This document shows, piece after piece, positions 1 through 11,086 of a stretch of 11,086 bases of DNA. The position numbers were made by a program, and so were the translations under genes. How positions within the stretch are numbered: position 1 is the first letter of the stretch; every line of letters starts with the position of its first letter. The stretch comes from a virus, in the UHGV virus genome UHGV-0145753; one strand, written 5' to 3'. The notes under the pieces were generated by a model. That model saw only the letters and a list, made by a program, of their open reading frames with translations. It was not told the DNA's origin and did no database searches.

Positions 1-9
1 TGCAGCGTA

Positions 10-43
10 GTCTCGTGGGCTCGGAGATGTGTATAAGAGACAG
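10..43 (+). other. Illumina Nextera read-2 transposase adapter (sequencing artefact, not biological)
   Basis: Positions 10-43 read GTCTCGTGGGCTCGGAGATGTGTATAAGAGACAG, which matches from memory the 34-nt Nextera read-2 adapter ending in the 19-bp Tn5 mosaic end. Positions 1-9 (tgcagcgta) are probably index or adapter-dimer derived; unverified. Confidence 0.88.
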
Positions 44-3000
44 CCTGTAGAACAGCCCGATTCGGCTCAGTCAATGGCGCGCTGCCGCATGCTGCTGGCG
101 CTCGGGGAGGGGGAGTTTGCTGGTGGCCTGGATGCGACCCGGATATTCCTGGACGGTACGCCGTTGGGAAACCCCGACGGAACGATGAATTTTGAAAATG
201 TGTCATGGGATTTCCGGCCTGGCACACAGACCCAGACACCAATACCGGGATTCCCTGCAGTCGAGAATGAAACTACGGTTGGGGTATCGCTGACAAAGGC
301 CACACCATGGACCCGCGCACTGAGTAACACCCAGATTGACGCGGTGCTGGTTCGTATTGGCATCCCTGGGTTACAGCAGCAGGAAAACGATGGGGATATT
401 GTCGGCACTACGGTTCAGTACCATATTGATCTGGCGGTGGACGGTGGCGCTTACTCGACAGTCATGACGAAAACCGTCACAGAGAAGCTCAGCTCGCTCT
501 ATGAACTAACCCACCGTATTAATCTTCCCAAAGCCAGCACTGGCTGGCAAATTCGAGTGGTGCGTGACACCGATGACAGCACCAGCCAGATGCTGCAGAA
601 CAAAACGCAGGTGCAAGCGATTACTGAAGTGATCGATGCTCGCCTGCGATATCCACACACAGCGCTGCTGTACGTGTCCTTTAACGCAAAGTCATTCAAC
701 AACATCCCTAAGATTTCCTGCATGCCGAAGGGGCGCATCATCCGAATCCCTTCGAACTATGATCCAATAGCGCGGACTTATAGCGGAACATGGGACGGGA
801 CGTTTAAATGGGGCTGGACGAATAACCCGGCGTGGATTTGGTTCGATGTTCTGACTGAGCCGCGCTTCGGCCTTGGGCGCCGCGTGACGCCAGAAATGCT
901 CGATAAGTGGGAGCTCTATCGCATCGCCCAGCGCTGCGACCAGAAGGTACCCGACGGGAAAGGCGGAAGCGGTACCGAGCCACGCTTCATGTTTGACGTT
1001 TACATCCAGTCCCAGGCTGATGCCTGGCAGGTGATTAAAGATATTGCCGCGGGCTTCAACGGAATGACTTTCTGGGGCAACAACATGTTCAATGTTGTCT
1101 CTGACATGCCGGCGGACACTACGAAGTTGCAGATCCTCACTCGCGCATCAGTGGTGGGTAAGCCGGTGTACTCGAGTGGCAGTGAGAAAAACCGATTCTC
1201 CAGCGCGCTGATTAACTTCAGCGATCCGGATAACCACTACCAGGACCGCACCACGGCAGTGATGTTTCCGGAACTGGTAAGGCAGTTCAAGTTTAAGCAG
1301 ACACAAATCACTGCGATCGGTTGTACGCGTGAGAGCGAGGCGCAGCGGCGTGGCGGGTGGGCGGGGTATTCCAACTCCCTTGACCGCATTATCACGCTTC
1401 AGACTGGACTTGATGGCTTTGTATTTGTGCCGGGCACCGTATTTGCGTTTGCAGATGAACGCCTGTCAGGGCGCGTTTACGGCGGGCGTATCACCGGGTA
1501 TAACGCTGGTCTTAAGGCCGTGACCATTGACCGGGGCACCAGTGCGGTGGCGGGCGATACGCTGATGATTCGCACCCAGGGCGGTACCGTTGAAAGCCGG
1601 GTGATACAGGCCGTAAATGGCACGCAGCTGATCCTGTCCACGCCGTTCACGGCGGCGCCATTACCTAATGCCGTATTCGTCATTGATGCTGGTCAGCTGC
1701 GCCTGCAGTATTTCCGGGTAACGAACCTAAAATTTGATGATGAGGAAAACACCTTCACCATTACCGGTGCGGAGTATAACGCGTCGAAATACGACGCCGT
1801 TGATAACAACGCTCGCCTCGATACTCCTCCGATAAGCCTGATTCCGACCGGGCTAGTTAACCAGCCGACCAACATCGTGGTATCGAGCTATGATGCGGTT
1901 CGCCAGGGGCAACGCGTGGCCACGCTAACCGCCTCGTGGGATGCGCCAATTGATAAAGACGGCAAACTGCAGTCGGACGTAATAGCGTACCGGGCACAGT
2001 GGAAGCGCGGAAATAACGAATGGGTAAACGTGCCTGAAACCGGGTTACGAAATATCGAAGTGCCTGGCATTTTCGAGGGCGATTACCTTGTGCGCGTCCG
2101 TGCGATTAACTCTGGGGGAGCGTCCAGCCTTTGGGCCACGTCTGCGTTGACCCATCTTACCGGCCGCACCGGTGAAGTGCCCAAACCTGTCGGACTAACA
2201 GCAACAGAGGATGTTGTATTTGGGATCAACATTACATGGGGTTTCCCCGCAGATACCGCCGACACCCTGAGCACGGAACTGCAATACAGCGCTTCAGTCG
2301 ATGGGGCAAATCCAATGCTTTTGGCGTCGGTGCCGTATCCTCAGAAACTCTATCAGCAGATGGGGCTGAAGGCAGGGCAGGAATTCTGGTACCGGGCACG
2401 GCTGGTTGACCGCATCGGGAATCAGAGCGACTGGACAGACTGGGTGCGCGGGCAGGCCAGCATCGATGTTTCCGATATCACCGATGCAATCCTGGAGGAC
2501 ATGAAAGGCTCCGATACGTTCAAAGATCTGATCGAGAACGCGGTGGACAGCAACGAAAAAATTGCTGGCATGGCTAACGATATCAAACAGGCTAACGACG
2601 AACTGGAGCAGCAAGCGAAAGATATCGCCAAAAATGCCCAGGACGTAGGGAAGGTTCAGACCAGCGTTAATGAGCTTTCCAGCACGGTCGGGAATGTTTC
2701 GTCTTCACTCAGTCAGCTTGAGCAGACCGTTGCGACGGCTGATACCGCCCTGGGCCAGCGAATCGACAACATCAGCGTTTCTATGGACGGCATGACGGGC
2801 GGGGTGAAGAACTCTGCAATTGCGATAATCCAGGCAAACCTCGCTCAGGTGGCCACGCGTAAAACCCTTTCTGCATCGGTCGCCGGCAACAGCGCGAATC
2901 TGGACCGTATTGATGAGGTGATTGTCAACGACAGGGAGGCAACGGCGCGCTCGCTGCTGAGCCTGCAGACGGACGTTAACGGCAACAAGGCATCCATCAA

Positions 3001-3571
3001 CAGCCTGAACCAGACGTTCTCCGATTACCAGCAGGCTATGGCCACGCAGGTAAACAGCATCACGGCGACGGTGAACGGGCATACCTCAGCCATCACAACC
3101 AACGCTCAGGCTATAGCGAACGTAAACGGCGACCTCAGCGCGATGTACAACATCAAAGTTGGTGTCTCCAGCAACGGGCAGTATTACGCCGCGGGGATGG
3201 GTATCGGCGTGGAGAATACGCCATCAGGCATGCAGTCACAGGTAATCTTCCTGGCAGACCGTTTCGCCGTGACTACTATGGTCGGCGGGACTGTAACACT
3301 GCCGTTCGTTATCCAGAATGGCCAGGCCATTATCAGGGATACAGTCATTGGCGACGGGACCATAAGCAATGCAAAAATTGGCAATTACATCCAGTCGAAC
3401 AATTATGTTGCCGGCTCTGTTGGCTGGAAACTGGATAAGTCCGGGACGTTTGAGAACTACGGTTCGACAGCTGGGGAGGGAGCCATGAAGCAGACCAACC
3501 AGACAATCAGCGTCAAGGATGGCAACAACGTTCTGAGAGTGCAGGTTGGCCGATTAACGGGGGTGTTCTGA
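44..3571 (+). CDS. J: Phage host specificity / tail tip protein J (lambda gpJ family), 5'-truncated at the contig edge
   Basis: Long ORF whose translation aligns by eye with lambda gpJ from near its N-terminus (e.g. RIPSNYDPIARTYSGTWDGTF versus lambda LQVPSNYNPQTRQYSGIWDGTF). The ATG at 29 lies inside the adapter, so genuine coding sequence starts at 44 in the same frame and a few N-terminal codons are missing. Stop TGA at 3569-3571. Confidence 0.9.
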   Translation, partial: PVEQPDSAQSMARCRMLLALGEGEFAGGLDATRIFLDGTPLGNPDGTMNFENVSWDFRPGTQTQTPIPGFPAVENETTVGVSLTKATPWTRALSNTQIDAVLVRIGIPGLQQQENDGDIVGTTVQYHIDLAVDGGAYSTVMTKTVTEKLSSLYELTHRINLPKASTGWQIRVVRDTDDSTSQMLQNKTQVQAITEVIDARLRYPHTALLYVSFNAKSFNNIPKISCMPKGRIIRIPSNYDPIARTYSGTWDGTFKWGWTNNPAWIWFDVLTEPRFGLGRRVTPEMLDKWELYRIAQRCDQKVPDGKGGSGTEPRFMFDVYIQSQADAWQVIKDIAAGFNGMTFWGNNMFNVVSDMPADTTKLQILTRASVVGKPVYSSGSEKNRFSSALINFSDPDNHYQDRTTAVMFPELVRQFKFKQTQITAIGCTRESEAQRRGGWAGYSNSLDRIITLQTGLDGFVFVPGTVFAFADERLSGRVYGGRITGYNAGLKAVTIDRGTSAVAGDTLMIRTQGGTVESRVIQAVNGTQLILSTPFTAAPLPNAVFVIDAGQLRLQYFRVTNLKFDDEENTFTITGAEYNASKYDAVDNNARLDTPPISLIPTGLVNQPTNIVVSSYDAVRQGQRVATLTASWDAPIDKDGKLQSDVIAYRAQWKRGNNEWVNVPETGLRNIEVPGIFEGDYLVRVRAINSGGASSLWATSALTHLTGRTGEVPKPVGLTATEDVVFGINITWGFPADTADTLSTELQYSASVDGANPMLLASVPYPQKLYQQMGLKAGQEFWYRARLVDRIGNQSDWTDWVRGQASIDVSDITDAILEDMKGSDTFKDLIENAVDSNEKIAGMANDIKQANDELEQQAKDIAKNAQDVGKVQTSVNELSSTVGNVSSSLSQLEQTVATADTALGQRIDNISVSMDGMTGGVKNSAIAIIQANLAQVATRKTLSASVAGNSANLDRIDEVIVNDREATARSLLSLQTDVNGNKASINSLNQTFSDYQQAMATQVNSITATVNGHTSAITTNAQAIANVNGDLSAMYNIKVGVSSNGQYYAAGMGIGVENTPSGMQSQVIFLADRFAVTTMVGGTVTLPFVIQNGQAIIRDTVIGDGTISNAKIGNYIQSNNYVAGSVGWKLDKSGTFENYGSTAGEGAMKQTNQTISVKDGNNVLRVQVGRLTGVF

Positions 3572-3572
3572 T

Positions 3573-3875
3573 ATGGCTTATGGAATACAGACCTGGGATG
3601 CTTCGGGAAACCCCAACAACTACGGAATCAAGCCCGTTTCCGTTGTTGGACGTATACAACTTGCCGCCGGACAAAACTCCGGCAGCTGGTCTTTCACTGT
3701 ACCCTCAGGAATGAAGGTCGGTTTTGCGCTCTCACTTGATGAAGGAGGTAACAGCGTAGGGAGGAGCATTGTCGCGTCAGGGAACACAATAACCGTAACC
3801 GCAGCCTCTTCTGTGGGCCTGGGTAATTACCCGGCCTCTAAATGTGAGGTGGTCGTTTTCATGGAGAAAGCATAA
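3573..3875 (+). CDS. Hypothetical phage protein (tail-region accessory), 100 aa
   Basis: ORF starts 2 nt after the J stop with a G-rich Shine-Dalgarno-like stretch upstream; its stop overlaps the next start (TAATG). Shares a WDASG motif with the next ORF. Confidence 0.6.
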   Translation: MAYGIQTWDASGNPNNYGIKPVSVVGRIQLAAGQNSGSWSFTVPSGMKVGFALSLDEGGNSVGRSIVASGNTITVTAASSVGLGNYPASKCEVVVFMEKA

Positions 3876-4549
3876 TGGCCGAATTTGGCGCGATGATATT
3901 AATGGATAACGGGAATCCCTTTGTAACGCCACAATCAACGCCTTTCTGTCTTTACGGGAAGTATACCTTCAATTCATCCGCGAATGGCAGTTCTCAGCAG
4001 GTTGCTCAAAATATCGCTTTAAACGCTGATTACCCAGTGATGGTTTTTATCAAAACCACCAATACAGCACAGCCCACTCCGGTTATGTCTTACAGGAACG
4101 GCGGTAATGTGTATGTTGCTGGTGTTAATCCCTACAACCAAAGTTTCACTTTAACGGCGTACGTTTTTGCCATATTCCCGCAGATATTACCGAAATGGGG
4201 TTTGGCAATATGGGATGCGAGCGGAAAGCTTGTGTTAACTAATGAGTCCCGTGTGCTATCAGACCTGCAGACGGTTGGCACGCCTGGTGCAAACGGCGGG
4301 ATAAATATTGACCAGACGCTGAGCGGGTCATGGGCCGTTGCACCTGCTCAGTTGGGTCAGACCATCATTGTGAATAATTCAACCCGGCCTCCGACTATCT
4401 ACACGATAAATGCTTATTCTTCATGCAGGTTTGACGGGGCCAATACGAGGATAAACGCAGGGGGGACCTCCACTGGGGCAGGTTCACCTGGAGGGGGAAC
4501 GAATACTGGCATTTCATTAACCGCCATAAATACAGCGGCCTATGATTGA
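3875..4549 (+). CDS. Hypothetical phage protein, 224 aa, apparently two copies of the domain seen in the preceding ORF plus a Gly/Thr/Asn-rich C-terminus
   Basis: Start is translationally coupled to the upstream stop (TAATG). Contains AIWDASGKLVL mid-protein and a second weaker DNGNP-type motif near the N-terminus, resembling QTWDASGNP in the 100-aa ORF. Confidence 0.62.
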   Translation: MAEFGAMILMDNGNPFVTPQSTPFCLYGKYTFNSSANGSSQQVAQNIALNADYPVMVFIKTTNTAQPTPVMSYRNGGNVYVAGVNPYNQSFTLTAYVFAIFPQILPKWGLAIWDASGKLVLTNESRVLSDLQTVGTPGANGGINIDQTLSGSWAVAPAQLGQTIIVNNSTRPPTIYTINAYSSCRFDGANTRINAGGTSTGAGSPGGGTNTGISLTAINTAAYD

Positions 4550-4571
4550 TTGATCGTTTTTAGCGATCAAT
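4548..4571. promoter_or_regulatory. AT-rich palindrome ATTGATCG-N7-CGATCAAT with clustered GATC sites; candidate operator or promoter region for the downstream lipoprotein moron
   Basis: Perfect 8-bp inverted repeat (4549-4556 and 4564-4571) immediately after the stop of the 224-aa ORF. A third TTGATC copy lies at 4582-4587, giving three GATC sites within about 35 bp. No T-tract follows, so it is not a typical terminator. Confidence 0.3.
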
Positions 4572-4660
4572 AACATAATATTGATCTATCCAATCAATTA
4601 TACCCACCAGAATTGTATTGTTATCGTCTAAGATACTGAATTCCTCTGGATACTATCAAA

Positions 4661-4894
4661 ATGAGAAAACTGATTATCTGCATGGCAGGCGCTGTCATGC
4701 TTACAGGATGCGCTGGCGTAATTGAGAAACAGGAACCAGTTTGCAGCGGCACTGCAATCGTTGGCGGTCAGGAAACTACGGTTCAGATTTACGGTGTGCG
4801 TAAACAAAACAACCAGACGCAGTACCGGGCTGGATATCCTTTCAGCTGGCGCTGGGTAAGTGCGAATACATTTACCGAAACAACCTGCAAATAA
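4661..4894 (+). CDS. Small secreted lipoprotein (77 aa); position and size consistent with a Cor-like superinfection-exclusion lipoprotein
   Basis: N-terminus MRKLIICMAGAVMLTGCAG has a hydrophobic signal sequence followed by an L-T-G-C lipobox. The gene sits between J and the side tail fibre with its own AT-rich upstream region and a downstream terminator (moron-like). The Cor assignment rests on context only. Confidence 0.65.
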   Translation: MRKLIICMAGAVMLTGCAGVIEKQEPVCSGTAIVGGQETTVQIYGVRKQNNQTQYRAGYPFSWRWVSANTFTETTCK

Positions 4895-4915
4895 CCCACT
4901 ACGCTTAAACATAAA

Positions 4916-4938
4916 CCTCGCTCCGGCGGGGTTTTTTT
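4916..4938 (+). terminator. Putative rho-independent terminator after the lipoprotein gene
   Basis: GC-rich imperfect hairpin (cctcgctccggcgggg) immediately followed by a run of seven T (4932-4938). Confidence 0.5.
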
Positions 4939-4954
4939 ATTGCCTGGAGAAAAT

Positions 4955-5896
4955 ATGCTTTATAACACCGGCACCATCGCCATTAATGGAAATACCGCCA
5001 CCGGGACGGGTACAAACTGGACGGCACCGGCCAGCCAGGTCCGCGCTGGCCAGACGATTATCGTGATGTCTAACCCGGTGCAGCTGTTTCAGATTTCATC
5101 CGTGAACAGCGCCACGTCAATGACGGTAACGCCTGCTGCATCACCGGCGCTGAGCGGCCAGAAGTACGGCATTCTGGTATCAGACAATATCTCGGTTGAT
5201 GGGCTGGCGCTGGCCATGTCGCAGCTTATCAAGGAGTATGACGAGAATATTGGTGCGTGGGAGACGTTCGCCACAACCTCAGCCAACCAGAACATTACCG
5301 TTACGATCAATGGCACCAGTTTATCAATCCCGGCTCTTGGGAAATTACTGCAGAAGGGGAGCAACGGAGCTTTGCCGGTTAATCAAGGTGGTACCGGCGC
5401 AACGAATGCCGCAGACGCTCGCACAAACCTTGGTTTGGGAGAAGGTTCGGTGTTACCCGTTGGTGTGCCTGTTCCGTGGCCTGCAGCCACTCCGCCAACA
5501 GGCTGGCTGAAATGCAATGGTGCGGCTTTTTCTGCTGAAGAATACCCAGAACTGGCAAAGGCTTACCCGACAAATAAATTGCCTGATTTACGTGGTGAGT
5601 TTATGCGTGGCTGGGATGATGGAAGAGGCGTTGATAGTGGCAGGGGGATTCTCACTGCGCAATCTCATGGTATGCCGTCTATTTCAGGAACGTTTAATGG
5701 TCTTTTTGCTGTTAAACAAACAAATGGTTTAGGTGGTGTTTCTGTAGCAAAAAGTACAAATACTGAAACTTTATCTACTTCATCTGGATCAGGTTCCGTG
5801 TTTGATTACACGTTTAATGTCAGCGGTTCGACTCCGGTATCACCAGAACTTCGTCCGCGTAATATTGCATTTAACTATATCGTGAGGGCCGCATAA
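4955..5896 (+). CDS. Side tail fiber protein: constant N-terminal part (to about 5430) fused to the currently expressed variable C-terminal part carrying a phage tail-collar-like domain
   Basis: GGAG Shine-Dalgarno 7 nt upstream of ATG 4955 (the ORF-track start at 4940 is a TTG). The N-terminus MLYNTGTIAINGNTATGTGTNW is fibre-like, and the C-terminal motifs (PTGWLKCNGAAFSAEEYPELAKAY, LPDLRGEFMRGWDDGRG) are typical of tail-collar domains. The left inversion site lies in-frame at 5418-5443. Confidence 0.85.
   Translation: MLYNTGTIAINGNTATGTGTNWTAPASQVRAGQTIIVMSNPVQLFQISSVNSATSMTVTPAASPALSGQKYGILVSDNISVDGLALAMSQLIKEYDENIGAWETFATTSANQNITVTINGTSLSIPALGKLLQKGSNGALPVNQGGTGATNAADARTNLGLGEGSVLPVGVPVPWPAATPPTGWLKCNGAAFSAEEYPELAKAYPTNKLPDLRGEFMRGWDDGRGVDSGRGILTAQSHGMPSISGTFNGLFAVKQTNGLGGVSVAKSTNTETLSTSSGSGSVFDYTFNVSGSTPVSPELRPRNIAFNYIVRAA
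5418..5443. repeat. Left recombination site of the invertible segment (gix/hix/pix-like), crossover dinucleotide TT at 5430-5431
   Basis: CTCGCACAAACC-TT-GGTTTGGGAGAA. Positions 5430-5444 are the exact reverse complement of 7254-7268. The half-site resembles the Hin/Gin-type consensus (TTCTC..AAACC) as I recall it. It is embedded in-frame in the tail-fibre gene (codons N-L-G-L-G-E). Confidence 0.7.
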
Positions 5897-6498
5897 TGAA
5901 TAATGCAGAATTAAATAGTGAATTGATTGCTACTGCGGCAGGGAATATTACCGTTTATAACTATGATTGTGAAACACGAGAATATATTTCCACATCAACT
6001 GAATATCTTGCTGTGGGTGTCGGTATCCCGGCATGTTCCTGTCTGGATACACCAGGTATACATAAGGCGGGTTATGCAATATGCCGCTCTGTGGATTTAA
6101 ATTCATGGGAATATGTGCCAGACCATCGAGGTGAAATTGTCTATAGCACCGAAACGGGAGATACCAAAGAAATCACAGTGCCAGGCGACTATCCCGAAAA
6201 TACAACCACTATCGCCCCGTTAACGCCATACGATAAATGGGATGGTGAGAAATGGGTGACCGATATTGAGGCACAGCATAGCGCCGCAGTAGACGCGGCA
6301 GAAGCGCATCGCCAATCGCGGATTGATGCTGCAATGGCTTCCATCAGTCTGATTCAGCTGAAATTGCAGGCCGGACGTAAACTGACGCAGGCAGAAACAA
6401 CCCGGCTTAACGCTGTGCTGGATTACATTGACGCGGTGGTGGCAACAGATACCAGCACCGCGCCGGATGTCATCTGGCCTGAACTACCGGAGGCGTAG
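5896..6498 (+). CDS. tfa: Tail fiber assembly protein (Tfa chaperone) for the currently expressed fibre variant
   Basis: Start overlaps the fibre stop (TAATG) with a GAGGG Shine-Dalgarno upstream. C-terminal motif LDYIDAVVATDTSTAPDVIWPELP is typical of the conserved Tfa C-terminus. Confidence 0.8.
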   Translation: MNNAELNSELIATAAGNITVYNYDCETREYISTSTEYLAVGVGIPACSCLDTPGIHKAGYAICRSVDLNSWEYVPDHRGEIVYSTETGDTKEITVPGDYPENTTTIAPLTPYDKWDGEKWVTDIEAQHSAAVDAAEAHRQSRIDAAMASISLIQLKLQAGRKLTQAETTRLNAVLDYIDAVVATDTSTAPDVIWPELPEA

Positions 6499-6913
6499 GC
6501 CATTCAATATCTGGAGCACTGGAAATATCGACCATTTCCAGTGCATCCAGATAATCCAGCCACAAATTATATTGTGCCAGTTCCTCACCTTTCAGACGAC
6601 CGATAGCTGCTTTACCAGGCCATTGCTTACCGTTCATGTATTCGTTGGCATGGTCAATTCTCGACTTTTTCTCTGAGTCAGCCGCAGCAAGTTGTTCTTT
6701 ATGCGTAGGTGACGGAAGATCTACCCAGCAAGGCAACCCATCATCACCAATGCCACGCATTTTACCCTCAGGAGCGTTTCCCATGAAAACCAGTGCATCT
6801 TCAGCATCTATATTGATGCCGTCTGACGGCCATGTGCCAGCAGTTAAATAATCATATTTCAGTGCCACAAGATAAAAAGCATTTTCCGTCGGGCTGAATA
6901 CATAGTCGACCAT
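6470..6913 (-). CDS. tfa: Alternative tail fiber assembly protein (Tfa-alt), in the silent orientation
   Basis: Conserved Tfa-type C-terminus (LWLDYLDALEMVDISSAPDIEWPTPP). Preferred start is the ATG at 6913, which overlaps the Sv-alt stop in a TAATG junction mirroring the + strand arrangement and has a GGGAG upstream; the ORF-track start at 6931 would add 6 aa. Its 3' end overlaps the + strand tfa convergently by 29 bp. Confidence 0.72.
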   Translation of the reverse strand: MVDYVFSPTENAFYLVALKYDYLTAGTWPSDGINIDAEDALVFMGNAPEGKMRGIGDDGLPCWVDLPSPTHKEQLAAADSEKKSRIDHANEYMNGKQWPGKAAIGRLKGEELAQYNLWLDYLDALEMVDISSAPDIEWPTPPVVQAR

Positions 6914-7268
6914 TAATATCCCACTCCCCATACTGCCACTGTTGAATTAGATTTCGTGTATGCGCAAGCGGCTTTGAATTTGACCCGGTCAACAATCGCT
7001 GCGCTAACAAAAGGGGCTCCATTAGTCGCGTAGATCACAGAATTGACCAGCGAAGGATTGATGGAAAGGCAAGCATTAGGAAAGGCAACCGGCCATGAGC
7101 CATCAACAACGACCATATTACCGTCGGTAGATTGCGGCACTGATAGCGTCTTCCACTGAAGCAATGCTGTTCGTTGTACTCCACCAATTAATACTGGAAT
7201 AGTGATGTTACCTGCACTGCTGGCTAATGCTGTCGCAGCAGGCATTTTCGCTGCTTCTCCCAAACCAA
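6913..7268 (-). CDS. Alternative tail-fibre variable C-terminal cassette (Sv-alt), promoterless and startless; it would be fused in-frame to the constant part after inversion
   Basis: The minus-strand reading frame is open from the right inversion site to a stop at 6913-6915. Across the site it encodes V-G-L-G-E, matching L-G-L-G-E at the left site in the same codon phase, so recombination at the central dinucleotide keeps the frame. The ORF-track start at 7287 is a TTG beyond the crossover. Confidence 0.62.
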
Positions 7269-7280
7269 CCTTTTTTATAA
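7255..7280. repeat. Right recombination site of the invertible segment (gix/hix/pix-like), crossover dinucleotide AA at 7267-7268
   Basis: TTCTCCCAAACC-AA-CCTTTTTTATAA. Its left half and centre are the exact reverse complement of the left site's right half and centre. It lies about 60 bp upstream of the invertase start. Confidence 0.7.
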
Positions 7281-7339
7281 CCATCAAAAATCTGGTGATG
7301 CTTCGCCGTTTCTCCTGTTTTCATAACAGGAGAAATCCC

Positions 7340-7888
7340 ATGATTTACGGTTATGCCCGAGTATCAACAAACCACCAGGACACTGAATTGCAACTAACGG
7401 CGCTCAAGTCAGCGGGTTGTGAGAAAATTTTTGAAGAGCATGCCAGCGGGAGGAAATCGAATCGGCCGGTTCTAAAACGGCTGATCGCCACTATGCAGCC
7501 GGGGGATGAACTGGTGGTCTGGAAGCTGGACAGGATAGGCCGCAACGTTCTGCATGCGCTGTTGATGTTCCAGCAGTTACAGGAAAAGGGTATCAACTTC
7601 CGCAGTATTACCGATGGCGTGGATCTCAAAACAGCCAGCGGCCGCTATAACTTTCGTAACATCCTTTCCGCAGCACAATATGAATCTGATCTTAATAGCG
7701 AACGTACCTTAGCAGGGCTGGCCGTAGCCAGGGCAAAAGGGCGAGTTGGTGGTCGCAGGCCTAAGTTCACGGATGAGCAATGGCGGGAAATGGGGGAGCG
7801 GATGGCAACCGGTGAATCACGACAAAGCGTATCAAAAACGTATGGAGTAGGGCTCTCAACTCTGTATAAAAAGTTTCCAGCTAGCTGA
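7340..7888 (+). CDS. Site-specific DNA invertase, serine recombinase of the Hin/Gin/Cin/Pin family
   Basis: AGGAGA Shine-Dalgarno 7 nt upstream of ATG 7340. N-terminus MIYGYARVSTNHQDTELQ has the catalytic Ser at position 9 (Gin: MLIGYVRVSTNDQNTDLQ) and the C-terminal helix-turn-helix ends GLSTLYKKFPAS (Gin: ALSTLYKKHPAK). About 182 aa; the upstream in-frame extension in the ORF track (from 7202) overlaps the inversion site and is not used. Confidence 0.93.
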   Translation: MIYGYARVSTNHQDTELQLTALKSAGCEKIFEEHASGRKSNRPVLKRLIATMQPGDELVVWKLDRIGRNVLHALLMFQQLQEKGINFRSITDGVDLKTASGRYNFRNILSAAQYESDLNSERTLAGLAVARAKGRVGGRRPKFTDEQWREMGERMATGESRQSVSKTYGVGLSTLYKKFPAS

Positions 7889-7909
7889 TAACGGGAAAGA
7901 AACAGAGAA

Positions 7910-7950
7910 GGGCACAAATATTGTGTACTTTAATGTGCCCTTTAATTTAT
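7910..7950 (+). terminator. Putative terminator hairpin after the invertase gene
   Basis: Perfect 7-bp stem GGGCACA (7910-7916) and TGTGCCC (7934-7940) followed by a T-rich tract (tttaatttatt). The loop is long (17 nt) and contains a TGTGTAC motif, so this could instead be a protein-binding site. Confidence 0.4.
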
Positions 7951-8113
7951 TGATTGGTGGTTGAATTGTCCGTAACTTTTTGATTTAAGTGCAAATTTCT
8001 AATAAATTAGAACACTTTCTTAAATTGTCATTTGGCATATTACGAACAATTCCGCGTAAAAACGTTCTGTTACGCTAAACCCTTATCCAGCAGGCTTTCA
8101 AGGATGTAAACCA

Positions 8114-8136
8114 TAACACTCTGCGAACTAGTGTTA
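8114..8136. repeat. Inverted repeat TAACACT-N9-AGTGTTA; candidate att core-type site pair or operator
   Basis: Perfect 7-bp arms with a 9-bp spacer, inside the AT-rich intergenic region between invertase and integrase and about 30 bp upstream of the TGTGTAC repeats. Confidence 0.3.
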
Positions 8137-8164
8137 CATTGCGTGTAGCTTTGAGTGGGCAACT

Positions 8165-8207
8165 TTGTGTACACTTTTGTGTACCCAAAAACAAAAATGT
8201 GTACCCA
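8165..8207 (+). repeat. Three direct copies of a TGTGTAC(C) motif just upstream of the integrase start; candidate integrase arm-type or regulator binding sites
   Basis: TGTGTAC at 8166-8172 (within the palindrome GTGTACAC), 8178-8184 and 8198-8204. The last two are TGTGTACCCA 10-mers spaced 20 bp apart. A fourth TGTGTAC lies at 7922-7928 in the hairpin loop after the invertase. Confidence 0.45.
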
Positions 8208-8211
8208 TTCA

Positions 8212-9405
8212 ATGATCACCGACACAAAGCTCAGGAAGGCGCTCGGCAAGAAAAGAGATGATATCGAGATTATTTCTGATTCGCACGGGCTCAACGCCAG
8301 AATCAGCCAGGCCGGAAAAATATCATTTTTCTATCGGTATCGCTGGGCCGGTAAAGCGGTAAAACTCAATGTTGGTGATTATCCTGCAATGAGTATCACC
8401 CAGGCAAGAGAGCGTCGCCAACAATTCAGAAACTGGTTAACTGAGGGACTGGATCCGCGAGAGCAGGTGAAGCTGGATAAGCAGACCCGACAGGAAGCGA
8501 TGTCCGTTGCCGAAGCGTTCAATTACTGGATTGAAAGGCACTGTATCGCTAACGGGCTAGTTAAAGTCGATTACTATCGCCAGGTGTTTGAGAAACATAT
8601 CGCCGAACCGATGAAGAATGTCAAAGTCGATAACACAGCGAAAATGCACTGGATCAACGTCTTCGATTCTATAGAAAGCAGGGTGATGGCTCATTACATG
8701 CTTTCGCTGTGCAAACGGGCGTTTAGGTTCTGCGTTAACAGAAGTGTGATCGCCTCAAACCCACTCGAGGGATTACTGCCATCTGATGTCGGGCAAAAGC
8801 CTAAAAAGAGAACTCGCAGGATGGACGATGACGATCTGCGCAAAATCTATCAGTGGTTGAAAAGCCATATGTCGATAGAGTCCGTTTTCCTGGTGAAATT
8901 TATTATGCTTACCGGATGCCGTACGGCTGAGATTCGACTTAGTGAGAGATCATGGTTTCGATTGGATGATAATGAGTGGGTCGTGCCTGCGGGCAGTTAT
9001 AAAACTCGGGTACATATTAGAAGGGGGCTCTCAGACGCCGCCGTTAACTTGGTCAGAAATCACCTCAAGAAAATAAACACCAATCACCTGGTGACTTCAC
9101 AACGTAAAATTGATGGCGGGATCAAAGATTCGCCCGTTCATTCACCTGTGGCATCCAATTACGCCCGTTCTATTTGGAATGGAACAGGTATGGCAGAGTG
9201 GTCGCTTCATGATATGAGGCGGACGATAGCCACAAATCTCTCTGAGTTAGGTTGCCCGCCGCACGTAATTGAAAAGCTACTTGGTCATCAGATGGTCGGT
9301 GTAATGGCTCACTACAATCTGCACGACTACATCGATGACCAAAAACACTGGCTCCACGTTTGGCAGAGCCATCTTGAAAGTATCATTGGTGAGCCATTCA
9401 GTTAA
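8212..9405 (+). CDS. int: Tyrosine site-specific integrase, P4-type (N-terminal arm-binding domain plus C-terminal catalytic domain)
   Basis: N-terminus [17 protein letters not shown]...[23 protein letters not shown]...[18 protein letters not shown] fits the P4-integrase arm-binding pattern. The C-terminus has the catalytic signature ([19 protein letters not shown]...AHY). Start chosen at ATG 8212; the ORF track begins at an upstream GTG (8155) that would put the repeats inside the coding sequence. No strong Shine-Dalgarno at either. Confidence 0.9.
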
Positions 9406-9598
9406 TTGGCTGTTTCACACCTTCCCACTCTTTGACTGACTCCGACTTCCAGCGGTTTGGGTTACCAGGAAAATCAGGAGCAGGGAACGGCTTCGCAAAA
9501 CCCCGCGGCATAGTTTCTGTGCTTTGCCATGACCAAAGGGTTTTACGTGAGATTTTGTATCGACTGGTCAGGTCTGACGTCAGCAAAATATCATCCAT
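9398..9598 (-). CDS. AlpA/Xis-like small helix-turn-helix protein (putative excisionase or recombination directionality factor, or transcriptional regulator)
   Basis: 66 aa with GGAG Shine-Dalgarno 9 nt upstream. The pattern ...[11 protein letters not shown]...FPAP..........W....VKEW resembles AlpA (..RATIYDWL..ATFPKK......W.EAEIDEWL). It is convergent with int and overlaps its 3' end by 8 bp. Confidence 0.55.
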
Positions 9599-9609
9599 CG
9601 TTTTTCTCC

Positions 9610-9630
9610 AATGGCCCGTACTGGGCCATT
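9610..9630. promoter_or_regulatory. Perfect palindrome AATGGCCC-N5-GGGCCATT just upstream of the AlpA-like gene; candidate operator or mRNA hairpin
   Basis: 8-bp arms with a 5-nt spacer in the 45-bp gap between the hypothetical gene ending at 9644 and the AlpA-like start at 9598. It is not followed by a U-run on the coding (minus) strand. Confidence 0.35.
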
Positions 9631-9643
9631 TATAAAAGTAATA

Positions 9644-9886
9644 TCAACTCACCTGACCCGGCAGCGCTCGCAATCTGCGCATGCCTGTCATCGCCGTGGC
9701 CACGTAACTCGCCTTGCGGTTCACTACCTCCACCCAGACCTTCACACCTTCAACTCTCACCGTGTACGTTTCCTTCATCTTGCTGCGTCCGTAGTCGCCG
9801 TAGCGTTCGTGATGAGTGGCCAGCGCGATGTCGCATGCCTGACGCGCTATCGGGGATTGCTGATTGCCGCGGTTAATCAGTTTCAT
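9644..9886 (-). CDS. Hypothetical protein, 80 aa
   Basis: The ATG at 9886 overlaps the stop of the upstream gene (ATGA), indicating translational coupling within a minus-strand operon. No recognisable motifs. Confidence 0.45.
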   Translation of the reverse strand: MKLINRGNQQSPIARQACDIALATHHERYGDYGRSKMKETYTVRVEGVKVWVEVVNRKASYVATAMTGMRRLRALPGQVS

Positions 9887-10077
9887 GCTTCACCGCCATC
9901 TGGGTTGGATGATTGACGGAAAATTGCTCGGGACGGCGACCAATCGCAATATGTATCAGTTTCGGTATGCCCGAAAATTGTCTTACAGCGGCGGATATGG
10001 GCGCAGTCGCCGCAAGTCTTACCCTTCGGGAGTTTCATTTTGTCGGGGTCTGCCGGGTTATAATTCAGCTCAGTCAT
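9883..10077 (-). CDS. Hypothetical small Cys-containing protein, 65 aa (possible zinc-binding)
   Basis: Preferred start is the ATG at 10077, with GGAGG 8 nt upstream, overlapping the stop of the upstream gene (ATGACTGA); the ORF track extends it to 10221 in a region that overlaps that gene. Contains C-x2-C-x5-C-x12-C (CGDCAHIRRC...YC). Confidence 0.45.
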   Translation of the reverse strand: MTELNYNPADPDKMKLPKGKTCGDCAHIRRCKTIFGHTETDTYCDWSPSRAIFRQSSNPDGGEA

Positions 10078-10414
10078 TCCAGGCCTCCAGCTCGTTCTGA
10101 ATTTCCTCGTCGATCTCGTCATTGGTGGCATCATGATTGAGATATGTGAGAGCTTCTTTCCGATACTGTGCGCGGCGTTCGCTGTACCATGCTGAAAACT
10201 CAGGTGACCAGCCTCGACCATTACCCTGAAAATCTACAAGAGCGTTGTCCTCTGCCATGCGCTCAACCATGCAGTCGGCAGTTGTCAGGGCGCACTCACG
10301 GATATACCGGCGTAGATCCCGCTTGCGCCAGTACGGGCTATATTTCGAGTCGCAACGACCTTTAAATTCGACGGCCCAGCGACGGATGCAACGTGCATTT
10401 AATGATTTGCTCAT
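10070..10414 (-). CDS. Hypothetical protein, 114 aa, with an acidic C-terminus
   Basis: ORF in the same minus-strand operon, with its stop overlapping the next start. A GC-rich hairpin lies just upstream of its start. No recognisable family. Confidence 0.5.
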   Translation of the reverse strand: MSKSLNARCIRRWAVEFKGRCDSKYSPYWRKRDLRRYIRECALTTADCMVERMAEDNALVDFQGNGRGWSPEFSAWYSERRAQYRKEALTYLNHDATNDEIDEEIQNELEAWND

Positions 10415-10421
10415 CTCGTTA

Positions 10422-10443
10422 CCGGGAGGGCGAACCCTCCCGC
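10422..10443. promoter_or_regulatory. GC-rich hairpin CGGGAGGG-cgaa-CCCTCCCG in a 34-bp intergenic gap
   Basis: Perfect 8-bp stem with a 4-nt loop between the partial upstream ORF (stop 10449-10451) and the start at 10414. No U-run on either strand, so it is not a classical terminator. Confidence 0.35.
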
Positions 10444-10448
10444 CTCCC

Positions 10449-11086
10449 TCAGCCCACGTATTCCGGTTTCATATCTGCCAGGGTAATGCTGAACTTATCG
10501 TGCAGCTCGTCGCCCAGATGACGTTTCGCCGTTGCCAGAACTCGCTCAACTTCCCCGAAACGCGCTGCTGCATCCGGTTCGTCCGGAGACGGTAGGGAGT
10601 TGATCGCGGCCTCAACCTTGTTACGTGAATCAACCAGGTAATAGCGTTTTACTGCTTTGTTCTTCAGTTCGGTGAACAGGGCTGAACCCAGTGTGGCCTT
10701 CGCACTTTCGATATCAGCGCGTAGTGCTTTGGCGCTATCAACATCCTGTGCGGCATCGATGCGTTCGCGGAAACCATCTGCCAGTGAGTCGATGTTTCCT
10801 GATTTTTCCTGCTTGCTCTGCGTGGTTGTTATGGTGTCACCTGAAATTTCAGACAGGCTAACGTGTTGCGCCGGAGCAGGGTTAACTTCTCGCTCTTCAC
10901 GGCGATCATCCAGTTCATCAGGGGTATACACGCCGAGAATTACATCCGGGCAGAACAGTCTCGCCCAACGTTTCACGGCGAGATAAGCGAGCTGCTGGCG
11001 AGGGTCGTCAGCCCAAAGCGTTGAATTACGAGTCCTGGCCTGTGCCAGTAGCAGGTCAAGTTCCCTCGGTTGATCTTCACCTTTCA
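10449..11086 (-). CDS. Hypothetical protein, 5'-partial (reading frame open to the window end)
   Basis: The minus-strand frame has no stop from 11086 down to the stop at 10449-10451. The ORF-track start at 10976 is a GTG and the frame continues upstream (...LWADDPRQQLAYLA), so the gene begins beyond the window. Charged, Ala-rich, helical-looking sequence; function not recognised. Confidence 0.5.
   Translation of the reverse strand, partial: KGEDQPRELDLLLAQARTRNSTLWADDPRQQLAYLAVKRWARLFCPDVILGVYTPDELDDRREEREVNPAPAQHVSLSEISGDTITTTQSKQEKSGNIDSLADGFRERIDAAQDVDSAKALRADIESAKATLGSALFTELKNKAVKRYYLVDSRNKVEAAINSLPSPDEPDAAARFGEVERVLATAKRHLGDELHDKFSITLADMKPEYVG

Follow-up and report, generated by a model that had tools for sequence, protein, structure and literature searches.

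The stretch of DNA analysed here (the window; 11,086 nt of the virus genome UHGV-0145753) opens with the tail-tip/host-specificity gene J, truncated at its 5' end (44..3571, + strand) and identified by its Pfam domains and by DNA identity to the J genes of the Escherichia coli H5 prophage and of phage HK639. The domains FNIII-A_GpJ, Phage-tail_3 and Phage_Tail_Tip were detected with E-values of 1e-44, 5.6e-12 and 1.1e-49, respectively, all above the curated cut-offs. The J of HK639 and of E. coli prophages, a lambda-like TipJ, carries the same set of Pfam domains and shows a DNA identity of 83-99% to the window from base 44 onward. Comparisons along the gene showed that J resembles this group from base 44 to ~3440 (83-96%), and that bases 2351-3572 also resemble the C-terminal part of J in HK022, HK106 and mEpX1 (84-88%). 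The J genes of the latter three phages are closer to this C-terminal third of the window J, indicating that the gene is a mosaic. J is followed by two conserved membrane-protein genes (3573-3875 and 3875-4549) and by the exclusion gene cor (4661-4894). The HK022-like C terminus of J together with a cor gene, as in HK022 and phi80, would presumably point to a receptor of the FhuA type.

Judging from its sequence, the window is a fragment of a lambdoid phage resembling phi80, mEp237 and HK225. A tail fibre gene and the gene of its assembly protein (4940-5896 and 5896-6498) are followed by an inverted alternative fibre and assembly set (6470-6931 and 6913-7287, - strand; 6470-7287 as a whole) and by a gene for a Pin-like serine invertase (~7340-7888). 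A 20-nt inverted repeat inside the tail fibre gene (5425-5444 and 7254-7273, 90% complementary) brackets one fibre C terminus with its assembly gene on the + strand and the alternative set on the - strand, after which the invertase lies. The region from 4940 to 7888 is an invertible tail fibre segment of the Mu G, P1 C or e14 P type. The attP core (~8009-8025), int (8155-9405), xis (9398-9598, - strand), a DUF4060-like gene named from its homologues in mEp237 and E. coli KL53 (9644-9886, - strand) and two small ORFs that overlap as listed and were assigned no function (9883-10221 and 10070-10414, - strand) make up the following part. The intergenic region between pin and int (7880-8170) shares 99% identity with the region annotated as attP in mEp237, which is of the phi80 type, and the integrated prophage of E. 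coli KL53, located beside kch, matches the window only from ~8006 onward. Thus, the window has the gene order of an un-integrated phage across attP rather than that of a prophage junction.

At the right end, a recT-like gene (10449..11086, - strand) can be aligned with the full-length RecT of E. coli KL53 and is cut by the window end at about codon 153 of 364, with no adapter at this end. The ORF list contains a closed GTG ORF of 175 aa at the same place (10449-10976, - strand), which was rejected because the translation shows a frame that is open to the edge, as expected of a truncated recT. Since recT and J are both cut, both ends of the window are fragment ends inside genes, and the contig is therefore regarded as an assembly fragment from a lambdoid phage similar to phi80 and mEp237.

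Composition of the first 43 bases

The window starts with TGCAGCGTAGTCTCGTGGGCTCGGAGATGTGTATAAGAGACAG and continues past the 43/44 junction as CCTGTAGAACAG.... Bases 10-43 are identical to GTCTCGTGGGCTCGGAGATGTGTATAAGAGACAG with no mismatches, confirming the first-pass annotation, which had called them an exact copy of the Nextera read-2 adapter including the Tn5 mosaic end. The same 34-mer has been published as the Tn5ME-B oligonucleotide of the Illumina Nextera system (Picelli et al. 2014, PMC4248319) and consists of a 15-nt primer site and the 19-bp Tn5 mosaic end. A text search of the literature showed that it co-occurs with the word Nextera. In the window it gives a single match when up to three mismatches are allowed, and none of 200 shuffles contained a match. 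The first part of the 34-mer is the Nextera B-side tag GTCTCGTGGGCTCGG, the primer site for read 2 and the index read (10..24, + strand, exact). The second part is the mosaic end AGATGTGTATAAGAGACAG (25..43, + strand), which is exact, occurs once in the window and directly abuts the insert.

That all of the first 43 nt are library-derived had been claimed as well, with bases 1-9 left unexplained; the claim holds, and these nine bases now resolve into a kit index and one base that fits P7. Bases 2..9 (+ strand) read GCAGCGTA, which is the Nextera i7 index N721 in the primer orientation. The N721 primer is listed as CAAGCAGAAGACGGCATACGAGAT-GCAGCGTA-..., with the index read TACGCTGC (PMC7589761 Appendix B). 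The remaining base (1..1, + strand) is a T, in agreement with the last base of the P7 flow-cell sequence ...CAAGCAGAAGACGGCATACGAGAT (...CGAGAT); as one base only of the 24-nt P7 part, it cannot by itself prove P7. Every base from 1 to 43 can be assigned in this way to P7 (1 nt), N721, the B tag and the mosaic end, the assignment of base 1 being a fit. In comparison with the complete Nextera i7 adapter (P7 - N721 - Tn5ME-B), all 43 bases match in order and orientation, and the only difference is the single base from P7. Four of five features of such an adapter (the mosaic end abutting the insert, the B tag, a kit index and an inward position at a contig end) are present in full, and the fifth, the P7 flank, is represented by one agreeing base. 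A screen of the whole window, right end included, for the Nextera A-side, TruSeq, P5, P7 and natural IS50 ends revealed nothing further, leaving bases 1-43 as the only adapter-derived part.

The junction and the N terminus of J

Alignment showed that the identity to natural J genes of phages and prophages starts exactly at base 44, the first base past the mosaic end. A megablast search of complete E. coli genomes and phages placed the start of homology at base 40, but inspection attributed the extra bases to a fortuitous ACA and a gap, which leaves 43|44 as the true junction. The natural start of J lies 48 nt upstream of the position corresponding to base 44 of the window, both in the E. coli H5 prophage, taken from a complete genome, and in the phage isolate HK639. 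A comparison with a complete relative had been proposed earlier; in the HK639-type relatives the counterpart of the missing N terminus reads MEAITGAKGGSQKQHT or a close variant and precedes PVEQPDSAQ.... The N-terminal regions of the H5 and HK639 J proteins have 96% identity to the window J. The J of mEp237 has a more distant N terminus, with a natural start of its own.

Public assemblies give the same picture. A search of IMG/VR and a metagenome collection with bases 44-77 of the window returned 25 contigs, one of which is cut 25 nt upstream by its own contig end. The adapter precedes J in none of the 25, and all 25 carry the natural upstream sequence or a close variant of it. As in the H5 prophage and HK639, this upstream DNA is ATGGAAGCG...CACACA or a near variant. 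The junction between the adapter and J also had no match in a collection of genome contigs. A joint between the same 43 nt and J in independent assemblies, which would have spoken for a natural sequence, was thus found in neither set.

The ORF list and its translation place the start of a 1180-aa ORF (29..3571) at a spurious GTG (29..31, + strand). The J frame is closed upstream by an in-frame TAG at 8-10, formed by the end of the index and the first adapter base, and the five codons from 29 to 43 are encoded by the adapter (V/M-Y-K-R-Q). The first-pass annotation had located an ATG at 29 inside the adapter. The start does lie inside the adapter, but its codon is GTG; an ATG occurs at 27-29 (...AGATGTG...) out of the J frame, and the G at base 29 is common to both. 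In comparison with the J of HK639 and the E. coli prophages, the window J lacks the first 16 codons and has the five adapter-encoded residues instead. What is left of the gene is 1175 real codons (44-3568) and a stop, beginning at the natural codon 17 (PVEQPDSAQ...). A complete J would follow the tail-assembly gene I and open with a start codon of its own, and here the natural ATG and 16 codons are absent. The position of the start codon inside synthetic sequence supports the view that the predicted start of J is false and that J is truly truncated at its 5' end, as had been proposed; the identity from base 44 and the natural N-terminal coding sequence that continues upstream in the relatives support it further. 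No record was found for a protein identical to the artefactual 1180-aa product, whether V or M was taken as its first residue.

The same adapter in public viral sequences

A search of IMG/VR with the 42-mer composed of the index N721 and Tn5ME-B found 48 places in 47 loci, 45 of them from a single dataset (3300045988); the contig of the window is not among these 47. All 48 copies are directed inward, at a distance of 1-72 nt from a contig end. In 46 of the 48, the bases 5' of the index (the nearest 8 nt or fewer) form an exact suffix of P7, and the other two contain sequencing errors. The inserts past the mosaic end are all different. They are enriched in G at insert position 1 (24/48) and in C at position 9 (20/48), which agrees with the target preference of Tn5. 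The end position, the inward orientation and the N721 42-mer of the contigs from dataset 3300045988 are all as in the window; the IMG/VR cases differ in that most keep 3-7 bases of P7, compared with one in the window. These results suggest that a single untrimmed library gave rise to many adapter-tipped viral contigs, mostly in this dataset. Five IMG/VR contigs (006138, 014239, 034748, 165500 and 001800) carry N721 and the adapter at both ends.

With bases 1-43 of the window as the query, the 34-mer was found in 44 GenBank phage records, with hosts as diverse as Bacillus, Streptococcus, Listeria, Staphylococcus, Pseudomonas, Acinetobacter, Paenibacillus, Salmonella and Escherichia. The identity ends at the boundary of the index, at base 10 of the window (in a few records, at 8 or 9), as would be expected if bases 2-9 differ between libraries. 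The copies are mostly located within ~100 nt of the record end. Several copies are internal, for example in Pseudomonas phage SaPL (at 6673), in Paenibacillus phage Pd_22F (at 28031) and in T4-like coliphages (at 110-146 kb). The record MK327946.1 (Escherichia phage vB_EcoM_G4507, deposited as a 'complete genome') contains poly-T, the full P7, the index CAGCCTCG and Tn5ME-B in the middle of the record (~76,645-76,759), where the gene of the gp5-like 'baseplate hub subunit and tail lysozyme' is split into two CDS (76072-76752 and 76768-77976). This internal adapter resembles the product of a misjoin or an insertion mediated by adapter sequence. Papers dedicated to adapter contamination in public assemblies were sought in the literature, with no directly useful result.

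Origin of the contig edge

Taken together, bases 1-43 are almost certainly an untrimmed adapter from the i7 side of a Nextera library, and the edge inside J would accordingly be an artefact of library preparation and assembly. The adapter composition and the exact junction were observed directly, and we infer the remaining steps. During library preparation, Tn5 would have inserted into the phage DNA immediately upstream of base 44, as the exact junction indicates. Where a fragment was shorter than the read, read 1 would then have continued past the insert into CTGTCTCTTATACACATCTCCGAGCCCACGAGAC-TACGCTGC-A..., the sequence of bases 1-43 in reverse complement. If the trimming of adapters from the reads was absent or incomplete (the Nextera sequence used for adapter trimming is CTGTCTCTTATACACATCT), the assembler could have extended the contig along this read to a dead end, probably with few or no other reads crossing. 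The ORF finder would finally have taken the first start after the in-frame TAG, the GTG at 29, producing the false N terminus. The genomes of lambdoid phages end at cos, next to the terminase genes, and not within J. The earlier view of the contig edge as an assembly break without a biological boundary is consistent with the relatives, which run through the junction, and with the right end, which cuts a gene as well.

Alternatively, the adapter could be an internal chimeric join, the window being part of a longer contig that unites two fragments through adapter sequence. Internal adapters of this kind exist, as seen inside the gp5-like gene of MK327946.1 with its poly-T, P7, index and Tn5ME-B. 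However, the cut that produced the window would then have to fall, by chance, exactly one base into P7, the adapter lies close to a real contig end in all of the 48 comparable IMG/VR cases, and the first-pass annotation itself names base 1 as the start of the contig. A chimeric join is thus considered very improbable. Still less credence is given to the edge being a real discontinuity in the sampled DNA, such as a deletion or a rearranged variant without everything upstream of J codon 17, to which the adapter is incidental; the adapter-tipped end would in this case happen to mark a genuine structural variant. A contig that follows the adapter branch suggests that few or no reads crossed base 44 into the upstream part of J, which would be compatible with a discontinuity. 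However, Tn5 adapters mark sites of transposition and not pre-existing DNA ends, and the complete genomes and all 25 public contigs run straight through the codon-17 point. Moreover, tail assembly would be impossible with neither the N terminus of J nor the upstream tail genes, and low local coverage accounts for the break more simply.

The weakest reading, a natural end of the Tn5/IS50 transposon inserted in the phage J, has a negligible probability and is ruled out by the exact match to the synthetic oligonucleotide and the index: although the last 19 nt of the adapter derive historically from the IS50 ends, they are identical to the engineered mosaic end, no match within two mismatches was obtained with the natural outside and inside ends (19-mers), a synthetic B tag and a kit index precede the mosaic end, and no natural element explains why phages of unrelated hosts, Gram-positive as well as Gram-negative, carry an identical string, mostly at the ends of their records.

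The untrimmed adapter remains the preferred explanation, and it involves no new biology: the edge is a routine artefact of data cleaning and a textbook example of contamination by adapters. The significance of the finding is limited to data quality. The remedy is to remove bases 1-43 and to annotate J as 5'-partial, with 1175 real codons and 16 missing. If the window is left untrimmed, a protein with a false N terminus (M/V-YKRQ...) enters protein sets, and the synthetic 34-mer creates spurious similarity links between unrelated contigs, for example those of Bacillus, Streptococcus and Listeria phages. Contamination of this kind is widespread across public collections of viral sequences and also affects some deposited 'complete' phage genomes, and adapter screening before gene calling is therefore worthwhile. 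Some of the GenBank copies of the 34-mer sit under annotated 'hypothetical proteins'.

Follow-up and report, generated by a model that had tools for sequence, protein, structure and literature searches.

The window, an 11,086-nucleotide stretch of the viral genome UHGV-0145753, covers the end of a lambdoid late operon, in which the tail-tip gene J is followed by two small genes, here called A and B, the lipoprotein gene cor, a terminator-like hairpin and the side tail-fibre region (Table 1). The J product matches NF049904 with an E value of 1.6e-129, yet scores under the curated cut-off of that model, and contains FNIII-A, Phage-tail_3 and, at amino acids 1021-1157, C-terminal Phage_Tail_Tip domains. 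The three genes are tightly packed: A begins a single base after the stop codon of J (TGA, 3569-3571; junction TGAtATG), while the stop codon of A (TAA, 3873-3875) shares a base with the start codon of B (ATG, 3875-3877; junction TAATG), which is preceded by a GGAG 8 nt upstream, so that A is translationally coupled to J, and B to A. Reading frames, coupling and context are all as given in an earlier, sequence-only reading of this DNA, and the "lipoprotein moron" it placed downstream of B is Cor (NF047972, E = 9e-42; LTGC lipobox), the gene for which has an annotated promoter and terminator in phi80. Within the intergenic region between B and cor (4549-4660), a perfect 7-bp inverted repeat (TTGATCG-N7-CGATCAA) directly follows the B stop codon, and a stretch of about 45 nt, located upstream of the position of the cor promoter annotated in phi80, contains three GATC sites; these may serve the moron as a regulatory element or one that is sensitive to Dam.

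Table 1. Features of the A/B locus and its surroundings (window coordinates)
Feature	Position	Strand	Description
J	29..3571	+	Tail-tip / central fibre protein, 1180 aa; NF049904 lambda_TipJ, PF24801, PF13550, PF09327
A	3573..3875	+	100 aa; phi80 gp22 / HK022 p24 family, PHROG 557
Motif copy 1	3582..3614	+	A residues 4-14, GIQTWDASGNP
B	3875..4549	+	224 aa; phi80 gp23 / HK022 p25 family, PHROG 425; candidate FhuA-binding receptor-binding protein
Motif copy 2 (weak)	3887..3919	+	B residues 5-15, GAMILMDNGNP
Motif copy 3	4196..4240	+	B residues 108-122, WGLAIWDASGKLVLT; between the two sandwich units of B
Hypervariable patch of B	4325..4489	+	Residues 151-205, including Gly/Thr-rich stretch
cor	4661..4894	+	FhuA-directed superinfection-exclusion lipoprotein, cognate partner of the cassette; NF047972, PHROG 1119
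Terminator-like hairpin	4913..4934	+	3' of cor; 9-bp stem, then T run
stf	4940-5896		Side tail-fibre gene
Inverted repeat, 20 nt	5425-5444 and 7254-7273		AAACCTTGGTTTGGGAGAAG
Tail-fibre assembly gene	5896-6498	+	Convergent with the next
Tail-fibre assembly gene	6470-6931	-	Convergent with the preceding
Alternative fibre C terminus	6913-7287	-	
Serine invertase	7340-7888		Resolvase + HTH_7
Tyrosine integrase	8155-9405	+	
Small ORF	9398-9598	opposite to integrase	Excisionase or AlpA-type regulator by eye

Both proteins could be assigned over their full length to known PHROG families, A to PHROG 557 (E = 3.1e-36; residues 1-99 on positions 1-100 of the 100-position profile) and B to PHROG 425 (E = 2e-80; residues 1-224 on positions 1-224), and the same two families were matched by all 63 aligned homologues of A and all 66 homologues of B, respectively. 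Searches of Pfam, NCBIfam and PDB sequences yielded nothing meaningful for either protein, with no Pfam family at E ≤ 0.1. At the DNA level, positions 3400-4950 are 99.7% identical to mEp237, 99.6% to HK225, 99.2% to HK140 and 88% to phi80, and the DNA of the locus is present in 49 of 5,426 complete E. coli genomes. The sequence-only reading had mentioned two unassigned genes at this position in phi80/N15-like phages, which is borne out for phi80, since its gp22 (100 aa) and gp23 (224 aa) are annotated immediately 5' of cor; in HK022-type phages, too, the pair (there with a B of 212 aa) occurs together with cor. The phi80 proteins, which are 94% (A) and 92% (B) identical to those studied here, agree with them in length and in position between J and cor. 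With essentially no difference between the pair in the window, phi80 gp22/gp23, HK022 p24/p25 and PHROG 557/425, A and B constitute a known gene pair, carried by a phage type that had been sequenced before.

Homologues of B occur in 350 phage records, among them T1-like Drexlerviridae, Dhillonvirus, Klebsiella Webervirus, and Erwinia and Pantoea phages. In every case inspected (HK022-type, Webervirus, Erwinia, Pantoea and other phages), the order J-A-B was kept, with or without cor; among related viral contigs, A was found in 80 of 80 and cor in 79 of 80, and the pair lacks cor in Klebsiella Webervirus and in Pantoea AAS23. Two database entries from relatives, both outside the window, show fusions, one of the C terminus of J to A (P0255) and one of residues 1-55 of A to the N terminus of a tail fibre (P0283); both probably reflect frameshifts or deletions in the assemblies concerned.

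The names under which A and B are filed in databases, namely those of outer-membrane or membrane-associated proteins, appear to be propagated errors. Signal peptide, lipobox, hydrophobic or transmembrane segments and amphipathic barrel signals are lacking from both proteins, neither N terminus is hydrophobic, and hydropathy over 19 residues peaks at 1.14 in A and 1.18 in B versus 2.02 in Cor, which does have its LTGC. By membrane-affinity modelling, Matusiak et al. also arrived at non-membrane proteins (PMC12309495). A misannotation of the same kind is seen for the LptD-binding receptor-binding protein (RBP) Rtp44, labelled "membrane protein", the family of which (phrog_1265) is listed under "moron / host takeover".

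From a recurring motif in A and in both halves of B, it had been proposed that one small domain is present three times. Between single sequences, the similarity is barely beyond chance (BLASTP of A versus B, 6 of 10 identities over 10 residues, E = 0.028), and BLASTP found none between the two halves of B. At the family level, however, the motif stands up and is conserved: the A family shows no variation at G4 and W8 and hardly any at D9 and G12, and these positions coincide with the invariant or near-invariant G109, W113, D114 and G117 of B, where the motif (109-119) reads GLAIWDASGKL. The weak N-terminal copy in B is in register with A through its G-x7-G-N-P spacing. To deepen the A family, its profile was run against 1.84 billion representative proteins, and divergent phage homologues were added for both A and B. 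The profile run gave 68 matches, for the most part A-like, either proteins or fragments of about 100 aa, and none was B-like; the few matches to giant repetitive proteins were regarded as unrelated. While the comparison of A and B profiles built from shallow alignments (Neff, 1.8 to 3.3) was not significant, significance was reached once, and only once, the distant family members had been added, with A 2-42 aligning to B 107-156, in the C-terminal half (Prob, 83-85%; P = 7e-6 to 8e-6) at a score of 38.4, versus 12.8 ± 2.2 in 100 column shuffles. Against B 108-224 (P = 6e-6), the similarity was limited to the first 40 or so columns, and the link of A to the start of this half of B extends over the motif plus about 30 residues. 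With the motif removed, A 17-100 matched B 18-107 (score, 20.9 versus 9.9 ± 2.0; z = 5.5; 0 of 60 shuffles), and the profile comparisons of the A body with B 122-224 and of the N-terminal with the C-terminal half of B were not significant (z = 0.9, 1.6 and 0.5), all z values being somewhat generous because column shuffling destroys beta-strand periodicity.

Independent support came from phrog_2427, which matches A 1-82 as well as B 109-168, in both cases in one and the same register of the profile. The A family profile was itself matched by 5 of the 66 B-family members (best E = 1.4e-4), and HMM-versus-sequence searches of A against B sequences returned weak motif matches only. In sequence-only alignments, predicted strands were in register for 37 of 43 A strand residues in the N-terminal half of B (about 26 expected by chance) and for 38 of 50 in the C-terminal half (about 28 expected). 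In summary, A and B seem to be built from a repeated small module, and the papers cited here on this cassette make no mention of a paralogy between them. The proposed triplication is partly supported: sequence comparison connects A with the start of the C-terminal half of B and with the N-terminal half of B, and the structure models contain beta-sandwich units with the motif preceding each, but the two halves of B are not connected directly, their sequences showing no significant similarity.

AlphaFold2 models were run with the family alignments. In that of A (pLDDT, 82.5), seven strands form a beta sandwich, preceded by an N-terminal hairpin of low confidence, and that of B (pLDDT, 89.7; pTM, 0.86) has two strand-rich units, at residues of about 25-100 and 110-220. 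The first 20 or so residues are modelled with low confidence in both proteins, and pLDDT is about 50 at the weak motif copy in the B monomer model. For the Gly/Thr/Asn-rich end of B, a resemblance to fibre or adhesin tips had been noted, which the model does not support: from residue 191 on, block pLDDT means of 87 to 97 predict ordered strands of the C-terminal sandwich, and the stretch overlaps the hypervariable patch. The models of A and B have their top lectin-fold matches in common. H-type lectins, such as SLL-2 (3wmp), Helix pomatia agglutinin (2ccv) and discoidin I (2w94), are trimeric; the cassette proteins differ from them in lacking a Pfam H_lectin match, and the known target here is a protein receptor, not a sugar. 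A Foldseek search with A against viral predicted structures gave weak matches only (best E = 8.6e-4), including a small Littlefixvirus protein (E = 0.01) and none that was clearly B-like.

Conservation is distributed unevenly, both between the two proteins and within B. Mean column identity is 79% for A versus 62% for B, and the stronger conservation of A fits a structural partner; within B, residues 1-27, 96-150 and 206-224 form conserved blocks, and the sandwich bodies are variable. Compared with the HK022-type phages, the window carries another version of residues 151-205 of B (47% identity and a 12-aa indel, versus 89-100% identity over residues 1-150). At the DNA level, a mosaic breakpoint is visible in gene B in the comparison with HK106, similarity to HK022-type phages stopping near 4335, and Cor is only 79% identical in the same comparison, suggestive of a joint exchange of cor and the variable part of B. 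HK97-like, LamB-using phages were at one point suspected to be the ones with the different B tail; the matching phages are of the HK022 type, and cor is present in them.

Over two domains, the B model shares its three-dimensional fold with the LptD-type RBP of small siphophages (PDB 9RPT), and 3wmp is the best lectin match of both. At the LptD-type locus, RBP-receptor binding and exclusion by a lipoprotein have been shown by cryo-EM (PMC12685063), and the RBP of Oekolampad/Rtp (9RPT chain C) resembles the cassette described here in that it adjoins gpJ and is paired with a small exclusion lipoprotein, Rtp45. Rtp44, which matches 9rpt_C with an E value of 8.5e-44, belongs to phrog_1265, a family matched weakly by 3 of the 66 B-family members (best E = 2.8e-5); the match of an Erwinia homologue of B is in the same register as the hhalign alignment, and B of the window itself matches neither phrog_1265 nor any PDB sequence. 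Comparison of the B family with the LptD RBP family by hhalign was marginal (P = 0.03 to 0.06), as was a module-by-module comparison of A and B with the LptD RBP (best for A versus module 1, z = 3.6). B is, in other words, a fold relative of a proven RBP, outside its sequence family.

Additional similarities concern the ends of the proteins, with a gap-free alignment between the N-terminal strings of Rtp44 (MAQGIYIDLNDGRKP) and A (MAYGIQTWDASGNPN) and with the C-terminal endings ...MY and ...AYD, as well as the alignment of B to the last two thirds of Rtp44. The LptD RBP differs in being a single chain of 311-327 aa, compared to 100 + 224 (324) aa here, in its receptor (LptD), and in the absence of a separate A homologue; in Rtp, moreover, the rtp44 gene lies on the opposite strand (8753-9688, -). 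Since N-terminal strings, total length and the alignment of B to Rtp44 agree, the pair may be a split three-module RBP. The FhuA-type pair (split as 1+2) and the LptD-type RBP (fused, three in one) might then be versions of one ancestral protein, each of its modules consisting of a G-x-x-x-[WL]-x-x-x-G hairpin and an H-lectin-like sandwich of about 90 aa, a common origin that we offer tentatively and consider doubtful. By eye, Rtp44 has three hairpin-like strings (residues 3-18, 114-130 and 207-223); an internal-repeat test on this protein was not significant. RBP families specific for FhuA, BtuB, LptD and YncD have been called unrelated (bioRxiv 10.64898/2026.04.02.716166); if the three-module reading is true, small-siphophage RBP families would share ancestry and the conserved hairpins would be connectors, docking the modules together and onto the J tip. 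Should the module idea and the link by fold to the LptD RBP both prove true, there would be one RBP superfamily comparable across small siphophages, which would aid receptor prediction from genomes. As it stands, the repeated-module architecture and this fold link are modest additions to a known locus.

In T1-like, Dhillonvirus and lambdoid phages, J-A-B(-cor) has been described as the receptor-binding locus specific for FhuA (PMC8594841, PMC13164509, bioRxiv 10.64898/2026.04.02.716166), and its order (J, small protein, protein of about 220 aa, cor) is present in the window. In 2021, Maffei et al. related receptor specificity, including that for FhuA, to the allelic variant of the locus downstream of gpJ (PMC8594841), and a 2026 preprint, which also provides an AF3 model of FhuA with the RBP, confirmed the receptor-specificity locus over 101 siphoviruses (bioRxiv 10.64898/2026.04.02.716166). 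FhuA dependence is known for phi80, T1, HK022 and cassette-bearing BASEL phages (PMC13164509, PMC10373560), and of the BASEL phages with both proteins and Cor, 10 out of 10 use FhuA (PMC13164509); for mEp237, HK225 and HK140, no receptor data were found in the literature. In their models of the Dhillonvirus proteins, Matusiak et al. (2025) described an "Ig-like" small protein, which they likened to the C-terminal Ig-like receptor-binding domain of lambda gpJ, and a "hand-like" 23-kDa protein, the B homologue of JLBYU60, which AF2-multimer favored at the J tip as well as on FhuA (PMC12309495). The authors of the KanT1 paper obtained no Foldseek or HHpred matches and guessed at a role in exclusion (PMC13164509). 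The distal J tip is unresolved in the T1 cryo-EM map (PMC11945409), and published FhuA complexes of cassette proteins are in silico only (PMC12309495; bioRxiv 10.64898/2026.04.02.716166). [quoted passage not shown]

Taken together, we find it fairly likely that A and B are late tail-tip components, with B the FhuA-binding RBP, A an accessory protein and Cor the factor that blocks FhuA. Both would be made with J from one transcript via coupled translation, and we infer that they become part of the virion, the two-sandwich B attaching by non-covalent contacts to the J trimer at its distal end. Docking of B would involve its conserved N-terminal hairpin, inter-domain region and C terminus, the three conserved blocks thereby forming a base, while the variable sandwich bodies would be turned towards the receptor and the more variable surface loops, including residues 151-205, would touch FhuA, an outer-membrane transporter. 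A, as a single hairpin-plus-sandwich module, may be an accessory or adaptor subunit of the tip complex, its role being the least constrained part of this reading. Cor, expressed from its own promoter just downstream, would then block FhuA in the lysogen or infected cell. The same logic is found in phage T5, where a trimeric central fibre bears the monomeric FhuA-binding RBP pb5 at its tip and the lipoprotein Llp blocks FhuA periplasmically (PMC9586334). A tail-tip or receptor role was also what the sequence-only reading had guessed from the position after J; with the pair directly following J in every relative examined and with the literature tying the cassette to FhuA specificity, that guess is probably right; of the rest of its interpretation, the triplication is partly supported and the fibre-like tail unsupported.

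[quoted passage not shown] We judge this unlikely, given that B has the fold of a solved RBP that binds its receptor directly and that no similarity to Caudo_TAP or other chaperone families was detected. In addition, a band of about 21 kDa in Littlefixvirus virions fits the B homologue, tentatively and by size only (PMC12309495).

Quite unlikely, in our view, is a reversal or sharing of roles, in which A, possibly as a trimer like the H-type lectins, would contact FhuA and B would be the adaptor between J and A. One group of BtuB-using phages has B and Cor without A (PMC13164509), meaning that A could be the FhuA-specific part, but it is A that is the more conserved protein and B that is more variable and contains the mosaic hypervariable patch. 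The two-domain resemblance to the solved RBP likewise belongs to B, not A, and in AF2-multimer predictions with FhuA, A scored poorest and B best (PMC12309495). We consider it very improbable that A and B act at the membrane together with Cor, bringing about superinfection exclusion or lysogenic conversion, a reading suggested by their PHROG names and categories, their adjacency to cor and the superinfection-exclusion role proposed previously (PMC13164509): apart from the missing membrane signals and the RBP-like fold of B, the pair shares the late operon with J, to which it is translationally coupled, whereas cor is equipped with a promoter and terminator of its own, and Webervirus and AAS23 have the pair without cor. 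How T1 and phi80 recognize FhuA in a TonB-dependent manner is a classic question, for which the locus supplies phage-side candidates, B first and A as its partner, and both are small soluble proteins that could be purified for direct testing.

Downstream of cor and its hairpin, the window contains an invertible tail-fibre switch of the Mu G / P1 C type (4940-7888; Table 1). It is followed by the integrase gene and by the small ORF on the opposite strand, which had no Pfam match, and then by leftward early-region ORFs, including a RecT-like fragment (8155-10976); no tRNA gene is present in this region. The tail genes thus directly adjoin the integration/recombination region, as they do in a vegetative phage map.

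Follow-up and report, generated by a model that had tools for sequence, protein, structure and literature searches.

The window—an 11,086-nt stretch of DNA that makes up a whole metagenome contig and that, judged by its gene content, is a phi80-like temperate lambdoid phage of E. coli in its unintegrated (attP) form—probably contains a Pin-type invertible side-tail-fibre segment of a phi80-like temperate siphophage. The first-pass annotation had placed this feature in the well-known Mu G / P1 C / e14 P-type class, an assignment that is upheld by e14-like crossover sites, by variable cassettes homologous to those of e14, and by the occurrence of both orientations in relatives. The sole unusual part of the module is its invertase, PinL, which is without the usual marks of Fis-enhancer control.

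Anatomy of the segment and its crossover sites

The flanks of the segment are 89-99% identical at the nucleotide level to those of phages phi80, mEp237, and HK225, and the gene order (J, gp22, gp23, cor, stf, pinL, attP, int, xis) is that of a phi80-like phage, with a Cor product that matches its NCBIfam equivalog. The attP core marks the end of the tail-fibre/invertase arm: at the right ends of E. coli prophages, homology to the window stops at 8028 and yciI DNA begins there, which, together with the intact core, indicates that the phage is unintegrated here. A Rho-independent terminator that is also annotated in phi80, mEp237, and HK225 separates cor from the fibre gene, and late, antiterminated transcription would have to read through it.

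Table 1. Features of the tail-fibre/invertase arm (window coordinates)
Feature	Position	Strand	Remarks
Rho-independent terminator	4913-4934	+	Between cor and fibre gene; 9-pair stem, then T run (terminator scan)
Side-tail-fibre gene (stf)	4955-5896	+	313 aa; Pfam Collar at aa 170-217, E = 2.7e-15
Constant 5' part, Sc	4955-5431	+	About 159 aa; outside the invertible segment
Left crossover site, pixL-like	5418-5443	+	CTCGCACAAACC TT GGTTTGGGAGAA; central dinucleotide 5430-5431
Expressed variable tip, Sv	5432-5896	+	Tail-collar type; with Sc forms the 313-aa fibre
Chaperone Tfa (for Sv)	5896-6498	+	200-aa tail-fibre assembly chaperone; Caudo_TAP, E = 7e-31
Chaperone Tfa' (for silent tip)	6470-6913	-	147 aa; Caudo_TAP, E = 2.7e-29; convergent with Tfa
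Silent alternative tip, Sv'	6913-7266	-	gp53-like, about 117 aa; inversion would join it to Sc in frame
Right crossover site, pixR-like	7255-7280	+	TTCTCCCAAACC AA CCTTTTTTATAA; central dinucleotide 7267-7268
12-bp stem-loop	7308-7336	+	3' arm holds the invertase Shine-Dalgarno (AGGAGA)
pinL-type serine DNA invertase	7340-7888	+	182 aa; Resolvase + HTH_7
phi80 attP core	8012-8028	+	Identical to the core annotated as attP in phi80
int	8155/8212-9405		After attP core
xis	9398-9598	-	After attP core

All the parts listed by the first-pass annotation—constant part, sites, two convergent chaperones, alternative tip, and invertase—were found in place (Table 1). The constant part matches PHROG tail fibre families. 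Its nucleotide identity to the 5' regions of other fibre genes is 96-98% in E. coli prophages (H5, L012; and L028) and a viral contig (L020) and 89-93% in phi80 and mEp237. This homology ends at about 5440, at the crossover site, in mEp237 and in the E. coli and viral loci, and at 5401 in phi80. Beyond it, each tip is followed by its own chaperone, the two Caudo_TAP genes lying convergently on opposite strands with 3' ends that overlap by 29 bp, and both cassettes and both chaperones are intact open reading frames. The two fibre-to-chaperone junctions share a TAATG overlap (5894-5898, and the reverse complement of 6911-6915), as claimed, whereas the start of Tfa' is more likely the ATG at 6913 than the proposed position 6931, RefSeq relatives being annotated with a 444-bp CDS.

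The two variable ends are indeed unrelated (BLASTP of Sv against Sv', E = 2.8), and similarity between Tfa and Tfa' is limited to the C-terminal 80 aa, at 35% identity. The collar-like domain ascribed to the expressed tip is confirmed by Pfam; the silent tip has instead a borderline match to Gp53-like_C within the minus-strand open frame 6913-7287 (24.5 bits against a cut-off of 24.9). Nor is the silent tip strictly startless, because it has in-frame candidate starts at TTG 7287 and ATG 7284, neither with a Shine-Dalgarno sequence, and at ATG 7245, which follows a GGGAG contributed by the crossover site; ORFs of 110-129 aa are predicted here by gene callers. A homology search with the variable cassettes, as the annotation had suggested, recovered e14 homologues and 99% matches in P2-like and e14-like prophages, with Sv 99% identical in nucleotide sequence to cassettes of both types. 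The pair of cassettes is not unique to this phage: many E. coli prophages have it with about 99% identity.

The crossover sites are two inverted 26-bp sequences with imperfect 12-bp half-sites and a common 2-bp core, as in Din-type systems; written in 12-2-12 form, they have TT and AA at the centre, the same dinucleotide in inverted orientation. They overlap a 20-nt inverted repeat (5425-5444 and 7254-7273, 90% identity), in which the reported 15 bp of perfect inverted identity was recovered: there are exactly two copies of the 15-mer TTGGTTTGGGAGAAG, one at 5430-5444 (+) and one at 7254-7268 (-), with 0.01 matches expected by chance and none of 200 shuffles containing two. Half-sites of both match pix, cix, and gix, and the experimentally used e14 repeat TTGGTTTGGGAGAAGG matches the window at 16 of 16 positions (5430-5445). 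The shared codon phase of the two sites (LGLGE and VGLGE) also held, in that inverting 5431-7267 in silico, a segment of about 1.84 kb, leaves an uninterrupted fibre of 276 aa in place of the observed 313 aa. Matches to hundreds of E. coli prophages begin or end exactly at both sites and, with only these two sites in the window, only two states can be formed.

Orientation in relatives

Inversion was not observed in the window phage itself: four contigs on record encode the exact 313-aa fibre, and the two that were retrieved—the window and an independent 23-kb Logan contig 99.98% identical to it over 11 kb—agree in orientation. A collection of 15 billion proteins contains no copy of the predicted 276-aa fusion. 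Both states do occur in relatives. Where the segment is 99% identical, the collar tip is expressed in two P2-like prophages (L007 and L008), and the gp53-like tip is expressed as a fusion in a third of the same type (L010) and in an e14-like prophage (L009). Beside the exact PinL protein, three E. coli modules (L029, L030, and L035) are in the other state from two more (L034 and L037), so that such modules are on record in both orientations despite the absence of the Fis features considered below. Between L029 and L034, the flanks are 99.97% and 99.1% identical while the collar cassette is inverted at 96.6% identity, and the breakpoints fall within the 15-bp core. Among complete E. coli genomes, 57 contain the full-length right junction that inversion is predicted to create, with identities of up to 97.7%. 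Two inversions in succession, involving three sites, separate the H5 prophage from that of VREC0761, and the point of exchange is exactly the central TC/GA. Other invertases resident in E. coli genomes, such as PinE, PinQ, or P2-type enzymes, could be responsible for the orientation polymorphism found there.

The invertase, its control, and the probable effect of a switch

The pinL gene starts 60 bp past the right site, and its product has the architecture of a serine recombinase, with an N-terminal catalytic domain and a C-terminal HTH. The label "Gin/Hin-family" given to it stands as far as domain content (Resolvase and HTH_7) and its best solved relative are concerned (Gin, 3UJ3, E = 1.4e-56 over the full length), but PinL shares no more than 46-55% identity with Gin, Cin, PinE, and Hin, which are 65-82% identical among themselves; it clusters instead with the invertases of Omnitron, mEpX1, and SKA5 (79-100% identity). 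The protein is 100% identical to that of mEp237 and, over a shorter annotated CDS that ends 10 codons earlier, to phi80 PinL, and it differs from HK225 PinL by one residue; at the gene level, mEp237 and HK225 each differ by one base and phi80 by 20. The catalytic residues are kept (R8, S10, D65, R66, R69, E122, and R123 in Hin numbering, S9 of PinL corresponding to S10 of Hin), as are the minor-groove motif GRRPK and the recognition helix STLYKKFPA. The Hin sequence used for this numbering agrees with every residue number in the Hin paper.

What sets PinL apart is the missing apparatus of Fis control. A Din-type enhancer was defined here as two Fis sites that are spaced by 48 bp in the 5' part of the invertase gene. 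In each of pinE, gin, and cin, 15-mers that agree with the Fis consensus (5/6 and 6/6 key positions) are located at +23 and +71, and the P1 record annotates an enhancer at cin +19 to +90. In pinL, this pair is absent, with 4/6 key positions at each site and both G-7 and C+7 lost at +71. No other pair with 48-bp spacing lies within the first 200 nt of the gene, although the consensus is degenerate and an enhancer may lie elsewhere; between 5400 and 7900, the fibre gene contains the only such pair (5533/5581), fewer than the mean of 4 in shuffled sequence. At the Fis/enhancer-contact positions defined in Hin (Q151, R154, L155, and basic residues 47, 48, and 51; PMC3798978), PinL has E151, E154, R155, and A51 in place of Q151, R154, L155, and K51. 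Basic K47 and R48 are retained. The dimer-interface "lock" residues are also gone, H107 being Arg, M115 Tyr, F104 Tyr, and F105 Asn, and in Hin the change of H107 to Tyr gives Fis independence. The earlier claim that all parts are present thus describes the anatomy well but overlooked the recombinational enhancer, of which both the canonical Fis-site pair and the contact residues are absent. For that reason, the activity and control of PinL are matters that we infer, and its autonomy is putative. Tentatively, PinL may belong to a natural clade of Din-like invertases whose action does not require a Fis/enhancer invertasome, a proposal that we consider somewhat doubtful. Control might instead be exerted through the stem-loop upstream of pinL (RNA fold -25.5 kcal/mol, z = -4.2), which buries the ribosome-binding site and is conserved in phi80 (annotated there as IR3), mEp237, and HK225, with its outermost pair changed from T-A to C-G; by its sequence and predicted fold, it is a candidate translational brake.

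The same features bear on a different and unlikely account, in which the module is intact but frozen or decaying: PinL would be inactive, or too weak without an enhancer, only the collar-type fibre would be made in effect, and the segment would flip only through another resident invertase acting in trans (PinE, PinQ, or a P2-, Mu-, or P1-type enzyme), if ever. The missing +23/+71 pair and Fis-contact patch are consistent with this, as are the single orientation on record for the window phage and the degraded segments beside the same or a near-identical PinL in phi80, mEp237, and HK225, and action in trans has precedent in e14, whose segment is inverted by PinQ of Qin (PMC12529663). On the contrary, the catalytic and DNA-binding residues of PinL are all intact, the exact protein recurs in 8172 blocks of a contig collection and on at least 1000 contigs, and complete modules stand beside it in both states. 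The cassettes and chaperones show no decay of their reading frames, and both sites keep matching central dinucleotides and the experimentally validated core.

We therefore favour a functional Pin-type segment, for which a mechanism can be proposed. Dimers of the serine invertase, presumably PinL, would bind both 26-bp sites, cut each at the central TT/AA, and swap strands by subunit rotation, flipping the segment. In the orientation seen, late transcription would yield Sc joined to the tail-collar-type tip, plus Tfa; in the inverted one, the same promoter and constant part would precede the gp53-like tip in one reading frame, with its dedicated chaperone Tfa' coming next. The anatomy, the reading frames, the match of the sites to those of e14, and the two states among relatives were observed directly, while catalysis by PinL in this phage, its rate, and the receptors bound are inferred. 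Because orientation decides which tip is fused to Sc, a lysogen population would release two kinds of virion that differ in their side-fibre tips. The first-pass annotation read this as a switch of receptor specificity and host range. The in-frame swap of tips fits the first part of that reading, but the phage also has a phi80-type J central fibre tip and cor, so what the switch alters is probably not the host range as a whole but an accessory receptor. Most likely, the side fibres determine which surface receptor is bound first and reversibly, and a switch would change the efficiency and breadth of adsorption while leaving the essential receptor unaffected.

It is much less probable that inversion mainly serves the lysogen, with a flipped fibre-tip protein that blocks adsorption of other phages. 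In e14, segment inversion is reported to block T2 adsorption through the StfE2 chimera (PMC12529663), the window cassettes are e14 homologues, and the silent tip has possible starts of its own, such as ATG 7245; the element in the window, however, is no cryptic remnant but a whole phage arm, unintegrated and with J, attP, int, and xis all intact. Its fibre and chaperone genes follow J in the late operon, the silent strand has no evident promoter, and its tips are just 45-60% identical to those of e14. Although the window is a metagenome contig, we reject as next to impossible that the inverted repeat arose by chance or that misassembly joined fibre fragments with no relation to each other, given the 15-mer statistics, the independent Logan contig, and the same architecture in finished genomes and isolated phages, including exact-PinL modules in E. 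coli genomes.

Comparison with known systems

The closest phages in backbone and synteny, phi80, mEp237, and HK225, share the right crossover site and the hairpin upstream of pinL. Their segments, however, are degraded or replaced by a dinI moron and pseudogene fragments, with the left site lost or mismatched—phi80 retains the right site only, and the central dinucleotides of mEp237 disagree (TC versus AA)—whereas the segment of the window is complete, with two cassettes. E. coli prophages at yciI that encode the exact PinL, and phages of the PinL clade, carry collar and gp53-like tips, each with a Tfa chaperone. Among the clade members, the invertases of Citrobacter phage Omnitron and Escherichia phage SKA5 are 92% and 79% identical to PinL. 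The right site of the window is identical in the yciI prophages (L029-L037) and Omnitron, while its outer half differs in SKA5 (CCTTTCAAATA); in all of these, the left site is near-identical to that of the window, and both orientation states are represented. Most of these modules have another constant part and tail module, of the e14/Mu-like baseplate kind, and their cassettes are 84-92%, not 99%, identical to those of the window; in none of the compared exact-PinL and PinL-clade modules do the Sc and cassettes of the window occur together.

The logic of Mu G (Gin) and P1 C (Cin) is the same: a constant S, Sv/Sv' tips with U/U' chaperones, an adjacent serine invertase, and 26-bp sites of the same consensus. 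The Mu and P1 fibres are long fibres of myoviruses and are essential for adsorption. Their segments are longer than that of the window (3-4.2 kb), their cassettes have no detectable similarity to its cassettes, and Gin and Cin have the enhancer and Fis-contact residues that PinL is without. The Min system of plasmid p15B shuffles fibres by multiple inversions. The H5 and VREC0761 prophages resemble it in being rearranged among three sites, as opposed to two in the window, which indicates that shuffling among multiple sites is also possible with the same constant part and invertase clade.

The nearest counterpart of the segment is the P segment of e14, whose core is the inversion point used experimentally by PinE and PinQ (PMC12529663) and whose phase variation has also been described elsewhere (PMC4272514). 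The two have the same order—constant fibre part, tip, chaperone, convergent chaperone, tip, invertase—and the same 29-bp overlap of the chaperone genes (tfaP/tfaE in e14), and are of similar length (about 1837 bp in the window and 1797 bp in e14). The e14 pixL (CTCTCGAAAACC TT GGTTTGGGAGAA) has an inner half-site identical to that of the left site of the window, and pixR (TTCTCCCAAACC AA CGTTTATGAAAA) shares its inner half-site and core with the right site. The cassettes are homologous pair by pair, with amino acid identities of 88% (TfaE and Tfa), 60% (StfE and Sv), 49% (TfaP and Tfa'), and 45% (the StfP C-terminus and Sv'). The systems differ in the invertase (PinL shares just 55% identity with PinE and has neither a Fis-site pair like that of PinE nor its Fis-contact residues), in the constant part and backbone, those of a phi80-like siphovirus rather than of the e14 baseplate type, and in state, the window expressing the StfE-like tip, opposite to the MG1655 reference e14. 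The cassette pair and the invertase are both already known, and only their combination with this constant part has no earlier record.

The module and its phi80-like setting

Positions 4955-7888 had been assigned in the first-pass annotation to a tail-fibre inversion module of the Mu G / P1 C / e14 P type, and our analysis supports that class assignment—the Pin-type invertible side-tail-fibre module is genuine and looks complete. The inverted crossover repeat is real and lies where it had been placed: a repeat finder returned 20-nt arms at 5425-5444 and 7254-7273 (90% identity), and the 15-mer TTGGTTTGGGAGAAG occurs exactly twice in the window, once per strand, against a chance expectation of 0.01. 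Written in 12-2-12 form, the left site (5418-5443) reads CTCGCACAAACC TT GGTTTGGGAGAA and the right site (7255-7280) TTCTCCCAAACC AA CCTTTTTTATAA, cores with which the central dinucleotides match in inverted orientation. As anticipated, flipping the intervening segment (5431-7267) in silico joined the 159-aa constant part of the fibre (Sc) in frame to the minus-strand tip, yielding a fibre of 276 aa with its own chaperone downstream and leaving both sites unaltered. The TAATG stop/start overlap was found at both tip-to-chaperone junctions, and the expressed collar-type tip (Sv) and the silent gp53-like tip (Sv') are unrelated, as had been proposed (BLASTP, E = 2.8); similarity between their respective chaperones, Tfa and Tfa', is confined to the C-terminal 80 aa (35% identity). 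The convergent chaperone genes share 29 bp at their 3' ends (6470-6498), exactly as do tfaP and tfaE of e14, a cryptic prophage of E. coli K-12. A further inverted repeat (6417-6439 and 6538-6560) mirrors the homologous C-termini of the two chaperones.

Two details of the initial gene models required revision. The second chaperone most likely starts at ATG 6913 rather than at 6931, and the silent tip, which had been described as startless, is not strictly so: its in-frame starts at 7287 and 7284 are weak, an ATG at 7245 follows a GGGAG within the crossover site, and gene-prediction programs place ORFs here. On the minus strand at 7243-7268, the inner half-site GGTTTGGGAGAA itself provides this Shine-Dalgarno-like motif, 11 nt upstream of ATG 7245. 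Given transcription of the minus strand, translation from that codon could therefore yield Sv' alone, as a protein of 110 aa, a possibility that may be set beside the reported anti-T2 effect of e14 StfE2.

The window corresponds to an entire ENA contig (ERZ652116 NODE_17, 11,086 bp) and is 99.98% identical, in the same orientation, to a 23-kb Logan contig from SRR8090949. Its flanks match phi80, mEp237, HK225, and mEpX1 at 89-99% with shared gene order, and by this sequence comparison the backbone is phi80-like. An exact match to the annotated phi80 attP core is found at 8012-8028, between the invertase gene and int (order pinL, attP, int), which means that the phage is unintegrated here, in virion or circular form; on E. 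coli chromosomes, this invertase arm stops at the attP-core point, adjoining yciI. Neither the 3-kb module nor the whole window had a match covering at least 80% of it in 5426 complete E. coli genomes or among 50,697 phage records, and a tRNA scan of the window found none. A 94-aa ORF antisense to cor (4628-4912, minus), called in public contig annotations, lacks a family match, fully overlaps cor, and is probably spurious.

Features of the window and of the corresponding regions in three related phages
Sequence	Feature	Coordinates	Strand	Basis or state
Window	Lambda-J-like host-specificity protein	29-3571		ORF and domain search
Window	Two small conserved proteins	3573-3875 and 3875-4549		ORF and domain search
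Window	Cor exclusion lipoprotein	4661-4894		ORF and domain search
Window	Terminator	4913-4934		Terminator scan
Window	Tail-fibre gene, 313 aa	4955-5896		Tail-collar domain in second half
Window	Fibre-assembly chaperone (Tfa), 200 aa	5896-6498		
Window	Convergent chaperone (Tfa'), 147 aa	6470-6913	minus	
Window	Open frame	6913-7287	minus	Borderline gp53-like C-terminal match
Window	Serine recombinase (PinL), 182 aa	7340-7888		Resolvase and HTH_7
Window	Integrase, then excisionase-sized ORF, DUF4060, RecT-like gene	integrase to 9405		
phi80 (L001)	Replaced or degraded segment	4258-5326		Right site alone kept; pseudogene fragments and dinI moron
mEp237 (L002)	Replaced or degraded segment	4412-5556		Central dinucleotides mismatched
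HK225 (L003)	Replaced or degraded segment	3367-4123		Right site alone kept

In all three sequenced phages that encode the same or a near-identical PinL, the invertible segment has been replaced or degraded. Across these regions, the left site is lost or mismatched, and a dinI moron and a pseudogene fragment of tail-collar type are present. The invertase ORF is still open in phi80, mEp237, and HK225, although phi80 is annotated with a version shorter by 10 codons. The window represents the intact state of a module of which phi80 and its relatives retain only a solitary pinL and remnants, and thus supplies a reason why these phages carry an invertase at all.

Orientation states in other genomes

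None of the 5426 complete E. coli genomes carries the whole module, and neither the Sc+Sv nor the Sc+Sv' fusion was found among them, with all matches ending at the crossover site. Sc is instead joined in these genomes to many other tips, the break always falling at the crossover site, and the inner segment is ~99% identical in many of them, with the two sites as its homology limits. The module illustrates how whole invertible segments are exchanged among P2-like, e14-like, and phi80-like phages: the breakpoints coincide precisely with the crossover sites.

The 99%-identical segment exists in both states: the collar tip is expressed in two P2-like prophages (L007, L008), and the gp53-like tip is expressed, with a silent collar tip next to the invertase, in a prophage of the same P2-like type (L010) and in an e14-like element (L009). 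The invertase genes adjoining the segment at these loci are annotated as frameshifted pseudogenes, yet these loci include both orientations, suggesting either earlier activity or inversion in trans. Complete modules at yciI beside an exact PinL were likewise found in both states (L029, L030, and L035 versus L034 and L037). Between L029 and L034, the flanks are 99.97% and 99.1% identical and the collar-plus-Tfa cassette is inverted (96.6%), with alignment breakpoints that overlap within the 15-bp core. Full-length matches to the right junction that inversion of the window would create were found in 57 complete genomes, at 97.7% identity at best.

Prophages of E. coli H5 and VREC0761 carry Sc as in the window and an invertase 84-86% identical to PinL. 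These near-identical phi80-like prophages (both compared over 5585-7901) differ by a three-site rearrangement, A-B to B-A', which two successive inversions would explain, the point of half-site exchange being precisely the central TC/GA. They resemble a Min/shufflon-like multi-inversion version of the module, with tips of Peptidase_S74 type in place of Tfa chaperones. The isolated phages Omnitron and SKA5 encode complete modules in which the silent position holds a collar-type tip.

An exact-sequence look-up of the 276-aa inverted-state fibre found no entry. Junction 28-mers had no match in a collection of species-representative genomes, one match among metagenome contigs (a 1.5-kb contig, divergent just beyond the site), and matches at 11 viral contig loci, none from the same phage; in two of the latter (L014, L024), the collar cassette occupies the silent position. 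An orientation difference between two independent GenBank records of mEpX1 was ruled out, the records being collinear. In principle, other invertases resident in E. coli genomes could account for the orientation polymorphism seen there, given that action in trans is established for e14 (PMC12529663).

PinL and its control

PinL of the window is identical in amino acid sequence to the mEp237 invertase, 99.5% identical to that of HK225, and 100% identical to phi80 PinL over the shorter annotated CDS of the latter; only one nucleotide distinguishes pinL of mEp237 from that of HK225, too little for an informative dN/dS. Among sequenced phages, the clade comprises these three together with Citrobacter phage Omnitron (92%), mEpX1 (86%), and SKA5 (79%), and shares at most 56% identity with the classical invertase group. 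PinL is 55% identical to e14 PinE, 52% to both Gin of Mu and Cin of P1, and 46% to Hin, versus 65-82% among those four; the Hin sequence used for comparison and residue numbering fits every residue number given in PMC3798978. Its closest solved structure is Gin (full length, E = 1.4e-56), with resolvases far behind, and it keeps every catalytic residue, the GRRPK motif, and the recognition helix. A literature search on pinL found nothing relevant.

Classical Din systems require Fis bound to an enhancer in the 5'-terminal part of the invertase gene. In the P1 annotation this element spans cin +19 to +90, and 15-mers fitting the Fis consensus are present at +23 and +71 (spacing 48 bp) in each of pinE, gin, and cin. 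This pair is absent from pinL, which reads TATCAACAAACCACC and CAGCGGGTTGTGAGA at those positions, the second having lost both its terminal G and C; a Fis-consensus scan of 5400-7900 recovered one pair 48 bp apart versus 4 expected by chance, a result that is uninformative. In Hin, contacts with Fis or the enhancer are made by Q151, R154, and L155 along with basic residues at 47, 48, and 51 (PMC3798978), positions at which PinL has E/E/R and K/R/A, respectively. Dimer-lock positions are also altered (H107 to Arg, M115 to Tyr, F104 to Tyr, and F105 to Asn), and Hin with H107 changed to Tyr is Fis-independent. The clade is mosaic in these features: mEpX1, H5, and VREC0761 combine a classical-like 5' end containing the Fis pair with a PinL-type C-terminal half, and Omnitron has the PinL 5' end but retains R154 and L155. 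With both the Fis pair and the contact residues missing, the window's PinL would be controlled differently, weakly active, or reliant on help. We consider it a candidate for a naturally Fis-independent invertase, one that is cheap to test, and the missing Fis/enhancer signatures are the sole point of real curiosity in the module.

Immediately upstream of pinL, a 12-bp stem-loop (7308-7336; -25.5 kcal/mol, z = -4.2) contains the pinL Shine-Dalgarno sequence in its 3' arm. It is kept in phi80 (annotated as IR3), mEp237, and HK225, with one compensatory change at the outermost pair, from T-A in the window to C-G in phi80 and mEp237. The hairpin may hold translation of the invertase low; alternatively, it could be a protein-binding palindrome.

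Probable function and comparison with known fibre switches

Phage phi80 adsorbs via its tail tip, through FhuA, and Cor blocks FhuA-dependent phages. Side fibres of the lambda type make adsorption faster and broader, yet are dispensable. Because the J C-terminus of the window is of phi80 type (89% nucleotide identity) and cor is present too, inversion most likely alternates an accessory, first-contact receptor, whereas the fibres switched in Mu and P1 are essential.

Through Mu, P1, and e14, invertible fibre segments became textbook knowledge long ago. Invertible side fibres in lambdoid phages are on record too, for example in LLS (PMC12315714). As a tail-fibre switch, then, the module adds little, being of a kind long known and built of parts common in E. 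coli genomes—both the cassette pair and the invertase are common there, and complete PinL-clade modules occur in isolated phages. Solely the combination of these cassettes and this invertase with this constant part is unrecorded. On the applied side, retargeting could make use of a lambdoid chassis that already carries two side-fibre tips, each with its matching chaperone.

The cassettes have no similarity to those of Mu. Relative to pixL and pixR of e14, the window's sites differ in their outer halves alone, the inner halves and the TT/AA core being identical. Inversion of e14 at TTGGTTTGGGAGAAGG / CCTTCTCCCAAACCAA by PinE and PinQ was demonstrated experimentally in a 2025 study (PMC12529663), and e14 phase variation has also been detected by whole-genome sequencing and PCR (PMC4272514); the window matches this inversion repeat at 16 of 16 positions on the left and 15 of 16 on the right. 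The correspondence extends to the gene products, with Tfa pairing with TfaE (88% aa identity), the collar tip with StfE (60%, though the variable middle of the tip differs even from StfE), Tfa' with TfaP (49%), and the gp53-like tip with the C-terminus of StfP (45%).

Follow-up and report, generated by a model that had tools for sequence, protein, structure and literature searches.

Why should the ribosome-binding site of a DNA invertase gene form one arm of a perfect inverted repeat? The question is raised by a stretch of 11,086 nucleotides (UHGV-0145753, here called the window), which comes from a lambdoid phage of the phi80/HK225 type whose invertible tail-fibre segment is intact, and in which the repeat stands directly before the invertase gene pin. 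Inversion of tail-fibre genes allows temperate phages to hedge between host ranges, and the rate of switching depends on the amount of invertase. A first-pass annotation of the window proposed that the repeat folds in RNA and hides the Shine-Dalgarno (SD) sequence of pin in transcripts reading through from the invertible segment. Our analysis leads us to propose that the inverted repeat is probably a cis-acting mRNA hairpin that holds pin translation very low.

The features of the locus are collected in Table 1. Resolvase and HTH_7 domains in the pin product bear out the invertase context that the first-pass annotation had assumed, and the ATG at 7340 is the start typical of the family (MIYGYARVST...). 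A listed open reading frame of 228 aa (7202-7888) was set aside as a mere open upstream extension of the pin frame, unconserved, as the spacer length differs among relatives. A 20-nt inverted repeat detected by the repeat finder (5425-5444 / 7254-7273) marks both 26-bp TTCTCCCAAACC-AA crossover sites, and inverting 5431-7267 in silico joined the constant 168 fibre residues in frame to the alternative C-terminus of 113 residues. From this in-frame simulated inversion and the crossover sites it follows that the tail-fibre segment together with pin is an intact G-segment-like host-range switch. The hairpin itself lies outside the invertible segment, within the 59 non-coding nucleotides that separate pin from the right crossover site. 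Rightwards of ~7257 the DNA is 99.8% identical to HK225 (invertase) and 93% to phi80 pinL, the right crossover site being the exact left edge of similarity to HK225 and to most E. coli prophages; DNA like this is found in 158 of 5426 complete E. coli genomes. At the other end of the gene, pin directly precedes the integrase gene in the window (gap 7888-8155), where HK225 and phi80 have an annotated attP; a free phage genome has this order, while in an integrated prophage pin and int would be found at opposite ends. A second perfect 11-bp inverted repeat, GCACTGGAAAT-N7-ATTTCCAGTGC (6516-6526 / 6534-6544), has no T-run and lies 18 nt past the stop of the plus-strand assembly gene, inside the 3′ end of the convergent minus-strand assembly gene; it may be due to chance.

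Table 1. Position of the features discussed in the text, in window coordinates
Feature	Position	Strand	Remarks
Lambda-J-type tip protein	29-3571		Pfam
Tail fibre with collar domain	4940-5896		Pfam Collar
Left crossover site	5418-5443	-	26 bp, within the tail-fibre gene
Invertible segment	5431-7267		two alternative fibre C-termini and two tail-fibre assembly genes
Tail-fibre assembly gene	5896-6498	+	Pfam Caudo_TAP
Tail-fibre assembly gene	6470-6931	-	Pfam Caudo_TAP
Fibre C-terminus	6913-7287	-	Pfam Gp53-like_C
Right crossover site	7255-7280	+	26 bp, TTCTCCCAAACC AA CCTTTTTTATAA; inverted repeat with the left site
Small hairpin	7294-7307	+	GGTGA-TGCT-TCGCC, -6.7 kcal/mol; then a T-rich run, which is the 5′ arm of the main hairpin
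Main hairpin, 5′ arm (anti-SD)	7309-7319	+	TTTCTCCTGTT; perfect complement of 7325-7335; non-coding on both strands
Main hairpin, loop	7320-7324	+	TTCAT; in relatives TTCAC, TTTAC or TTTAT
Main hairpin, 3′ arm	7325-7335	+	AACAGGAGAAA; contains the SD
SD of pin	7328-7333	+	AGGAGA; in the 3′ arm, 6 nt before the ATG
pin	7340-7888	+	Gin/Cin/Hin/Pin-type serine DNA invertase, 182 aa; Pfam Resolvase 3.6e-39, HTH_7 1.5e-9
Promoter-like site	7340-7367	-	TTGATA-16-AATCAT; complement of pin codons 1-2 and 8-10; any RNA would start ~7333, antisense to hairpin and leader; speculative
Integrase	8155-9405		Pfam

The sequence of 7309-7335 reads TTTCTCCTGTT-TTCAT-AACAGGAGAAA, and the repeat finder returned it as two arms of 11 bp, 100% complementary, around a 5-nt loop. 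The first-pass annotation had described arms of 10 bp, TTTCTCCTGT (7309-7318) and ACAGGAGAAA (7326-7335), across a 7-nt loop; both arms are found where it placed them and the structure is the same, but the stem is one pair longer and the loop correspondingly shorter. A G7308-U7336 wobble could provide a twelfth pair. The location of AGGAGA in the downstream arm was likewise read correctly. How easily would such a repeat arise by accident? When the window was simulated with a first-order Markov model, 37 of 2000 runs contained a perfect 11-bp inverted repeat with a loop of 3-9 nt, so that origin by chance alone is unlikely, though not negligible, and the conservation described below is a stronger argument for the reality of the hairpin than this statistic.

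In RNA folding the hairpin proved stable, with -14.1 kcal/mol for the 27 nt and -15.4 kcal/mol for 29 nt including the G7308-U7336 pair. Its 78-nt context folds with -25.5 kcal/mol (z = -4.7), and none of 200 shuffles was equally stable. In the predicted fold the SD is unpaired with a probability of 0.01, and opening it in the leader of the window would cost 14-15 kcal/mol, with a predicted open fraction of ~1e-10 at 37 °C; the predicted duplex of AGGAGA with the 16S 3′ end amounts to -6.8 kcal/mol. This occlusion is common to the group: the 25 distinct leaders of the phi80 type all need 11.3-15.2 kcal/mol to open the six SD bases, a cost that falls to 4.0-6.0 kcal/mol when the upstream part is shuffled, and in each leader the observed value was reached by none of 100 shuffles. 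Because of the relation between initiation-site stability and expression that de Smit and van Duin reportedly established, the stem should, on these predicted energies, lower translation by several orders of magnitude despite the strong SD. The predicted block (~1e-10) is in fact so complete that synthesis of Pin from such a transcript is hard to account for, which hints at a further element, such as standby binding of the ribosome, an opener acting in trans or transcription that begins within the stem. The fold is predicted unchanged between 25 and 70 °C, and the opening cost at 42 °C is still 13.2 kcal/mol; an RNA thermometer was therefore rejected, as it needs a marginal stem that opens at ~30-42 °C.

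Has the structure been maintained in evolution? Genome, viral and metagenome scans provided at least 34 distinct upstream variants, next to invertases 79-100% identical to the pin product, from Escherichia, Trabulsiella, Kluyvera, Pseudocitrobacter, Shimwellia, Apirhabdus and uncultured phages. The hairpin is kept in every variant down to 79% protein identity and its stem is nearly invariant; the next invertase clade out (72-74% identity) is without it, and the hairpin-bearing genes form one fairly shallow clade. In IMG/VR, the palindrome TCTCCTGTT-N5-AACAGGAGA stands directly upstream of the ATG of this invertase in 74 of 79 retrievable loci, the remaining five being unrelated coding sequences. 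An alignment of 20 different leaders has 22 invariant columns among the 27 of the hairpin, compared with 9 of 44 upstream and none of 4 in the spacer; in the 5′ arm 9 of 11 columns do not vary, while the non-coding columns upstream do. The loop varies at positions 3 and 5 only, and there only between C and T, whereas the spacer to the ATG differs in both sequence and length (TCCC, TACCC, TTCCC, GCACTC). Counting pairs, 98.4% of cells are paired and 9 of the 11 pairs never vary; one C-A mismatch occurs, in a single contig, and one change is compensatory, the outermost pair having passed from U-A to C-G in the phi80 lineage. Covariation is thus minimal, and its score was reached by 26-27 of 500 shuffles. 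The pattern of substitutions points to strong purifying selection on the 5′ arm, and pairing appears to explain this conservation best, because the arm has no coding or SD role of its own. The hairpin exists, is stable and conserved, and is always at this position.

When divergent variants of the hairpin were sought in the genome, viral and metagenome scans, only the same invariant stem was recovered. The metagenome pattern mostly caught an unrelated family of soil recombinases, and the metagenome matches keep the invariant stem even beside unrelated upstream DNA. The latter is the case of one contig (L358, OGVH01001382.1), in which hairpin and pin are intact and the DNA upstream of TCGCCG is related to that of no other variant; the hairpin is thus directly bordered upstream by a recombination joint and travels with the gene. 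As for the soil serine recombinases, whose products also start with MIYGYARVST (L279, L281, L286, L288 and many more), they carry tandem direct repeats, for example TCTGTTCCAGA twice, and a -10-like CAGAAT or CATAAT that precedes the ATG by a mere 6-7 nt. These genes would accordingly have a very short leader or none, and the repeats may be operators.

The repeat had already been given a name. "IR3" was reportedly introduced in the phi80 genome paper (J Bacteriol 2012). The orthologous repeat is entered under this name as a repeat_region (23919-23929 and 23935-23945) just before pinL in the phi80 record JX871397, where it carries no function or note; the hairpin is therefore already marked in that record and its function is unexplained there. 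IR3 resembles the repeat of the window in its 11-nt arms and 5-nt gap and ends 5 nt before the ATG of pinL; it differs in the outermost pair, which is C-G and not T-A, and in the loop. The two phages also differ in that the invertible segment of phi80 is degenerate, with pseudogene fragments, whereas that of the window is intact. A role as a hairpin would give a likely function to the unexplained IR3 of phi80 and of the related prophages in the 158 E. coli genomes.

According to the mechanism that we propose, any transcript containing 7309-7335 would fold into a hairpin of 11-12 bp with AGGAGA in its 3′ arm, and 30S subunits would almost never bind the buried SD. Pin would in consequence be made at a very low level and inversion of the tail-fibre segment would be rare. 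The brake would apply with certainty to late-operon read-through from the tail-fibre genes. Most probably it would also reach the transcript of pin itself, since neither of the two weak candidate promoters would start transcription beyond the foot of the stem. We favour a brake that acts on every pin mRNA, and we infer that the hairpin forms in vivo, limits translation and sets the inversion rate. Coupling of pin to an upstream open reading frame, of the ATGA type or other, was rejected: in most variants neither of the alternative frames contains a start codon and the frames shift with the length of the spacer, the TAA of the loop is absent from the TTCAC and TTTAC variants, and no conserved open reading frame ends in or after the stem.

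Does the hairpin silence all pin transcripts or only those that come from outside? In the alternative that the first-pass annotation had put forward, with a logic like that of IS10, only transcripts from the invertible segment or the late operon are silenced; the promoter of pin would start inside or after the 5′ arm, leaving the SD of the native mRNA free. We consider such pure insulation against read-through unlikely, though it has points in its favour. Invertase must be made, and from a transcript that includes so stable a stem hardly any translation is to be expected; IS10, moreover, offers a precedent. The way into pin is also free of strong terminators: on the plus strand the sole strong terminator-like site (4913-4934) is upstream of the fibre gene, and between the fibre genes and pin there is only the weak hairpin at 7293-7308, flagged on loose scan criteria for its 6 pairs followed by TTTCTCCTGT. 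Because only this weak hairpin parts them, late read-through into pin is plausible, and late antiterminated transcription would be expected to enter the gene by analogy with lambda and with pR′ and Q as annotated in phi80. What speaks against insulation alone is the position of the possible promoters. Consensus scans found no sigma-70-like plus-strand promoter between the crossover site and the ATG, and there is no -10-like TAnnnT hexamer in 7296-7322, where a start inside the stem would need one. By eye, two weak candidates can be made out. One is TTTATA(7274-7279)-17-GATGCT(7297-7302), a 7/12 match with a start at ~7308-7310, whose TTTATA falls in the right half of the crossover site and whose equivalent in phi80 is TTCAAA-18-GATATT (8/12); the other has a -10-like AAAAAT (7286-7291), aligned with GATAAC in relatives, and a start at ~7298. 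Both starts are upstream of or at the stem base, and therefore the whole anti-SD arm would be in the RNA. Near-complete occlusion of the SD in the predicted RNA and plausible late read-through fit the first-pass annotation; the restriction to read-through does not follow, as the scans place no promoter that would spare the mRNA of pin itself.

In the same stretch, a motif CTGATAACC(A/T)GG is common to two invertase clades and stands equally far from the ATG in both (~-52 to -40 in L003, L060, L062, L066 and L067; ~-52 to -41 in L008-L011). It aligns with ATCAAAAATCTGG (7283-7295) in the window, and GATAAC is found in P2-like leaders too; the motif may be a -10 region or a protein-binding site.

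Could the repeat act as DNA instead of RNA? The 27-bp palindrome would then be an operator, the alternative named in the first-pass annotation, binding a dimeric protein that represses or in some other way controls pin transcription. The repeat is a perfect palindrome with a variable centre, and a double change that keeps the symmetry is equally expected for a dimer site; the comparative data on the main stem fit RNA or DNA alike, since no other pattern would be expected of a symmetric DNA site. In addition, each arm has its outer TTCTCC in common with the crossover half-site TTCTCCCAAACC, of which it is again the outer part. None of the candidate binders that we tested fits, however. A LexA (SOS) box requires CTG-N10-CAG around an AT-rich centre, and here the arrangement is CTG(7315-7317)-N9-CAG(7327-7329), the loop being of 5 nt, hence N9, in all relatives. 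The annotated 19-bp operator of phi80 CI gave 10/18 as its best ungapped match, and the hairpin is invariant across the relatives examined. As regards the invertase, crossover sites (hix/gix/cix/pix) have 26 bp, with two 12-bp TTNTCNNAAACC half-sites and a 2-bp core; the repeat has only the outer TTCTCC (6/12) in common with TTCTCCCAAACC, its arms are without the AAACC core of the sites of the window, its centre is odd and equivalent ends are 25 bp apart. An unbroken run of eleven perfect pairs about a centre of 5 nt is, besides, more usual in a hairpin than in an operator.

Three indirect points favour action as RNA. First, one arm is already accounted for as the SD, so that the other arm is its complement. 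Second, the adjacent small hairpin (GGYGA-N4-TCGCC) keeps its stem through changes from U-G to C-G and from G-C to G-U while its loop varies, and these G-U wobbles pair in plus-strand RNA only, the minus strand having a C-A mismatch. Third, in other invertase clades the initiation region is hidden by sequences that are unrelated and not palindromic, as described below. For these reasons we regard a DNA operator as rather improbable.

It is very unlikely, in our view, that the repeat is an element of antisense control, in which a leftward promoter in the first pin codons (7367..7340) would produce a small RNA that pairs with the pin leader. Such an RNA would begin with the complementary hairpin, like art200 of IS200 and RNA-OUT of IS10, and could add to the effect of the hairpin in cis. 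The synonymous positions of the -35 hexamer are conserved across clades (among 51 distinct 5′ ends, Ser9 is TCA in 47 and Thr10 is ACA in 43), and the Val8 codons give TTGATA, TTGACA or TTGAAA. Nevertheless, the site is a 9/12 match, of which the scanned region has 2 when ~2.1 are expected by chance, and both hexamers are largely dictated by coding (Met-Ile and Val-Ser-Thr). Nor is there a conserved terminator for such an RNA, and Rfam 15 gave no family match, the sole hit being SpF22_sRNA with 13.1 bits against a gathering score of 55 (E = 4.3).

Finally, that the hairpin at 7293-7308 and the T-rich 5′ arm form a terminator or attenuator stopping transcripts before pin, with the large hairpin being incidental, is highly improbable, for although the terminator scan flags this site and IS200 has a terminator just upstream of its SD hairpin, the stem is of only 5-6 bp (-6.7 kcal/mol) with an interrupted T-run, late transcripts are expected to be antiterminated by a Q-like protein (annotated in phi80) and would ignore the signal, neither strand has a T-run behind the large hairpin (ATCCCATG follows it on the plus and CGGCGAAG on the minus strand, which rejects it as an intrinsic terminator in its own right), and the complementarity of its two arms would be left unexplained.

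Is the concealment of the initiation region peculiar to the phi80 type? In mEpX1-type loci (L070, L075-L078), UUCACC pairs with the GGGUGAA ribosome-binding region between -40 and -5, a weaker occlusion that 5-8 kcal/mol would undo. Loci of the P2-like and Mu clade (L193, which is Mu gin, L196/L197 and L223-L277) have an invariant TGGCAT ~35 nt upstream, complementary to the AUGCU start region (about -35 to +5), and the pairing is kept, through U-G, where the start codon is GUG. Opening the start codon in this clade takes a median of 5.5 kcal/mol, compared with 2.9 after shuffling, and in 19 of 35 leaders no more than 5 of 100 shuffles reach the observed cost; for Mu gin the value is 9.4 kcal/mol, reached by none of 100. 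Many leaders of this clade also have an anti-SD CUCC or CCCC ~12 nt before GGGGG. Occlusion of the start region is not universal, as Fels-2 and several other leaders show none. We put forward only tentatively, and consider it doubtful, that a hidden translation-initiation region controls the Gin/Cin/Pin/Hin tail-fibre invertases in general, as a layer not described before and achieved with a different sequence in each clade, to which a conserved antisense promoter in the Val-Ser-Thr codons may add, the inversion rate being set mainly at translation as in IS200 and IS10. A literature search whose scope left out most of the work of the 1980s found no paper on promoters or translational control of gin, cin, pin or hin.

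For the phi80-type genes, a hard-wired translational brake would help to explain why inversion is rare and why it would receive no boost when late transcription enters pin, and mutation of the 5′ arm would be a simple handle for tuning the switching. In kind, this control is an ordinary one, since leaders that hide the SD are already well known from transposase genes.

How does the pin leader compare with known systems? With RNA thermometers such as ROSE and fourU it shares a U- and C-rich strand that pairs with AGGA in the leader; their stems are short or imperfect and melt at 37-42 °C, whereas the pin stem is perfect and predicted at 70 °C. The mom gene of phage Mu, annotated beside gin together with com, has its translation start hidden in a stem-loop that is opened by Com, a protein dedicated to this task. 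Both there and at pin a stem-loop would hide the start of a phage gene that is harmful if over-expressed, but the target genes are different and for pin no activator is known or predicted. In IS10/Tn10, Davis, Simons and Kleckner (1985) are said to have described fold-back inhibition, in which an upstream complement pairs with the ribosome-binding site in transcripts from outside; the promoter of IS10 itself reportedly starts inside the fold-back, so that the native mRNA escapes. This is the logic of the original proposal for the window, and accidental activation of a recombinase is prevented; unlike in IS10, our scans found no promoter inside the fold-back at pin.

The left end of IS200 is the closest functional analogue. 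There, a terminator-type inverted repeat guards tnpA against impinging transcription, and an inverted repeat in the tnpA leader sequesters a near-perfect SD and blocks 30S binding, as established by toeprinting and stem mutations (Ellis, Trussler and Haniford 2015, PMC4513863, with earlier work that they cite). The two genes have no sequence or evolutionary relationship, pin encoding a serine invertase and not a transposase; the pin stem is short (11 bp) and perfect where that of IS200 is long and imperfect, the hairpin upstream of it is much weaker than a real terminator, and the antisense RNA is hypothetical at pin. What they have in common is the design: a DNA-rearranging enzyme that has to be kept rare, a strong SD shut in a local leader stem and, directly before this stem, a small terminator-like hairpin.

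Follow-up and report, generated by a model that had tools for sequence, protein, structure and literature searches.

The gap between pin and int in a mosaic lambdoid phage is almost certainly a phi80-type attP in virion gene order

The attP site and integrase of the lambdoid phage phi80 have been characterised since the 1980s and serve as routine tools (CRIM plasmids), and the phage itself, which integrates at yciI, is a notorious contaminant in laboratories. P4-type elements, which offer a second point of comparison, usually target the 3' ends of tRNA genes, and P4 Int is known to repress its own promoter. The attB used by phi80, with the sequence gtgaaaccatttaagaaagtgttctga, is located inside the yciI 3' end (PMC13449921, citing Leong et al. 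1985). The phi80 prophage has been located at yciI (PMC5727415), att80 has been placed between kch and yciI (PMC11148124), and plasmids carrying phi80 attP integrate using phi80 Int (PMC2532685).

We analysed 11,086 nucleotides of a viral genome (UHGV-0145753), referred to here as the window, in which a lambdoid tail module directly precedes an integrase gene. A preliminary description had reported about 320 bp of AT-rich non-coding DNA without tRNA-like sequence between the invertase stop and the integrase start, and had proposed it as a candidate attP. The ends of the open reading frames 7340-7888 and 8212-9405 place the gap at 7889-8211, directly after the pin stop codon (TGA, 7886-7888). 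It is 323 bp long and has a GC content of 35.9%, compared with 51% for the whole window (P arm, 0.308; core, 0.235), in agreement with that description. The absence of tRNA-like sequence was likewise confirmed: ARAGORN called neither a tRNA nor a tmRNA across the window, and an Rfam search of 7600-8500 gave nothing beyond a chance match of 20.4 bits, below the gathering score of 34. The sole open reading frame lying mostly within the gap, on the minus strand at 8070-8294 (74 aa), had no PHROG match.

The gap is identical at 323/323 positions to the phi80 pinL-int intergenic region (JX871397), in which attP is annotated. It is also identical at 323/323 positions to mEpX1 and at 322/323 to mEp237 and HK225 (99.7-100%). 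Among the annotations of the phi80 record in this stretch are an IHF site, an 'attP core' and pI, given as a possible promoter of int; the mEp237 record carries a prophage attachment site at 8009-8025. The candidate attP of the preliminary description thus coincides with an annotated one, and we conclude that 7889-8211 is almost certainly the attachment site of a lambdoid phage of the phi80 type, with tail fibre, pin, attP, int and xis following one another as in phage DNA that is not integrated (virion or vegetative). No result spoke against this assignment. Tail-attP-int is the normal virion order, and a phi80-type attP at this place is an already known, ordinary feature. The window shares with phi80 (Lula) att80 the whole gap, the 17-bp core, the attB at the yciI 3' end, the annotated IHF site, the pin-attP-int-xis order and the first 789 nt of int (100% nucleotide identity over 8212-9000). 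It differs from phi80 in pin (96.4% identical to phi80 pinL, and 99.8% to pin of mEp237), in the 3' end of int (94.3% over 9001-9405) and in xis, which has the same position as phi80 xis and only 82.4% nucleotide identity. The phage in the window is therefore a mosaic relative of phi80. Features of the gap and of the genes flanking it are collected in table 1.

Table 1. Features of the attP region and flanking genes, in window coordinates.
Feature	Position	Strand	Basis or remark
pin, serine DNA invertase, last gene of the tail-fibre module	7340-7888	+	Pfam Resolvase (E 3.6e-39), HTH_7
Hairpin, 10-bp stem and 17-nt loop, followed by TTTAATTTATT	7907-7943	+	just past the pin stop
TGTGTAC, candidate arm-type Int site, P arm	7922-7928	+	motif
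IHF consensus match AATCAATAAATTA, P arm	7943-7955	-	consensus; without annotation in the phi80 record
Predicted IHF site AATCAAAAAGTTA, P arm	7973-7985	-	consensus; corresponds to phi80 JX871397 protein_bind 'IHF' 24584-24596
attP common core AGAACACTTTCTTAAAT, crossover region	8009-8025	.	attP/attB/attL/attR comparison; mEp237 feature
ATTGTCATT, candidate core-type Int site across the right core boundary	8024-8032	+	conservation
GCGTAAAAACGTTCTGTTACGC, P'-arm block, candidate accessory-protein site	8054-8075	.	6-bp inverted repeat, 10-bp spacer
Three direct TGTGTAC, candidate arm-type Int sites, P' arm	8166-8172, 8178-8184, 8198-8204	+	motif, conservation
int, tyrosine integrase with P4-type N-terminal arm-binding domain	8212-9405	+	Arm-DNA-bind_3 PF13356 (E 1.5e-18), Phage_integrase PF00589 (E 7.8e-17)
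xis, excisionase, convergent with int, 8-nt overlap of the int 3' end	9398-9598	-	phrog_1553 (E 1.1e-32)

The common core was delimited by comparing four sites: attP of the window, attB of E. coli MG1655, whose sequence agrees with the published one, and attL and attR of DH10B/ECCRA-119. All four share 17 bp. The attP context reads ...taaatt AGAACACTTTCTTAAAT tgtcatt... and the MG1655 attB context ...ctattc AGAACACTTTCTTAAAT ggtttca...; attL joins the left flank of attB to the right flank of attP, and attR shows the reverse arrangement. Immediately past the core, attP and attB differ by a T/G mismatch at 8026, followed by GT common to both. The 'attP core' feature of the phi80 GenBank record (JX871397 24623-24639) corresponds to window positions 8012-8028; it is shifted 3 nt to the right of the 17-bp core and takes in the mismatched position.

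Searches of 5,426 complete E. coli genomes recovered the two halves of the site. With 7600-8500 as query, the int side was matched in 178 genomes, and in all 25 records listed (25 of 178) the match starts at window position 8006, beside kch. The pin side was matched over at least 80% of its length in 69 genomes and, among the matches listed, ends at 8028, beside yciI. Lysogens therefore match rightwards from about 8006-8009 at kch and leftwards up to 8028 at yciI, which is the short match flanking related prophages that the preliminary description had suggested looking for. In DH10B and ECCRA-119 the int-side junction adjoins kch and represents attL. The pin-side junction adjoins yciI and tonB and represents attR; in ECCRA-119 pin lies beside yciI. 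In ECCRA-119, 47.3 kb separate the two junctions, which have the same orientation, so they belong to one prophage. Host chromosomal sequence in the interval had been regarded in advance as an argument against an attP; what we found within 7889-8211 was the 17-bp crossover core alone, with no second terminus, and this supports the attP reading rather than refuting it.

The 17-mer by itself is non-specific. It had 63 matches in 596 Gb of GTDB species genomes, and chance predicts about 69 (2 x 596e9 / 4^17, our own arithmetic), so most of these matches are random. Informative ones were those at attB in E. coli and in Shigella (two), in a yciI-like 3' end of Vibrio sp. HA2012 and in an attL-like remnant of Phytobacter described below.

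The host gene targeted is yciI, at its 3' end, in a region that the annotated flanks of attL and attR place between kch and tonB. yciI is on the minus strand, and the core takes in the codons at its end (F K K V F) plus one base, the first, of the stop codon. This stop is TGA in the host, and at the same position the P arm of the phage supplies TAA (TTA at 8007-8009 on the phage strand). The YciI proteins encoded at attB and attR are identical, and the RefSeq annotation of the lysogen includes yciI at full length. The phage thus brings a replacement stop codon that leaves YciI unchanged in lysogens.

One pin-side junction was found elsewhere. E. coli NCTC9040 (NZ_LR134247.1 2119723-2120411) carries an identical pin, P arm and 16 of the 17 core bases; next to them, in place of yciI, comes a type I restriction R-subunit gene that lacks its N-terminal part. 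Tail genes of the adjacent prophage are of a different kind (YmfQ family, gp53-like). The junction could reflect integration at a secondary site or a rearrangement.

We considered other origins for a contiguous pin-attP-int arrangement. Tandem prophage copies (a polylysogen) or an excised circle, as opposed to packaged DNA, would give exactly the same sequence, and an 11-kb window looks the same for all of these states. We regard such a source as improbable: pin, attP and int are not contiguous in any of the 5,426 complete E. coli genomes, and among IMG/VR sequences a contiguous attP 29-mer occurs only in HK225, mEp237 and mEpX1. The question bears in any case on the physical state of the source and not on the identity of the interval, which would still be attP. 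The preliminary description had listed a virion, circular or excised genome among the possible explanations, and the order agrees with the normal vegetative map, in which the site falls in the middle of the linear phi80 genome.

The same description had also allowed that two different elements abut here. In such a case the end of a lambdoid tail module would adjoin a separate P4-like integrative island, with the gap a composite of their termini. The P4-type N-terminal domain of the integrase, which is common in genomic islands, and the mosaicism of the window against any single record would fit such a composite. The pin-gap-int stretch is, however, uninterrupted in phi80, mEp237, HK225 and mEpX1, four infectious phages whose sequences were obtained independently, pin and int form the two ends of a single 47-kb prophage in lysogens, and the gap contains neither a second terminus nor host DNA beyond the core. 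We therefore give this explanation hardly any credence. In some phages, genome ends can coincide with AT-rich non-coding DNA that separates modules, but a junction of genome ends (cos or terminal repeat) or a point where the assembly was circularised, the other sense of the 'circular-junction' proposed earlier, is practically excluded because the site lies 24.6 kb into the linear 46.15-kb phi80 record (23.3 kb of 44.4 kb for the corresponding region in mEp237), and prophage junctions fall at 8009-8025.

Returning to the gap as a phi80-type attP, we examined the anatomy of its arms. The motif TGTGTAC has four copies in the window, all on the plus strand and all within the gap (starting at 7922, 8166, 8178 and 8198); four copies were reached in 0 of 200 shuffles. 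The three P' copies lie 8-46 bp upstream of the int ATG. Position, repetition and conservation make these repeats candidate arm-type Int sites, the conservation data coming from the P' copies, as the available P arms are all at least 99% identical. The IHF consensus WATCAANNNNTTR has two matches in the whole window, both on the P arm. On the P' arm, the block at 8054-8075 is a symmetric element, GCGTAA-N10-TTACGC, with an internal AACGTT.

The hairpin that follows pin has a predicted folding energy of -14.4 kcal/mol (z -1.9), only weakly better than shuffled sequences, and its loop contains the P-arm TGTGTAC. It may be the pin terminator. A terminator scan made no call there because the loop is longer than 8 nt, and the consensus scan of 7700-8400 as a whole gave no sigma-70-like promoter and no canonical terminator. 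The -10 element of the 'pI possible promoter' in the phi80 record corresponds to window positions 8170-8175, underneath the P' repeats.

The right-hand limit of the gap depends on the int start, which is annotated in three ways on identical sequence: GTG 8155 (mEp237), ATG 8197 (phi80 GenBank) and ATG 8212 (RefSeq). Accordingly, the length of the gap varies between 266 and 323 bp. ATG 8212 is invariant in all 14 sequences of the alignment described below, and in the protein started there the Pfam arm domain extends from residue 2. ATG 8197 falls within the third TGTGTAC repeat.

For conservation among diverged relatives, we aligned 14 sequences with MAFFT: 12 attL-side prophage sequences from IMG/VR, the window and the Phytobacter remnant. 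The integrases of the aligned IMG/VR prophages are 79-87% identical to the window Int, and their P' arms include a 1-nt indel. The nonamer ATTGTCATT was invariant (14/14), even where the rest of the core varies. Within 8054-8075, AAAACG (8059-8064) and GTTAC (8069-8073) were invariant, and GTTACAT (8133-8139) was invariant or nearly so. The stretch 8164-8184, which holds two of the repeats, was invariant except at 8180, so that motif 2 reads GCGTAC or GAGTAC in relatives. GTAC at 8201-8204 was invariant, including in the Phytobacter remnant. Positions 8079-8112 were poorly conserved, unlike the P' repeats, ATTGTCATT and ATG 8212.

The core of the IMG/VR prophages lies about 215 nt upstream of int and reads TTAAAATACTTT(C/T)TT(G/A)TAT. 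Its minus strand still encodes ...KKVF-stop, so the core appears to co-vary with host codons. This suggests that relatives with 79-87% identical Int use the same target, the 3' end of yciI, in other enterobacteria. More broadly, phi80-type integrases might form a lineage that tracks the yciI 3' end across enterobacterial genera, with the core co-varying with host codons, ATTGTCATT and the three GTAC repeats fixed, and the repeats perhaps serving as an Int-autoregulated operator over the int promoter. This proposal, drawn from the alignment, is one for which we see the case for and against as evenly balanced.

The remnant in Phytobacter diazotrophicus DSM 17806 lies on the minus strand. In it, tgtcatt follows an exact phi80-type core; the P' arm has diverged and contains three GTAC(A/C)C repeats, and int ends abruptly after about 40 codons. 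Just past the break is an open reading frame resembling a transposase C-terminus, and an IS insertion is thus a possible cause of the truncation.

Compared with lambda, the window attP appears to work alike, with a short core and arms of about 100-190 bp; the repeated arm-type motifs and IHF sites of lambda have candidate counterparts here. Lambda Int is a heterobivalent tyrosine recombinase, as the window Int probably is, and both phages encode an excisionase nearby and have attP flanked by the tail genes and int in the virion order. The sites themselves have no sequence relationship, and the N-terminal domain of the window Int is of the Arm-DNA-bind_3 type. Furthermore, lambda int is transcribed towards attP, whereas int in the window reads away from it and converges on xis. 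The lambda attB is intergenic (gal-bio), whereas the attB used here overlaps the 3' end of a protein gene whose stop codon the phage restores.

With the P4 integrase, the window Int has in common the combination of an N-terminal Arm-DNA-bind_3 domain (formerly DUF4102) and a tyrosine recombinase domain. In both cases int adjoins attP and reads away from it, and repeats lie directly upstream of int, where a promoter is expected. In contrast to P4-type elements, integration is directed to a protein gene, yciI, and tRNA-like sequence is absent; the window moreover belongs to a full lambdoid phage and not to a satellite or island. The preliminary description had likened the integrase to P4-type enzymes with a promoter overlapping attP. 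The domain and the direction of int bear out the likeness; a promoter in attP is labelled 'possible' in the phi80 record, and our consensus scan gave none.

These parallels outline how the site may work. The junctions indicate that integration splits the phage at the core, carrying int to the kch side (attL) and pin with the tail genes to the yciI side (attR). By analogy with lambda, Int would be heterobivalent, its N-terminal Arm-DNA-bind_3 domain binding the TGTGTAC motifs (one on P, three on P') and its catalytic domain the core. The intasome would form as IHF bends the P arm, at 7943-7955 and at 7973-7985, and Xis would direct excision. Int bound to the P' repeats over the putative int promoter may also autoregulate int, as in P4; this is the weakest step of the proposed mechanism because the consensus promoter scan was empty.

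The genes around the site place it in a lambdoid context. To its left, the window is a lambdoid tail module with J (29-3571), two small open reading frames, cor, a Collar-domain tail-fibre gene, tail-fibre assembly genes and then pin. To its right, the int product was assigned to phrog_1 integrase (E 1.3e-59), has Arm-DNA-bind_3 over residues 2-87 and contains the motifs TGCR, HDMRR, LGH and AHY. A search of phage records related the window to phi80, mEp237, HK225 and mEpX1 over approximately 2350-9890; J before 2350 and the region past 9890 are not phi80-like, and the best coverage of the window by any one phage record is at most 47%. For the left part of the window, coverage stays below 80% in every complete E. 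coli genome. For the right part (8009-11086), 99% of the query is covered in 19 E. coli genomes, at an identity of at most 92%.

Inside int the sequence crosses a mosaic boundary. From 100% over 8212-9000, identity to phi80, mEp237 and prophages of E. coli falls across 9001-9900 to 94% in the int 3' end, 82% in xis and 76-78% in the next open reading frame. Judged by nucleotide identity, the integration module of the window is a hybrid.

Upstream of attP the window carries an intact Pin-invertible tail-fibre segment, bounded by 20-nt inverted repeats at 5425-5444 and 7254-7273 that are 90% complementary and about 1.8 kb apart; phi80 has only pseudogene remnants in its place. The genes of the segment are 4940-5896 (+), 5896-6498 (+), 6470-6931 (-) and 6913-7287 (-). 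One orientation provides the 3' part of the tail-fibre gene and an assembly gene, and the other an alternative fibre C-terminus (Gp53-like_C) and a second assembly gene.

The results carry little weight as a discovery, and their practical use is for annotation: they allow the window to be described as a phi80-like temperate phage with its genes in virion order, with the core pinned to 8009-8025 and a predicted E. coli integration site at the 3' end of yciI, beside tonB.

Finally, we noticed a fragment 100% identical to 8022-8500 (the P' arm and the 5' part of int) on an Enterobacter asburiae IncFIB VIM plasmid (NZ_CP129515.1), where it lies among IS26/IS50 elements and other phage genes. We rejected it as an informative att site, as it is an IS-scrambled phage fragment that looks like a prophage remnant.

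Follow-up and report, generated by a model that had tools for sequence, protein, structure and literature searches.

The TGTGTAC repeats that lie on both sides of the crossover core in a phi80-type phage attachment site are probably the arm-type binding sites of the phage integrase (Int). In the 11,086-bp stretch of viral DNA analysed here (the window), five copies, designated P1, P2, P'1, P'2 and P'3 (Table 1), are predicted from sequence comparison to be the phi80-type Int arm-type sites of attP. The arm-site reading, which the first-pass annotation had offered alongside that of an autoregulatory operator, is supported by the identity of the locus as attP, the placement of the copies on both arms, the arm-binding domain of Int, the conservation of the repeats and the layout of attP in phage P4. 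The repeats would thereby add a new, or at least a so far unannotated, case to a well-known class of elements, and this in a long-studied phage. In a full-text literature search whose scope did not extend to the original phi80 att papers, TGTGTAC in combination with integrase returned only HIV papers.

In the proposed mechanism, the N-terminal domains of Int protomers would hold the arm sites and their catalytic domains the core, and the P arm would be brought back to the core by two IHF-type bends. An integrative intasome of the kind known from lambda and P4 would result. Once the phage has integrated, P1 and P2 would be found at attR, and P'1-P'3 would stay with int at attL.

Table 1 Coordinates of the features of the attP region and the adjoining genes in the window (P1, P2 and P'1-P'3 are predicted arm-type sites)
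Feature	Position	Strand	Remarks
P1, TGTGTAC	7922-7928	+	Exact match; P arm, ~98 bp left of core centre
P2, TGTGCCC (degenerate)	7934-7940	+	12 bp after P1; same repeat family
IHF consensus match AATCAATAAATTA	7943-7955	-	0 mismatches to WATCARNNNNTTR; not annotated in phi80 record
IHF site AATCAAAAAGTTA	7973-7985	-	0 mismatches to WATCARNNNNTTR; IHF protein_bind in JX871397
attP crossover core ACACTTTCTTAAATTGT	8012-8028		Annotated in JX871397
Conserved P'-arm block A	8040-8078		33/55 columns invariant over 8024-8078 in 24 non-identical relatives
Conserved P'-arm block B	8128-8156		18/29 columns invariant
P'1, TGTGTAC	8166-8172	+	Invariant in 24 relatives
P'2, TGTGTAC	8178-8184	+	12 bp after P'1
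P'3, TGTGTAC	8198-8204	+	14 bp before int start; invariant in 24 relatives
int, tyrosine integrase (397 aa)	8212-9405	+	Pfam PF13356 + PF00589
xis, excisionase (66 aa)	9398-9598	-	Annotated in phi80

Identification of the locus as a phi80-type attP

When the region around the repeats (window 7700-8400) was compared with known phages, it shared 99.9 % identity with mEp237 and 99.7 % with phi80, HK225 and mEpX1, and positions 7910-8219 were identical to phi80. The phi80 record JX871397 annotates an IHF site, the attP core, a possible pI promoter, int and a convergent xis; no Int arm sites are annotated in that record. The genes 5' of the motifs encode a lambda-J-like tip protein, tail fibres with their chaperones and a Pin/Gin-type invertase, and the gene 3' of them encodes the tyrosine integrase.

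In E. coli lysogens, the attL match begins at window position 8006 and adjoins kch, and the attR match stops at 8028 and adjoins yciI. The two junctions are ~47 kb apart in E. coli strain ECCRA-119. Since the region is split at the core in lysogens, the window represents the unintegrated attP. The insertion target is the kch-yciI intergenic region, and no tRNA gene was found in the window.

The motif copies bracket the core, with those at 7922 and 7934 on its left and those at 8166, 8178 and 8198 on its right. The P' cluster is located 146-186 bp from the core centre, and the last copy of the triplet ends 8 bp before the int ATG at 8212. In E. coli lysogens, P1 goes to attR, ~47 kb from the other three exact copies. 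The first-pass annotation had described the four exact copies as flanking the intergenic region; their positions are correct, but the one at 7922 is better described as the P-arm partner of the triplet than as a flank.

P1 sits in the 17-nt loop of an imperfect hairpin (GGGCACA...TGTGCCC) directly after the stop codon of the invertase gene. We also considered this hairpin as a terminator. However, it was rejected, as it was not called by a terminator scan and as the stem is not conserved in Klebsiella phage Kp4864-1 while the motif is. The PCR fragments known to function as attL and attR (Minaeva et al. 2008, PMC2532685) end at window position 8216 and start near 7686; they contain all repeat copies and are not minimal.

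Two further features of the region were observed. The decamers TTGAATTGTC (7961-7970) and TTAAATTGTC (8020-8029) are 59 bp apart, the second lying within the crossover core; the first is possibly an additional core-type site for Int, and chance is an equally good explanation. Farther upstream, a pair of 20-nt inverted repeats (5425-5444 and 7254-7273; 90 % complementary, with AAACC..GGTTT) bounds an invertible tail-fibre segment (5425-7273) with alternative fibre C-termini and two opposed Caudo_TAP chaperone genes. The segment adjoins the Resolvase/HTH_7 invertase gene (7202-7888). As the invertible region has decayed to pseudogenes in phi80 itself, the window is closer to mEp237.

Copy number and clustering of the repeat

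When both strands of the whole window were searched, exactly four copies of TGTGTAC were found. All are on the + strand, and the pattern search confirmed the four positions given in the first-pass annotation. The expected count in the window is 0.94, and four copies were reached in 0 of 200 dinucleotide-preserving shuffles; the frequency of the motif is thus above expectation. Within the triplet, the start-to-start spacings are 12 and 20 bp. Two details from the first-pass annotation, the identical 10-mers TGTGTACCCA at 8178-8187 and 8198-8207 (20 bp from start to start) and the palindrome GTGTACAC at 8167-8174, can be read directly from the sequence. No separate explanation is necessary for the palindrome.

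A look-elsewhere test was applied in which any 7-mer with three non-overlapping copies within 40 bp was counted. Of 1000 windows simulated by a first-order Markov model, 13 showed such an arrangement; of 20,000 sequences simulated to match the composition of the intergenic region (36% GC), 58 did. The clustering of TGTGTAC is real and unusual, and the within-window statistics alone are not overwhelming (p ~0.003-0.013 after look-elsewhere correction).

The phi80 genome (46,150 bp, both strands) contains six copies of TGTGTAC, four of which are found in the 290 bp studied here, and attP is the sole dense TGTGTAC cluster in that genome. When the repeat families of the two arms were compared, TGTGTAC was the sole family common to both.

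IHF consensus matches in the P arm and conserved blocks in the P' arm

Two IHF consensus matches, 30 bp apart, are located between P1/P2 and the core (Table 1). In the P' arm, no match to the IHF consensus WATCARNNNNTTR was found within one mismatch. The P' arm contains two conserved blocks in addition to the triplet. Block A has no IHF consensus, and block B includes the '-35' hexamer (8143-8148) of the possible pI promoter of the phi80 record. These blocks could be Xis sites or a promoter/activator region. A TGTTAC is present in each of them (at 8069 and at 8132, a distance of 63 bp). Phages Oslo and Pm34 (with CTGTTTCA) as well as Klebsiella ST11-VIM1phi8.2 (with TGCTTTAA) have comparable repeat pairs, the spacing of which is 54 bp.

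Integrase, excisionase and the start of int

Int matched the Pfam families Arm-DNA-bind_3 (PF13356; residues 2-87, E-value 1.5e-18) and Phage_integrase (PF00589; E-value 7.8e-17). Its N-terminal domain also matched the CP4-like integrase N-domain structures PDB 3JTZ (E-value 7e-9) and 3JU0 (E-value 6e-8). Because Int is heterobivalent and has an arm-binding domain, arm sites are needed on attP. In an alignment of Int across lineages, 17 of the 60 invariant columns fall in the N-terminal domain, a distribution consistent with an unchanged DNA specificity.

The int (+) and xis (-) genes converge, and their 3' ends overlap by 8 nt (9398-9405). Xis (66 aa) gave no Pfam match at E <= 0.01. The xis gene co-travels with int in all lineages checked, and Xis is 48 % identical where Int is 52 % identical.

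Different records use three in-frame starts for int (GTG 8155, ATG 8197 and ATG 8212), and only the start at 8212 is conserved across lineages (as ATG or TTG). No Shine-Dalgarno sequence was recognisable at any of the three candidates. The 'longest form' of Int, from GTG 8155 (X04051), was rejected as a 1-nt indel in relatives breaks the frame. This indel lies between P'2 and P'3, so the stretch is non-coding. P'3 overlaps the upstream in-frame ATG at 8197.

A 567-bp contig of Streptococcus danieliae (NZ_JACBXX010000235) was found to encode residues 124-311 of Int at 100 % identity. It is most likely a contamination of the assembly by phi80 or by an E. coli cloning strain.

Conservation in close relatives

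Close relatives were compared using 24 non-identical sequences with Int identities of 77-100 %. In the three 7-mers of P'1-P'3, 20 of 21 columns are invariant; the corresponding numbers are 4 of 49 columns in the spacer 8079-8127 and 14 of 100 third-codon positions of int. This pattern of substitution indicates that the triplet is under purifying selection. The block 8164-8211 is almost invariant as a whole, and the prophages of Kluyvera, Citrobacter and Klebsiella (Int 77-90 %) keep the whole block TTTTGTGTACACTTTTGYGTACYCAAA...AAATGTGTACCCATTCAATG. At P'2, TGCGTAC is the sequence of most relatives, whereas more distant phages have TGTGTAT or TGTGCCC; the site is always located 12 bp after P'1.

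For the P arm, the window was compared with Klebsiella phage Kp4864-1 (Int 77 %), the sequence of which was deposited from core to core. Blastn detects no match between its P arm and the window, as the two are too diverged. Even in this diverged arm, P1 is conserved as TGTGTAC, and ...ATGTGTACTTATATGTGTCCTTT... is found 92 bp ahead of the ATTGTC of the core. In the window, the corresponding distance, from ...ATTGTGTACTTTAATGTGCCCTTT... to ATTGTC, is 102 bp. The equivalent of P2 in Kp4864-1 is TGTGTCC, located 12 bp downstream of the equivalent of P1. Conservation of the P arm above 50 % Int identity rests on this one genome. Viral contigs were also scanned with core and P-arm patterns to find further P arms, or attR, in prophages whose Int is 76-87 % identical; the matches listed were either attL copies or random hits in AT-rich DNA. 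When the P arm of the 52 % lineage was sought, no attR was found at the ends of the Stx2a phage LC727874 and of Klebsiella phage MK448234.

Conservation in distant integrase lineages

The same motif and layout recur at 61, 54, 52 and ~34 % Int identity, so the repeats are present in the homologous regions of related phages, a point that the first-pass annotation had left to comparison. The 52-61 % lineages consist of Klebsiella and Stx2a phages that integrate next to sapC. Their first copy, located at -38 to -43 relative to the start of int, is a perfect TGTGTAC, and a second copy is found exactly 12 bp on (TGTGTAT, TGCGTAC or TGTGCCC). A third copy, (A/G)GTGTAC, is found at -10 to -12 in the 52 % and the 59-61 % lineages; it is absent next to int in the 54 % lineage. 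Taken over the 90, 77, 61, 54, 52 and ~34 % lineages, the perfect TGTGTAC is located at -38 to -53 of the int start.

At ~34 % Int identity, Salmonella phage Oslo and Proteus phage Pm34 are available in the attP form. Both contain TGTGTAC pairs with 12-bp spacing on both arms, and the downstream pair abuts int. The P-to-P' distances are similar in all attP forms (231 and 233 bp in Oslo and Pm34, 234 bp in Kp4864-1 and 244 bp in the window). Phage SEN34 has the same layout with TGAGTAC. In an unbiased count of 7-mers in the 70 nt upstream of int, TGTGTAC was the sole word common to seven of the eight lineages, SEN34 with its TGAGTAC being the eighth.

The integration loci differ among the lineages that share the triplet. 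Lineages down to ~34 % Int identity, with different targets, keep one arm word and one geometry; among them are phi80 at kch-yciI, the Stx2a and Klebsiella phages next to sapC, Oslo and Pm34.

The int promoter and possible autoregulation

The possible pI promoter of the phi80 record has its -35 hexamer at 8143-8148 and its -10 hexamer (TACACT) at 8170-8175; the hexamers are 21 bp apart, and the -10 is overlapped by P'1. A consensus scan of 7850-8300 found no sigma-70 consensus promoter. Since int is transcribed away from the core and the upstream host gene kch is divergent in lysogens, the int promoter must lie within the P' arm, and hence within attL. The repeats of the triplet probably lie in the integrase leader, as the first-pass annotation had proposed.

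Int bound at P'1-P'3 would occlude the int promoter or leader and would thereby repress its own synthesis. A precedent is found in the prophage KplE1, where IntS acts on the arm sites of attL to repress the promoter of its own gene (Panis et al. 2010, PMC2951348). The same self-repression has been reported for P4 Int (Panis et al. 2010, PMC2951348, citing Piazzolla et al. 2006), and these authors predict it wherever attL overlaps the int promoter. From the gene arrangement and the analogy to KplE1 IntS and P4 Int, we give an even chance to the proposal that int is autoregulated by Int via P'1-P'3.

Alternative explanations for the repeats

The repeats could be sites of Xis, the recombination directionality factor (RDF), which would assemble on them head to tail, bend the arm to allow excision and act as a repressor of int. 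The xis and int genes are neighbours and were found together in all lineages examined, so that covariation gives no indication of which of the two proteins reads the motif. In KplE1, direct repeats of the int-proximal arm are bound by TorI, which represses intS (PMC2951348). However, four attP-form genomes have the motif in pairs on each of the two arms. To our knowledge, the RDF sites of lambda and KplE1 are on one arm only, and an assignment to Xis would set the two-armed motif here against documented RDF sites that are one-armed. The dedicated arm-binding domain of Int also needs sites, for which TGTGTAC is the sole two-arm repeat family; in P4, the same layout is annotated as att arm repeats; and the two other conserved blocks of the P' arm remain free to serve as Xis sites. 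We therefore regard binding by Xis as improbable. It is very improbable that the P' cluster consists of int expression signals only (a -10, a transcription start, a leader and translation initiation), with incidental repetition and no recombination protein bound. Such a role would agree with the possible -10 (TACACT) that the phi80 record places inside P'1, with the overlap of P'3 and an in-frame ATG and with the nearly complete invariance of 8164-8211. It leaves unexplained the P-arm copies, which are 231-244 bp upstream and, in the prophage, ~47 kb from int, as well as the constant 12-bp pairing. Moreover, the sequence after TGTGTAC varies across lineages (TACACT, TACTCT, TACATA, TACCAA) while the 7-mer is constant, and no promoter consensus was detected.

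We also weighed the possibility that the repeats are operators of some other regulator, be it the CI repressor, a CII-type activator acting on pI or a transcription factor of the host. The pI promoter of lambda is activated by CII through direct repeats, and the int promoter region of phi80 is without a good -35, which would suit an activator-dependent promoter. However, the cro-cII/pRE region of phi80 holds no TGTGTAC copy or cluster (up to one mismatch), and neither TTGC-N6-TTGC nor a TGTGTAC cluster was found in its cro-cII region. The annotated 19-bp CI operators of phi80 (...ACA..ATGTGGATT) are unrelated to TGTGTAC, and the motif accompanies the integrase module in phages of different types (Stx2a phages, Klebsiella phages, Oslo and Pm34). 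We consider such operators extremely improbable; a reading of the repeats as LexA sites was rejected along with the CII-activator and CI-operator readings. The probability that the repeats are a chance cluster of a short word in AT-rich intergenic DNA is close to nil: the 7-mer is indeed short and the corrected within-window p is only ~0.003-0.013, but its fixed spacing is conserved across many lineages where the neighbouring DNA has diverged.

Significance

Arm-type sites of Int, the reading preferred here, would have practical consequences. The phi80 Int/attP system is a routine tool for genome engineering (CRIM plasmids, the Dual-In/Out method). The positions of the arm sites would define the functional limits of attP, attL and attR, would account for the extension of usable attL fragments as far as the int ATG and would predict self-limited int in lysogens. 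One arm word with one geometry, conserved across many prophage integrases of enterobacteria, would also give a simple rule to locate the att arms in unannotated prophages of this integrase family. If the N-domains are truly interchangeable, the system would combine a conserved, portable arm module with an evolvable core specificity.

A shared arm word may have a further effect, which we consider doubtful: the Int of one prophage may bind the arms of an unrelated co-resident prophage, resulting in cross-repression or cross-assistance of integration and excision. As the P' sites overlap the int start region, a foreign Int should then also bind the int promoter of that prophage.

Comparison with known systems

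The closest likeness in layout was found in the satellite phage P4, the record of which (NC_001609) annotates 'attP arm sequence repeats'. In int orientation, each arm of P4 carries two repeats with a 12-bp spacing, and the core separates the distal pair from the proximal one. The proximal pair is at a similar distance from the core in the two phages (~+122 in P4 and ~+146 in the window). In both phages, int is transcribed away from the core, and the third repeat covers an upstream in-frame ATG, 4-5 codons before the conserved start. The Int proteins share 23 % identity (E-value 3e-11), and both have an Arm-DNA-bind_3 N-domain. However, the repeat word of P4, TTGGGGGCAT, is unrelated to TGTGTAC, and the two phages thus have the same layout with different site families. 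The third repeats are likewise unrelated in motif (ATGTGCCCCCAAATG at 3915-3926 in P4; ATGTGTACCCATTCAATG at 8197-8214 in the window), the third copy being inverted in P4 and direct in the window. P4 integrates into a tRNA gene, unlike the attP of the window with its kch-yciI intergenic target, and the P4 sites are experimentally supported whereas those of the window are predicted from sequence.

Like the window, lambda attP combines a heterobivalent integrase with two P-arm and three P'-arm sites, and IHF sites lie between the P-arm sites and the core. The lambda sites P1, P2 and P'1-P'3 were reportedly described by Ross and Landy in 1982. Lambda Int belongs to a different N-domain family and reads a different motif, and its P' sites, which are contiguous, lie near the core. 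In lambda, int is transcribed towards attP and the arm sites do not overlap the int promoter, unlike in the window.

KplE1 (CPS-53) differs from the window in integrase lineage, in motif and in its tRNA target (argW). Its RDF sites have been mapped and its autoregulation has been demonstrated, whereas for the window we infer autoregulation. The arrangement in KplE1 is nevertheless the one proposed here: the int promoter lies inside attL, the arm-type site P'1 overlaps the -10 and Int represses itself (PMC2951348).

Follow-up and report, generated by a model that had tools for sequence, protein, structure and literature searches.

The final part of the 11,086-nucleotide stretch of virus genome UHGV-0145753 analysed here (the window) carries five consecutive minus-strand genes that converge on an integrase gene, and the question raised by this locus is whether they form an undescribed operon, as the initial annotation had suspected, or the end of a known one. 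We identified the genes of the block and determined their synteny, their mosaic boundaries and the constraint on their coding sequences (Table 1). Very probably, this is the early leftward operon (pL type) of a lambdoid temperate phage of the phi80 kind, seen at its promoter-distal end; the host of the phage is probably Citrobacter or a close relative. The arrangement is ordinary and already catalogued, being the standard end of an early-left operon of the phi80/Gifsy type, and the flagged "unassigned operon" has little weight as a discovery.

Table 1. Features of the leftward block and of the adjoining integration module in the window
Feature	Position	Strand	Description
recT, 3' part	10449..11086	-	212 codons; frame open to the window end
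recT–g114 intercistronic hairpin	10423..10442	-	CGGGAGGG-TTCG-CCCTCCCG; directly 3' of the recT stop
g114	10070..10414	-	114 aa; helical accessory protein; phrog_6675
g64	9883..10077	-	64 aa; Cys/His-rich accessory protein; phrog_10154; start overlaps the g114 stop
g80	9644..9886	-	80 aa; DUF4060 protein; start overlaps the g64 stop
Pre-xis hairpin	9610..9630	-	AATGGCCC-AGTAC-GGGCCATT; in the 45-nt spacer, 5' of the xis Shine-Dalgarno sequence
xis	9398..9598	-	66 aa; phi80-type excisionase (recombination directionality factor), assigned by similarity
int	8212..9405	+	phi80 tyrosine integrase; convergent with xis
Intrinsic-terminator-like hairpin and T-run	9339..9371	-	inside the int 3' end, on the opposite strand
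phi80 attP core	8012..8028		ACACTTTCTTAAATTGT; upstream of int

Gene layout, identities and coding constraint

All five minus-strand genes are present as open reading frames, recT being the partial one, just as the initial annotation had claimed, and all of them are under purifying selection, with dN/dS values of 0.03–0.30 against orthologues (recT 0.04–0.10, g114 0.06–0.14, g64 0.20–0.30, g80 about 0.10, and xis 0.03). The overlapping stop/start junctions that were thought to link the whole series are found at two of the four boundaries, where g114 and g64 overlap by 8 nt (ATGACTGA) and g64 and g80 by 4 nt (ATGA), whereas recT is separated from g114 by 34 nt, and g80 from xis by 45 nt. Each of these spacers contains a hairpin, and the second one additionally holds a separate Shine-Dalgarno sequence for xis (GGAG). 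The 3' ends of xis and int do overlap as described, sharing 8 nt (9398–9405). A promoter scan found no sigma-70-like promoter inside the block on the minus strand, and no Rfam RNA family matched there. The gene order in the window is tail fibre, pin, attP, int, xis, DUF4060, cargo, and recT.

The partial gene, which continues past the window end, encodes a single-strand annealing protein of the RecT family, and this protein has a long extension at its C terminus. Its product matches Pfam PF03837 with 52.7 bits (cut-off 24, E=5.1e-14, profile positions 123–196 of 198), as well as phrog_561 (E=5.2e-84), and is 84–97% identical to full-length RecT proteins of 361–363 aa, which follow RecE in the relatives; beyond recT, the gene order of the relatives goes on with recE, ydaE, and repressor genes. 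The RecE–RecT module is here of the Gifsy/Rac type, taking the place of the Exo/Bet of phi80. The hairpin located 3' of recT has a predicted fold of -21.2 kcal/mol. Of 70 distinct recT 3' flanks, 65 contain the arrangement GGGAGGG-loop-CCTCCC, and at least 19 different sequences are found in the loop. In relatives without cargo the DUF4060 gene comes directly after this hairpin, which marks the upstream edge of a variable cargo slot.

The product of g80 aligns with PF13269 over its residues 3–77, corresponding to profile positions 1–74 of 74 (120.3 bits, cut-off 21, E=3.9e-35); beyond DUF4060, single-sequence and profile searches of Pfam, NCBIfam, PADLOC, and PDB sequences returned nothing, and a literature search gave no mention of DUF4060. 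The protein is basic, with a pI of 10.3, and may be a small nucleic-acid-binding protein. Its gene is a fixed member of the operon end, as the conserved last gene directly before xis, and all 78 informative loci from IMG/VR that have a close RecT contain it; carriers of DUF4060 include phi80 (gp33), Gifsy-1 (STM2634), Gifsy-2, HK225, mEp237, SPN3UB, and SEN34. Strict linkage of DUF4060 to RecT was rejected, since the family is found behind Exo/Bet and Rad52-type modules too. An identity of g80 with RcbA (YdaC, DUF1187) was likewise rejected, with no BLASTP alignment at E<=100 and nothing found by the family HMM among the Rac ORFs.

The last gene of the block, initially called AlpA/Xis-like, encodes a phi80-type excisionase, judging by similarity and by adjacency to its cognate integrase. 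Its product is 81% identical to phi80 Xis and matches the phrog_1553 excisionase family (E=1e-32), and the NCBIfam model Xis_Gifsy_1 gives a weak match. The AlpA half of that description had to be dropped, as there is no match to Pfam AlpA or related families; nothing in Pfam was found at E<=0.1 except a sub-threshold hit to Xre-MbcA-ParS_M (13 bits vs. 27.8). The phi80-type xis is missing from the annotation of at least one RefSeq genome. The hairpin preceding xis has a predicted fold of -16.3 kcal/mol (z = -2.4), and in the alignment other xis types are preceded at the same place by a hairpin of different sequence. Int, with the Pfam domains Arm-DNA-bind_3 and Phage_integrase, has 395 of 397 residues (99%) in common with phi80 Int. 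Within the 3' end of int, a terminator scan independently returned TGGCTCTGCCAAACGTGGAGCCA followed by GTGTTTTTGG, a site corresponding to what the phi80 record (NC_021190.1) calls a "putative leftward transcription terminator", and this putative terminator would end the leftward operon. The attP core is identical to that annotated in the same phi80 record, which also annotates the int promoter and the leftward terminator, and the published phi80 attB has the same core as attP (PMC13449921). The homology to the E. coli KL53 prophage starts at window position 8009, and the window shows the attP arrangement of an unintegrated element.

Comparison with known lambdoid operons

In phi80 (Lula, NC_021190.1) the genes are arranged as pinL, attP, int, convergent xis, gp33 (DUF4060), a damL pseudogene, gp35, exo, rec(bet), and gamL. 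Gene order, orientations, the attP core, and the leftward terminator inside int are all alike in phi80 and in the window, and the segment 7246–9896, which comprises the pin invertase, attP, int, xis, and DUF4060, is 93% identical to phi80 at the nucleotide level, with the match stopping at the start codon of g80. Upstream of DUF4060 both have a variable slot, filled by gp35 and the dam pseudogene in phi80 and by g114 and g64 in the window, and the recombination module is Exo/Bet/GamL in the former, whereas it is of the RecE/RecT type in the latter. The Salmonella prophages Gifsy-1 and Gifsy-2 are ordered as recE, recT, STM2634 (DUF4060), STM2635 (xis), and convergent int. They share with the window a long RecT, followed by DUF4060 and by an excisionase gene that is convergent with int and overlaps it, but have no cargo between recT and DUF4060 and differ in Xis/Int specificity. 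Gifsy DUF4060 is 65% identical to g80, and the DNA match is limited to the end of recT, at about 70% identity. In E. coli KL53 the whole block is present at 86% identity, downstream of RecE.

The Rac prophage (recE, recT, ralR (Lar), rcbA, xisR, intR, with the RalA antisense sRNA) resembles the window in that a RecET module is followed by two small genes, one of them coding for a Cys-rich protein of 64 aa, and then by xis. However, neither g64 and RalR nor g80 and RcbA are homologous, the int gene of Rac is co-oriented with xis rather than convergent, and Rac RecT, with 269 aa, has no counterpart of the C-terminal extension. Small genes likewise lie between the recombination genes and xis in the exo–xis region of lambda (orf60a, orf63, orf61, ea22, ea8.5), with no sequence relationship to the g114, g64, and g80 family HMMs (best E about 0.6–3). 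These early lambda genes are non-essential, transcribed from pL, and of poorly known function, and are reported to affect lysogenisation as well as prophage induction (PMC3824215, PMC8614690). In KplE1, HK620, and Sf6, int has its own att-side promoter and is uncoupled from the RDF gene, which is carried on the lytic transcript (PMC2951348). The Int and RDF families of that module (IntS/TorI) differ from those of the window, and its attB lies in a tRNA gene, whereas attB of the phi80-type module is in the 3' end of yciI.

RecT, DUF4060, Xis, and Int follow one another in an order shared with phi80, Gifsy-1/2, HK225, and mEp237, and the block as a whole is neither unassigned nor unusual. The hallmarks of a lambdoid early-left (pL) operon, namely recombination genes, an end at xis next to int and attP, and a location between the tail-fibre and immunity regions, are present when the window is read together with its relatives, and the proposal of one leftward operon that ends in an excisionase gene convergent with the integrase gene is supported. 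The element is lambdoid, and the earlier comparison with P2/P4-like elements was misplaced. Homology to standard early-left functions in the same position, named beforehand as the outcome that would speak against novelty, was found for part of the block, e.g., Int–Xis–DUF4060, which is phi80 DNA. In turn, the statement that the four upstream products belong to no recognisable family holds for g114 and g64, which match only PHROGs of unknown function, and not for RecT and DUF4060, which were identified.

Transcription would enter the block from upstream, beyond the window, and proceed through recT and the conserved intercistronic hairpin. Next would come g114, g64, and g80, translationally coupled via their overlapping stop/start codons, and then the second hairpin and xis, with a stop at the terminator that lies antisense to the 3' part of int. 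The latter gene would be expressed separately, from its own promoter beside attP, as in an uncoupled integration module of the phi80/KplE1 type. Since pL, recE, and the remainder of the operon lie outside the window, it is the relatives and the lack of internal promoters that point to co-transcription.

The cargo slot and its two small genes

Of the 78 informative loci from IMG/VR that have a close RecT, 75 show DUF4060 at about 42 nt behind recT, and inserts are found in only three, namely g114 with g64, g114 with ASCH, or Dam. In relatives the slot can also hold, among other cargo, DUF7740, an ASCH protein, or the genes for a D12 adenine methyltransferase or a dATP/dGTP pyrophosphohydrolase. 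The two genes of the window, g114 and g64, are accessory cassettes of a hypervariable slot; they are independent of each other, have no promoter, and are translationally coupled. The suggested synteny comparison separates these two, as variable cargo, from RecT, DUF4060, Xis, and Int, the order of which is conserved, and the idea of an accessory hotspot survives for g114 and g64 but not for RecT, DUF4060, or Xis. An obligate partnership of g114 and g64 was rejected, as g114 occurs with ASCH or the pyrophosphohydrolase instead; g114 is missing from 43 of 80 IMG/VR loci with g64, and likewise from nearly all species genomes that have g64.

The N-terminal third of g114 is basic (+9), and its C terminus is acidic (...EIDEEIQNELEAWND). 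An exhaustive HMMER search of 1.84 billion representatives returned only 44 proteins and no connection to any named family; elsewhere, the gene is located in early-left operons of the DUF2303/YfdQ type and in a Mu-like early region. Single-sequence and profile searches with g114 and g64 gave no match in Pfam, NCBIfam, PADLOC, or the sequences of the PDB, nor was any PDB fold matched, and neither these two nor g80 are listed in the supplements of two phage accessory-gene screens. An identification of the three with named lambdoid early-left functions was rejected after their family HMMs had been run (hmmsearch --max) against all six-frame ORFs of the lambda, P22, and Rac early-left regions, with a best E of 0.6–2; the names covered were Gam, Kil, CIII, Ea10, Ral, Ea8.5, Ea22, orf60a/61/63, Abc1/2, EaA-I, RacC, and KilR. 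Both g114 and g64 may be expressed early and act on host or nucleic-acid targets, in host take-over or counter-defence, rather than in recombination. It is solely the company kept by these genes that suggests counter-defence.

The product of g64 has a near-invariant core of roughly 50 residues (LNYDPxDPDKMxLPxGxTCGDCxHIRRCKAIFGHTETDTYCDWSPSR), in which all of 121 sequences share the motif C22-x2-C25-x5-C31-x12-C44 without variation and which also holds two His. Its conservation spans enterobacterial, Bordetella, Desulfovibrio, and Sphingobium elements. The core is about 60–87% identical between phages of Enterobacteriaceae, Burkholderiales, Xanthomonadales, and Pseudomonas and a Desulfovibrio MAG, and 53–59% identical in the most distant matches (Sphingobium, Dehalococcoidia), with synonymous sites saturated despite this identity of the protein core. 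Its neighbours elsewhere, in phages of several proteobacterial classes, are replication genes, DNA methyltransferases, and Lar-like genes, with no conserved partner gene among them, and no relative was detectable among solved folds. Judging from the sequence, the four Cys may bind a metal or an Fe-S cluster. The spacing C-x2-C-x5-C is used by the [4Fe-4S] proteins FNR, WhiB-like, EndoIII, and AddB/Cas4, for g64 a functional analogy only, and the 121 family members gave no match to Whib or any other Pfam family. We can speculate, as a possible although unlikely reading, that g64 represents an uncharacterised class of phage mini metalloproteins, either a WhiB-like counterpart in proteobacteria or a new counter-defence factor. 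Constraint of this kind would be in keeping with an Fe-S or Zn protein which, at an early stage of infection, docks onto host machinery that is universally conserved.

Other roles considered for the small genes

The location of g114, g64, and g80 directly downstream of recT, in one operon, could also mean that they encode accessory factors of RecET, such as a Gam/Abc2-like inhibitor of RecBCD protecting linear DNA, or a mediator of RecT. The presence of DUF4060 after recT in every one of the 78 informative loci would agree with such a role, as would the helical character and acidic C-terminal tail of g114, and we know of no Gam analogue in Rac-type RecET phages. We nevertheless consider this role improbable, as 75 of the 78 close RecT loci have neither g114 nor g64, and both also lie in early regions that have no RecT at all (DUF2303-type, replication-proximal, and Mu-like ones). 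DUF4060, for its part, is also located behind Exo/Bet in phi80, whose own gamL lies upstream, and behind a Rad52-type module that already holds Abc2, and the family HMMs match no early-left ORF of lambda, P22, or Rac, Gam, Abc1, and Abc2 included.

Integrase-proximal regions of prophages often hold defence-type cargo, and this, together with the hypervariability of the slot, would favour defence or superinfection-exclusion genes (morons) guarding the lysogen against other phages. Such a function is highly improbable for the small genes. The defence-system search that had been recommended was negative, with no PADLOC-DB 2.0 model matched by any of the six proteins (E<=0.01); the small genes encode short proteins that lack enzymatic domains, and the relatives carry cargo (orphan Dam, ASCH, dNTP pyrophosphohydrolase) of an offensive or epigenetic rather than a defensive kind. 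Moreover, no expression of the genes would be expected in the lysogen, because they have no internal promoter and are translationally coupled inside a lytic early-left operon. A narrower proposal concerns g64 as the small toxin of a RalR/RalA-like type I toxin–antitoxin pair, since RalR is a 64-aa, Cys-rich DNase of Rac encoded between recT and xis, and g64 has the same size, is Cys-rich, and occupies the equivalent position. Hardly any probability can be given to it, as g64 does not resemble RalR in sequence (BLASTP E = 0.06 over 31 residues) and has no Rfam match, and membership of the Lar/RalR family (PF14354) was rejected with no Pfam match for g64 or the 121 family members. On the plus strand, which would encode an antisense RNA, sites resembling promoters or terminators are no commoner than chance, and many g64 contexts have no conserved antisense region.

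With the region read as the end of an early leftward operon of a phi80-like phage, its variable slot is easy to recognise, lying between DUF4060 and the conserved recT 3' hairpin (or the recombinase gene), and could be mined across enterobacterial prophages for early accessory and counter-defence genes. Within it, g64 represents an unusually constrained family of small Cys/His proteins that merits a simple biochemical test.

Gene layout and identities

ORF analysis of the window places five successive ORFs on the minus strand of 9398–11086, with the integrase gene convergent on them. In comparisons with orthologues all five have dN/dS values of 0.03–0.30, with synonymous sites saturated in the distant comparisons, and since this indicates purifying selection, they are real genes. 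The genes g114, g64, and g80 are named here by product length in residues.

Features of the window and their coordinates
Feature	Position	Strand	Remark
Lipoprotein-like ORF	4661–4894		MRKLIICMAGAVMLTGCAG...
Tail-fibre/assembly ORF	5896–6498	+	opposed to minus-strand ORFs
Tail-fibre/assembly ORFs	6470–6931 and 6913–7287	-	opposed to plus-strand ORF
Pin-type serine invertase	~7340–7888		adjoins opposed tail-fibre/assembly ORFs
attP core	8012–8028		ACACTTTCTTAAATTGT
int (integrase)	8212..9405	+	convergent with xis
Terminator-like site	9371..9349		from scan
xis	9598..9398	-	66 aa
DUF4060–xis spacer hairpin	9610–9630		
g80	9886..9644	-	
g64	10077..9883	-	
g114	10414..10070	-	
recT 3' hairpin	10423–10442	-	
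recT 3' part	>11086..10449	-	ORF still open at window end

The partial gene encodes RecT (Pfam PF03837, 52.7 bits against a cut-off of 24; phrog_561, E=5e-84), g80 a DUF4060 protein (PF13269, 120 bits), and the last gene an excisionase (phrog_1553, E=1e-32) that has no match to Pfam AlpA, part of the AlpA/Xis-like label given to it in the initial annotation. The earlier view that the four upstream products belong to no recognized family thus survives for g114 and g64, whose sole matches are PHROG families of unknown function (phrog_6675 and phrog_10154, respectively), and fails for RecT and DUF4060. The NCBIfam naming models gave no match save a sub-threshold Xis_Gifsy_1, PADLOC defence models and PDB sequences gave none, and no Rfam family matched in the window.

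The genes had also been described as linked by overlapping junctions, which is correct for g114/g64 (8-nt overlap, ATGACTGA) and g64/g80 (ATGA); the other two junctions are spacers. The 34-nt spacer between recT and g114 contains a hairpin, CGGGAGGG-TTCG-CCCTCCCG, and the 45-nt spacer between g80 and xis another, AATGGCCC-AGTAC-GGGCCATT, followed by GGAG and ATG. The 3' ends of xis and int overlap by 8 nt, and a promoter scan found no minus-strand promoter-like site inside the block.

The recombination module is of the Gifsy/Rac type. E. coli KL53 has the same block, 86% identical, continuing upstream into full RecT, RecE, YdaE, a repressor, and replication genes, and Gifsy-1 has the order recE-recT-DUF4060 (STM2634)-xis (STM2635), with int convergent. 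The RecT subfamily of the window (361–386 aa), which some phage records name 'RecT family enterohemolysin', carries a C-terminal extension of ~140 residues outside the Pfam RecT profile (window 10449–10880, fragment residues ~68–211), whereas Rac RecT (269 aa) lacks it.

Integration module of the phi80 type

The curated phi80 record has the order pinL - attP core - int promoter - int, followed convergently by xis - gp33 (DUF4060) - damL pseudogene - gp35 - exo - rec - gamL. From pinL to gp33 its DNA is 93% identical to window 7246–9896, the match stopping at the g80 start codon; the Int proteins share 395 of 397 residues and the Xis proteins are 81% identical. With tblastn, g80 matches phi80, HK225, mEp237, Gifsy-1/2, SPN3UB, and SEN34. 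The terminator-like site coincides with a 'putative leftward transcription terminator' annotated in phi80 within the int 3' end, and the int/xis arrangement is that of KplE1, HK620, and Sf6, in which int is transcribed separately, facing the RDF gene (PMC2951348).

Homology to the integrated relative in E. coli KL53, adjoining kch, begins at 8009, in agreement with the published phi80 attB (PMC13449921), and the window therefore represents attP in the unintegrated configuration. The intact attP core separates pin and tail-fibre DNA from int, so the window derives from a phage genome, unintegrated (or circularly assembled), rather than a prophage inserted at this core. In KL53 (NZ_CP030919.1; L001 9101–9298) a phi80-type xis ORF, 98% identical to that of the window, was left without a CDS between the integrase and DUF4060 genes by the RefSeq annotation, whose pipeline missed this small gene.

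Beyond the module, window 4622–5401 is 98% identical to phi80 and holds the lipoprotein-like ORF where phi80 carries cor (superinfection exclusion). In 5896–7888, opposed tail-fibre/assembly ORFs lie beside the Pin-type invertase, which suggests that a host-range segment can be inverted here as at phi80 pinL.

The cargo slot between recT and the DUF4060 gene

Eighty IMG/VR loci with the closest RecT proteins (84–97% identical) were compared, 78 of which reach past recT. All 78 contain DUF4060. Its start lies ~42 nt past recT, immediately behind the hairpin, in 75 of them, and inserts are confined to three (g114+g64, g114 with an ASCH protein gene, and a Dam-type methyltransferase). Klebsiella relatives carry g114-like genes, a dATP/dGTP pyrophosphohydrolase, DUF7740, and unknowns in the same slot. 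DNA alignment shows that insertion starts directly after the recT hairpin, which marks the exact insertion point of the cargo genes, and that different downstream cargo genes join g114 just past a common ATGACTGAGC. This junction (window 10068–10077; L012, L089, L090) precedes unrelated genes, namely g64, an ASCH protein gene, and the gene of a 156-aa protein, and looks like a joint at which recombination has repeatedly exchanged cassettes.

The stem of the recT 3' hairpin, GGGAGGG/CCCTCCC, is nearly invariant at the equivalent site of loci L006–L085: of 70 distinct recT flanks, 65 carry it, with loops that vary in at least 19 ways. Between DUF4060 and the Shine-Dalgarno sequence of xis, unrelated xis modules (L007, L015) likewise all have a spacer hairpin, differing in sequence, which suggests a conserved RNA-level feature that controls xis expression. 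The xis-int module 3' of DUF4060 is itself exchangeable, co-oriented modules of other types being found in these two loci. DUF4060 has no fixed link to RecT, lying behind Exo/Bet in phi80 and behind a Rad52-SSB-Abc2 module in another kch-site prophage, and in every case is the last gene before xis.

The g114 family comprises 276 clusters at 90% identity, nearly all of 112–118 aa and, where named, almost all from Enterobacteriaceae; an exhaustive HMMER search gave only 44 representatives at 50% identity, the most distant matches being Hafnia and Listeria phage records (34–37% identity). The N-terminal third is basic (+9) and the C-terminus acidic and conserved (...EIDEEIQNELEAWND). Among 80 IMG/VR loci, g114 directly follows recT in 39, where the next gene is g64 (26) or ASCH (13). 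In another 33 the 3-kb flank lacks recT, and roughly half of that group are early-left operons of the DUF2303 (YfdQ) type; an ATGA overlap joins g114 to the upstream stop codon in nearly all of the 33. The gene also occurs in a Mu-like phage early region, adjoining GemA.

The g64 family (213 clusters) has an almost invariant core, LNYDPxDPDKMxLPxGxTCGDCxHIRRCKAIFGHTETDTYCDWSPSR, with C22, C25, H27, C31, H37, and C44 invariant in 121 sequences; this extreme conservation is the only mildly unusual item of the region. The C-x2-C-x5-C pattern recurs in [4Fe-4S] proteins (FNR, WhiB-like proteins, EndoIII, AddB, Cas4), which for g64 is no more than a lead. Homologues with 53–87% identity occur in Bordetella, Rhodanobacter, Castellaniella, a Burkholderiaceae MAG, a Desulfovibrio MAG, Sphingobium, and Pseudomonas phages. 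Their neighbours vary from early-left operons near xis/int to post-replication-gene regions beside cytosine/adenine methyltransferases and Lar-like genes, and are drawn from the same cargo pool (ASCH, Dam, pyrophosphohydrolase); no conserved partner gene was found among the g64 loci compared. In L094, L095, L097, L101–L103, and L004 g64 homologues often lie beside DNA cytosine or adenine methyltransferase genes and small Lar-like Cys-rich genes. These neighbours were called by eye from translated N-termini; Pfam supports just two of them, the Lar-domain gene of L003/L004 and the one near g64 in the Rhodanobacter locus (L005, on one contig with L102). Such a setting hints at a role in anti-restriction.

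Functional interpretation

Kinship of the small genes with named early-left functions was rejected: the HMMs of the g114, g64, and g80 families match no ORF of the lambda, P22, and Rac early-left regions, and neither g64 and RalR nor g80 and RcbA show similarity. Rac ralR/rcbA and the lambda exo-xis genes are positional analogues of the small genes, not homologues.

Leftward transcription from pL, beyond the window, would follow infection or induction and read through recE-recT, with the recT 3' hairpin probably acting at the RNA level in stability or processing. Next, g114, g64, and g80 would be translated by coupling and xis from its own Shine-Dalgarno sequence, behind the second hairpin; the transcript would end at the terminator inside int, and Int would be supplied from its own promoter adjoining attP.

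The proposal of an accessory hotspot applies to g114 and g64 only, the rest of the block (RecT, DUF4060, xis) being a phi80/Gifsy-type operon end. The region is an ordinary lambdoid early-left operon end whose mosaic parts are phi80 integration DNA, a Gifsy-type RecET module, and two cargo genes that are catalogued but uncharacterised. The products of these two genes, g114 and g64, are most likely accessory proteins that are expressed early and directed at the host, for which a counter-defence role may be proposed through guilt by association only.

Follow-up and report, generated by a model that had tools for sequence, protein, structure and literature searches.

Is the perfect palindrome that lies immediately upstream of a phage excisionase gene a protein-binding operator in DNA or a hairpin in RNA, and, if it acts in RNA, on which of the two strands? 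The question is raised by an 11,086-nucleotide stretch of viral DNA (UHGV-0145753, hereafter the window), in which the sequence AATGGCCC-GTACT-GGGCCATT occupies positions 9610-9630 and can form a stem-loop on either strand. The two arms (9610-9617 and 9623-9630) are 8 nt each, 100% complementary and separated by a 5-nt spacer, and the original prediction of a perfect 8-5-8 palindrome proved exact in both sequence and coordinates. On the minus strand, which is the gene strand, the stop codon TGA of a DUF4060 gene (9646-9644) is followed by an AU-rich 13-nt spacer (9643-9631), the hairpin (9630-9610), the Shine-Dalgarno sequence GGAG of xis (9609-9606), 7 nt, and the xis ATG (9598). The hairpin fills the 45-nt gap between the two genes and leaves no gap between itself and the Shine-Dalgarno sequence: it ends at 9610 and GGAG begins at 9609, directly 5' of that site as had been predicted. 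The phi80 equivalent of this ribosome-binding site is annotated in X04051. Read in the int-sense direction (plus strand), the spacer at 9631-9643 is TATAAAAGTAATA and, together with the ATT of the stem, it yields the tail GGGCCA-TTTAT. The hairpin, with a predicted energy of about -13.8 kcal/mol in the xis-sense and about -13.3 kcal/mol in the int-sense, dominates the local predicted fold on both strands and leaves the Shine-Dalgarno sequence and the AUG of xis unpaired. No covariance model of Rfam 15 matched the region 9500-9700, even at E <= 10.

The genetic setting of the palindrome is that of phage phi80. The gene that follows it on the minus strand, xis (9398-9598), encodes a 66-aa excisionase (PHROG 1553, E 1e-32) and is the last gene of the leftward early operon, in which the DUF4060 gene (9644-9886, minus strand) is its upstream neighbour. 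A P4-type integrase gene with Arm-DNA-bind_3 and Phage_integrase domains (8155-9405, plus strand) converges with xis and overlaps it by 8 nt. The attP core ACACTTTCTTAAATTGT (8012-8028, plus strand) is identical to that of phi80 and has phage DNA on its left (pin and tail fibre), which places the window in the excised (virion) configuration; the copy of this core in E. coli KL53 (L001) has kch beside it. The features by which a phi80-type int-xis module is recognised, namely Xis homology, a convergent overlapping P4-type integrase and the phi80 attP core, are all present. Positions 7858-9026 are base-for-base identical to phi80 and just two mismatches occur further up to 9278, a stretch that takes in attP, the pI region and most of int, while from 9279 rightward the two sequences differ every few bases, and the 3' end of int, xis and everything to the right are 64-92% identical. 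Given the base identity of attP and int, the 81% identical Xis, the common gene layout and the divergence from 9279, the window is, on its sequence, a mosaic phi80-like phage in attP configuration. Its attP and most of its int are those of phi80, and the 3' end of int, xis and the hairpin come from another lineage; the joint near 9279 points to a recent recombination inside the integrase gene. A terminator-like hairpin on the minus strand, TGGCTCTGCCAAACGTGGAGCCA followed by GTGTTTTTGG (9349-9371), lies 27 nt past the xis stop codon inside the 3' end of int and corresponds to the "putative leftward transcription terminator" annotated in phi80; together with the palindrome it would bracket a zone of about 280 bp of convergent, overlapping transcription. 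Further to the left, an 11-5-11 inverted repeat, TTTCTCCTGTT/AACAGGAGAAA at 7309-7335, corresponds to the "IR3" of phi80 and stands just 5' of the start of the pin invertase gene; translation of pin, listed as an ORF at 7202-7888 with a GTG start, probably begins further in, at the ATG near 7340.

The downstream gene had been described as AlpA-like, and this description was not upheld: the 66-aa protein gave no match to Pfam Phage_AlpA (PF05930), even at E <= 10, and belongs to the PHROG 1553 excisionases. Its identity is 81% with phi80 Xis and 100% with prophage copies in Citrobacter braakii and C. murliniae. The label "AlpA family" is given to Xis homologues by some sources, and PMC3064807 places phi80 Xis in that family. 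A megablast search of 9300-10000 against the phage collection found nothing, and phi80 was reached by protein search. The gene is easily missed in annotation: PGAP left it unannotated in E. coli prophages (L001, 3105-3344; L002, 3102-3338) and in Klebsiella phage ST16-OXA48phi5.1 (L094, 2477-2692), and several "proteins" of 100-122 aa in databases consist of xis plus a spurious N-terminal stretch translated through the hairpin region. Within xis itself, a perfect 10-bp palindrome, CTGACGTCAG at 9575-9584, lies in the codons for the peptide repeat LTSDLTS.

Perfect hairpins as such are not rare in this DNA. In dinucleotide shuffles of the window, with perfect 8-nt arms and loops of 3-8 nt, 1.04 ± 1.2 hairpins were expected per window against seven observed; for a GC-rich hairpin with 8-nt arms the expectation was 0.45 per window, and the probability of at least one was 0.32. 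Since shuffling yields about one such structure per 11 kb, the palindrome by itself is not significant. The two GC-rich palindromes of the window, however, occupy the two gaps between cistrons of the leftward operon, and the 45-nt gap makes up about 0.2% of the window; what goes beyond chance is the position of the palindrome and its recurrence at the same place in relatives. The other GC-rich palindrome, CGGGAGGG-TTCG-CCCTCCCG (10423-10442, minus strand), is a second 8-bp hairpin located between the recT stop codon and the next gene, within a 34-nt gap (10415-10448), and has no T-run on either strand. Its existence contradicts the earlier statement that the gap in front of xis is the only sizeable one in the operon. 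The loop of the recT hairpin is TTCG in the window and in a Klebsiella phage (L094), and its exact inversion, CGAA, in two E. coli prophages (L001, L003). Other perfect short hairpins were noticed as well, two of them overlapping at 4549-4586, 3' of the ORF 3875-4549, and an 11-7-11 repeat at 6516-6544 in the invertible segment, where the tail-fibre-assembly genes converge; all of them probably serve as terminators or as invertase sites.

To follow the palindrome through its relatives, the 60 nt upstream of xis were compared in more than 130 related loci from genomes, IMG/VR and metagenomes. Two IMG/VR scans aimed at distant xis contexts returned near-identical loci only, and a metagenome scan contributed two new variants. 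In Citrobacter, Kluyvera and E. coli of the KL53 type, the stem AATGGCCC/GGGCCATT is kept with seven different loop sequences on its 8 bp (AGTAC, AGTTC, AATTC, GGCAT, GGAAT, GAACT and GAAAA). The loop GAACT, found in L133, is the exact reverse complement of the KL53-type AGTTC, that is, a loop flipped between perfect arms. Two loci (L009 and L037) carry the stem GGCCCC-N5/N4-GGGGCC, and L038 and the phi80 lineage have only GCCC-N4-GGGC, with a predicted energy of about -6 to -7 kcal/mol; the phi80 lineage is the most abundant one, with more than 70 loci, and its stem has decayed to 4 bp (GCCC-GAAC-GGGC). A wholly unrelated stem, GCCGCACG-CCAT-CGTGCGGC, is found in L032 and L033, 20 nt from the Shine-Dalgarno sequence. 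In nine of the ten stem types the hairpin stands 0-5 nt from that sequence. Where the DUF4060 gene is joined to a lambda-type xis/int module, homology ends at the DUF4060 stop codon, and hence the hairpin belongs to the xis side of the joint.

More distant modules lack the structure. Phages of the Kp4864-1 type, with Xis about 90% identical, have no hairpin, and their upstream gene stops 14 nt before the xis ATG. In Pantoea, Serratia, Pectobacterium, Cedecea and Klebsiella (Xis 45-77% identical), int is likewise convergent and overlapping, and 0-10 nt separate xis from the upstream gene. In all of these, the Kp4864-1 type included, we found neither a hairpin nor an int-sense terminator candidate within 700 nt. 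A Stx2a-converting phage (L093, Xis 46% identical) has a canonical xis-sense intrinsic terminator, CCGCC-TTCG-GGCGG-TTTTT, at about 2420-2445, 25 nt before the Shine-Dalgarno sequence; because this terminator precedes the Shine-Dalgarno sequence of xis, expression of xis from pL should need antitermination in that phage. The conservation check that had been proposed for the palindrome therefore gave a divided answer: the stem is kept in Citrobacter, Kluyvera and some E. coli, decayed in phi80 and absent from distant modules.

The strength of this conservation has to be read with care. Averaged over xis, third-codon divergence from the Kluyvera types is 0.30-0.40, and the stem differs from theirs at 0-1 of its 16 positions. 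To say that the stem is conserved against a synonymous background of 30-40% is nevertheless an overstatement, as conservation extends over the entire stretch from -35 to +75 and the local background amounts to a few percent. Between the window and Kluyvera L007, third positions are changed in 2 of the 25 codons at the start of xis (9524-9598, minus strand) and in 21 of the 32 codons 26-57. The DNA of codons 1-25 hardly changes between lineages even at synonymous sites, and also where the upstream genes differ; codons 26-57 are heavily substituted. Codons 1-25, the Shine-Dalgarno sequence and the stem make up one near-invariant block in which the loop alone varies, at 3-5 of its 5 positions, and the spacer 5' of the stem is saturated with substitutions. 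As judged from these alignments, the stem shares the constraint on its surroundings, from which the loop is exempt. Covariation in MAFFT alignment columns was weak (89% of cells pair, with one double change), a measure that has low power here owing to the few independent changes and to GGCCCC variants that align out of register. The argument for structure rests instead on three observations: the loop sequence is unconstrained, its length changes, and other stems are found at this position.

The original prediction had offered an operator for a dimeric regulator as one function of the palindrome, and such a site for Xis, a phage repressor or a host factor would control xis from DNA. It lies just upstream of the xis start, and in the Citrobacter/Kluyvera/KL53 class all variation is confined to the 5-bp spacer between unchanging half-sites, as would also be the case in an operator. 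Across the wider set of relatives, however, the distance between the GGCCC/GGGCC cores takes values of 4, 5, 6 and 7 bp at 77-100% identity of Xis, so that the arm spacing changes under a near-identical protein; the phi80 site is degenerate, its right arm being lost, although phi80 xis works; and L032 and L033 have the unrelated stem at the same position. No xis-strand promoter was predicted here by the scan. The window shows no enrichment of the half-site, attP lacks it, and no second copy was found in 238 kb of related phage DNA. TorI, a related recombination directionality factor, binds attL at an array of five cooperative sites and not at a single palindrome (PMC3509656), which also speaks against the operator. 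We therefore consider an operator very improbable. A separate candidate, a xis promoter with TATAAA (9634-9629) as its -10 element, was rejected: no -35 element lies at 16-18 nt, the scan did not call it, and the motif is not conserved (TGGAAA in the KL53 type). The palindrome could also be the boxB-like hairpin of an N-utilisation (nut) site, given that the loops GAAAA (L008) and GAAAT (L009) on the GCCC/GGGC stem resemble that of lambda boxB. The loop of the window is AGUAC, though, loops vary freely among closely related phages, and the hairpin stands at the distal end of the operon, away from the promoter; no match to boxA (YGCTCTTWA, up to one mismatch) was found between 7994 and 10890, and with boxA missing a nut site is effectively excluded. 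With the tests of spacing, copy number, promoter, nut site and Rfam families all negative, the element was treated as a stem-loop that forms in RNA (or transiently in DNA), and we hold it to be quite probably an RNA-level stem-loop rather than an operator.

The other function that had been put forward, an RNA hairpin that controls translation or processing, fared better in part. The free loop and the alternative stems agree with a hairpin in RNA, whereas control by sequestration does not: the hairpin leaves both the Shine-Dalgarno sequence and the AUG free, and an alternative CCAUUG/CGAUGG stem is much weaker and is not conserved in phi80. A site for RNase III was likewise dismissed, a stem of 8 bp being too short for that enzyme. 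The signal that the hairpin resembles best is a terminator, and this resemblance is found on the opposite, int-sense strand, which was missing from the original prediction because the convergent integrase gene had not been taken into account.

The two strands were compared by means of a d'Aubenton-Carafa-type terminator score with a threshold of 0, on which five textbook terminators reach +22 to +36. The energies of the hairpin are alike on the two strands and do not discriminate the functional one; its stem of 8 bp with five GC pairs and its 5-nt loop fall within the limits for a terminator stem (5-12 bp, loop of 3-8 nt), and the difference lies in the tails. In the xis-sense, where the tail is TTGGAGAAAAAC, the U-tract is inadequate and all variants score between -25 and -66. 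In the int-sense, the tail of the window hairpin is TTTATAAA, and the score is -4.0, below the threshold, compared with -25.0 in the xis-sense. The same asymmetry is more pronounced in Kluyvera L007 and L133 (int-sense +16.5 and +15.4, xis-sense -25.0 in both) and in L008 (+5.4 and -41.5). L038 and L032 score -3.4 and -3.5 in the int-sense (-65.8 and -36.7 in the xis-sense), L037 scores -17.6 (-35.3), L009 -35.6 (-44.2) and phi80 -57.1 (-65.8). A TTT follows GGGCCA in the int-sense in all 8-5-8 variants, and in the window no other int-sense terminator candidate comes near the palindrome over the 700 nt from the xis start codon into the upstream early genes, the runner-up scoring -44. A simple terminator scan called the hairpin on neither strand. 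Single-base variants give conflicting signals, as the change in L008 produces a G.U pair in the int-sense and that in L031 a G.U pair in the xis-sense. Outside the related phages, AATGGCCC-N5-GGGCCATT occurs in 33 unrelated phage contigs, many of which have it flanked by an A-run and a T-run, a classic terminator context.

From these results, a hypothesis regarding the function of the hairpin may be proposed: it would serve the int transcript as a weak one-way intrinsic terminator or 3'-end hairpin and remain silent for leftward transcription of xis. The int gene, on the plus strand with a promoter of its own beside attP, runs towards and into xis, which closes the leftward early operon on the minus strand, and the 45-nt gap between xis and the DUF4060 gene is the first non-coding DNA that the int transcript meets after its stop codon. 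There the int-sense RNA would form GGCCC-loop-GGGCC followed by AUUUAU, giving weak termination or 3'-end formation; RNA polymerase would stop or pause at the hairpin on this strand. Leftward transcription into xis would not be stopped, because in the xis-sense the hairpin is followed by the purine-rich Shine-Dalgarno sequence. The int mRNA would then carry a 3' UTR of about 225 nt, antisense to all of xis including its ribosome-binding site. This is the explanation that we favour, and only tentatively. The score of the window itself (-4) lies below the threshold, the stable stems of L009 and L037 have no T-run on either strand, the stem of phi80 has decayed to 4 bp, and the T-richness beside the stem could merely reflect the AT-rich spacer. 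Nor would an int terminator at this place be a general requirement, since the distant convergent int/xis modules have none within 700 nt.

The main rival places the hairpin in the leader of xis within the leftward polycistronic mRNA, where it would uncouple the translation of xis from that of the upstream cistron and also stabilise a segment of the message, either by capping the 5' end left once RNase E has cut in the AU-rich spacer or as a barrier to 3'-5' exonucleases; in this way it would set the yield of Xis independently of the upstream genes. The constant closeness of the hairpin to the Shine-Dalgarno sequence in nine of the ten stem types agrees with such a role, as does the fact that this sequence and the AUG are left unpaired; the stable variants without a T-run, L009 and L037, still stand at the Shine-Dalgarno sequence, the second 8-bp intercistronic hairpin of the same operon has no T-run on either strand, and at mosaic joints the hairpin usually goes with xis and not with the upstream gene. 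That leftward RNA signals do occur upstream of xis is seen from the Stx2a phage, which has its xis-sense terminator at the equivalent spot. The support is positional throughout, though, and the same closeness would be expected if a terminator were packed minimally into a short gap. Moreover, no role suggests itself in the xis-sense for the invariant A-run 5' of the stem, the stem is decayed in phi80, and most relatives have no hairpin and couple xis tightly to the upstream gene (0-14 nt gap). We regard a leader function as somewhat less likely than the int terminator. Equally directed at the xis message, though from the int-sense strand, is the notion that the hairpin terminates a short cis-antisense RNA, either a transcript of about 35 nt or the processed 3' end of the int mRNA, whose single-stranded part, CAUCGUUUUUCUCC, is the exact complement of the stretch from the Shine-Dalgarno sequence to the AUG of xis and would keep Xis off while int is on. 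A sigma-70-like site, TGGTCA-18-TATCAT (9565-9594, int-sense, inside xis), is a match to consensus only; a start near 9600, about 10 nt before the palindrome, would give an RNA of about 35 nt made up of the anti-Shine-Dalgarno stretch and the hairpin. Both hexamers are identical in the window, Kluyvera L007 and phi80 (L091) despite a third-position divergence of about 40% elsewhere in xis, codons 1-25 are almost invariant at synonymous sites, and the predicted int-sense fold leaves 15 nt unpaired between an upstream stem-loop and the palindrome. Against this, promoter matches of that quality (9/12) turn up about once per kb by chance, the conserved hexamers fall in codons for invariant residues near the start of the gene, where synonymous constraint is common, and the upstream stem-loop is no stabler than in shuffles (z = -1.0). 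The short RNA is thus improbable; the broader proposal, that some plus-strand RNA ended by the hairpin, be it the int 3' UTR or the short RNA, pairs perfectly with the ribosome-binding site and the first 25 codons of xis and silences it post-transcriptionally, is somewhat less so, and on the sequence comparisons it still seems unlikely.

The hairpin might, finally, have no function at present and be the remnant of an old, possibly bidirectional, terminator or of a module joint, with self-correction of the palindrome keeping it perfect. Its decay in the most abundant lineage, that of phi80 with more than 70 loci, and its absence from many functional relatives would fit, and the exact loop inversions (GAACT for AGTTC here, TTCG for CGAA at the second hairpin) point to palindrome dynamics at the level of DNA. 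A remnant would hardly explain, on the other hand, why the stem is unchanged where the adjacent spacer and the loop are saturated with substitutions, or why independent stems occupy the same position in other lineages, and we find it distinctly unlikely.

If the favoured explanation, a hairpin that ends int transcripts, is correct, it accounts for the 45-nt gap that is kept in a tightly packed operon. The integrase message would then be a natural antisense of the excisionase message in convergent int/xis modules, adding a post-transcriptional layer to the decision between integration and excision in phages that do not have the lambda layout. Should such an RNA also silence xis, expressing integrase would in itself guard phi80-type phages with convergent int and xis against accidental excision, and the synonymous-site conservation of xis codons 1-25 would be the footprint of the antisense RNA. 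A mere leader or stability hairpin would be routine. In either case the annotation is corrected in several respects: the element is not to be recorded as an operator, phi80-type xis genes are often missed by PGAP, and the phage is a mosaic with int and attP identical to those of phi80.

Several known systems invite comparison. P22 sar, lambda OOP and paQ are cis-antisense RNAs of lambdoid phages. The hypothetical plus-strand RNA of the window would resemble P22 sar, which is directed against ant, in being composed of a single-stranded stretch complementary to a ribosome-binding site and then a terminator hairpin; it differs from all three in that it is hypothetical and its promoter is a consensus match only. 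In lambda, the tI/sib hairpin after int ends those int transcripts that start at the int-specific promoter. There int and xis point in the same direction, and sib doubles as an RNase III site through which read-through pL transcripts are destroyed. The proposed int terminator of the window is similar in being a hairpin located past the integrase gene; it differs in that int runs towards xis, RNase III would need a much longer stem, and the U-tract is weak. The regulation is summarised in PMC2951348. The uncoupled, inverted int genes of Phi24B and KplE1/HK620 offer a parallel in their promoters: according to PMC3064807 and PMC2951348, int has its own promoter at att and is outside CI/pL control, while xis stands at the end of the pL operon. 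The passages of these two papers on the int promoter and autoregulation make no mention of an int terminator or of a hairpin in the xis leader. The Stx2a-phage relative differs from the window in having a xis-sense terminator instead.

The closest system is phi80 itself, the int-xis region of which (X04051, Leong et al. 1986; NC_021190, Rotman et al. 2012) has the same order of pin, attP, int (+), xis (-) and DUF4060. As in the window, int and xis converge and overlap, the attP core and the leftward terminator in the 3' end of int are the same, and the body of int is identical. The phi80 int-xis module has long been known, and hairpins of this kind are commonplace. The phi80 record annotates a separate promoter, pI, for int, and in the record examined the hairpin between DUF4060 and xis is unannotated. 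The two phages differ at this hairpin: in phi80 it is cut to GCCC-GAAC-GGGC, whereas the window has the intact 8 bp in front of an xis 81% identical to that of phi80.

Follow-up and report, generated by a model that had tools for sequence, protein, structure and literature searches.

Temperate phages make small early proteins that they can do without, for instance those encoded in the lambda exo-xis region. Such proteins have repeatedly turned out to reprogram central host machines, and most of them are uncharacterised. TraR has two CxxC pairs with the spacing C-x2-C-x17-C-x2-C. In Ogr/Delta (PF04606) the spacing is C-x2-C-x22-C-x4-C. Lar/RalR is encoded in the Rac prophage immediately downstream of recT, on the xis-int side. 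Orf73/TraR and other proteins of the lambda exo-xis region are small, contain zinc and dock on host machines, which in the case of Orf73/TraR is RNA polymerase (PMC8614690, PMC9239242). The hallmarks of TraR/DksA are two CxxC pairs and an N-terminal helix with an acidic DxxDxA tip (PMC8614690). Orf73, with a TraR/DksA C4 finger, and Ea8.5, a homeodomain/zinc-finger hybrid (PDB 2M7A), are products of small non-essential early genes located between the recombination genes and xis.

The gene analysed here occupies the same niche. Its product, the Cys4 protein, is similar to Orf73 and Ea8.5 in size (all have about 60-90 residues) and in having a cysteine-based metal site, which is predicted in the case of the Cys4 protein. 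However, neither of the two shows sequence or fold similarity to it. An identity with TraR/DksA was rejected, as the Cys4 protein has no Pfam match, no second CxxC pair and no DxxDxA helix. The Ea8.5 fold was rejected in the absence of sequence or fold similarity to the solved homologues (PDB 2M7A). Lar/RalR (PF14354) also has 64 residues and is rich in cysteines, but its sequence is unrelated. It is a classical two-knuckle zinc ribbon, and the Cys4 protein has no PF14354 match. No evidence of restriction alleviation or toxicity was found for the Cys4 protein in this analysis. The initial annotation had set the protein apart from Ogr/Delta, and our results agree: the cysteine spacing differs and no Pfam match is found at E <= 0.1.

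Three identically spaced cysteines and a remote fourth are also found in the CX2CX5C iron-sulfur sites of RseC, NUBP1, Dna2/AddB/Cas4, WhiB-like and SPASM proteins, with no detectable homology to the Cys4 protein. In WhiB, Cas4, AddB and EndoIII, as well as in Dna2, the remote cysteine is N-terminal to the others, whereas the remote C44 of the Cys4 protein is C-terminal to them, after 12 residues. WhiB-like proteins (PF02467) have the order C-x(14-22)-C-x2-C-x5-C and a G(V/I)WGG turn. Assignment to this family was rejected: there is no Pfam match, the hhalign probability against WhiB1 is 0.2%, and the remote cysteine is on the opposite side. The RseC N-terminal domain was rejected as well, with an hhalign probability of 0.3% and only a 13-residue cysteine segment aligned. 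Both target sequences in these hhalign comparisons were entered by hand rather than taken from a database.

We analysed an 11,086-nucleotide stretch of the virus genome UHGV-0145753, hereafter called the window. It is a piece of a phi80-like lambdoid phage. The region from about 2351 to 9881 is 95% identical to mEp237, 97% to HK225 and 91% to phi80. The gene for the tail tip protein is followed by a side tail fibre with an invertible segment and a Pin-type invertase, the attP core and int. After int, on the other strand, are xis, the DUF4060 gene, the Cys4 gene, a gene for a 114-residue protein, and recT. E. coli prophages with the same module have recE after recT (RefSeq RecT, RecE), and the element is integrated beside kch. 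The Cys4 gene is thus part of the leftward early operon, with the recombination genes on one side and xis on the other. This location corresponds to the exo-xis region of lambda and the 'ea' region of P22. The features of this part of the window are listed in Table 1.

Table 1. Features of the Cys4 gene and its surroundings, in window coordinates.
Feature	Position	Strand	Evidence
Excisionase, end of the leftward early operon	9398..9598	(-)	phrog_1553, E 1e-32; annotations of phi80 and mEp237
DUF4060 protein, 80 aa, downstream neighbour	9644..9886	(-)	Pfam PF13269, E 4e-35
ATGA, stop of the Cys4 gene and start of the DUF4060 gene, 4-nt overlap	9883..9886	(-)	ORF list, sequence
Cys4 CDS, 64 aa, including TGA stop at 9883-9885	9883..10077	(-)	translation, phrog_10154 match, homologues, purifying selection
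Cys4 motif C22-x2-C25-x5-C31-x12-C44, followed by the near-invariant DWSPSR	9946..10014	(-)	homologues, A2 alignment, AlphaFold
ATGACTGA, start of the Cys4 gene and stop of the 114-aa gene, 8-nt overlap	10070..10077	(-)	ORF list, sequence
114-aa protein phrog_6675, upstream neighbour, no assigned function	10070..10414	(-)	PHROG match over full length
Shine-Dalgarno GGAGG, 6 nt before ATG 10077	10084..10088	(-)	read from sequence
recT 3' part, runs off the window; marks the upstream recombination module of the same operon	10449..11086	(-)	phrog_561, E 9e-62

The product of the Cys4 open reading frame is MTELNYNPADPDKMKLPKGKTCGDCAHIRRCKTIFGHTETDTYCDWSPSRAIFRQSSNPDGGEA, read on the minus strand from the ATG at 10077. 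The initial annotation counted 65 residues; the open reading frame itself was correct, and the count corresponds to 65 codons, that is 64 residues and the stop. The four cysteine codons are at 10012-10014, 10003-10005, 9985-9987 and 9946-9948, exactly in the pattern first reported. Translational coupling to both neighbours, proposed at the same time, is borne out by the overlaps in Table 1. The Cys4 gene starts at the stop codon of an upstream open reading frame in 100 of 119 dereplicated related loci; in 98 of these it overlaps that frame by 1-13 nt, and in the other two it starts 2 nt after the stop. The region contains no promoter or terminator of the gene's own, and no structured RNA, beyond the shuffled expectation.

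The Cys4 open reading frame is a genuine, conserved gene under purifying selection. We compared the core in 103 distinct nucleotide sequences. Codon positions 1, 2 and 3 differ 29k, 30k and 100k times, respectively, and the ratio of synonymous to non-synonymous changes in single-change codons is 6:1. The possibility that the frame is not the gene, either as a chance frame in the shadow of coding or regulatory sequence or as the C-terminal part of a 112-residue protein starting at 10221, derives from a longer in-frame open reading frame (9883-10221) and from plus-strand frames that overlap the region. In addition to the codon statistics, the homologues share the same start methionine, and no Rfam family matches the region. 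The initial annotation had asked whether 10221 might be the true start. That start has no Shine-Dalgarno sequence and would overlap the 114-residue gene, which matches phrog_6675 from end to end. In relatives, the in-frame extension upstream of the Cys4 ATG is missing or has a length anywhere between 0 and about 100 codons, and the RefSeq form in E. coli has 64 residues. We rejected the start at 10221. On the comparative evidence the conservation data already refute this reading, and we give it hardly any weight.

The Cys4 protein belongs, as judged by profile comparison, to PHROG 10154. The profile match is full-length (E 3e-33, or 3.1e-33 unrounded), with residues 1-58 aligned to positions 5-62 of 63. 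Neither a functional annotation nor a structure exists for this family, and neither Pfam nor NCBIfam has a model of it. An identical protein is found on 629 contigs under the label 'hypothetical protein [Enterobacteriaceae]', and the exact protein is common in clinical E. coli, Citrobacter and Klebsiella. There are 213 close relatives at 90% clustering. A profile search of 1.84 billion cluster representatives with a cut-off of E <= 1e-3 matched 1409 clusters at 50% identity. The hosts are gamma-, beta- and some alpha-proteobacteria, in whose prophages the gene is found.

In a shuffled window, 0.017 occurrences of the exact motif would be expected. For a loose four-cysteine pattern 1.6 occurrences are expected and three are seen, which makes the motif alone weak evidence. 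Conservation decides this point, and the initial annotation had proposed it as a check. Among the matches listed, 120 of 120 close relatives have the motif. C-x2-C-x5-C-x11-13-C is kept in 138 of 145 new distant cluster representatives inspected. Among the seven that depart from it, the majority seem to be truncated or to have a frameshift after the third cysteine. One of the seven has Glu in place of the third cysteine, and another has a one-residue insertion after the second. We defined the family by C-x2-C-x5-C-x(11-13)-C followed by (D/G)(W/F)xP, and the window protein has this pattern.

In close relatives almost all residues from L4 to R50 are conserved, with the consensus LNYDPxDPDKMxLPxGxTCGDCxHIRRCKAIFGHTETDTYCDWSPSRF. 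Copies from Enterobacteriaceae, Bordetella and Rhodanobacter are about 65-87% identical to one another, and near-identical copies are also found in Pectobacterium. We also assembled a diverse alignment, A2, of 63 members with 34-67% identity. Its invariant columns are L16 and the four cysteines alone, and M14, P17, G19, T21, G36, D45, P48 and F51 are near-invariant. With the four cysteines as the conserved core of these alignments, the protein very likely has a metal site. Across the wide family many members have other residues at the positions of His27 and His37, which indicates a Cys4 rather than a CCHC site.

Some members contain additional cysteines. In one subfamily the N-terminus is extended by GCCxDKxCx4C(M)xLP, which adds four cysteines, and CDWFPRRF replaces CDWSPSRF (hits P0158, P0174, P0177, P0188, P0189, P0198, P0200, P0201, P0232, P0237 and P0247). 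Some other members have extra zinc-ribbon-like tails, CxGCG...CGH. Going by sequence, these extensions and tails suggest a second metal site in some lineages.

The Cys4 gene is located in a mosaic region. DNA similarity to phi80, mEp237 and HK225 stops at 9881-9893, the zone of the Cys4 stop codon, and the Cys4 gene is missing from all three phages. Similarity to Klebsiella and Yersinia phages starts at 10070, the stop of the 114-residue gene. Both breakpoints are at or within about 10 nt of gene boundaries. In mEp237 the DUF4060 gene is joined directly to recT, without the cassette of about 560 bp that contains the Cys4 and 114-residue genes. In other phages, which have the 114-residue gene but lack the Cys4 gene, an EaA-like gene comes next and overlaps it by the same 8 nt.

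Among the 119 dereplicated loci, an integrase is found downstream, within about 1 kb, in 59. Upstream of the gene, 31 loci have RecT, 27 have RecE, and 26 have a cI-like repressor at a distance of about 4 kb. In contrast, the genes directly next to it fall into 29 unrelated clusters upstream and 37 downstream, which rules out a conserved partner gene. The absence of the Cys4 gene from relatives and the swapped neighbours indicate that it is dispensable for the phage life cycle and has no dedicated partner. As far as gene content can tell, the Cys4 gene is a single-gene mosaic unit, dispensable and with no fixed partner. A plasmid leading-region context was also considered and rejected, with only three weak plasmid matches.

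Several smaller observations concern the neighbouring genes. The 114-residue protein also has four cysteines, C9, C21, C41 and C48. A GC-rich hairpin, CCGGGAGGG-cga-ACCCTCCCG, is located at 10422-10442, after recT ends (10449) and before the 114-residue gene begins (10414). The same kind of hairpin is found at the junction of recT and the next gene in mEp237 and in E. coli KL53. Its role could be in the stability or processing of the RNA, or in translation. In a Bordetella genomosp. 9 prophage (L006/L007 5006-6004), a gene with a Lar_restr_allev domain is located directly upstream of the Cys4 homologue and is ATGA-coupled to it. This is a possible hint of an anti-restriction neighbourhood, in one lineage only.

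Some properties of the protein differ from those first proposed. It had been described as small and basic, but its pI is 6.7 and its net charge is about 0, with nine Lys and Arg residues against nine Asp and Glu residues; the median pI of the family is 6.5. Only residues 13-37 are basic, with a charge of +6. With the diverse alignment, AlphaFold2 gave pLDDT values of 87-92 for residues 21-50. Two AlphaFold2 models agree on a turn at C22-D24, a helix at residues 28-34 that carries C31, and C44 in an extended segment. Around the cysteines are conserved aromatic residues, namely Y6, F35, Y43, W46 and F51. With so little regular structure in the core of about 45 residues, a bound metal would be expected to hold the fold together.

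A zinc ribbon binds one Zn(II) and has two CxxC (or CxxH) knuckles, each at the turn of a beta-hairpin, with the hairpins making up a small sheet. Classical zinc ribbons and the Cys4 protein alike have four cysteines in a small protein. However, the Cys4 protein has a single CxxC pair, C22-x2-C25, and its third ligand is borne by a helix. C31 and C44 are 12 residues apart, so the spacing is not zinc-ribbon-like as had been suggested. The structure prediction does not support a zinc-ribbon fold either: it consists of one helix and loops, and the higher-confidence model contains no beta-hairpins. No zinc-ribbon Pfam or fold match was found, and we rejected this architecture.

Searches for relatives of known function gave no match. 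Pfam, NCBIfam and PADLOC contain no family for the Cys4 protein or for 63 diverse relatives. In Pfam the protein itself has no match at E <= 0.1, and the A2 members have none below E = 0.01. Sub-threshold Pfam matches recur in A2, to FhuF_C in five members and to RseC_MucC in two of the 63, all with E >= 0.04 (E >= 0.13 for RseC_MucC). The PADLOC defence models match neither the Cys4 protein nor its two neighbours. Neither phmmer nor a profile search gave a match to a PDB sequence below E 0.3, and a fold comparison of the predicted Cys4 structure found no match. Ten longer members were inspected for fused domains, and no Pfam domain was found in them except for one weak Zn_ribbon_3 match. In a second large protein search every named distant relative was a 'hypothetical protein'. 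Literature searches on DUF4060, exo-xis zinc proteins and phage iron-sulfur mini-proteins yielded nothing on the Cys4 family. Within the databases searched, the family has no detectable relative with known function or fold.

These results are most compatible, in our tentative judgement, with a structural Zn(II) module that binds protein and acts on a conserved host factor. The stand-alone 64-residue accessory protein would be translated by coupling in the leftward early operon (recE-recT ... xis). Its core of about 45 residues, from M14 to F51, would wrap one metal centre formed by C22, C25, C31 and C44. Three of the ligands would be close together and one remote, in a fold of one short helix and loops. 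The small rigid module would dock on a host component that is conserved across proteobacteria, and docking may modulate host physiology or the programme of lysis-lysogeny and induction. The extreme conservation, together with the unrelated neighbours, points to a conserved external host target and to a protein that acts alone, without a dedicated partner. We infer that the protein binds a metal and that it works by binding protein, and infer likewise which metal and which target are involved. An adaptor of the Orf73 type, stabilised by a metal and placed on a host machine, is a plausible working model; the analogy would be functional and not evolutionary.

The choice of metal distinguishes this reading from one in which a [4Fe-4S] or [2Fe-2S] cluster has C22, C25, C31 and the remote C44 as its ligands. 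The Cys4 protein would then be a minimal iron-sulfur protein, either a sensor of redox state, oxygen, NO or iron or an electron carrier, and would tie early development or induction to the redox state of the host. Three close cysteines and one remote one are the classic iron-sulfur pattern, and among the proteins compared the CX2CX5C 3+1 layout is mainly an iron-sulfur signature, which weighs against the zinc module. CX2CX5C is found in RseC (PMC11729352), NUBP1 (PMC8007109), Dna2 (PMC3439918) and SPASM/Twitch proteins (PMC5715301). The recurring weak Pfam matches are to iron-sulfur families only, namely FhuF_C (2Fe-2S), RseC_MucC and Fer4_Nqo3, although none of these sequence matches is significant. 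The loop-rich predicted fold, the conserved aromatic residues by the cysteines and the subfamily with four extra N-terminal cysteines are also in keeping with a cluster. However, no A2 member has a significant match to any iron-sulfur family, the hhalign probabilities for RseC and WhiB1 are those given above, and the remote cysteine is on the other side from that in WhiB, Cas4, AddB and EndoIII. An exposed cluster in a protein of about 7 kDa would be oxygen-labile, and the hosts are mostly aerobic or facultative. The small Cys4 phage proteins so far characterised in this genomic region bind zinc; these include lambda exo-xis Orf73 and Ea8.5 (PMC8614690). DnaI binds zinc with a CX2CX5C sequence (PMC1636449), and the extra CxGCG...CGH tails in some members also favour zinc. 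By a narrow margin we favour zinc over an iron-sulfur cluster, and regard the cluster as possible but doubtful. More doubtful still is the broader proposal of an unrecognised class of minimal iron-sulfur proteins in temperate proteobacterial phages. Such proteins, with a core of about 45 residues and a new fold, would sense redox state, oxygen or iron, or hijack a conserved host process, and would bias lysis-lysogeny or induction.

The initial annotation had proposed a zinc-binding, nucleic-acid-binding protein or regulator. Of this proposal the conserved four-cysteine core stands, with a metal site that is very likely, while the ribbon fold and the basic charge do not. A zinc-ribbon-type basic regulator could be, for instance, an Ogr/Com-like transcription factor with DNA or RNA of the phage or the host as its target. 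Such a protein would agree with the four conserved cysteines and with the location of the gene in the regulatory early part of the genome. The locally basic segment from K13 to H37 could possibly contact nucleic acid; in close relatives R30 is invariant, and K13 and R50 are near-invariant. Against this, the protein as a whole is neutral, it has only one CxxC knuckle and no predicted beta-hairpins, and there is no zinc-ribbon, Ogr_Delta, TraR or HTH match and no fold match. Its neutral charge and the lack of any DNA-binding fold speak against a regulator of the classical type that binds nucleic acid. The neighbouring genes vary greatly, with no conserved adjacent target site or partner gene. 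We consider such a regulator unlikely. The probability that remains belongs to other readings.

The Cys4 family is one of many conserved phage 'hypothetical proteins', and small metal-binding accessory proteins are already known in kind. It stands out by its size (about 1400 clusters at 50% identity), by 65-87% identity between gamma- and beta-proteobacterial copies in mosaic regions, by its iron-sulfur-like layout and by having no fold relative. Such conservation implies a precise, widely shared target. Identification of the target and the metal would add a new small metalloprotein fold, and could also give a new lever on prophage induction in Enterobacteriaceae, among them clinical E. coli, Citrobacter and Klebsiella. 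The interest would be greater if the metal is an iron-sulfur cluster or if a conserved host target is found.

Other features are found elsewhere in the window. The exact phi80 attP core, AACACTTTCTTAAATTG, is present at 8011-8027, between the invertase and int. The intact core indicates that the window is in the phage (attP) configuration, as opposed to the junction of an integrated prophage. The two arms of a 20-nt inverted repeat, at 5425-5444 and 7254-7273 and 90% complementary, flank a segment of about 1.8 kb. This segment contains the 3' end of the tail-fibre gene, a tail-fibre assembly gene (5896-6498) and alternatives in the opposite orientation (6470-6931 and 6913-7287). A Pin/Gin-type serine invertase gene (7340-7888) adjoins it. 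It looks like an invertible segment for host-range switching, comparable to phi80 pinL. Between the tail genes and the side tail fibre, an open reading frame of 77 residues at 4661-4894 on the plus strand starts with a lipoprotein signal (MRKLIICMAGAVMLTGC...). In relatives, annotations somewhere in the matched region include 'membrane associated protein' and, in HK106, 'Cor protein'. The 77-residue product could be a superinfection-exclusion lipoprotein.
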